A program made the position numbers and the translations under genes. From the NCBI GenBank assembly GCA_002269645.1, contig NIVC01002717.1, positions 1 to 64,000 of the forward strand: DNA of 64,000 nt, in the 5' to 3' direction. Below the pieces are notes generated by a model. That model saw only the letters and a program-made list of their open reading frames with translations, made no database searches and was not told where the DNA came from. Each line of letters starts with the position of its first letter. Positions within the stretch are counted from its first letter, which is position 1. This document shows, in pieces, positions 1 through 64,000 of the stretch. This DNA is from Macrostomum lignano (Eukaryota).

Positions 1-879
1 TTCTGTAATTCACTGTAAGCCAAAGCCATGGACAGTATATTGTAATATAGGCATAATGCGAAGACCAAAGTTTTATTGGTTTCATTTAAGTTTTAATGAG
101 AATAATTCATAGTAAAATATAGCCTAGGCCTACTGTACCTGTTTATTGGGCTTAGATTCTTAGAATCATTTTTCACTTAATTTGTATTTAATGACTATTT
201 TTTTAATCAAGTCCAATTTTAGTGGTGGTAAGTTGCTTGGTTCAACTTGAATTCAAAATAATTTTGAGCAAGTTAAGCCACTTTTGTAGGCTAACATTTT
301 AGTCTATTTGCTCTTCTAGTTCTAGATCTAGATAAAAATAGAAATAATTATCTATGGCTAGGCCTACCGCCTACTTGCTACCATACTATGTCCATACACT
401 TCAGCAACAAGACATTTTAAAAATGGACATTTTAACAAAAAAATTTGGACAAATGATTTTTTGTCAACAATAGACCTTATGGCTTATTCTCACACACATT
501 GGCAATAAAAGAGAAAGAAATTTCAAAAAAAAAGCCTTCAATATGAATATAATAATTAATAAATAGCTATAGACATAGGCCTAAGTCTTAATTTGACAAT
601 TGATTTTGATTGATATTAGGGCCTAATTAGTAGCAAGTAGGCCTATATTTGTTTTTCATTTACTTAAAAACTTGAAAGTAAGACATACTACAGGCCTAGG
701 CCTAGTCTATAAATATAAAATACTAAAATAAAATGAAACAGGCCTAATCATTCTATTTAAGTAAGTTTAGTTGGCAATTTCCTAGTTTACTGCGTCAAAC
801 TATTTTTGGGTAGAAATGAAAAGTTACATATTTCAATAGTTGGCAGTAATTTGAGAGCAGTCAAAGTGTCAATAATAAT

Positions 880-1740
880 GCACAACCTAATATAGGAAGT
901 TCCAAAATTCTTCTTCAAGAAGAGGTGGCGCCATAGGTACTCATTGAAGTCTAGGGGATCTTAAACAGGGCGCGCTGGTGCGTGCATTGCCCTGAATTTG
1001 GCCTTGACGTGTGCCCATGACCCCTTAATGGTGTTTGTATGAATAGTTGGGTTGTGGAGTCCACAAAGTGGAGTCAGTGATTGAGAGCCACATGATTCTG
1101 CAAGCTGTTGTAAGCCTGCTATCCATCAGTCAGTATCTTTATGCCAGGAAATATATGCTACTAGATAATGGGCAGAAGTGTTTGAGCAGTGCAGTTTTGG
1201 AACAAGCATCATCATGGCTTTGTTGGTGCCATATTCCACCATTCTGAGAACCCAATGACCTTCATGATAACCTTGCTGGTATTTGCGGCAGAAAACTTTT
1301 ATTTATCTACCTCTACCTTATTAACAGGGCCACCAAGTTCCATGGATGGTTGAACAAGTATTGGCAGCATATGTTGCAACAGAAATTGGCCTAGTCCATG
1401 GCAGTCTAGCGGGCAATGTGACATTAGCATTCAATCTAATACATAGGTAGGCTGCATACACAAAGGTAGATGAAATCTAGGGCAGCTAGGTGACAATAAG
1501 ATGGCTGCCCTTAAAGAAGCTACCCTTTGTAATCGCTTCCTATGTCTTGTAGATAGGGCATGACCAGGCATAGCCATTGATAAACTAGAGTCTATCTTGC
1601 CGTTATAGTTGCATGGCAGAGCATCTAGGCATTGTTTGCAAGCCTAGGAGTTAAGAAGCAGCTCGTAAGTGGCCAGCCAGTACATAGTTGCCATGCCATC
1701 CAATATGAGCAGCACCAGCTCATGCAGTATTAAATCAATG
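880..1740 (-). pseudogene. Decayed Merlin-superfamily (IS1016/IS1595-like DDE) transposase
   Basis: Manual minus-strand translation across frameshifts and stops gives WLATYELLLNS*ACKQC..NGYAWSCPIYKT*EAITKGSFFKGSHL..ELGGPVNKVEVDK*KF..RKYQQG..GHWVLRMVEYGT..TAQTLLPII**HIFPGIKILTDG*QAYNSL..LNH*LHFVD..IHTNTIKGSWAHVKAKF..NEYLWR. This matches the Merlin motif order (GGPG.IVEIDESKF, TLLPII, I.TDGW.AY..L, NHS.HFVD, HTN.IE..W, EF.WR). Confidence 0.85.
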
Positions 1741-2111
1741 TTGCAAAGCTCAGCTGCAGGCCTCAAATTGGCCTCAGGTACAATTGTAATTAATGCTATA
1801 GGCCTCCTGGCCATATGGGCAGTTAGTAGGTAGGCTGAAAAGTTTTGAAAGTGGGCAAATAATTTAATGCAGTAAACTAGAAGATTATGGTTTAGTCATT
1901 ATTATAATTATAAAAAATATTGAATTATGATAATTATTTTAAAAAGCATTGAGCAAATTGCAGAAGTCTAGTAGTTGCAAAGCTGTTTTGTTTCCTTGAT
2001 AGTATTACTTCCATAGCTTCTAGAGTTTGCCTTGTCTTTGAAGCTAATATATTTGCTGACATTGCTAAATTGCTCTATGTATTATATTAGGAGTCTCACA
2101 TTATATATGCG

Positions 2112-2254
2112 CAACCTTTGAATCACCTAGCCATTTCTATTAGCAACGTATATATGTAAGTTGCTATTGGCTAAGAGCAGTCATGTGACTGCTATTTGAA
2201 CCAAGTGACTTATATGTGTTGCCAATAGAAATGGCCAGGTGAATTCCTAGGTTA
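2112..2254. mobile_element. Foldback/palindromic MITE-like element
   Basis: Arms 2112-2154 and 2211-2254 are inverted copies (aatcacctagccatttctattagcaac vs reverse complement aattcacctggccatttctattggcaac). Central palindrome agcagtca-tg-tgactgct at 2176-2193. No TSD identified. Confidence 0.65.
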
Positions 2255-3008
2255 CATTAGCATCTCACATTGATATATTGATAGTCATTAGGCAACTTTC
2301 TAAAAAAAATGATATATACCAAGAGATAGAACTAGAATCTAGTATATTATGCTTGCTGATTAATTAATTTGCTAGTGCTGGCTTTAATAGTTATTTTATA
2401 TATATGGCATGCCTATAGGCACTAAGCTCATTGACAATTGTCAATCTATATTAAACTTGATAACCAGATATTCTAGTGATTAATTGGATATAAATAGATA
2501 TGAAATTGTAATCTAGCTTATTTAATATTTTTACTGATTGTTACTACATTATTTATATATATATATTATATACTTGACAGAAACTAGATCCATAGTCATC
2601 TAGTAAGTATATATATTAAAATAAACACAATTCCTATAGCAATAGCTCATTATAATTAGTGATAGAGGATCTCAATAGTTGAAAAAATTGTGAATTTTCT
2701 CACTAGGCCTAGGTAGGCTTAAAATGGCAATGCCATTAGCTTATAACAAAAATGCTAAGTTCTTTTATCATTTTTGTACAATTCCTAAAAGCCTTATAAT
2801 TGATTTTTTGCCAAATTTCTTGTATAAAGTGAAATATGCAGCCATGGATGATTGCATCTGGAAAAAAACAGCCTTGATTGATAGCTTGCTAGATTATTGT
2901 TTGAAAAGTTTTTTAACATTTTAAGAATTGAGCCCCATTTAACTAGAGCAATATTTAGAATAGACTCTTGCCTAATTGCCATTATATATATATATATTAT
3001 AAGCTTCA

Positions 3009-3541
3009 TATATACTAAAAATGAAATGTCTGTAACTATCTAGCTATGCGATAGATTTCAGAAAAAGTGGCTCAACCGATTTTCTTCAAACTTGCACCAT
3101 TTGATCAGAAATTTTCCTGGGACGGTACATGCATCTTGGCTAAGAAATTGCTCAATTTTAAAGGGATTAAATATTCGAAAAACATGCTTTTTTGCAAAGG
3201 TCAAGCAGCTCTTTCGACCTGAAATGAATTGTAAAAATGCGAAAGAAAAAACTGACTGACTGAATTTCAATTGTGATAAAGATTGCATCACAACAAGATG
3301 AAAACAGTGTCGAAAAAATGCACACAAGACTTGATTGTAATTGCGTAACCATATTGCTAACTTGAATTGAGACTGATACTGGCTGACTGAGAAATTGATT
3401 ATGTCATAACTTTTTACTCTAACTGACTTGCTATAAGAATTGAATTATAAGGGCCACAATACATGTTCTCCAATTGAAAAGAGATAGCCAAGATGGGAAC
3501 AGACTGGACTGCTAATGTAGCGACCTGGGTTCGAATCTTAG
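3009..3541 (+). mobile_element. Non-autonomous Helitron-like (Lep1/DINE-type) element, tentative
   Basis: The head tatatactaaaaatgaaatgtctgt...ggctcaaccgattttcttcaaacttgcac resembles Lep1-type 5' ends. A weak hairpin cgacc-tg-ggttcg precedes ttag|t. Related to the element at 5061. Confidence 0.4.
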
Positions 3542-3589
3542 TAGTGCAAAAACATTTTTTTATTAAAACACTTTAAAACACAAAATGCT

Positions 3590-5050
3590 AAACATAAAAG
3601 AAGCGCAATGTCAAATATAAAAGAGCCACCATGCCAAACAAAAAAAGTGCCACCATGTAGAACACAGAAGAGACACCATGTCAAACATAAAAGAGCCACC
3701 ATTTCAAACATAAAAGAGCCACCATGTGAAACATATACGTGACTCAATGTCAAACATTAAAGAGCCACCATGTCAAACATTAAAGAGCCACCATGTCGAA
3801 CATAACAGAGACAACATTTCAAACATAAAAGAGCCATCATGTCAAACATAAAAGAGCCACCATGTCGAACATTAAAGAGCCACTATGTCAAACATAACAG
3901 AGACAACATTTCAAACATAAAAGAGCCATCATGTCAAACATTAAAGAGCCACCATGTCGAACATTAAAGAGCCACCATGTTGAACATTGAAGAGCCACCA
4001 TGTCAAACATTAAAGAGCCACCAAGTAAAATATAAAAGAGCTACCATGTCAAACATAAAAGAGCCACCATGTCGAACATAACAGAGACAACATTTCAAAC
4101 ATTTAAGAGCCACCATGTCAAACATAAAAGAGCCACCATGTCGAGCATAAAAGAGCCACCATGTCAAACATAAAAGAGCCACCATGTCAAACATTAAAGA
4201 GCCACCATGTCAAACATTCAAGAGAAACCATGTCGAACATAACAGAGACAACATTTCAAACATTTAAGAGCCACCATGTCAAACATAAAAGAGCCACCAT
4301 GTCGAGCATAAAATAGCCACCATGTTGAACATTAAAGAGCCACCATGTCAAACATTAAAGAGCCACCATGTCGAGCATAAAAGAGCCACCATGTCGAACA
4401 TAAAAGAGCCACCATGTCAAACATTAAAGAGCCACCATGTCAAACATTCAAGAGACACCATGTCGAACATAACAGAGACAACATTTCAAACATTTAAGAG
4501 CCACCATGTCAAACATAAAAGATCTACCATGTCAAACATAAAAGAGCCATCATGTCAAACATAAAAGAGCCACCATGTCGAACATTAAAGAGCCACCATG
4601 TTCAACATTAAGGAGCCACCATGTCAAACATAAAAGAGCCACCATGTCAAACATTAAAGAGCCACCATGTCAAACATTAAAGAGCCACCATGTCAAACAT
4701 TCAAGATCAGCCATGTCGAACATAAAAGAGCCACCATGTAAAATATAAAAGAGCTACCATGTCAAACATAAAAGAGCCATCATGTCAAACATAAAAGAGC
4801 CATCATGTGAAACATATACGTGACTCAATGTCAAACATTAAAGAGCCACCATGTCAAACATATACGTGACTCCATGTCAAACATTAAAGAGCCACCATGT
4901 CAAACATATATGACTCCATGTCAAACATATATGACTCCATGTCAAACATATATGACTCCATGTCAAACATTAAAAATAAAAAAGACACCATGTCACACAT
5001 AAGGGAGCCACCATATCAAACATAAAAGAGCTACCATGTCAAAACATTAT
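3590..5050. repeat. 23-bp minisatellite (gccaccatgtcaaacataaaaga), ~60 copies
   Basis: Direct periodicity (e.g. 4155 and 4178). The same family resumes at 7945-8260. Confidence 0.95.
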
Positions 5051-5060
5051 TGAGCCATTA

Positions 5061-5730
5061 TCTCTACCTATAAAAATCAAAACTCTGTCTGTCTGTGGAC
5101 AAATTACTTCGCTATGGACTCCCAAACCGCTCAACCAAATTACACCAAACTTTACACCCACCCTAAACTTACTACGGAGAATGTCTTAGGCTACCTTTTA
5201 ATTTCCTAAATTTGAGTCTTCCTACCTAAAAGTACAAAAAACTGCTCAAAATGCGCGATTTTTTCACTTAATCCTCCATAGCGCCGCTCCACTTCTACCG
5301 ATTCTCTTCAAATTTGACACAGATAATCTTTAACTATTTTGGCACAATTGTGTAAAATTTCGAGTCTCAAAGTTAATCCTGAGCGGTGCTGTGCACTTTT
5401 AAAGTTAGGCTGTTTTTTTCAGCGTAGCAACCACCCCAACCTCCGCCCGCCTGCCTCTCTTTCCCGATCCTGATCTGGGCCCAGATGTGTATAAGGGTTT
5501 CAAAATTGACTAACTTTCAGCTGCCATAAGTTTGCTCCACGTAAAGCGATTGACTTCAAACTTGACACAATTCTTCATTGACTCATTCTCTATCTAAATG
5601 TAAAGTTTCAACTCTGTAACTCAACCGAAAAAGAAACTGTAAGCATGTGAAGTTTGTCTGCTTTTTCTGTTGTTTGTGCCACTCACTCACTCATTCCCCC
5701 AGAGCCAGACGAAGGGTCAGGCGATAGGAC
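5061..5730 (+). mobile_element. Non-autonomous Helitron-like element, tentative
   Basis: Starts A|TC tctacctataaaaatcaaaactctgtctgtctgt with a proto-(CTGT)n, then aaaccgctcaaccaaatt..aaactt motifs repeated internally. Hairpin gccagac-gaagg-gtcaggc near 5704. The 3' end is uncertain. Confidence 0.4.
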
Positions 5731-6289
5731 TGAATGTACATAGCAAATGTACAGTGTTTTGGAATAACTTTTTAATAGCCGTCTCTGTACCCCCGCGAGT
5801 GGAGAGGCGTGGAGAGGAGAAAGTTTAGCGAGAGATTCAAACTACTGTCCTCTGTATAGACAAGTCGCAGCAGTTAAACAAGGATGGCAAATCAAGGCGA
5901 TGTGGGATGGTTTATAAAAATAGCGAAAAATTAATGAATAACTTATTACAATGCAATCCTACTAAATTAGTTACACCATGAAGCTTTTAACATTAATTTT
6001 CGCATAGAGTAACTTTAAAATTTAAATGACTCCTAAGAAATGCGCATTTCCTTGGTTGTTAGACTGCTGCAGAGTGCAGACTGTGGTGGTGGAGCTGGAG
6101 ATACACAAATTCCTCTCAGGGCTGCTAATTGGCCAGAAAGGTGACGTGTTTAAAGCATAAGAAATGATAACCATGATAGTACGACGTCCCACAAACTGGC
6201 TTTCAAAGCAGGGATCGGTAGATTTTTAACTCAAAGGCCAGATAAAGAATCCAGCTCATGGCTGCGGGCCAGATGAGAGTAAAAAAGAA

Positions 6290-7640
6290 AAGGAATAGAC
6301 TATTAGAAAGAGAGGAAGGGTGAGAGGGGGTAAGAGAAAAGATATAAGATAACAGGAAAGACGAGTGGGGTGAGGACGAGGAGAGAGCAGAGAATATGGG
6401 AGGAGGAAGCGAGAGGAGGGGAGACAGGAGGGAGAGGAAAGAGTAGAGGTGAGAAGAGGAAGAGAGAAGAGGGGAGAGATGAGACAGAGGATCGATGAGA
6501 GAGGAGAGTAGAGAAGAGTGAGAAGAGAATAGAGAACAGAGAGGAGATAGGAGGGGAGAGAGAGGGAGAGAGGAGTGAGAAGAGAGGAGATAAGAGATGA
6601 GAGAGAGAGAGAGTTGAGAAAGAAGAGAGGAGAAAGGAGAGATGATAGAGTAAAGGGAAGAAGAGGAGAGAGGAAAGAGATGAGATTGTGGAGACGAGAG
6701 AGTAGAGATGAGAGATGAAGGAAGAGAGAGCAGAGTGCAAAGAGACAAGAGAAGAGTATAGAAGAGGGAAGAGAAGAGGAGTAAGAAGAGAGGATTCAGT
6801 AGAGGGGAAAGAGAAGAGTACACATGAGAGTGGAGAGTAAAGATGACAGAAGAGAGAGGGGGTAGAGAGCAAAGATGAGAGTGAACGCGATATATGAGAG
6901 GAGAGAGGAGAGCGAAGAGAGAAGAGAGAAGACAAGAGAGGGAGAGAATAGAAGAGGGAAGAGAAGAGAAGGGAAAAAGGAGAAGGAAAGAGAGGAGTCA
7001 AAAGAGGGGAAAAAGAAGAGTACAGATGAGAGAGGTGAGAAAACATACGAGTATAAGAGAGTAAAGATGGCAGATGAGAGAGGGGAGATGAGAGACCAGA
7101 GACGAGAGTGAACAGACGAGAGATGGGAGAGTGGAGAGAAAAAAGGATAGAAATAAGAGATGAGAGGTAAGACAAAGGGAGAGAGAAGTGAGTGAGGAGA
7201 GAGGAGGGGAGGGGAGAGAAACGAGAGGACAGGGGAAAGAGTAGAAAGGACGAGAGAGGAGATGAAACAGGGGAGAGATTAGAGGAGAAAGAGATATGGG
7301 ACAGGAGAGAGCAGAGAGATAAGAGGAGAGAGAGAGGAGAGAGAGAGGGAAAGAGAGAGGAGAGAACATGCAGAAAGAATGAGAAAAGAGAAGAGAGAAA
7401 AGATAAAAGAAGAGAAAGAAGAGATAGATAAGAGAGCAAAGACGAGAGAGAAGAGAGGTGAGGGAAGAGACGATAGAAGAGAGGAGAGAGGAGAGAGGAA
7501 AGAAGAGAAGAGATGAGAGGAGAGAGAGGAGAGAGTAGAGAGGAGGGATAAAAGAATAGAAGGGAGAGAGAATAGACGAGAGAATAGGGGATAGAGGAGA
7601 GAGAGAGAAGAGACAGAGACGAGAGAGAGGAGAGGAAACA
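6290..7640. repeat. Aperiodic GA-rich polypurine tract
   Basis: About 1.35 kb of almost only A/G on the + strand. The overlapping L/S-rich and E/R-rich ORFs are artefacts. Confidence 0.9.
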
Positions 7641-7944
7641 GAAGAGAAGGTCAAAGTTTCTAAGGATCCAAGGGACATAAGGAGAGGCAGAGGCCAGAGT
7701 TTGCCTGTTCGGAGCACCCCAGCCAACAATATAAATGTTTGCCTCAAATCCTAATTTTTTACGAATGTACTCTATTTTATGTTTAATTCTTACCTAACTA
7801 TTAACGAGTTTTTGTTTGAGTTTGACCTCAGATTTTAGAATATGAGTACATGCAAAATAGTTCCAGGGATTGAAATTCCCCGGGTTCAAAATCCGCGGGT
7901 TTCAACAGCTTGTGCCCAATATAAAAAGACACAATTTCAAATGT

Positions 7945-8260
7945 AAAAGGGCCGCCATGTCAAACATAGAAGAGCCACCATGTCAAACATAGAAGAGCCA
8001 CCATGTCAAACAACTAAGCCACCATGTCAAACATAACAGAGACACCATTTCAAACGTAAAAGGGCCGCCATGGCAAACATAGAAGAGCCACCATGTCAAA
8101 CATTAAAGAGCTACCATGTCAAACACAAAAGGGCCACCACGTCCAACATTAAAGAGCTATCATGTCAAACACAAAAGAGCTACCATGTCAAACATTAAAA
8201 AGCCACTTTTTTAAACAAAAAAGAGACACCATTTCAAACATAAAAGAAGTGTCATGCCAA
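7945..8260. repeat. Second block of the 23-bp gccaccatgtcaaacat minisatellite
   Basis: Same unit as 3590-5050, more diverged. Confidence 0.9.
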
Positions 8261-8339
8261 ACAAAATGAAACCATTATAAAGCTAAGGAAATTGTTGCAC
8301 TAGCTACTTGTTCTCTGGTGGATGCTTGCTATTTAAGGA

Positions 8340-9110
8340 TGGATACTTGCTATCAGGGGGATGCTTGCTCTTGGGGGTGGAGAGTACTTGCTATCTGAGA
8401 GGGGGTTGCTAGATATCTATAAGGTATCTTTGTATCCAGGTTATGCTTGCTATCAGGGGTTGCTTGCTGTCTGGGGGATGCTTGCTATCTGGGGGGGGGA
8501 TGCTTGCTATCTAGGGGATGCTTGCTATCTGCGGGATGCTTGCTATCTGGGGGATGCTTGCTATCTGCGGGATGCTTGCTATCTGGGGGACGCTTGCTAT
8601 CTGGGGTCTGGGGAATGCTTGCTATCTGGGGATGCTTGCGATCTGGGGGATGCTTGCTATCTGAGGAATGCTTGCTATCTGGGGGATGCTTGCTATCTGC
8701 GGGATGCTTGCTATCTGGGGGATGCTTGCTATCTGGGGTCTGGGGGAATGCTTGCTATCGGGGGATGCTTGCAGTCTGGGGGATGCTTGCTATCTGGGGA
8801 TGCTTGCCATCTGGGGGACGCTTGCTATCTGGGGTCTGGGGGAATGCTTGCTATCTGGGGATGCTTGCGATCTGGGGGATGCTTGCTATCTGAGGAATGC
8901 TTGCTATCTGGGGGATGCTTGCTATCTGCGGGATGCTTGCTATCTGGGGGATGCTTGCTATCTGGGGTCTGGGGGAATGCTTGCTATCGGGGGGATGCTT
9001 GCAGTCTGGGGGATGCTTGCTATCTGGGGATGCTTGCTATCTGGGGGATGCTTGCAGTCTGGGGGATGCTTGCTATTTGGGGATCAATGCTTGAATGTTG
9101 TCTGAGGATG
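8340..9110. repeat. 18-bp minisatellite (gatgcttgctatctgggg)
   Basis: Direct periodicity; it generates the spurious CYLGDA-repeat ORFs. Confidence 0.95.
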
Positions 9111-9432
9111 CTTGCTGTCTTGGGATGTTTTGTTTTTAAGAGGGAATGTCTGTTGTTTTTTCTGAAGGCTTTATTTCGCTGTCTATTTGTTATTTGTAAA
9201 AAACAAGGATTCTATCCAGATGCCCCCCATCGGGGGGCAAAGATTGCTAGTTATATACTCAATTCAAATGCAATAAAATTAGACTTGTCTAAAATCAATT
9301 AAATTAGCATACTAGGTTCAGTTTCTAAGCATTTTTAAAAACAATTCTAAAAAGCTAGCAGCTTTGGCCAATAAGTTCCTTAGGCTTAGAGACATACATG
9401 TGCAACAGTTGGCTAATTAGTACGATTTGGCG

Positions 9433-10767
9433 GCCAACCAAGGAAGTCACAAAAATGCCCGCCCAAAAAATAACCAAGTAGTAGTACAAGTAGCTGATGA
9501 GGAATTTTGCTTAATAAGACAGTTATAGTTACTCCTGCCATTTACCCAAAGTTGCGTTAATTTTGCTTTAGGGTTTTTTTACATATAAGTCACATTTTTG
9601 GCCAAAAACTATGTCGCTTTTTTGTTAAAACTAAGTCGCATGGCCGACCAAATTTTGGAGGTTGCGCATGTATGCTTAGAGAGGTAGTTCTAGATATGGC
9701 TGAATGGTAAATGATAATGCTATCCTTTAGAATGTTTAATAGATAGGATTTGTTGATAAGCCACAATTTAGAGAATTTAGTAAGATGTTGATAGATTTGC
9801 CAAGTATAGTACTGCTAGTAATAGGCCACTGCCATTACCACAGTAATTTGTATATAAAATTTGTAAGATATAATTAGCTCAAATTAGTCTAACAACTCTT
9901 TTAATTCAATTCACTCAAAATTAATTAATGCTAACTAAGATCACAAAGGCTTGATGATAGCTAAAATAATTATTGCAGTTTAATAAATGTAATATAACTG
10001 TGGGTGTTAAATAGTAGTAGTTTATTATTGCTCAACATTTAATTGCAAACTGAGTTATATAGCATGAAATTACTTATAATGGAAAGGAGATAATTGGTCT
10101 TTGGTAGTATGGAGTTATAATTATGGAGCCTTAAGTATTGGAAAATTAAGAGAAAAAGATTATTTAAAAAGTCAAGGCTGCTATACACTCAGTGTGAGCA
10201 TATGTGTGAGTTTGTGTCTGCATATAGACAGAATTGCCTCAATGCTAGTTGTGGGACAACACAAAATTCTTATGAATATTATTAATATGCTCAGAGTAAA
10301 CTTAATCTGGTTTTAACAAATTAGAATTGCAGTTCCATTTGGCATCTAGGGTCTAGACTTAATGATTCCATTCTCAGGACACCATACTAAAAACCAGCTG
10401 GTATACAAAGCAATTAAAATACCAACAGCTCTACCCAACCCTTTACACTGATAAGCCTTTCTGATCACTCAGAAGTTGCAAATGTCCTACAGACTCCATG
10501 TTTACAGATTAATCAAATTTGACAATTGATAAGAAGTCTTGAAGTTTCAAAAAATCCAAATAGTTATAAAAAACATACATGCGCAACCACTGATTTACAC
10601 TGGCCATGTGACTTACCTGTGAAAGAAACTCTTGAGCAAATTAATTCAAATTTTGGGTAAACGGCACGAGTAATTATGACTGTCCTATTAAAGCTAAATG
10701 CCTCGGCATCTAATTAGTACTACGTCTATTTTTTTGGGTGGCATTTTTGCGACTTACCTTGGCTGGG
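9433..10767. mobile_element. DNA transposon relic with ~170-bp terminal inverted repeats (MULE- or CMC/EnSpm-like, unresolved)
   Basis: 9433-9603 aligns with the reverse complement of 10600-10767 (cca[a/g]ccaagg[t]aagtc[a/g]caaaaatgcc..cccaaaaaa..gtagtac..ttaata[a/g]gacagt[t/c]ata..ttactc.tgcc.tttacccaaa..taagtcaca..tggcc). The interior is CpG-poor with stop-riddled frames. No TSD found. Confidence 0.75.
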
Positions 10768-10791
10768 TCACTCATCAGCCAGCATGTATGC

Positions 10792-10798
10792 TATAAAA
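10792..10798 (+). promoter_or_regulatory. TATA-like box upstream of rps26
   Basis: TATAAAA 68 bp before the ATG and 25 bp from the transposon TIR. Motif match only. Confidence 0.3.
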
Positions 10799-10859
10799 CA
10801 ATAGTAGGGCTTGTTATCCTAGATTAGCCTCCATATTTGCACCTGCAGCCTGTTCAACA

Positions 10860-11303
10860 ATGACTGTTAAGCGTCGCAATCACGGACGTAGCAAGAAGGG
10901 CCGCGGCCACGTGCGCTGTGTTCGCTGCACCAACTGCGGCCGGTGCACGCCTAAAGATAAATCTATTAAGAAATTCATCATCCGCAACATTGTTGAAGCC
11001 GCCGCTGTCAGGGACATCAACGAGAACTCCGTGTACGAGGCCAACACCTACGCCCTGCCGAAGCTGTACGCCAAGCTGCAGTATTGCGTCAGCTGCGCTA
11101 TCCACTCCAAGGTGGTGCGCAACCGATCGCACGAGGCCCGTAGAGATCGCACTCCGCCGCCACGGTTTGGCGGTGGCGGTGGCCCGCGAGCCCCTGGCGG
11201 CCCCGGCGGCCCAGCTGGTCCTGGCGGCCGACCCGGCGGTCCCGGACCTTCGACTGGCGGCGGCCCCGGCGGCGGTGGCCCCGGCGGATTCGGTCGTCAA
11301 TAA
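10860..11303 (+). CDS. rps26: 40S ribosomal protein S26 (eS26), intronless, with Gly/Pro-rich C-terminal extension
   Basis: 147 aa: [86 protein letters not shown] overlaps the stop codon. Confidence 0.97.
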
Positions 11304-11579
11304 ATCAGCTAACAAAATAATGTGGCAATGAAGTGAAATAATGGCAGACAGAGATTTCCCAATCTAAGGGACTGTTGGGCTGCCGAGTGATGGAAAACCC
11401 GTGTGTGCGATTGTTTGGCTTGATTATTGAAGACATTTTCACTGTCCCGTGTTTTTCCACTGTGGAAGTAGACTGACTAGGTTTGATGTTTTTTGGATGG
11501 ACAAACTGTTGCGTTGGCTTCTTTTCATAGCTCTTTTTTGTAGATTAGAATAATTTTTTGTAGGCTTTTAGAGACAGTT

Positions 11580-13110
11580 TTGACCCAGATACCCAGTTTC
11601 TTGGCCAGCCTCCCAGATCCTCAGTTGCTGGGCCAGCCTCCCAGATCCTCAGTTGCTGAGCCAGCCTCCCAGATCCCCAGTTGCTGGGCCAGCCTCCCAG
11701 ATCCTCAGTTGCTGGGCCAGTCTCCCAGATCCTCAGTTGCTGGGCCAGCCTCCCAGATCCTCAGTTGCTGGGCCAGCCTCCCAGATCCTCAGTTGCTGAG
11801 CCAGCCTCCCAGATCCCCAGTTGCTGGGCCAGCCTCCCAGATCCTCAGTTGCTGGGCCAGTCTCCCAGATCCTCAGTTGCTGGGCCAGCCTCCCAGATCC
11901 TCAGTTGCTGGACCAGCCTCCCAAATTCTCAGTTGCTGGGCCAGCCTCCCAGATCCACAGTTGCTGGGCCAGCCTCCCAGATCCTCAATTGCTGGGCCAG
12001 CTTCCCATATCCCCAGTTGCTGAGCCAGCCTCCCAGATCCCCAGTTGCTCCAGCCTTCCATATCCCAGTTGCTGGGCCAGCCTCCGAGATCCCCAGTTGC
12101 TCCAGCCTTCAATATCCCCAGTTGCTGGGCCAGCCCCCAGATCCTCAGTTGCTGGGCCAGCCTTCCAGATCCACAGTAGCTGGGCCAGCCTCCCAGATCC
12201 TCAGTTGCTGGGCCAGCCTCCCAGATCCTCAGTTGCTGGGCCAGTCTCCCAGATCCTCAGTTGCTGGGCCAGCCTCCCAGATCCTCAGTTGCTGGGCCAG
12301 CCTCCCAGATCCACAGTTGCTGGGCCAGCCTCCCAGATCCCCAGTTGCTGGGCCAGCCTCCCAGATCCCCAGTTGCTCCAGCCTCCCAGATCCTCAGTTG
12401 CTGAGCCAGCCTCCCAGATTCCCAGTTGCTCCAGCCTTCCATATACCCAGTTGCTGGGCCAGCCTCCCAGATCCCCAGTTGCTCCAGCCTCCCAGATCCT
12501 CAGTTGCTGAGCCAGCCTCCCAGATCCCCAGTTGCTCCAGCCTCCCAGATCCTCAGTTGCTGGGCCAGCCTCCCAGATCCCCAGTTGCTCCAGCCCCCCA
12601 GATCCTCAGTTGTTGGGCCAGCCTCCCAGATTCCCAGTTGCTCCAGCCTTCCATATACCCAGTTGCTGGGCCAGCCTCCCAGATCCCCAGTTGCTCCAGC
12701 CTCCCAGATCCTCAGTTGCTGAGCCAGCCTCCCAGATCCCCAGTTGCTCCAGCCTCCCAGATCCTCAGTTGCTGGGCCAGCCTCCCAGATCCCCAGTTGC
12801 TCCAGCCTCCCAGATCCTCAGTTGCTGAGCCAGCCTCCCAGATTCCCAGTTGCTCCAGCCTTCCATATACCCAGTTGCTGGGCCAGCCTCCCAGATCCCC
12901 AGTTGCTCCAGCCTCCCAGATCCTCAGTTGCTGAGCCAGCCTCCCAGATCCCCAGTTGCTCCAGCCTCCCAGATCCTCAGTTGCTGGGCCAGCCTCCCAG
13001 ATCCCCAGTTGCTCCAGCCCCCCAGATCCTCAGTTGTTGGGCCAGCCTTCCAGATCCGCAGTTGCTGGGCCAGCCTCCCAGATCCCCAGTTGCTCCAGCC
13101 TTCCATATCC
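11580..13110. repeat. 28-bp minisatellite (gctgggccagcctcccagatcctcagtt)
   Basis: Direct periodicity; it explains all ORFs from 11580 to 13179. A second locus lies at 24860-25350. Confidence 0.95.
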
Positions 13111-13288
13111 CCAGTAGCTAGACTGCCGCCACCTAAGAATCAGATGAACACATTAAGCTCCCACAGGCTTAGATCCTAAATCAGCTTATTTAGTTATCAG
13201 CTACATGTGAGCAGGTCAGCTTGCACACGTCATCCTGGCTACTCTTCTCGTTGCTGCATGCGCTCAGCCCCATCAGCCAGTCAGAATC

Positions 13289-13978
13289 ATGTCGAGCGGC
13301 GGCCTGACAGACGCGGACGTTGACAAGCAGATCAAACAGATGATGGCCTTCATTGAGCAGGAGGCGAATGAGAAAAAAGAAGAAATTGACAACAAAGCCG
13401 AAGAGGAGTTCAACATTGAGAAGTCGCGCATTACGCAACAGGAGCGAGTTAAAATAATGGACTTCTACACGAAGAAGGAGAAGCAAATTGAGTTGCAGAA
13501 GAAGATTCAATATTCTAACATGAAGAATCAGGGCCGGTTGAAAGTTCTACTGGCACGCGATGAGCATCTGAAATCGGTGCTAGAGGACACTACTCAGCAG
13601 CTGCGTCAGATCACTGGAGATCGGGCTCGATACGAGCAGCTAATCGAGAGCCTCATCACCCAGGGCCTGTTCCAGCTTCTCGAACCCGCTGCCGTGGTTC
13701 GCTGCCGTGAAGCCGACACCGACATCGCCGAGAAAGCCCTCGGCGCGGCCATCAATCGGTACAAAGAAGCCACTGGTAAAGAGGTGAAAGTGTCGCTAGA
13801 TAAGAAGGCCTTTTTACCTGCTGACTCCGTTGGCGGTGTGGATATTGTTGGCAGGGAGGGCAAAATCCTTGTGTGCAACAATCTGGAGAGTCGACTGGAG
13901 CAAATTAGCCAGCAGATGGTGCCGGAGCTGAGGCACATCCTGTTCGGCCCCAATCCCAATCGGAAGTTTATGGATTAG
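13289..13978 (+). CDS. ATP6V1E: V-type proton ATPase subunit E, intronless
   Basis: 229 aa: L.DADV.KQIKQMMAFIEQEANEK.EEID.KAEEEFNIEK.R..Q....KIM.FY.KKEKQIELQKKIQ.SN..NQ.RLKVL.AR..GG..I...NNLESRL...LFG.NPNRKFMD. Confidence 0.97.
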   Translation: MSSGGLTDADVDKQIKQMMAFIEQEANEKKEEIDNKAEEEFNIEKSRITQQERVKIMDFYTKKEKQIELQKKIQYSNMKNQGRLKVLLARDEHLKSVLEDTTQQLRQITGDRARYEQLIESLITQGLFQLLEPAAVVRCREADTDIAEKALGAAINRYKEATGKEVKVSLDKKAFLPADSVGGVDIVGREGKILVCNNLESRLEQISQQMVPELRHILFGPNPNRKFMD

Positions 13979-14159
13979 AGCGGAGATTGGACACGATTTG
14001 AGTTCTTTAATTAAACTGAACGGAACTTTGCTCGTTTTCATTAATAATCCTATTGATTGAGTCTGTTTAGCTTGAGTAGTTTTCCATGAGTAGTTTGTTA
14101 GTCAGTTACAAAACTTTCATGTGGGTCTATAATGAAGTTATTATAGCTTTAAAATCTTC

Positions 14160-14610
14160 CATATGACGTCCTCTTTGAACTGAGTAGACATTAAGTCATT
14201 CTAGAACTCAGTAGCTTATGACGTCATTTTAAAACTCAGTAGCCTATGATGCCATCTTTAAACTCAGTAAACTCATTAGACCTGTGACGTCATTTTACAA
14301 CCTTAGTAAATCTATGACGTCATTTTAGAACTTATCAGATCTGACGTCATCTTAGGGGAAGTTCTATGACGGCATCTAGAACTCAGCTGATATATGACGT
14401 CATCTAGAACTCGGCTGATCTATGACTTTGACCTTTGATCTTTGACCTCAGCTGATCTGTAACGTCACCTTAGAACTCAGCTGATCTAGATCTATGACGT
14501 CATCTTAAAAATAATCAGATCTGACGTCATCTTAGATGAAGTTAAAGCTCCGCAGATCTGTGACGTCATCTAGAACTTGGCTGATCTATGACATCATCTT
14601 AGATCATAGC
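14160..14610. repeat. Degenerate ~28-30-bp minisatellite carrying eight TGACGTCA palindromes
   Basis: TGACGTCA at 14219, 14285, 14315, 14342, 14395, 14495, 14522 and 14561. Confidence 0.85.
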
Positions 14611-15539
14611 CAGTAAGCCAGGTTAAAAAAGGAAATGCAGTTATACCAAGCATACTACTATTGCTGCATCGAAGTTCTGTTACGTGCGAATCAAACCATG
14701 ATCACCAAAAATGTAGTAAACTATTATAATTTCTAACAAGCTTATGCTCAGTATGTTTTAGAAATTGAATTGAGTATCAAAAGTATGATTAAAATATCGT
14801 TTAATATTCTTGTTTCCATAAAAGCGCGCGCTTTCTACACTACTGCGCTGTCAGTGGTCAGTAGTGCAACTAGTTTATTTCTCCAAGCATAATAGCAGTG
14901 CAGTTGCGCTATGCTTTCTTGGTTTGTTTGCTGATTTTACATTAAATTATGCATAATTTCAATGCTCATTGATTCCATTAAATATCCTATTAAGTTTACT
15001 ACGAGCAATATGTAATAAATGCAATAGTTATCCCGAAGATATATTCTGACTTAGTATTTTCAATTTTATGATGCGAGAATTGTGACGTTTTAGTCTAGCT
15101 CTTTTTTGCGCAATATTTATTGAGTTATTGCTTATTTTGATGTATCCAAGGTGCAAGGTTCAAGTTTAGAGCAGATGGCAGATTGAGAGCACTAGGCTTT
15201 ACATAAATTTTTTTCAATTACTTGTTATCGTGTTATTACGAGCTATTTGTAATTTATTGCGCGGTGCCAATTATTTTATCTTCCCGTCTTCCTGGTTGCT
15301 GATTTCGTCACCTTTACAATAAAATCATTAAATATAAGCTAAAATAAAATGCTGGATAAACTAATTTTATTTAGTCTTAATATTGGTTTGTTATTGTGTC
15401 ATCATTTTTCCATTATTTCCAATTAGTATGCTAAAATGTTTTGACTGCTACTGAATATTGTTGCCAGTAGGTTGGTAAGCATATTGATGTATTAATAATT
15501 TGAAAAATCCCTTAAAATTCAGATTTTTTTTAAAACGAC

Positions 15540-18500
15540 ATGTCTGCCAGCTACGGCGGTGAGCAGCAACAAGAGGAGGTCGCTGGTTCGAATCCTTGCT
15601 TGCCGCCGTCGCAGACGCCTCGCGGCCGTGTCGGCTTCTGCATGTGGATTGTGGGCCCATTAATCTACGTTTGGGGCGGCTACGAGGTGCAGCGCAGGTT
15701 GCCGGCGAGCTTCTGGCCTCAGCCTGTGGCCTTCGGCGCCGGCGGAATTCATAATCAGCTGCAACAGCAGCAACTGCTGCTTCAGCATCTGCAACAGCAC
15801 CTGAACGAGTCGGATTCTGACGATGAGTCCGACTCTGATGAGGACATTGACCAGCAGGAACAGCAGCAGCTGGCGCCCCAGCTGCCGCCACCTCCGTTTC
15901 CACTGGAAGAAGCATTCGCTGACGATATTGACGACGAGTTTGCTGATGACGATTTTGTTGACGATGATGATGAGGATGATGTTGATCAGCCTGGTGAGTT
16001 CGTCTGGTTCATGCTTGAGTTATTGTTTTAGAATGCGCTTTTTTCCTTTGAATGTACTGCTTTTTTTGCTTTTTGTTAAAATGTACTTTTATTTGTACTT
16101 TTAAAATGTACTTTTTAGGTTTTGTTGGAATGTGATTGCAAATCTTACAATAAAAATTCCTTTTAAGACTTGTTATAATGTAATTTTTTGTTTCTTTTAT
16201 GTACTTTTAATTTTTTGTTTAAATGTACTTTTAAGTTCCGTTAGAATGTACTTAAAAACTTTTGTCAGAATCTACGTCTAAGTTAATTACTAGGCTTTAT
16301 TATATCTTTTCTATTAGTCAAATTTTTAATTTAGCATGAATTTGTCTTACTATCTATTGCTATTTGTACGTATAAATTTTCTTTTAAAAATGACTCACTG
16401 CTATCCTTTATTAATCACCTGCTAGCACCGCCACCTGCTGTCCAGAATCTTGGCGGCGGCATCAACAACGCCAATCAGCCGAATGCACTGCCAGCTCGCA
16501 GGCCGGATGTCTATCGCCAATCTACCTGGGTGCCAGGAGACCGACTGCTGTGCTATTGCACCGACAGTCGCAGATGGGTATGGCACGCTGCTGATGGATG
16601 TCGTACTGGGATTTTCACTGCCGATGCTCTCCTCCCTCAGATCCTTCAGTTTCTGATGCTCTCCTCCCTCAGATCCTTCAGTGTCTGATGCTCTCCTCCC
16701 TCAGATCCTTCAGTGTCTGATGCTCTCCTCCCTCAGATCCTTCAGTGTCTGATGCTCTCCTCCCTCAGATCCTTCAGTTTCTGATGCTCTCCTCCCTCAG
16801 ATCCTTCAGTTTCTGATGCTCTCCTCCCTCAGATCCTTCAGTTTCTGATGCTCTCCTCCCTCAGATCCTTCAGTGTCTGGTGCTCTCCTCCCTCAGATCC
16901 TTCAGTGTCTGATACTCTCCTCCCTCAGATCCTTCAGTTTCTGATGCTCTCCTCCCTCAGATCCTTCAGTGTCTGATGCTCTCCTCCCTCAGATCCTTCA
17001 GTGTCTGATGCTCTCCTCCCTCAGATCCTTCAGTGTCTGATACTCTCCTCCCTCAGATCCTTCAGTGTCTGATGCTCTCCTCCCTCAGGCCCTTCAGTGT
17101 CTGATGCTCTCATCCCTCAGGTCCTTCAGGACCTGATTCTCCTCTTTCAAAATCAGATCATTCAGGGCCTGGTTTTCTCCTTCCTCAGGTCCTTCACGGC
17201 CGCCGCTACCCTCAAACTACATCAACATGTTCCTTCCACCAAATTCAACAGGTGAAAATACGCCTGCATCTTGAAGGGCTTGGCAGCAACACCCATCAAC
17301 TCCGCAATTTCCTGTCCGGTTTTTCCGGCTCAGCTTGCTGCTCAAACTCGGACGACACCAGACTGTACATAAGCGGCGGATTCAATGAAACTGTTCACAC
17401 TGCCCTGTCCGCAACTAATGCTATTTATTCTATTCACGTGAATTGCAATACGAGTAGGCAGACAGATGCCGCTGTTTATTCAGTTTCCTGTCAGTTTAGT
17501 ATGGAGACGAGGTGAGTTGGCGCTCCTGTCATTGCTGCGCCCTAGCTGTTCTTGGGTGTCTGTGAAGGTTCAGGTCAGGGTGTCTGTGAAGGTTCAGGTC
17601 AGGGTGTCTGTGAAGGGTTCAGGTCAGGGTGTCTGTGAAGTGTTCAGATCAGAGTGTCTGTGGAGGGTTCAGATCAGAGTGTCTGTGAAGGGTTCAGATC
17701 AGAGTGTCTGTGAAGGGTTTAGATCAGGTATCTGAGGGTTCAGATCAGGTATCTGAGGGTTCAGATCAGGTATCTGAGGGTTCAGATCAGGTATCTGAGG
17801 GTTCAGATCAGGTATCTAAGGGTTCAGATCAGGTATCTAAGGGTTCAGAATCAGATCAGGTATCTAAGGGTTCAGATCAGGTATCTGAGGGTTCAGATCA
17901 GGTATCTAAGGGTTCAGATCAGGTATCTAAGGGTTCAGATCAGGTATCTAAGGGTTCAGATCAGGTATCTGAGGGTTCAGATCAGGTATCTAAGGGTTCA
18001 GATCAGGTATCTAAGGGTTCAGATCAGGTATCTAAGGGTTCAGAATCAGATCAGGTATCTAAGGGTTCAGATCAGGTATCTAAGGGTTCAGATCAGGTAT
18101 CTAAGGGTTCAGATCAGGTATCTAAGGGTTCAGATCAGGTATCTAAGGGTTCAGATCAGGTATCTAAGGGTTCAGATCAGGTATCTAAGGGTTCAGAATC
18201 AGATCAGGTATCTAAGGGTTCAGATCAGGTATCTAAGGGTTCAGATCAGGTATCTAAGGGTTCAGATCAGGTATCTAAGGGTTCAGAATCAGATCAGGTA
18301 TCTAAGGGTTCAGAATCAGATCAGGTATCTAAGGGTTCAGAATCAGATCAGGTATCTAAGGGTTCAGATCAGGTATCTAAGGGTTCAGAATCAGATCAGG
18401 TATCTAAGGGTTCAGATCAGGTATCTAAGGGTTCAGATCAGGTATCTAAGGGTTCAGAATCAGATCAGGTATCTGTACCGGTAGGGTGTCTGTAGGTTCA

Positions 18501-20607
18501 GTCAGTGTGCCTAAACAGTAGGATGAGAAATCTATTTTCGTCGCTAAAAATCTTCGCAAAAAATCCTTCGCTATTTTAAATTGACGCAGGGGCCCGCCAG
18601 GCCAGCGGGTGCCCATGCCCCGGGACAAGCACAGTGCCATCTACTGGCGCAACCGTTTGTTAATATTTGGTGGCTACTGTTTGAATCCGCCAACAAATCT
18701 AATGAACTCGGTGAATTATTGCGGCTCTTCAATCAGTCTGCAGGACGTGTTCTTCAGTCCCGAGTGCTTCCAGCCTAATGACAGTTTGCGGTTCGCTTGG
18801 TCCAACGAATTGCTGCAGTTTGACTTAGCCACGGGCGCTTGGAGCCAGCTGCATCGTAATTATACTTACATATATCTCCAATATTCAATATTCATGGTAA
18901 TCCCCATCCCATGAAAATGCCTATATCCTTTAGTCCCTATCCCACGATAATCCCAAACTTCGTTAATCTCCATCAACGACAATCCCAATATCCGTTATCC
19001 CCCACCCACGATAATCCCAATGTTCGTTAATCCTCATCCCACGATAATCCCAATGTTCGTTAATCTTCATCCCACGATAATCCTAATCTCGTTAATCCCA
19101 TCCCATTATAATCCCAATGTTCGTTAATCCTCATTCCACGATAATCCCAGCCTTCGTTATCCCCCACCCACGATAATCCCAATATCCGTTATTCCCCACC
19201 CACGATAATCCCAATATCCGTTAATCCTCATCCCATTATAATCCCAATGTTCGTTAATCTTCATTCCACGATAATCCTAATCTTCGTTATTCCATCCCAC
19301 GATAATCCCAGCCCTCGTTAATCTCCATCCCCGATAATCCCAATATTCTTTGTTCATTATCCCACGATAATCCCAATGTTCGTTAATCCTATCCCATGAT
19401 AATCTCAATTTTCGTTACTCCCCATCCCATCCCATAATCCCATAAGACCCCCTATTCATATTCATACCCAGTTAATCCCCACGCGGCTCACCCTAACCTG
19501 TTGGCACCAACTGGATTTCAGCCGAAGGCACCCCGCCGACGCCTCGCGCCGCCCACTCGATGATTCGCGTTGGCTCTCGCGCCCTGCTATTTGGCGGCCG
19601 GGTCCTTGACAGGCGAACAAACGACCTGTTCTGCCTGTGCCTCGAGTCGCTTCAGTGGACCCGGCTGCAGCCGCAAGGCTCGCTGCCCGAGCCTCGGTCA
19701 TGGACCACCTTTGTCCAGGTGGGACCAAGTCACGTGTTCTGCTTCGGCGGCTATCCTTGGGCTGATCCGCCTGCCGAGCTGCGGCCTTTTAATAATTGCT
19801 TCCTGTACGACCTGGTTGGCAACCGCTTCCAGAAGCTGAAGGTAACGACTTTTCAATTTGTGTGTTGGGTCACGTCGGGTGAGGTCAGGGGTCAGTTGTG
19901 TTCAGGTTCAATCCAGGTCATTATTGGTTATGTGCGTTTTCGAAAATTAATCCAAGTCGCACGTTACGTTTGTATTCAGCGATCAGTCTTGGTCGGGGTG
20001 TGTAATTAAGGTCATTCCAGGTCAGGGTGTGTAGTTAAGGTCACTCCAGGTCAGGGTGTGTAGTTAAGGTCACTCCAGGTCAGGGTGTGTAGTTAAGGTC
20101 ATTCCAAGTCAGGGTGTATAGTTAAGGTCATTCCAGGTCAGAGTGTGTAATTAAGGTCTCTCCAGGTCAGGGTGTGTAATTAAGGTCACTCCAGGTCAGG
20201 GTGTGTAATTAAGGTCACTCCAGGTAATGGTGTGCAATTAAGGTCACTCCAGGTAATGGTGTGCAATTAAGGTCACCCCAGCCCATATCGCACCCCATCG
20301 CCCCCAGCTGCCCGACCGGCCAGGCCTGCTGTGGCACGGCAGCTGCTCCCAGCTGGCCAATCGCAGCGCCTTCATCTGGGGCGGCTGCACCGAAGACATT
20401 ATGCAGCAGGCCTATCGCCGCGACTTCAACTCAACCGTGCTGGAATTTCCTCGGCTGCTGGTGCCACCGCTGTCCGCTCTGTGCGCCGACCTGGTGGTCC
20501 GCTCGCCCCTGGTGTATCCGCTAGGGATGCTGAAATCGCATTGGCCAGTTACTAAGGAGCTCATTCAGCGCCGGCTGCTCATGTCCGGCCCGCTGTTGGG
20601 CGGATAA
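15540..20607 (+). CDS. KLHDC2: KLHDC2/KLHDC1-like kelch-repeat protein with C-terminal BC-box (CRL2 substrate receptor); 6 exons, ~583 aa
   Basis: Exons 15540-15993, 16426-16577, 17252-17511 (alternative in-frame acceptor 17189), 18590-18855, 19522-19841, 20308-20607. All junctions are GT-AG and phase-consistent (1752 nt). Motifs YVWGGY, SGFSGSAC..LYISGGF, PRDKHS..LLIFGGY, WSNEL, PTPRAAHS..LLFGGRVLDRRTNDL, PRSW..FCFGGY, LLWHGSC..FIWGGC and VPPLSALCADLV (BC-box-like) parallel human KLHDC2. Confidence 0.85.
16625..17150. repeat. 32-bp minisatellite in KLHDC2-like intron 2
   Basis: gatgctctcctccctcagatccttcagt[t/g]tct, ~16 copies. Confidence 0.95.
17555..18490. repeat. 21-bp minisatellite (ggttcagatcaggtatctaag) with 27-bp variant, intron 3
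   Basis: Direct periodicity; it produces the spurious GSDQVSK ORF. Confidence 0.95.
18930..19470. repeat. Degenerate ~33-bp minisatellite (cccacgataatcccaatgttcgttaatcctcat), intron 4
   Basis: Direct periodicity. Confidence 0.9.
19990..20275. repeat. 29-bp minisatellite (caggtcagggtgtgtagttaaggtcactc), intron 5
   Basis: Direct periodicity; it contains AGGTCA-n4-AGGTCA. Confidence 0.95.
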
Positions 20608-20699
20608 ATTTGACACGGGCTTCATTCCTGGGCTCCCTGGTGGACTCATCCGCATTGGTTATTGCTGGAGTGTTGTACAGCTTGTCTAATCTCCTTGTG

Positions 20700-21690
20700 T
20701 GCCTCATCTCTGACCTGTCTCTCTCTCATCTCACCTGTCTCCCTCCCATCTCACCTGTCTCCCTCCCATCTCACCTGTCTCCCTCTCATCTCACCTGTCT
20801 CCCTCTCATCTCACCCGTCCCTCTCTCATCTCACCTGTCTCTCATCTCACCTGTCTCCCTCTATCTCACCTGTCTCCCTCTCATCTCACCTGTCTCCCTC
20901 TCATCTCACCCGTCCTTCTCTCATCTCACCTATCTCTCATCTCACCTGTCTCTCATCTCACCTGTCTCTCATCTCACCTGTCTTCCTCTATCTCACCTGT
21001 CTCCTCATCTCACCCGTCTCTCTCTCATCTCACCTGTCTCTCATCTCACCTGTCTTCCTCTATCTCACCTGTCTCCTCATCTCACCCGTCTCTCTCTCAT
21101 CTCACCCGTCTCTCTCTCTCTCTCATCTCACCTTTCTCCCTCTCATCTCACCCGTCTCTTTCTCATCTCACCTGTTTCCCTCTAATTTCACTTGTCTCCC
21201 TCTCATCTCACCTGTCTCCCTCTCATTTCACTTGTCTCCCTCTCATCTCACCTGTCTCCCTCTCATTTCACTTGTCTCCCTCTCATCTCACCTGTCTCCC
21301 TCTCATCTCACCTGTCTCCCTCTCATCTCACCTGTCTCCCTCTCATTTCACTTGTCTCCCTCTCATTTCACTTGTCTCCCTCTCATCTCACCTGTCTCCC
21401 TCTCATTTCACTTGTCTCCCTCTCATCTCACCTGTCTCCCTCTCATCTCACCTGTCTCCCTCTCATCTCACCTGTCTCCCTCTCATTTCACTTGTCTCCC
21501 TCTCATCTCACCTGTCTCCCTCTCATCTCACCTGTCTCCCTCTCATTTCACTTGTCTCCCTCTCATCTCACCTGTCTCCCTCTCATTTCACTTGTCTCCC
21601 TCTCATCTCACCTGTCTCCCTCTCATTTCACTTGTCTCCCTCTCATCTCACCTGTCTCCCTCTCATTTCACTTGTCTCCCTCTCATCTCA
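20700..21690. repeat. 20-bp pyrimidine-rich minisatellite (ctcacctgtctccctctcat)
   Basis: Direct periodicity, starting ~90 bp after the KLHDC2-like stop codon. Confidence 0.95.
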
Positions 21691-22189
21691 CCTCTCTCCG
21701 TCAGTTTTCCAGCATAGGCAATGTACCTATCGCTGCAGATACACAATAGACCAGCCGGCTTATGCAAGCGTATTGCTACCGCTTTACTACTTTATAATAT
21801 TCAAGCACCAGAGTTGATTTTGTGTACATATCAAATTAAGAAGTCTTTGTTTTCTGTCCAATTGCTTGTGAAAAAAAACCTTGTTTGTTTTGCAGTTTCT
21901 ATAAATTTTGTGATCATTGGCTTCAAAAACATTTTAACTACTTTACAAAGATTTTTGATGGCAGTTATTGTTAGTAAGTACAATTTAGCAGTCTAATATA
22001 TAAATAAATAATTGAATGATTGTTCATTTCATGTTAGAATACAAATTGTCACTGCTTTCAAACTTCTTTACTGTTTTCTTCTTCAATAATTTTGTTCATT
22101 GTTTGTAACCAAGATTTAGTTAGGTTCACTCTAACTTGGTAAAAAAAAGTCGCTCTGGTATGCCAGAATCATTTTATTAGTTGTCCCTC

Positions 22190-23030
22190 TGGTACATCAG
22201 TGACCCTCTAGATTGTCAGTCTGGTACATCAGTGACCCTCTAGATTGTCAGTCTGGTACATCAGTGACCCTCTAGATTGTCAGTCTGGTACATCAGTGGC
22301 ACTCTAGATTGTCACTCTGGTACATCAGTGGCACTCTAGATTGTCACTCTGGTACATCAGTGGCACTCTAGATTGTCACTCTGGTACATCAGTGGCACTC
22401 TAGATTGTCACTCTGGTACATCAGTGACCCTCTAGATTGTCACTCTGGTACATCAGTGGCACTCTAGATTGTCACTCTGGTACATCAGTGGCACTCTAGA
22501 TTGTCACTCTGGTACATCAGTGGCACTCTAGATTGTCACTCTGGTACATCAGTGGCACTCTAGATTGTCACTCTGGTACATCAGTGGCACTCTAGATTGT
22601 CACTCTGGTACATCAGTGGCACTCTAGATTGTCACTCTGGTACATCAGTGGCACTCTAGATTGTCCCTCTGGTACATCAGTGACCCTCTAGATTGTCAGT
22701 CTGGTACATCAGTGACCCTCTAGATTGTCAGTCTGGTACATCAGTGGCACTCTAGATTGTCACTCTGGTACATCAGTGACCCTCTAGATTGTCACTCTGG
22801 TACATCAGTGGCACTCTAGATTGTCACTCTGGTACATCAGTGGCACTCTAGATTGTCACTCTGGTTCATCAGTGGCACTCTAGATTGTCACTCTGGTACA
22901 ACTGTGATACTGTAGATTGTCACTCTGGTACAACTGTGATACTGTAGATTGTCACTCAGGTTCATCAGTGGCACTCTAGATTGTCACTCTAGTACAACAT
23001 TGGCACTCGAGATTGTCACCCTGGCACATC
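22190..23030. repeat. 32-bp minisatellite (ctggtacatcagtggcactctagattgtcact)
   Basis: Periodicity e.g. 22321 and 22353; ends ~60 bp before the RBM42 ATG. Confidence 0.95.
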
Positions 23031-23093
23031 AGTAAAATCTGTACTTAAATTTACTTTACCAAAGAACAGCAGGTCCTCTCCCCTACCATATTC

Positions 23094-23999
23094 ATGCATC
23101 GCTACCCCTACAGCACTGCCGCGGCTGCTGGAGCCGCTGCGGCCGCCGCTGCACAGCCGTCGGCCAGAGGTTTAACCGCCAGCCGTCGCCTTGAGATGGA
23201 AGCCGAAGTGAATCGATTCGAAGCCGAGCTTCGGCAGGACTTGAGACCGCAGGCGCCCATCCAGCAACAGCAGACGGGTTTCGGAAGCTTCCCGCCGCCT
23301 CCGCCCCCGCCGCCTCCGATGCCTTCCCAGGCTCCGCCGGCATCTCAGTTTCTTCCTCATCATCAGCAACTGTCCATGCCGCCTAGGACTGTGTACTCTG
23401 CTCAGCCTCAGATTGTTCGCCAGCACCAGCCATCGCCTGCGGCTGCTGTCGTTGCGGCCCCCTTGCCTCCCCCGCCGCCCCCGCCACCCCCGCCGCCTCC
23501 TCCTCCGATGCCCTCCATGCCGATGATGCCTTCGGCTGCAGACGCCAGCCAGGCTGCATTTCCTGGAGCACCTGGTGCTGCCGCTTCTACTTCTAGTAGC
23601 AATACTAAAAACAGCAAAAAGAAGCGATTCGTCAGAACGGCCGGCGGGCAAGTGTGGGAAGACCCAAGCTTAGCCGAATGGGATCCGAACGATTTTCGAA
23701 TCTTCTGCGGCGATCTTGGCAACGAAGTTAACGACGACGTGTTGACCAGAGCGTTCAGCAAGTACGGCTCGTTCCAGAAGGCCAAAGTGGTGCGAGACCA
23801 CCGCAGCAACAAGAGCAAAGGCTACGGCTTTGTCAGCTTCAAAGATCCGCAAGATTTTGTTCGCGCACTGCACGAAATGAATGGCAAATATGTTGGCAAT
23901 CGGCCTATCAAACTGCGCCGTAGCAACTGGAAGGAGAGAGAGATCACTTCGGTGAAGAAGAAAATTAAAGAGAAACGTAAAATGGGTCTCAAGGTGTGA
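23094..23999 (+). CDS. RBM42: RNA-binding protein 42 (Pro-rich N-terminus, C-terminal RRM), intronless
   Basis: 301 aa. R.AGGQVWEDPSL.EWD..DFRIFCGDLGNEVNDD.L.RAFS...SF.KAKVVRD.R.NKSKGYGFVSFKDP.D..RA..EMNGKYVG.RPIKLR.S.WK.R is the RBM42 signature. Confidence 0.93.
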   Translation: MHRYPYSTAAAAGAAAAAAAQPSARGLTASRRLEMEAEVNRFEAELRQDLRPQAPIQQQQTGFGSFPPPPPPPPPMPSQAPPASQFLPHHQQLSMPPRTVYSAQPQIVRQHQPSPAAAVVAAPLPPPPPPPPPPPPPPMPSMPMMPSAADASQAAFPGAPGAAASTSSSNTKNSKKKRFVRTAGGQVWEDPSLAEWDPNDFRIFCGDLGNEVNDDVLTRAFSKYGSFQKAKVVRDHRSNKSKGYGFVSFKDPQDFVRALHEMNGKYVGNRPIKLRRSNWKEREITSVKKKIKEKRKMGLKV

Positions 24000-24057
24000 T
24001 TAGACTGTTTGACTCTGACGGCTTTTGTTACGAGTCTTGCTTTTATTATGTATTTGC

Positions 24058-24537
24058 TTGTGGATTGCTAATCTATCCAATCATGGGTGTTTCCCTCAGA
24101 AGTGGATTGTTAATCTATCCAATCATTGGTGTTTCCCTCAGAAATGGATTGTTAATCTATCCAATCATGGGTGTTTCCCTCAGAAGTGGATTGCTAATCT
24201 ATCCAATCATGGGTGTTTCCCTCAGAAGTGGATTGCTAATCTATCCAATCATGGGTGTTTCCCTCAGAAGTGGATTGCTAATCTATCCAATCATGGGTGT
24301 TTCCCTCAGAAGTGGATTGCTAATCTATCCAATCATGGGTGTTTCCCTCAGAAGTGGATTGTTAATCTATCCAATCATTGGTGTTTCCCTCAGAAATGGA
24401 TTGTTAATCTATCCAATCATGGGTGTTTCCCTCAGAAGTGGATTGCTAATCTATCCAATCATGGGTGTTTCCCTCAGAAGTGGATTGCTAATCTATCCAA
24501 TCATGGGTGTTTCCCTCAGAAGTGGATTGTTAATCTA
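24058..24537. repeat. 42-bp minisatellite ~60 bp after the RBM42 stop
   Basis: gtggattgctaatctatccaatcatgggtgtttccctcagaa, ~11 copies. Confidence 0.95.
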
Positions 24538-24859
24538 TAAATATGTATTCAAATTTGTAATTATTGCTTAGTCCAAGCTCTCAAATAAGTTAAATACGAG
24601 TATAATTCACACCTATGTGTACTTTACTTGCGTGTTTCCTTTATTGCTTGTTAATTGAGCTGAAAGCATTGCTTATGTATAATTGAAAATTGAAAAAATA
24701 CTTGTTATAATACAACGTAATAAGCTTATATTGTTATTAGTTCTTAATAAGCTAGTGGTCCTTGCTTGTGTACAAAAAATTACTTATAAGAAAACTAATG
24801 TTTTGTGTTTATTGATTTATTAAACTAGCTGGTCCAGCGAAGGTTATTACGGACCCAGA

Positions 24860-25350
24860 TCTCGAGTTTCCGGGTCAGCCTCCTAGATCCTCAGTTTCCG
24901 GGCCAGCCTCCCAGATCTTCAGTTGCTGGGCCAGCCTCCCAGATCCCCAGTTGCTGGGCCAGCCTCCCAGATCCCCAGTTGCTGGGGCATGGGCCAGCCT
25001 CCCAGATCCTCAGTTGCAGGGCCAGCCTCCCAGATCCCCAGTTGCTGGGCCAGCCTCCCAGATCCCCAGTTGCTGGGGCATGGGCCAGCCTCCCAGATCC
25101 TCAGTTGCAGGGCCAGCCTCCCAGATCCTCAGTTGCTGGGCCAGCCTCCCAGATCCTCAGTTGCTGGGCCAGCCTCCCAGAGTGACAGTTGCTGAGCCAG
25201 CCTCCCAGATCCCCAGTTTTTGGGCCAGCCTCCCAGAGTCTCAGTCTGGGCCAGCCTCTCAGAGTGTCAGTCTGGGCCAGCCTCTCAGAGTGTCAGTCTG
25301 GGCCAGCCTCATAGATCCCCAATTGTTGGGCCAGCCTCACAGATCCTCAG
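24860..25350. repeat. Second locus of the 28-bp ctgggccagcctcccagatcc minisatellite
   Basis: Same unit and orientation as 11580-13110. Confidence 0.9.
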
Positions 25351-25639
25351 TATTTGTGCCCTTTTAGGTAACCTACAGTAATGTTAGTGCACGTTCCCAA
25401 TCCCGTGATGCAAATATTTATTATTTCGCTTGCTGCTGCAACCACGGATTAAGAGGAGGACAATTTTTATAGTACATTTTATAAACATATTTTTTAGGAG
25501 AAGCGTTTAAGAAAAAGGAAATCCATAATTGTCAATAATTGATTTAGTAATGTGCAGCCAATGGGGAAAGTACTTGCTTCAGTAAAACGCTTTTCTTCTA
25601 CATTGTACATTGGCTGCGGTATATAGTGTGTAGCAACCA

Positions 25640-26260
25640 GGGAGGTTTTGGAGTGAGGTTGGTGCAGGGATCCGCGGGAGGCTAGAAATGTAGAGGTTTG
25701 GAGTGAGGTGGGTGCAGGGATCCGCGGGAGGCTAGAAATGTAGAGGTTTGGAGTGAGGTTAGTGCAGGGATCCGCGGGAGGCTAGAAATGTAGAGGTTTG
25801 GAGTGAGGTGGGTGCAGGGATCCGCGGGAGGCTAGAAATGTAGAGGTTTGGAGTGAGGTGGGTGCAGGGATCCGCGGGAGGCTAGAAATGTAGAGTTTTG
25901 GAGTGAGGTGGGTGCAGGGATCCGCGGGAGGCTAGAAATGTAGAGGTTTGGAGTGAGGTGGGTGCAGGGATCCGCGGAGGCTAGAAATGTAGAGGTTTGG
26001 AGTGAGGTTAGTGCAGGGATCCGCGGGAGGCTAGAAATGTAGAGTTTTGGAGTGAGGTGGGTGCAGGGATCCGCGGGAGGCTAGAAATGTAGAGTTTTGG
26101 AGTGAGGTGGGTGCGGGATTCCGCGGGGGTAGAAATGTAGAGTTTTGGAGTGAGGTGGGTGCGGGATTCCGCGGGGTAGAAATGTAGAGGTTTGGAGTGA
26201 GGTGGGTGCGGGGATCCGCGGGGCTAGAACTGTAGAGGTTTGGAGTGACGTGGGTGCAGG
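25640..26260. repeat. 50-bp G-rich minisatellite
   Basis: gaggtttggagtgaggtgggtgcagggatccgcgggaggctagaaatgta, ~12 copies (25681 and 25731). Confidence 0.95.
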
Positions 26261-26417
26261 GATAGACAGAAAGAGAGACAGGAATGTACTCGTAGGGGTT
26301 CGGATTTATTTGAGTACAAGTAATATGCCAGAAAAAAATCAATAATAATTTTATCAAAATCTCTGCTTTGTTTATTTATGATTGCTGAGATTCCGCTTGC
26401 ATGTAATGAAATGGTAT

Positions 26418-26781
26418 TATTTTTTTATTAGAGGCAGGGGGTTGTGTGCACCCTGGCGCACTTTAAGCGACATAGGCACACAACCGGCGAGAGGCATTAC
26501 TGCCCATTCCGCCGACTCCCCTGAGCAGGCACACAAGCGCGCGGATACGTACGCAGGCACACACTCACACAGGAGTGTACAGCGGCCCTAACTTTATATT
26601 ATCGTTAGGCATGTACACTTCACTGCGCCTTGGGGGGTTGGCTCTCAAGGCCGTTAATTGCACGAGCAGAGCCAAGCCGAGATTCCAATTCAGCCCCAAA
26701 TTAATGTGACTGCACTTGGAATCGAGCCTGGGTCGCTGGCACACCAGAGCAGCTGCGCTACCGCTGGGCTACGGCCCCCCC
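26418..26781 (-). mobile_element. tRNA-derived SINE
   Basis: The minus-strand head GGCCGTAGCCCAGCGGTAGCGC..CCAGGCTCGATTCC has Pol III A-box and B-box matches but broken stems. It is followed by a ~290-bp body and an A-rich tail. Flanking direct repeat taat[g/a]aaatggtat at 26404-26417 and 26795-26808. Confidence 0.55.
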
Positions 26782-27119
26782 TTAATAATAATAATAATAA
26801 AATGGTATGGCTTCAACTACTTTAATATGAATCAATATTGGAGAGCATAGCAGGATGCAGAGTGCAGCTGGCTCGCATATTACGAGTACATGTGTATGCA
26901 TACGCAGTCTCGTGGCTTATTTGGCGAGTTACTCGACATCCAGGGGTTTAAAGAATCACGATTCGGAACGCGTGCTCATCAATTTTTTGCAAAGCTGTCC
27001 GTCGTTTTTGTCCTATTAATATATTCTGTCTATTTTTCATGTCGGCACCATTCGTTAAAAGTTTCAGCGTTGAGCAATATGATTGCACTCTGCTTGCTAG
27101 TGCTGGCTTAATTGAACTA

Positions 27120-28200
27120 GAGGCGCCCCACTAAAGATTAAAATGGCGCCCCACCAAAGAGTCAAATAGCGCACCAATGAAGTGTCAAATAGCGCCCCAC
27201 CAAAGGGTCAAATAGCGCCCCAATGAAGTGTCAAATAGCGCCCCACCAAAAAGTCAAATGGCGCCCCACCAAAGAGTCAAATAGCGCCCACCAAAGAGTC
27301 AAATAGCGCCCACCAAAGAGTCAAATAGCGCACCACTAAAGAGTCAAATAGCGCCCCAATGAAGTATCAAATAGCGCCCCACCAAAGAGTCAAATAGCGC
27401 ACCACCAAATAGTCAAATAGCGCCCCACCAAAGAGTCAAATAGCGCACCACTAAAGAGTCAAATAGCGCACCACTAAAGAGTCAAATAGCGCACCACTAA
27501 AGAGTCAAATAGCGCACCACCAAAGAGTCAAATAGCGCACCACTAAAGAGTCAAATAGCGCCCCACCAAAGAGTCAAATAGCGCATTACCAAAGAGTCAA
27601 ATAGCGCCCACCAAAGAGTCAAATAGCGCACCACTAAAGAGTCAAATAGCGCCCCAATGAAGTGTCAAATAGCGCCCCACCAAAGAGTCAAATAGCGCAC
27701 CACCAAAGAGTCAAATAGCGCACCACTAAAGAGTCAAATAGCGCACCACTAAAGAGTCAAATAGCGCACCACTAAGGAGTCAAATAGCGCACCACCAAAG
27801 AGTCAAATAGCGCACCACTAAAGGATCAAATAGCGCCCCACCAAAGAGTCAAATAGCGCATTACCAAAGAGTCAAATAGCGCACCACTAAAGAGTCAAAT
27901 AGCGCCCCACCAAAGAGTCAAATAGCGCACCACTAAAGAGTCAAATAGCGCCCCACCAAAGAGTCAAATAGCGCACCACTAAAGAGTCAAATAGCGCCCC
28001 ACCAAAGAGTCAAATAGCGCACCACTAAAGAGTCAAATAGCGCCCCACCAAAGAGTCAAATAGCGCACCACCAAAGAGTCAAATGTCGCCCGACTAAAGA
28101 GTCAAATAGCGCACCACTATAGGGTCAAACGGCGCCCCACTATAGGGTCAAACGGCGCCCCAATGAAGGGTCAAACGGCGCTCCAATGAGGGTCGAACGG
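27120..28200. repeat. 23-bp minisatellite (caccactaaagagtcaaatagcg)
   Basis: Direct periodicity. Confidence 0.95.
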
Positions 28201-28699
28201 CGTCCACAGGTTTTTTAGCTTAGAACGTTGAATTCATGGACTATTAGTTCATGGACTATTCAATCCAGACCTCAAGTCTGATTAGTGTCACACGCAATGC
28301 CTACGCCTGTGCCCATGCCGCTTCACCATTGGGCGGGAGATGAGTAAATACAGAGCACGGGAAAAGAGAAGAGAGGGCAAATGGCTCCACCCTGCTCGAG
28401 CTTCCCAGCCTCCCTTTCAGCAGATGAGGCAGACTGTAAAGACACAAGCAGGACATCCGCCTGTAATGTTGTAGACGGATTAAAGTTAAATAATCCAAAA
28501 GCTTGCTGACTGGAAAACACTTCTCTTCCAAAAGTCCGTAAGTTCTTCGGCTTTTAAATAATTTTTTATAACTATTCTAGCAAAAAGTGAAGATTTCAGA
28601 AAACCATGTTTTAAAATCTCCTGCAGACATCTCATGGATTCTCATACAGGGCGTAGAAATCTCGCATAGAGATCTCAGAAATCTTTTATAGATATCTTA

Positions 28700-29260
28700 A
28701 AAAATAGAGATCTCACACAGAAATCTCATGCGAAGATCTCATAGAAATCTCATGCAGAGATCCGAGACAGACTAGAAATCTCATGCGGAGATCTCATAGA
28801 AATCTCATGCAGAGATCCCAGACAGACTAGAAATCTCATGCGAAGATCTCATAGAAAACTCATGCAGAGATCCCAGACAGACTAGAAATCTCATGCGAAG
28901 ATCTCATAGAAATCTCATGCAGAGATCCCAGACAGACTAGAAATCTCATGCGAAGATCTCATAGAAATCTCATGCAGAGATCCCAGACAGACTAGAAATC
29001 TCATGCGGAGATCTCATAGAAATCTCATGCAGAGATCCCAGACAGACTAGAAATCTCATGCGGAGATCTCATAGAAATCTCATGCAGAGATCCCAGACAG
29101 ACTAGAAATCTCATGCGAAGATCTCATAGAAATCTCATGCAGAGATCCCAGACAGACTAGAAATCTCATGCGAAGATCTCATAGAAATCTCATGCAGAGA
29201 TCCCAGACAGAAATCTCGTTGGAAGGTCTCAGAATCTTGCACGAGATCTCATAAAAATCT
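28700..29260. repeat. 55-bp minisatellite (gaaatctcatgcgaagatctcatagaaatctcatgcagagatcccagacagacta)
   Basis: Period seen at 28771 and 28826; the unit is an internal dimer. Confidence 0.9.
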
Positions 29261-29649
29261 CATACAGAGATCCCAGACGGAATTCTCATGCGAAGGTCTC
29301 CCACAAACCTCATGGAGATCCCCGATTTCAAAGGTTCTCTTCTTTGATTGGCTAAAATTGATGTGGATCAGAGATCTCAGAGACAGAGATAAGGGATTAT
29401 CAATGCGGATTACCTACAGTATGTTTCGAAGCCTGCAACAGACTGATAAACTGCGACATCACTGTCACATCAAGATGCTTTTGATAGCTGTGTGACTGAC
29501 TCACCATTGTTTATGCTCTTTTTTTCCTGTGCTCCTTTGTTTTTGACCAGATGAATCGGATCGATAATTGCTTGTCCTGAAAACAGGATAACCGAGGGTT
29601 CATATAACTATAGTCAAATTTAGATACTCACTAACAGCTTAACTACTCA

Positions 29650-30870
29650 ACTCGTGAACTCATAGACTCGTGAACTCATAGACTCGTGAACTCATAGACT
29701 CGTGAACTCATAGACTCGTGAACTCATAGACTCGTGAACTCATAGACTCGTGAACTCATAGACTCGTGAACTCATAGACTCGTGAACTCATAGACTCGTG
29801 AACTCATAGACTCGTGAACTCATAGACTCGTGAACTCATAGACTCGTGAACTCATAGACTCGTGAACTCATAGACTCGTGAACTCATAGACTCGTGAACT
29901 CATAGACTCGTGAACTCATAGACTCGTGAACTCATAGACTCGTGAACTCATAGACTCGTGAACTCATAGACTCGTGAACTCATAGACTCGTGAACTCATA
30001 GACTCGTGAACTCATAGACTCGTGAACTCATAGACTCGTGAACTAATAGACTCGTGAACTCATAGACTTGTGAACTCATAGACTCGTGAACTCATAGACT
30101 TGTGAACTCATAGACTCGTGAACTCATAGACTTGTGAACTCATAGACTCGTGAACTCATAGACTCGTGAACTCATAGACTCGTGAACTCATAGACTCGTG
30201 AACTCATAGACTCGTGAACTCATAGACTCGTGAACTCATAGACTCGTGAACTCATAGACTCGTGAACTCATAGACTCGTGAACTCATAGACTCGTGAACT
30301 CATAGACTCGTGAACTCATAGACTCGTGAACTCATAGACTCGTGAACTCATAGACTCGTGAACTCATAGACTCGTGAACTCATAGACTCGTGAACTCATA
30401 GACTCGTGAACTCATAGACTCGTGAACTCATAGACTCGTGAACTCATAGACTCGTGAACTCATAGACTCGTGAACTAATAGACTCGTGAACTCATAGACT
30501 CGTGAACTCATAGACTCGTGAACTCATAGACTCGTGAACTCATAGACTCGTGAACTCATAGACTCGTGAACTCATAGACTCGTGAACTCATAGACTCGTG
30601 AACTCATAGACTCGTGAACTCATAGACTCGTGAACTCATAGACTCGTGAACTCATAGACTCGTGAACTCATAGACTCGTGAACTCATAGACTCGTGAACT
30701 CATAGACTCGTGAACTCATAGACTCGTGAACTCATAGACTCGTGAACTCATAGACTCGTGAACTCATAGACTCGTGAACTCATAGACTCGTGAACTCATA
30801 GACTCGTGAACTCATAGACTCGTGAACTCATAGACTCGTGAACTCATAGACTCGTGAACTCATAGACTCG
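29650..30870. repeat. Near-perfect 16-bp satellite (gactcgtgaactcata), ~76 copies
   Basis: Direct periodicity with very few variants. Confidence 0.97.
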
Positions 30871-31039
30871 CGAGATTCACACCTGCTGTTCTCAGCTTAA
30901 TCAGTCAGAAATTAATTCTGTTTTTGTAAAGTTTGTCCAGAAACATATTAGTGTTAGTTTTTTATCAAACTGCACGTTTGGCTAGTGTGTAACAGGTGGA
31001 TTGTACCATGCCTGTTTAGCAGGTAGATAGAACTGCTAG

Positions 31040-31810
31040 ATTCCAGATTCAAAATTAGCATGAGATCTACTAGATCTAGTCTCAAGATAAGCGTGAGATC
31101 TACTAGATCTACTCTCTCTAGCGATAAAAGCATGAGATCTACGATCTAGTCTCAAGATAAGCGTGAGATCTACTAGATCTACTCTCTCTAGCGATATAAG
31201 CATGAGATCTACTAGATCTAGTCTCAAGATAAGCGTGAGATCTACTAGATCTACTCTCTCTAGCGATATAAGCATGAGATCTACTAGATCTAGTCTCAAG
31301 ATAAGCGTGAGATCTACTAGATCTACTCTCTCTAGCGATATAAGCATGAGATCTACTAGATCTAGTCTCAAGATAAGCGTGAGATCTACTAGATCTACTC
31401 TCTCTAGCGATATAAGCATGAGATCTACTAGATCTAGTCTCAAGATAAGCATGAGTTCTACTAGATCTAGTCTCAAGATAAGCATGAGATCTACTAGATC
31501 TACTCTCTTTAGCGATATAAGCATGAGACCTACTAGATCTACTCTCTCTCTAGAGATATAAGCATGAGATTTACTAGATCTACTCTCTCTAGAGATATAA
31601 GCATGAGATCGACTAGATCTACTCTCTCTAGAGATATAAGCATGAGATCGACTAGATTTAGTCTTCAGATTATCATGAGATCTACTAGATATAGTCTCGA
31701 GATAAGCGTGAGATCTACAAGATCTACTCTCTCTAGCGATAGAAGCATGAGATCGACTAGATCTACTCTCTCTAGAGATATAAGCATGAGATCGACTAGA
31801 TTTATTCTCT
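31040..31810. repeat. Degenerate 33/39-bp array forming a 72-bp higher-order repeat
   Basis: agcatgagatctactagatcta[gtctcaagata/ctctctctagcgatat]; period seen at 31191 and 31263. Confidence 0.9.
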
Positions 31811-34800
31811 AGATATAAGCATGAGATCTACTAGATCTAGTCTAAAATGACACAGTATTCTGGTCGACAGTCATAAGAGAACATGGGTTCCCCTGCAGAG
31901 ACAGAAGATATAAGCATGAGATCTACTAGATCTAGTCTAAAATGACACAGTATTCTGGTCGACAGTCATAAGAGAACATGGGTTCCCCTGCAGAGACAGA
32001 AGATATAAGCATGAGATCTACTAGATCTAGTCTAAAATGACACAGTATTCTGGTCGACAGTCATAAGAGAACATGGGTTCCCCTGCAGAGACAGAAGATA
32101 TAAGCATGAGATCTACTAGATCTAGTCTAAAATGACACAGTATTCTGGTCGACAGTCATAAGAGAACATGAGTTCCCCTGCAGAGACAGAAGATATAAGC
32201 ATGAGATCTACTAGATCTAGTCTAAAATGACACAGTATTCTGGTCGACAGTCATAAGAGAACATGGGTTCCCCTGCAGAGACAGAAGATATAAGCATGAG
32301 ATCTACTAGATCTAGTCTAAAATGACACAGTATTCTGGTCGACAGTCATAAGAGAACATGGGTTCCCCTGCAGAGACAGAAGATATAAGCATGAGATCTA
32401 CTAGATCTAGTCTAAAATGACACAGTATTCTGGTCGACAGTCATAAGAGAACATGGGTTCCCCTGCAGAGACAGAAGATATAAGCATGAGATCTACTAGA
32501 TCTAGTCTAAAATGACACAGTATTCTGGTCGACAGTCATAAGAGAACATGGGTTCCCCTGCAGAGACAGAAGATATAAGCATGAGATCTACTAGATCTAG
32601 TCTAAAATGACACAGTATTCTGGTCGACAGTCATAAGAGAACATGGGTTCCCCTGCAGAGACAGAAGATATAAGCATGAGATCTACTAGATCTAGTCTAA
32701 AATGACACAGTATTCTGGTCGACAGTCATAAGAGAACATGGGTTCCCCTGCAGAGACAGAAGATATAAGCATGAGATCTACTAGATCTAGTCTAAAATGA
32801 CACAGTATTCTGGTCGACAGTCATAAGAGAGCATGGGTTCCCCTGCAGAGACAGAAGATATAAGCATGAGATCTACTAGATCTAGTCTAAAATGACACAG
32901 TATTCTGGTCGACAGTCATAAGAGAACATGAGTTCCCCTGCAGAGACAGAAGATATAAGCATGAGATCTACTAGATCTAGTCTAAAATGACACAGTATTC
33001 TGGTCGACAGTCATAAGAGAACATGAGTTCCCCTGCAGAGACAGAAGATATAAGCATGAGATCTACTAGATCTAGTCTAAAATGACACAGTATTCTGGTC
33101 GACAGTCATAAGAGAACATGGGTTCCCCTGCAGAGACAGAAGATATAAGCATGAGATCTACTAGATCTAGTCTAAAATGACACAGTATTCTGGTCGACAG
33201 TCATAAGAGAACATGGGTTCCCCTGCAGAGACAGAAGATATAAGCATGAGATCTACTAGATCTAGTCTAAAATGACACAGTATTCTGGTCGACAGTCATA
33301 AGAGAACATGGGTTCCCCTGCAGAGACAGAAGATATAAGCATGAGATCTACTAGATCTAGTCTAAAATGACACAGTATTCTGGTCGACAGTCATAAGAGA
33401 ACATGGGTTCCCCTGCAGAGACAGAAGATATAAGCATGAGATCTACTAGATCTAGTCTAAAATGACACAGTATTCTGGTCGACAGTCATAAGAGAACATG
33501 GGTTCCCCTGCAGAGACAGAAGATATAAGCATGAGATCTACTAGATCTAGTCTAAAATGACACAGTATTCTGGTCGACAGTCATAAGAGAACATGGGTTC
33601 CCCTGCAGAGACAGAAGATATAAGCATGAGATCTACTAGATCTAGTCTAAAATGACACAGTATTCTGGTCGACAGTCATAAGAGAACATGGGTTCCCCTG
33701 CAGAGACAGAAGATATAAGCATGAGATCTACTAGATCTAGTCTAAAATGACACAGTATTCTGGTCGACAGTCATAAGAGAACATGGGTTCCCCTGCAGAG
33801 ACAGAAGATATAAGCATGAGATCTACTAGATCTAGTCTAAAATGACACAGTATTCTGGTCGACAGTCATAAGAGAACATGGGTTCCCCTGCAGAGACAGA
33901 AGATATAAGCATGAGATCTACTAGATCTAGTCTAAAATGACACAGTATTCTGGTCGACAGTCATAAGAGAACATGGGTTCCCCTGCAGAGACAGAAGATA
34001 TAAGCATGAGATCTACTAGATCTAGTCTAAAATGACACAGTATTCTGGTCGACAGTCATAAGAGAACATGGGTTCCCCTGCAGAGACAGAAGATATAAGC
34101 ATGAGATCTACTAGATCTAGTCTAAAATGACACAGTATTCTGGTCGACAGTCATAAGAGAACATGGGTTCCCCTGCAGAGACAGAAGATATAAGCATGAG
34201 ATCTACTAGATCTAGTCTAAAATGACACAGTATTCTGGTCGACAGTCATAAGAGAACATGAGTTCCCCTGCAGAGACAGAAGATATAAGCATGAGATCTA
34301 CTAGATCTAGTCTAAAATGACACAGTATTCTGGTCGACAGTCATAAGAGAACATGAGTTCCCCTGCAGAGACAGAAGATATAAGCATGAGATCTACTAGA
34401 TCTAGTCTAAAATGACACAGTATTCTGGTCGACAGTCATAAGAGAACATGGGTTCCCCTGCAGAGACAGAAGATATAAGCATGAGATCTACTAGATCTAG
34501 TCTAAAATGACACAGTATTCTGGTCGACAGTCATAAGAGAACATGGGTTCCCCTGCAGAGACAGAAGATATAAGCATGAGATCTACTAGATCTAGTCTAA
34601 AATGACACAGTATTCTGGTCGACAGTCATAAGAGAACATGGGTTCCCCTGCAGAGACAGAAGATATAAGCATGAGATCTACTAGATCTAGTCTAAAATGA
34701 CACAGTATTCTGGTCGACAGTCATAAGAGAACATGGGTTCCCCTGCAGAGACAGAAGATATAAGCATGAGATCTACTAGATCTAGTCTAAAATGACACAG

Positions 34801-37800
34801 TATTCTGGTCGACAGTCATAAGAGAACATGGGTTCCCCTGCAGAGACAGAAGATATAAGCATGAGATCTACTAGATCTAGTCTAAAATGACACAGTATTC
34901 TGGTCGACAGTCATAAGAGAACATGGGTTCCCCTGCAGAGACAGAAGATATAAGCATGAGATCTACTAGATCTAGTCTAAAATGACACAGTATTCTGGTC
35001 GACAGTCATAAGAGAACATGAGTTCCCCTGCAGAGACAGAAGATATAAGCATGAGATCTACTAGATCTAGTCTAAAATGACACAGTATTCTGGTCGACAG
35101 TCATAAGAGAACATGGGTTCCCCTGCAGAGACAGAAGATATAAGCATGAGATCTACTAGATCTAGTCTAAAATGACACAGTATTCTGGTCGACAGTCATA
35201 AGAGAACATGGGTTCCCCTGCAGAGACAGAAGATATAAGCATGAGATCTACTAGATCTAGTCTAAAATGACACAGTATTCTGGTCGACAGTCATAAGAGA
35301 ACATGGGTTCCCCTGCAGAGACAGAAGATATAAGCATGAGATCTACTAGATCTAGTCTAAAATGACACAGTATTCTGGTCGACAGTCATAAGAGAACATG
35401 GGTTCCCCTGCAGAGACAGAAGATATAAGCATGAGATCTACTAGATCTAGTCTAAAATGACACAGTATTCTGGTCGACAGTCATAAGAGAACATGGTTCC
35501 CCTGCAGAGACAGAAGATATAAGCATGAGATCTACTAGATCTAGTCTAAAATGACACAGTATTCTGGTCGACAGTCATAAGAGAACATGGGTTCCCCTGC
35601 AGAGACAGAAGATATAAGCATGAGATCTACTAGATCTAGTCTAAAATGACACAGTATTCTGGTCGACAGTCATAAGAGAACATGGGTTCCCCTGCAGAGA
35701 CAGAAGATATAAGCATGAGATCTACTAGATCTAGTCTAAAATGACACAGTATTCTGGTCGACAGTCATAAGAGAACATGGGTTCCCCTGCAGAGACAGAA
35801 GATATAAGCATGAGATCTACTAGATCTAGTCTAAAATGACACAGTATTCTGGTCGACAGTCATAAGAGAACATGGGTTCCCCTGCAGAGACAGAAGATAT
35901 AAGCATGAGATCTACTAGATCTAGTCTAAAATGACACAGTATTCTGGTCGACAGTCATAAGAGAACATGGGTTCCCCTGCAGAGACAGAAGATATAAGCA
36001 TGAGATCTACTAGATCTAGTCTAAAATGACACAGTATTCTGGTCGACAGTCATAAGAGAACATGGGTTCCCCTGCAGAGACAGAAGATATAAGCATGAGA
36101 TCTACTAGATCTAGTCTAAAATGACACAGTATTCTGGTCGACAGTCATAAGAGAACATGGGTTCCCCTGCAGAGACAGAAGATATAAGCATGAGATCTAC
36201 TAGATCTAGTCTAAAATGACACAGTATTCTGGTCGACAGTCATAAGAGAACATGGTTCCCCTGCAGAGACAGAAGATATAAGCATGAGATCTACTAGATC
36301 TAGTCTAAAATGACACAGTATTCTGGTCGACAGTCATAAGAGAACATGGGTTCCCCTGCAGAGACAGAAGATATAAGCATGAGATCTACTAGATCTAGTC
36401 TAAAATGACACAGTATTCTGGTCGACAGTCATAAGAGAACATGGTTCCCCTGCAGAGACAGAAGATATAAGCATGAGATCTACTAGATCTAGTCTAAAAT
36501 GACACAGTATTCTGGTCGACAGTCATAAGAGAACATGAGTTCCCCTGCAGAGACAGAAGATATAAGCATGAGATCTACTAGATCTAGTCTAAAATGACAC
36601 AGTATTCTGGTCGACAGTCATAAGAGAACATGGGTTCCCCTGCAGAGACAGAAGATATAAGCATGAGATCTACTAGATCTAGTCTAAAATGACACAGTAT
36701 TCTGGTCGACAGTCATAAGAGAACATGGTTCCCCTGCAGAGACAGAAGATATAAGCATGAGATCTACTAGATCTAGTCTAAAATGACACAGTATTCTGGT
36801 CGACAGTCATAAGAGAACATGAGTTCCCCTGCAGAGACAGAAGATATAAGCATGAGATCTACTAGATCTAGTCTAAAATGACACAGTATTCTGGTCGACA
36901 GTCATAAGAGAACATGAGTTCCCCTGCAGAGACAGAAGATATAAGCATGAGATCTACTAGATCTAGTCTAAAATGACACAGTATTCTGGTCGACAGTCAT
37001 AAGAGAACATGGTTCCCCTGCAGAGACAGAAGATATAAGCATGAGATCTACTAGATCTAGTCTAAAATGACACAGTATTCTGGTCGACAGTCATAAGAGA
37101 ACATGGGTTCCCCTGCAGAGACAGAAGATATAAGCATGAGATCTACTAGATCTAGTCTAAAATGACACAGTATTCTGGTCGACAGTCATAAGAGAACATG
37201 GTTCCCCTGCAGAGACAGAAGATATAAGCATGAGATCTACTAGATCTAGTCTAAAATGACACAGTATTCTGGTCGACAGTCATAAGAGAACATGAGTTCC
37301 CCTGCAGAGACAGAAGATATAAGCATGAGATCTACTAGATCTAGTCTAAAATGACACAGTATTCTGGTCGACAGTCATAAGAGAACATGGGTTCCCCTGC
37401 AGAGACAGAAGATATAAGCATGAGATCTACTAGATCTAGTCTAAAATGACACAGTATTCTGGTCGACAGTCATAAGAGAACATGAGTTCCCCTGCAGAGA
37501 CAGAAGATATAAGCATGAGATCTACTAGATCTAGTCTAAAATGACACAGTATTCTGGTCGACAGTCATAAGAGAACATGAGTTCCCCTGCAGAGACAGAA
37601 GATATAAGCATGAGATCTACTAGATCTAGTCTAAAATGACACAGTATTCTGGTCGACAGTCATAAGAGAACATGGGTTCCCCTGCAGAGACAGAAGATAT
37701 AAGCATGAGATCTACTAGATCTAGTCTAAAATGACACAGTATTCTGGTCGACAGTCATAAGAGAACATGGGTTCCCCTGCAGAGACAGAAGATATAAGCA

Positions 37801-38010
37801 TGAGATCTACTAGATCTAGTCTAAAATGACACAGTATTCTGGTCGACAGTCATAAGAGAACATGGTTCCCCTGCAGAGACAGAAGATATAAGCATGAGAT
37901 CTACTAGATCTAGTCTAAAATGACACAGTATTCTGGTCGACAGTCATAAGAGAACATGAGTTCCCCTGCAGAGACAGAAGATATAAGCATGAGATCTACT
38001 AGATCTAGTC
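31811..38010. repeat. Near-perfect 95-bp tandem satellite, ~65 copies
   Basis: Unit agatataagcatgagatctactagatctagtctaaaatgacacagtattctggtcgacagtcataagagaacatgggttcccctgcagagacaga. Variation is almost only ggg/gag/gg at one site. Confidence 0.97.
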
Positions 38011-38339
38011 TGCACAGTATTCTGTAAAAAGGATCTGTTTAAGATACGTACAACCAGGCTTTAAGCTAAATGGGAATTCTGTAGGCAAATCGGGTTAGAG
38101 AGGTATTGGGTGTGGTCTCAGGCTAGCTCTGTCATCGTGTTTCGAATAATCCCAATAAGGCGAATTTCTCTCCAGTGCAAGAAAACTGTGCGTGCTCCAC
38201 ATCTCACGCGATAAAATTTGTAGCTTGAAATAAATTGCTCAAGCATCGCTAAGAAACAATACAAGGGCAGATCTGCGAAAAATATGAAATCTCCGGAATT
38301 GATACTTAACGATTTTTAACGCGGCATTCTTTTTCTTGT

Positions 38340-38820
38340 AACTCACTTTATTATGTAATCTACTCACTCTACCGTAAAATTTACTCCCTCTATCATGTAA
38401 TCTCACTCTAGCATGTGATCTACTCACTCTAGCATGTAATCTACTCAGTCTATCATGTAATCTCACTCCAGCATGTAATCTACTCACTCTATCATGTAAT
38501 CTACTCACTCCAGCATGTAATCTACTCACTCTATCATGTAATCTACTCACTCTATCATGTAATCTACTCACTCCAGCATGTAATCTACTCACTCTATCAT
38601 GTAATCTACTCACTCCAGCATGTAATCAACTCACTCTATCATGCAATCAACTGACTCCAAAATGTAATTTGCTCACTCTATCCTGTAATCTACTCACTCT
38701 ATCATGCAATCAACTCACTCCAAAATGTAATTTACTCACTCTATCGTGTAATATACTTGCTCTTGCATGTAATCTGCTCAGTCTACGGTAGAATCTACTC
38801 AATTCTATCATGCAATCTAC
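38340..38820. repeat. 21-bp minisatellite (atgtaatctactcactctatc)
   Basis: Direct periodicity. Confidence 0.9.
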
Positions 38821-38893
38821 TCACTAATAGTGCAGCCTCAAGTCGCACTTCCCCACTTCATCGCCCGCTGCACGGCACCCTCAGCAGGCGGCA

Positions 38894-47486
<8,593 letters not shown>

Positions 47487-47899
47487 GGAGAGCCGTGAGC
47501 CCCCGCCAGCAGCAGCTCAAGGCCCATCTTTATTGAAATTTCTGAATTTGAAGCGCGCGGGACTGGAAACAGATATTGAAGTTCACGTGTAAACTGCTTT
47601 ACTATTTTTTACAAAAATGCGCGATACTCTCTACTCTCCTATGGATAGTAAGTAGTGTAAATCTGTCGCGTTGAGAATGATTCAACAGTTTCTTTTGTTG
47701 AAAACTTTCACCATTTTCCTATTTAAAAAAACTTTAAAAAATTAAAACTATCACTTTGCACTTCGATTTCGTTTCAAAGCGAAGTTGTTAATATTTTTCC
47801 TGGTGACAAATAAACAATCCCAATGCAATGTATTCATAAACAGTGAATTGGAATTCATTTTCAGTTTTATTTCTAATCATTCTACCTTTACCTTTAAGA

Positions 47900-49210
47900 T
47901 TCACCCTCCCCGGAGATTCACCCATCAATCCCTGAGATTCACTCACTCATCCATAAGACTCAGTCTCCCGCTCCTGATATTCACTTACTCATCCATAAGA
48001 CTCACTCTCCCGCTCCTGATATTCACTCACTCATCCATAAGACTCACTCTCCCGCTCCTGATATTCACTCACTCATCCATAAGACTCACTCTCCCGCTCC
48101 TGATATTCACTCACTCATCCATAAGACTCACTCTCCCGCTCCTAATATTCACTTACTCATCCATAAGATTCACTCTCCCCGGAGATTCACTCACCTATCC
48201 TTGAGATTCACTCACCCATCCATGAGATTCAGTCACCCATTCATGAGATTCACCTCCTTCCCTGTGATTTACCCTCCCTCAGATTCACCCTCCCTGAGAT
48301 TCACCCTCCTTGAGATTCACCTCCCTCCCTGAGATTCAACCTCCCTGAGATTCACCCTCCCTGAGATTCACTCTCCTTCCCTTGAGATTCACTCTCCCTC
48401 CCTGAGATTCACCCTCCCTGAGATTCACCCTCCTTGAGATTCACCCTCCCTGAGATTCACCCTCCTTGAGATTCACCTCCCTCCCTGAGATTCAACCTCC
48501 CTGACATTCACCCTCCCTGAGATTCACTCTCCTTCCCTTGAGATTCACTCTCCCTGCCTGAGATTCACCCTCCTGAGATTCACCCTCCCTGAGATTCACC
48601 CTCCCTGAGATTCACCCTCCTTGAGATTCACTCTCCCTCCCTGAGATTCACCCTCCCTGAGATTCACCCTCCTTGAGATTCACCTCCCTCCCTGAGATTC
48701 AACCTCCCTGAGATTCACCCTCCCTGAGATTCACTCTCCTTCCCTTGAGATTCACTCTCCCTCCCTGAGATTCACCCTCCTTGAGATTCACCTCCCTCCC
48801 TGAGATTCAACCTCCCTGAGATTCACCCTCCCTGAGATTCACTCTCCTTCCCTTGAGATTCACTCTCCCTCCCTGAGATTCACCCTCCTGAGATTCACCC
48901 TCCCTGAGATTCACCCTCCCCGAGATTCACCCTCCTTGAGATTCACTCTCCCTCCCTGAGATTCACCCTCCCTGAGATTCACCCTCCTTGAGATTCACCT
49001 CCCTCCCTGAGATTCAACCTCCCTGAGATTCACCCTCCCTGAGATTCACTCTCCTTCCCTTGAGATTCACTCTCCCTCCCTGAGATTCACCCTCCTGAGA
49101 TTCACCCTCCCTGAGATTCACCCTCCCTGAGATTCACCCTCCTTGAGATTCACTCTCCCTCCCTGAGATTCACCCTCCCTGAGATTCACCCTCCCTGAGA
49201 TTCACCTGAG
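47900..49210. repeat. Composite array: ~42-bp unit then 16-20-bp gagattcaccctccct units with higher-order blocks
   Basis: Direct periodicity. Confidence 0.9.
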
Positions 49211-49679
49211 ATTAATAATTTGAATTTAATTTTGCAAGTCCCAATTATAAAACTCGAATATTAAAAATGAAAGTCATGTTTTGTTTGACTTTGAGCTAGT
49301 CTGAACTCGGCTTCCTGAATGGATTCGCAGAAACACTTTCTGCTTGACTAGAAATTCGAAAAATACACAAAGCCAAGTTAGCAGATTCTGGTAAACACTC
49401 TGCAGACCTCGCAGCTTCCGCCTTCTCCATCCCATTTCTCCAGCATCAAAAGATTCGAAAGATCAAACAATATTCTTCAATAAAAAGCTTTGATTAAAGA
49501 CTTTTCAAGCGTGCTGGCTAGCGTAACAACTTGTTACTCCAATGCCTTTGTGGATAAGCCTGGGTTAATTCTCGTACCTGTTATACTAGGGGCTAATATT
49601 CACTGGCATGACTATTTTACTTGGCAAATATTCAGTCTTGCGGCTTTGCCAACCTTCTTTTCTGTCAATTTCACAAATA

Positions 49680-50195
49680 GAAAGAGAAGTAGAGAGTGAG
49701 GGTAGAGTGTACAGAGAGAGGTAGTGAGAGAGAGGTTAGAAACCGAGGGTTAGAGAGGGAGGCTTAGAGAGGGAGGGGTAGAGAGGGAGGGGTAGAGAGG
49801 GAGGGGTAGATAGGAAGAGGCAGAGAAGAAGGGTAGAGAGTGAGAGGTAGATAGTGAGAGGTAGAGAGTGAGAGGTAGATAGTGAGAGGTAGAGAGGGAG
49901 AGGGAGAGAGTGAGAGGTAGAGAGGGAGAGGTAGAGAGTGAGAGGTAGATAGTGAGAGGTAGAGAGGGAGAGGGAGAGAGTGAGAGGTAGAGAGGGAGAG
50001 GTAGAGAGTGAGAGGTAGAGAGGGAGAGGGAGAGAGTGAGAGGTAGAGAGGGAGAGGTAGAGAGTGAGAGGTAGAGAGGGAGGAGTAGAGAGGGAGAGGT
50101 AGAGAGGGAGAGGTAGAGAGGGAGAGGTAGAGAGGGAGAGGTAGAGAGGGAGAGGTAGAGAGGGAGAGGCAGAGAAGAAGGGGAGAGCAGAGTAG
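49680..50195. repeat. GA-rich polypurine repeat (gagagggagaggta)
   Basis: Direct periodicity. Confidence 0.9.
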
Positions 50196-50859
50196 AGAGC
50201 AGGCCAGGACGGCTGCTCAAAGTCTGACTTTCAGACTGTGCTGGCCCAAATTCCCATGCAAGACAAGATCCCACACGCGGTTCCCATGCGGATGCAAGTC
50301 ATTGTTGCGCACCTCCCCACACAGCTATCTCAAGTGAGTCCTGAATGCGACTCCAGGCAGGCTGTGAAACAAAAACTTTCTCTGGCAGAGGGGCCCATAT
50401 TGCCGCAGCCACTTGTGCATACGTGAGTTTGCAGCACTCGCAGTCAACTCGGACTCCAAGGCCAGACAAGGAGGAGAAAGTGAAAACTTTATGCCACAAA
50501 CAGATGGTAAACAGTGCGGCAATTGAGGCGGGAGCTAATTCTCAAATTGAAATGGAGCAGGAGACTCAACAGACAGTGAATAAGTGTGAGACTTGGCTTG
50601 AACACTTCTCCACTTAAGTCACTCTCTTACTGAATCAACTCAAAGCCCTTCACGAAAAATATATTCCATAATATTGTTTTATATAGTGTAAAATGTTGCA
50701 ACAATTTCTCTCTCCTAGCTGCTGTTGGGAAAATTGCTGCAGAAATTGAGGAAATTCAACTTGAGAGGGCGTCTTTTTCATTTGCTTAGTTTTGGCCGCT
50801 GCTGTTTATGCAGAACTTTAATGCAAGTTTTACTGTTTAAACTGCGCCCCTTCAGATCC

Positions 50860-51670
50860 CGGATGGCGCCTCCATCAAATCCCAGTTTGGCGCCAATCTC
50901 AAATTCCAAATTAGAGCGCCAATCTCAAATCCCAACTTTAAGCGCCAATCTCAAATCCCAGTTTGGCGCCAATCTCAAACCCCAGTTTGGTGCCAATCTC
51001 AAATCCCAACTTTAAGCGCCAATCTCAAATCCCAGTTTGGCGCCAATCTCAAATCCCAACTTTAAGCACCAATCTCAAATCCCAACTTTAAGCACCAATC
51101 TCAAATCCCAACTTTAAGCGCCAATATCAAATCTCTGTTTGGCGCCAATCTCAAATCCCAACTTTAAGCGCCAATCTCAAATCCCAGTTTGGCGCCAATC
51201 TCAAATCCCAGTTTGGCGCCAATCTCAAATCCCAGTTTGGCGCCAATCTCAAATCCCAGTTTGGCGCCAATCTCAAATCCCAACTTTAAGCGCCAATATC
51301 AAATCCCAGTTTGGCGCCAATCTCAAATCCCAGTTTGGCGCCAATCTCAAATCCCAGTTTGGCGCCAATCTCAAATCCCAGTTTGGCGCCAATCTCAAAT
51401 CCCAGTTTGGCGCCAATCTCAAATCCCAACTTTAAGCACCAATCTCAAATCTCTGTTTGGCGCCAATCTCAAATCCCAACTTTAAGCGCCAATATCAAAT
51501 CCCAGTTTGGCGCCAATCTCAAATCCCAACTTTAAGCGCCAATATCAAATCCCAGTTTGGCGCCAATCTCAAATCCCAGTTTGGCGCCAATCTCAAATCC
51601 CAGTTTGGCGCCAATCTCAAATCCCAGTTTGGCGCCAATCTCAAATCCCAGTTTGGCGCCAATTTAAAAT
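50860..51670. repeat. 24-bp minisatellite (ggcgccaatctcaaatcccagttt)
   Basis: Direct periodicity, with two alternating variants. Confidence 0.95.
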
Positions 51671-52214
51671 CCCAAATGCAGCCCGGACACACCCATCTGC
51701 GATGCCAGCTTTGGCACATCCTGCAATTCAATTACCGCTTCCATCTAATAATATCCCATGAAGTCGAAGAAACGCCATATGTCACTCCTCAATATCGATT
51801 TGCCTTTAAACCAAGCAGACGTCATCTCTTCATCTTTTCATCTCCAGCTTCCGGCCTCATGCGGGCGTGTTAAAGTTTCTAGCAGATTTTAGGAAATTTT
51901 CCCCCAATGACTCTACAGAGACATCGATGGAGTGAAAGTGGAATCTCAAAGAGGATCATGGATGGCTTCCTGGTAACCCCGGCCCTCGGATACTCACTGC
52001 AACCAGCTCGCTGTGGCCGCCACTCCAGCAGTTATACAACAAGCGGAAACAGGCCTATCGAAGGCTCTCCGTCTGTGGGCATAGGGGAGAGGATAACTTA
52101 TAACACGACTGAGAGCTGCAGCGGTCAGTCAAGTCCATGGATTACTGTTCATAGATATCTGGAGTCAAGATTCAGATAGTGTGCAGGACGTTGATACGGC
52201 CGGTCGTCTACCAA

Positions 52215-52450
52215 GAGACAGGGGCGCCCAACAAGAGACAGGATCGCCCAACAAGAGACAGGGGCGCCCAACAAGAGACAGGGGCGCCCAACAAGAGACA
52301 GGGGCGCCCAACAAGAGACAGGATCGCCCAACAAGAGACAGGGGCGCCCAACAAGAGACAGGGGCGCCCAACAAGAGACAGGGGCGCCCACCAAGAGACA
52401 GGGGCGCCCACCAAGAGACAGGGGCGCCTATTAAGACAAAGGGGCGCCAT
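52215..52450. repeat. 20-bp minisatellite (ggggcgcccaacaagagaca)
   Basis: Direct periodicity. Confidence 0.95.
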
Positions 52451-52959
52451 CTCGAATCAAAATAATTTCTGATTTTGCATGTCTCCACTCCAGACCTCGA
52501 GTCCAGTGCACCATGGCACCCCCACGGCTTCTTCTCTTCACACCGGATCTGCGAGTCTTCAAGCATCTTTCTTCCCGACTCGGTTTCCGGCCAACACAGT
52601 CTTTAATTTTGACCTCCCCTCAATGGCTACCACCATTTTCAAGTGTGTCCGCGGTCCCAAAATGATTAAGGTGGGCCGGGATCCTCGGTTCTTTTTAGTC
52701 GTGAATAAAAACTGACAGAGCTGAGACTACTATGTTTTATGGCCTACTCAATGCCGAGAGAGAGAAGTGGGCAGGGCAAGATTCTACAACGCAACGTGCT
52801 TACAATTGGCTGTGTGAAGTGTTTTAAATTGCGTATTGAAATCTGGCAGTGGCTTGGGATTTTTCTTCAAGCACTGAGAAGGAAGTGGCTTGAGTTAGAC
52901 TTCTATTGTTGGATTGATTTCCCCTGCTTGCACCTTGCCCCGGGATCAGAAGGGGAATG

Positions 52960-54850
52960 GTTGGAGATCAAGAGTTGGAGACACTGAGAGTTGGGTGGAT
53001 AGGAGACTGAGAGAGTTGGGTAGATAGGAGACACCGAGAGTTGGGTAGATAGGAGACTGAGAGTTGGGTAGATAGGAGACTGGGAGTTGGGTAGATAGGA
53101 GACTGGGAGTTGGGTAGATAGGAGACTGAGAGTTGGGTAGATAGGAGACTGAGAGAGTTGGGTAGATAGGAGACTGAGAATTGGGTAGACAGGAGAGTTA
53201 GAGTTGGGTAGATATGAGACTGAGAGAGTTGGGTAGATAGGAGACACCGAGAGTTGGGTAGATAGGAGACTGAGAGTTGGGTAGATAGGAGACTGGGAGT
53301 TCGGTAGATAGGAGACTGGGAGTTGGGTAGATAGGAGACTGAGAGTTGGGTAGATAGGAGACTGAGAGTTGGGTAGATAGGAGACTGAGAGTTGGGTAGA
53401 TAGGAGACTGAGAGTTGGGTAGACAGGAGACTTAGAGTTGGGTAGATATGAGACTGAGAGAGTTGGGTAGATAGGACACTGAGAGTTGGGTAGATAGGAG
53501 ACTGAGAGTTGGGTAGACAGGAGACTTAGAGTTGGGTAGATATGAGACTGAGAGAGTTGGGTAGATAGGAGACTGAGAGTTGGGTAGATAGAAGACTGAG
53601 AGTTGTGTGGATAGAAGACTGAGAGAGTTGGGTAGATAGGAGACACCGAGAGTTGGGTAGATAGGAGACTGGGAGTTGGGTAGATAGGAGACTGGGAGTT
53701 GGGTAGATAGGAGACTGAGAGTTGGGTAGATAGGAGACTGAGAGTTGGGTAGATAGGAGACTGGGAGTTGGGTAGATAAGGAGACTGAGTTGGTAGATAG
53801 AAGACTGAGGGTTGGGTAGACAGGAGACTGAAAGTTGTGTAGACAGGAGACTGAGAATTGGGTAGACAGGAGAGTTAGAGTTGGGTAGATATGAGACTGA
53901 GAGAGTTGGGTAGATAGGAGACACCGAGAGTTGGGTAGATAGGAGACTGGGAGTTGGGTAGATAGGAGACTGAGAGTTGGGTAGATAGGAGACTGGGAGT
54001 TGGGTAGATAGGAGACTGGGAGTTGGGTAGATAAGGAGACTGAGTTGGTAGATAGAAGACTGAGGGTTGGGTAGACAGGAGACTGAAAGTTGTGTAGACA
54101 GGAGACTGAGAATTGGGTAGACAGGAGAGTTAGAGTTGGGTAGATATGAGACTGAGAGAGTTGGGTAGATAGGAGACACCGAGAGTTGGGTAGATAGGAG
54201 ACTGAGAGTTGGGTAGATAGGAGACTGGGAGTTCGGTAGATAGGAGACTGGGAGTTGGGTAGATAGGAGACTGAGAGTTGGGTAGATAGGAGACTGAGAG
54301 TTGGGTAGATAGGAGACTGAGAGAGTTGGGTAGATAGGAGACTGAGAGTTGGGTAGATAGGAGACTGAGAGTTGGGTAGATAGGAGACTGAGAGTTGGGT
54401 AGACAGGAGACTTAGAGTTGGGTAGATATGAGACTGAGAGAGTTGGGTAGATAGGAGACTGAGAGTTGGGTAGATAGGAGACTGAGAGTTGGGTAGACAG
54501 GAGACTGAGAGTTGGGTAGATATGAGACTGAGAGAGTTGGGTAGATAGGAGACTGAGAGTTGGGTAGATAGGAGACTGAGAGTTGGGTGGATAGAAGACT
54601 GAGAGAGTTGGGTAGATAGGAGACACCGAGAGTTGGGTAGATAGGAGACTGGGAGTTGGGTAGATAGGAGACTGGGAGTTGGGTAGATAGGAGACTGAGA
54701 GTTGGGTAGATAGGAGACTGAGAGTTGGGTAGATAGGAGACTGGGAGTTGGGTAGATAAGGAGACTGAGTTGGTAGATAGAAGACTGAGGGTTGGGTAGA
54801 CAGGAGACTGAAAGTTGTGTAGACAGGAGACTGAGAATCGGGTAGATATA
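52960..54850. repeat. 23-bp minisatellite (gagagttgggtagataggagact) with higher-order duplications
   Basis: Period seen at 53041 and 53064; a variant block recurs at ~53785, 54040 and 54765. Confidence 0.95.
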
Positions 54851-55499
54851 TTAGGTAGATAGTAGGGATACAGTTGAGTAGATTTCAGGCACTTCTCAGT
54901 CTATATGAGTGTCGGATATGCAATGAAACGCAAGCTAAACTTAAACACACTCAATTAACCGTGGCTGGCCATAAATAAAGCTTCTAAAACCTTGAGCATC
55001 GCAGCGGGTATTCGCTAAAGCGCACTGCGACAGAGGCACTCAAATTGACTTTGCATAAAATAAATTGATTTGACAAACAATTTTCACAAAACTTCAACTC
55101 AAGGCTTTAATTGTTTTGTTATCTATTATACTCATAATAGAACTACTAAAGTCAAAATTGATCAGACAGTCCCCATCTCCGCTTGAGGTCCAATTAAAGA
55201 AAACGATAGCTAATTATAAAAATGTTGGCAATGAATGCTTATCATTTAATCCTATTCATTTAGGGATTTTAAGTCATGCCCCCATTATTGCAGGTGCCTC
55301 CTCGGTGGGCGGGGATCAGAACGAAGAGTTAAAAGCTCTTATCCAATTATGGAATTAGATGTTCTTAAATTCTAAAGTATTCGACACCCACACGCACACA
55401 GATGCAACTTTAATAATCGCTTTGTAAATTGAAAATACTCGAAAGAAACTAGAGGGAGCATCCAGGATTTTTTATTGAGAGGGGGGCACGGTTTTCAGG

Positions 55500-55890
55500 G
55501 CGCCACATTGTTGGAGGCGCCGACGTGGGAGGCGCCATCATGGGAGGCCAGCATCAAGGGGCAACATCGTGGGGCGCCAGCATCAAGAGGCGCCATCGTG
55601 ACGGGGCGCCAGCATCAAGGGGCGCCATCGTGACGGGGCGCCAGCATCAAGGGGCGCCATCGTGACGGGGCGCCAGCATCAAGGGGCGCCATTGTGGGGA
55701 CGCCAGTATCAAGGGGCGCCATTGTGGGGACGCCAGTATCAAGGGGCGCCATTGTGGGGACGCCAGTATCAAGGGGCGCCATCGTGACGGGGCGCCAGCA
55801 TCAAGGGGCGCCATCGTGACTGGACGCCAGCATCAAGGGGCGCCATCGTGACGGGGCGCCAGCATCAAGGAGCGCCAAGGGGGCGCCTAG
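55500..55890. repeat. GGCGCC minisatellite (alternating ~16-bp units), possibly inside a decayed MITE
   Basis: ggggcgccagcatcaa / ggggcgccatcgtgac. The flanks gcatccaggattttt and tctggacg are weakly inverted. Confidence 0.8.
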
Positions 55891-56469
55891 TCAGCTGCGT
55901 AGGAGGCGCCACAGAGTTTGCCAGCCTACTTGCAATGGGGGATGGCTCAAGCCCCTGAAAAACGCCAATAATCTGGACGAGTGGGAGCAGAAAGAACCTA
56001 CAAGTTTTCAAATAACATAACATGGCCAGTTTTGACAATTGTCAAAACACAGACAGACAACTTAAGATGCGGCCGTATGTTGTATTAATTTTTTTCGGGG
56101 CAATACAACACACTGCCTGACAATAGGAGCCATAATAGAGGGTATTTGGAATTGGCGCCAAGATCACAGTGGGGGTCATTGTACGGTCTCTCAAGCCTCG
56201 TGTATGTAGCAGTTTCATATACCGTATCCAACACGATAGAGTTTGAGCCAATGTGGGCCTAAGTGTGTCGCAACTGAATTCGAGTTAAGCGTGGCAAGAG
56301 AGAGGAGAGAAGCACTCGAAACATGTTGAAAGCATGTATATTGGTGTGTACAGAATCGATAGAACAATAAACAGTTTGCTTTAATAAAGTTGAATTGAAA
56401 TGAGGGTCTCCGTGTTTTCAAATATAACTCAAGTGTCTGCCCGTGGTCTCTGAGGTCGTTTTGATATTT

Positions 56470-56820
56470 TATTCAGTGTCATAAGCGCAGTGTCATCTGT
56501 TATGAGCGCGCAGTGTCATAAGCGCAGTGTCATCTGTTATGAACGCGCAGTGTCATAAGCGCAGTATCATAATAAGCGCGCGGTATCATAAGCGCAGTGT
56601 TATAAGCGCGCAGTGTCATGAGCGCGCAGTGTCATAAGCGCGCAGTGTCATAAGCGCGCAGTGTCATGAGCGCGCAGTGTCATAAGCGCGCAGTGTCATG
56701 AGCGCGCAGTGTCATAAGCGCGCAGTGTCATAAGCGCGCAGTGTCATAAGCGCGCAGTGTCATAAGCGCGCAGTGTCATAAGCGCGCAGTGTCATAAGCG
56801 CGCAGTGTCATAAGCGCGCT
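56470..56820. repeat. 16-bp CpG-rich minisatellite (gcgcgcagtgtcataa)
   Basis: Direct periodicity. Confidence 0.95.
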
Positions 56821-57515
56821 TTTGCAGCACAAACGGTGAAAACTTTAACAAATGAAGTCATAGTCATCACTGCATATCCACTGACAATATCGTTATTAAC
56901 AAATTTCACTATCATCTATGTCACGAGATTCGATCTCCCGCTGATCCCGTTAAACTTTGGCACGACGCAGTGATAAATATTTATTCATATTTTAAACCGT
57001 TAATCTGTTGTCCCTGCTCAGACAATAGAATAAGCGAAATATCCAGCTGATTTTGACAGTTAAACTTCTCAAAAACGCACACGCACATCGGCGAGAGGTA
57101 CCACGCTGTGCGGAGAGGCACCTCTCGCAGTGCCCGGCAGTCGCAGCTTCCAGCAGAGTCCAGCGGGACTCAGAGGCGCCTTCAAAGAGAAGCTTTTGAG
57201 AACTTGACTGACTTCAACGGGAAAGAGAGGTGAAACTTGTCGAGGAGGTGGCGGAGGATGGGTTGGGGGAGAGGGTCCGACAACTTGAGTCTGGTTCTGA
57301 GTAGCCCCACACCCCCTCCTACCCCCCGGCAGCCAATCCGAGCCCTTCCTCCGCCTCCCGCCTGTCCCAAGCCCCGCTCCCCAGCTCTCCTGAGCTCAAA
57401 CTGCTCACAAAACCGATTGCCGCCAGAGAGCGGCAGCCACTTCATCCAGCATTTCAAAACTGGCCCGAGTCAGTGTACACTAACTATCGAAGTCCTAGTA
57501 CAATAGCAAGCAGAC

Positions 57516-64000
<6,485 letters not shown>

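Follow-up and report, generated by a model that had tools for sequence, protein, structure and literature searches.

A predicted KLHDC2-type C-degron receptor of the flatworm Macrostomum lignano ends in the Gly-Gly degron consensus

Known C-degron receptors and their C-terminal tails

Human CRL2-KLHDC2 recognizes proteins with Gly-Gly ends, and the receptor's own Gly-Ser end fills the pocket of a neighboring protomer in a KLHDC2-EloB/C tetramer, an assembly that additionally needs KLHDC2-EloC contacts and is described as a kinetic filter for substrates (PMC11568203, PMC11470957). According to PMC12035522, the portion inserted in the pocket comprises residues 400-406, and the Gly-Ser mimic is weaker than substrates because the additional atoms of Ser406 are held to push Trp270 aside. 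The neddylated, substrate-free tetramer autoubiquitylates KLHDC2 (PMC11470957). In the pocket itself, Arg236, Ser269, and Arg241 form the trio that holds the terminal carboxylate of the substrate, surrounded by the aromatic residues Tyr163, Trp191, and Trp270 (PMC11568203, PMC11377542). A first, sequence-only reading of the locus described here took Gly-Gly degrons, a weaker Gly-Ser mimic, and autoinhibition by self-assembly as established, in agreement with this literature.

Among the relatives, KLHDC3 (His-Gly end) forms tetramers, and KLHDC1 and KLHDC10 are reported without oligomerization (PMC11568203, PMC12035522). All three resemble the protein of the free-living flatworm Macrostomum lignano in part. 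The C terminus of KLHDC3 likewise resembles its own degron class (ends in Arg/Lys/Gln-Gly); unlike the flatworm protein, KLHDC3 belongs to another clade, is a weaker fold match, and carries its Arg-Ser-Arg trio in blade 5. KLHDC1 and KLHDC10 are also Gly-end C-degron receptors with Elongin B/C boxes; they differ in the absence of observed oligomerization, in the use of CUL5 by KLHDC1, and in the Leu-Lys end of KLHDC10.

The closest counterpart is human KLHDC2 (PDB 8EBN, 8SH2, 6DO3), with which the flatworm protein shares a six-blade Kelch propeller, the Arg-Ser-Arg trio, the Tyr/Trp/Trp cage, the lysine equivalent to K147, a BC box, a helical cullin-box-like segment, and a flexible, Gly-x-ended tail. 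It differs from human KLHDC2 in its last residue, which is Gly instead of Ser and makes the tail a consensus degron rather than a weakened mimic, as well as in a disordered stretch of 120 aa inserted into blade 1, additional loops in blades 3-4, a Cys in the BC box where the human protein has Ser, and the hydrophobic spacing of the Cul box.

Gene model, fold, and degron pocket

The gene lies in a 64,000-nucleotide stretch of M. lignano contig NIVC01002717.1 (the window), where a reading of positions 14800-21500 yielded a model of six exons on the plus strand between 15540 and 20607, with GT-AG at every junction:

15540..15993 (+): exon 1, with ATG at 15540; GT-AG model, in frame, identical to PAA64144.1; it codes for the initial blade strands (GRVGFCMWIVGPLIYVWGGY) and the larger part of a ~120-aa acidic/Gln-rich insert predicted to be disordered
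16426..16577 (+): exon 2, acceptor ending ctgctag, donor beginning gtatgg
17252..17511 (+): exon 3, acceptor ending caacag, donor beginning gtgagt
18590..18855 (+): exon 4, with the codons of K302 (18627-18629), Y318 (18675-18677), and W359 (18798-18800)
19522..19841 (+): exon 5, with the codons of R404 (19599-19601), R409 (19614-19616), S437 (19698-19700), and W438 (19701-19703)
20308..20607 (+): exon 6, the last, encoding blade 6, the predicted Elongin/cullin-binding domain of three helices, the tail, and the stop
20605..20607 (+): stop codon TAA, read from the sequence

The joined exons give 1752 nt in frame and a 583-aa Kelch protein with the C terminus ...MSGPLLGG, which matches GenBank PAA64144.1 ("hypothetical protein BOX15_Mlig020824g3") from end to end with 100% identity. 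The GenBank annotation of this assembly (Mlig_3_7) was made from a genome-guided RNA-seq transcriptome and TransDecoder open reading frames (PMC5730564), so the C terminus of PAA64144.1 has transcript-level support. Positions 20560-20607 translate as LIQRRLLMSGPLLGG followed by the stop, and the final codons are CTG TTG GGC GGA TAA, with Leu (TTG) at 20596-20598 and the two glycines at 20599-20601 and 20602-20604. The Gly-Gly end that had been read from the last codons at 20596-20607 is therefore in the reading frame of the gene, and its stop is the annotated stop of the transcriptome-derived model.

By both sequence and predicted fold, the protein is a six-blade Kelch propeller closest to KLHDC2. 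A sequence search of the PDB returned human KLHDC2 as the top match (E = 2.3e-32), ahead of KLHDC3 (6.6e-16) and KLHDC10 (7e-12), and Pfam assigned the KLHDC2/KLHL20/DRC7 Kelch domain (PF24681, 4.5e-38). In an AlphaFold2 monomer built on a 20-sequence alignment (mean pLDDT, 70.6), pLDDT was above 90 for the majority of the 10-residue blocks in blades 4-6 (about aa 360-540), and the top 26 Foldseek matches in the PDB were all human KLHDC2 (E down to 7e-28; target TM, 0.74-0.88), followed by KLHDC10 (2e-18) and KLHDC3 (3e-17). The protein is nonetheless very divergent, with about 27% identity to human KLHDC2 and large inserts. A rough neighbor-joining tree, only indicative given that it has no support values and no KLHDC3 or KLHDC10 outgroup, placed it as a long branch at the base of the KLHDC2 group, with an "MGNE" family that has no BC box lying across the split; at best, it is a co-ortholog of KLHDC1/2.

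The MGNE sister family consists of KLHDC2-like propellers with a myristoylation-like start, MGNE(A/G)S. Its members retain the Arg-Ser-Arg trio, have PEPRSF in place of GRSW, and are without a BC box; one of them is labeled "KLHDC1-like" by NCBI. The ~120-aa Gln-rich/acidic insert of the M. lignano protein (aa ~59-178; window positions 15700-16500) lies inside propeller blade 1 and is predicted to be disordered (pLDDT <50). It is absent in the other invertebrate orthologs, and one fish KLHDC2 has an acidic N-terminal extension instead.

Four motifs had been proposed from the letters as an intact degron pocket, and all four were found and matched to human KLHDC2: PRDK (aa 299-302), AWSN (358-361), FGGRVLDRR (401-409), and PRSW (435-438) pair with human SSKDK, RGWND, FGGRYRDAR, and GRSW in a HMMER alignment to the full-length protein (8ebn_A, 406 aa). 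The human numbering given with these motifs (K147, W191, R236/R241, S269/W270) is correct in this alignment, which equates K147 with K302, Y163 with Y318, W191 with W359, R236 with R404, R241 with R409, S269 with S437, and W270 with W438. The Arg-Ser-Arg trio is kept as R404, S437, and R409, all encoded in exon 5, and the aromatic cage (Y318, W359, and W438) and K302 are kept as well. Across 20 orthologs, the seven pocket residues are invariant or show conservative swaps (Y/F, S/T). Together, the alignments and the structure model support the identification of the gene as encoding a KLHDC2-type receptor with an intact degron pocket.

We also noted features of the surrounding DNA. Four of the five introns (introns 2-5) and the 3' flank each contain different minisatellites, in 10-51 copies, at 16623-17129, 17554-18463, 18898-19442, 19991-20281, 20703-21699, and 22181-23033 (units of 32, 21, 33, 29, 20, and 32 bp, respectively); intron 1 has short low-copy repeats only. 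Upstream lies an intron-less V-ATPase subunit E open reading frame (13289-13978, +; PF01991, 3e-65), and downstream lies a gene for an RRM protein that is RBM42-like by eye (23094-23999, +). The gene order V-ATPase subunit E, KLHDC2 type, RRM is repeated on a duplicate contig, NIVC01004315.1, where the minisatellite array lengths differ. Farther upstream, an open reading frame at 8361-9302 (+) has weak hexapeptide-repeat and eIF2B-epsilon LbH matches, below or near the Pfam cutoffs, and is probably an exon of eIF2B-epsilon or of a related left-handed beta-helix gene.

C-terminal domain and tails across animals

The AlphaFold2 model ends in three helices (539-549, 556-561, and 568-577) and a flexible tail, and three features were located in this region:

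20467..20496 (+): BC box PLSALCADLV (aa 538-547), within the predicted helix 539-549
20542..20586 (+): Cul-box-like segment WPVTKELIQRRLLMS (aa 563-577), aligned with human LPKHLLHSVNQRF and including the last predicted helix, 568-577
20584..20604 (+): C-terminal tail SGPLLGG (aa 577-583), predicted to be flexible and closing with Gly-Gly, the degron consensus (GGC GGA, 20599-20604)

The BC box, which the sequence-only reading had not listed, fits the consensus [STP]LxxxCxxx[AILV]; L539 is kept in 19/19 orthologs aligned at that column, and C543 is Cys or Ser in 20/20. In the Cul-box-like segment, WP (563-564) aligns with LP of the human Cul2 box, but the spacing of the hydrophobic residues departs from that of the human protein and is no clean match to the Cul2-box pattern, so the cullin partner is not assignable from sequence. 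From the Cul-box proline (P564) to the C terminus there are 19 residues in the M. lignano protein, as in human and fish KLHDC2, and in the alignment, the M. lignano end is flush with the vertebrate ends. The tail follows a Ser-Gly-Pro helix break, and its last five residues (579-583) are predicted to be flexible (pLDDT <50). In the AlphaFold2 monomer, the tail is not docked, an outcome that carries no information on binding in trans. The receptor's own C terminus is the cognate degron consensus (Gly-Gly).

A comparison of invertebrate KLHDC1/2 C termini, which had been proposed as a check, found -GG again in Ciona and varied ends elsewhere. We surveyed the tails of about 13 true KLHDC2-like proteins, chosen by length and coverage among the matches listed. 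An exhaustive representative search was dominated by multi-Kelch giants, and the full-length query was swamped by the low-complexity insert, with only the M. lignano protein and one fish KLHDC2 passing. The tails were as follows:

Mammal KLHDC2: ...NNTSGS
Fish KLHDC2: ...INTLGS
Tick (Amblyomma, several sequences): ...GSGLDGS
Ciona intestinalis: ...KMAGEGG
Macrostomum: ...GPLLGG
Bivalve: ...TCVIS
Annelid: ...TCSIS or ...TCAIS
Hemichordate: ...SCVVS
Corals: ...GKI, ...SKM, or ...DRR
Starfish: ...PRSL
Barnacle: ...KPVV
Trichoplax: ...RGI
Two further KLHDC2-like sequences: ...NAAV and ...DIQD

Gly-Gly or Gly-Ser ends occur in 4/13 sampled lineages (vertebrates, ticks, Ciona, and Macrostomum), where about 1% would be expected by chance (binomial P about 8e-6, or about 3e-4 with chordates counted once); for Gly-Gly alone, the expectation is about 0.5% of random tails. 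This recurrence above chance makes self-recognition plausible. Many invertebrate orthologs have no Gly-ended tail of any kind, and the variation of their ends implies that mimicry is no family-wide requirement. The recurrence argues that a self-recognizing tail may be a selected though dispensable feature of the family, with Gly-Gly as one of its normal states.

The -GG end is not unique to M. lignano, since the C. intestinalis ortholog (XP_078490033.1/F6TR45; ...SKMAGEGG) also ends in Gly-Gly. This protein has the same invariant pocket; its tail is 15 rather than 19 residues past the Cul-box proline, and it is without the disordered insert. In the rough neighbor-joining tree it groups with vertebrate KLHDC2, so the Ciona Gly-x and vertebrate Gly-Ser ends may share ancestry. 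The tick KLHDC2-like protein also has a Gly-ended, mimic-type tail, conserved among several tick sequences, which is 22 residues long and, unlike that of M. lignano, ends in Gly-Ser as in vertebrates. Our literature search returned nothing on Gly-Gly-ended KLHDC2 orthologs, although Scott et al. 2023 (Mol Cell) may already align orthologs.

The bivalve (Mactra), annelid (Paralvinella), and hemichordate (Ptychodera) orthologs have CaaX-like ends (CVIS, CSIS/CAIS, and CVVS, respectively). These motifs suggest that prenylation or membrane anchoring may replace the Gly-ended self-recognition tail in those animals.

Readings of the Gly-Gly tail

By analogy with human KLHDC2, the gene product would serve an Elongin B/C-cullin-RING ligase as its substrate receptor and recognize Gly-Gly-ended proteins. 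The flexible SGPLLGG, which follows the last helix of the cullin-box-like domain, would enter the degron pocket of a neighboring receptor, so that free receptors would assemble with one another into an inactive state with blocked pockets. To bind, real substrates would need to outcompete the tail, and the block would last until a substrate with a fast on-rate competes; an unoccupied receptor would be exposed to autoubiquitylation by its own ligase, as in the human system. This is the likeliest of the readings considered here, and we hold the chances evenly balanced that the M. lignano tail plugs the pocket of another receptor molecule in this manner. Tail-in-pocket binding, oligomerization, and the strength and consequence of the block are all inferred. 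As the degron consensus itself rather than an attenuated version of it, Gly-Gly should give a plug that binds no more weakly than that of the human receptor, and the tightness of autoinhibition would presumably depend on the oligomer interfaces in addition to the tail. Points against the plug are the nonconserved tail ends of invertebrates, the extra KLHDC2-EloC contacts on which the human tetramer depends, the divergent Cul-box spacing, the ~27% identity, and the undocked tail of the AlphaFold2 monomer.

A wrong C terminus, in which another 3' exon or splice in the mature mRNA would leave the protein without its Gly-Gly end, appears very improbable. The gene sits in repeat-rich DNA, where transcript assembly may err; against this, our independent GT-AG model equals the transcriptome-derived annotation exactly, in two genomic copies, and the flush alignment with human and fish KLHDC2 likewise speaks for the modeled end. 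The last 60 nt of the gene contain no consensus-like splice donor, and the GTs close to the gene end stand in poor donor contexts only (cat/GTCCGG and gct/GTTGGG). Downstream of the stop there are just a 1-kb minisatellite with a 20-bp unit, AT-rich DNA, and a single AATAAA (22003), the sole one before the next gene, that of the RRM protein starting at 23094. An alternative donor or additional 3' exon was accordingly rejected, as there was no convincing donor and no coding-like sequence downstream. The second M. lignano copy, PAA47840.1 (contig NIVC01004315.1), likewise ends in -GG. We rejected it as independent support for that end, since its DNA is ~98% identical, including in the single intron compared outside repeats, and it is thus a recent duplicate.

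If the end is real, it could still be a chance state of a fast-evolving, unconstrained C terminus with no regulatory role in M. lignano. This explanation, which we consider unlikely though a serious contender, draws on the wide variation of ortholog tails despite an invariant pocket, on two M. lignano copies too recent for constraint to show, and on the finding of no other flatworm KLHDC2 ortholog among the matches listed in full-length, C-terminal-half, and profile searches. It fits poorly with the recurrence of Gly-Gly and Gly-Ser ends far above chance and with a tail length past the Cul box exactly equal to the human one, and a free Gly-Gly end on a protein with an intact Gly-Gly pocket is unlikely to stay unbound. 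The flexibility of the tail after its helix break would also permit it to fold into the pocket of its own molecule, giving a closed monomer instead of a tetramer; this is improbable, given that the AlphaFold2 monomer leaves the tail undocked at pLDDT <50 and that the equally long tail of human KLHDC2 reaches the neighboring protomer and not its own pocket (PMC11568203, PMC12035522). A bolder possibility, which we regard as doubtful, is that, through its Gly-Gly tail, the receptor becomes a genuine target of the ligase to which it belongs, with unoccupied receptor continuously destroyed in trans and substrate-bound receptor spared; Gly-Gly (Macrostomum and Ciona) would then be the older state and the Gly-Ser of vertebrates and ticks a later attenuation. 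If so, receptor abundance would track substrate load, and the change to Gly-Ser would have converted self-destruction into reversible autoinhibition.

Returning to the plug in trans, the sequence-only reading had anticipated a variant regulatory logic from the -GG end, which goes too far: autoubiquitylation already occurs with the human Gly-Ser tail, so -GG would be a quantitative variant and no new logic, and the "much tighter" autoinhibition or self-destruction loop that it foresaw is pure inference. Gly-Gly looks like a normal state of the known KLHDC2 mechanism. We conclude that the M. lignano protein can be viewed as a naturally occurring case of the known KLHDC2 C-degron-mimic arrangement with Gly-Gly in place of Gly-Ser, for which a regulatory role is plausible by comparison with the human receptor.

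In the human receptor, the Gly-Ser tail is regarded as suboptimal by design, letting real substrates displace it. Natural orthologs with a full Gly-Gly end (Macrostomum and Ciona) are ready tests of this idea and could reveal whether the ligase is locked by a consensus plug, is shorter-lived because of it, or makes up for it elsewhere; transgenesis is possible in M. lignano, so the tail is editable in vivo. The stakes are moderate, in that the finding refines a known mechanism and does not point to a new system. Across the family, the pocket is constant and the tail has varied among Gly-ended, CaaX-like, and unrelated forms, a pattern that suggests repeated rewiring of how this ligase is regulated.
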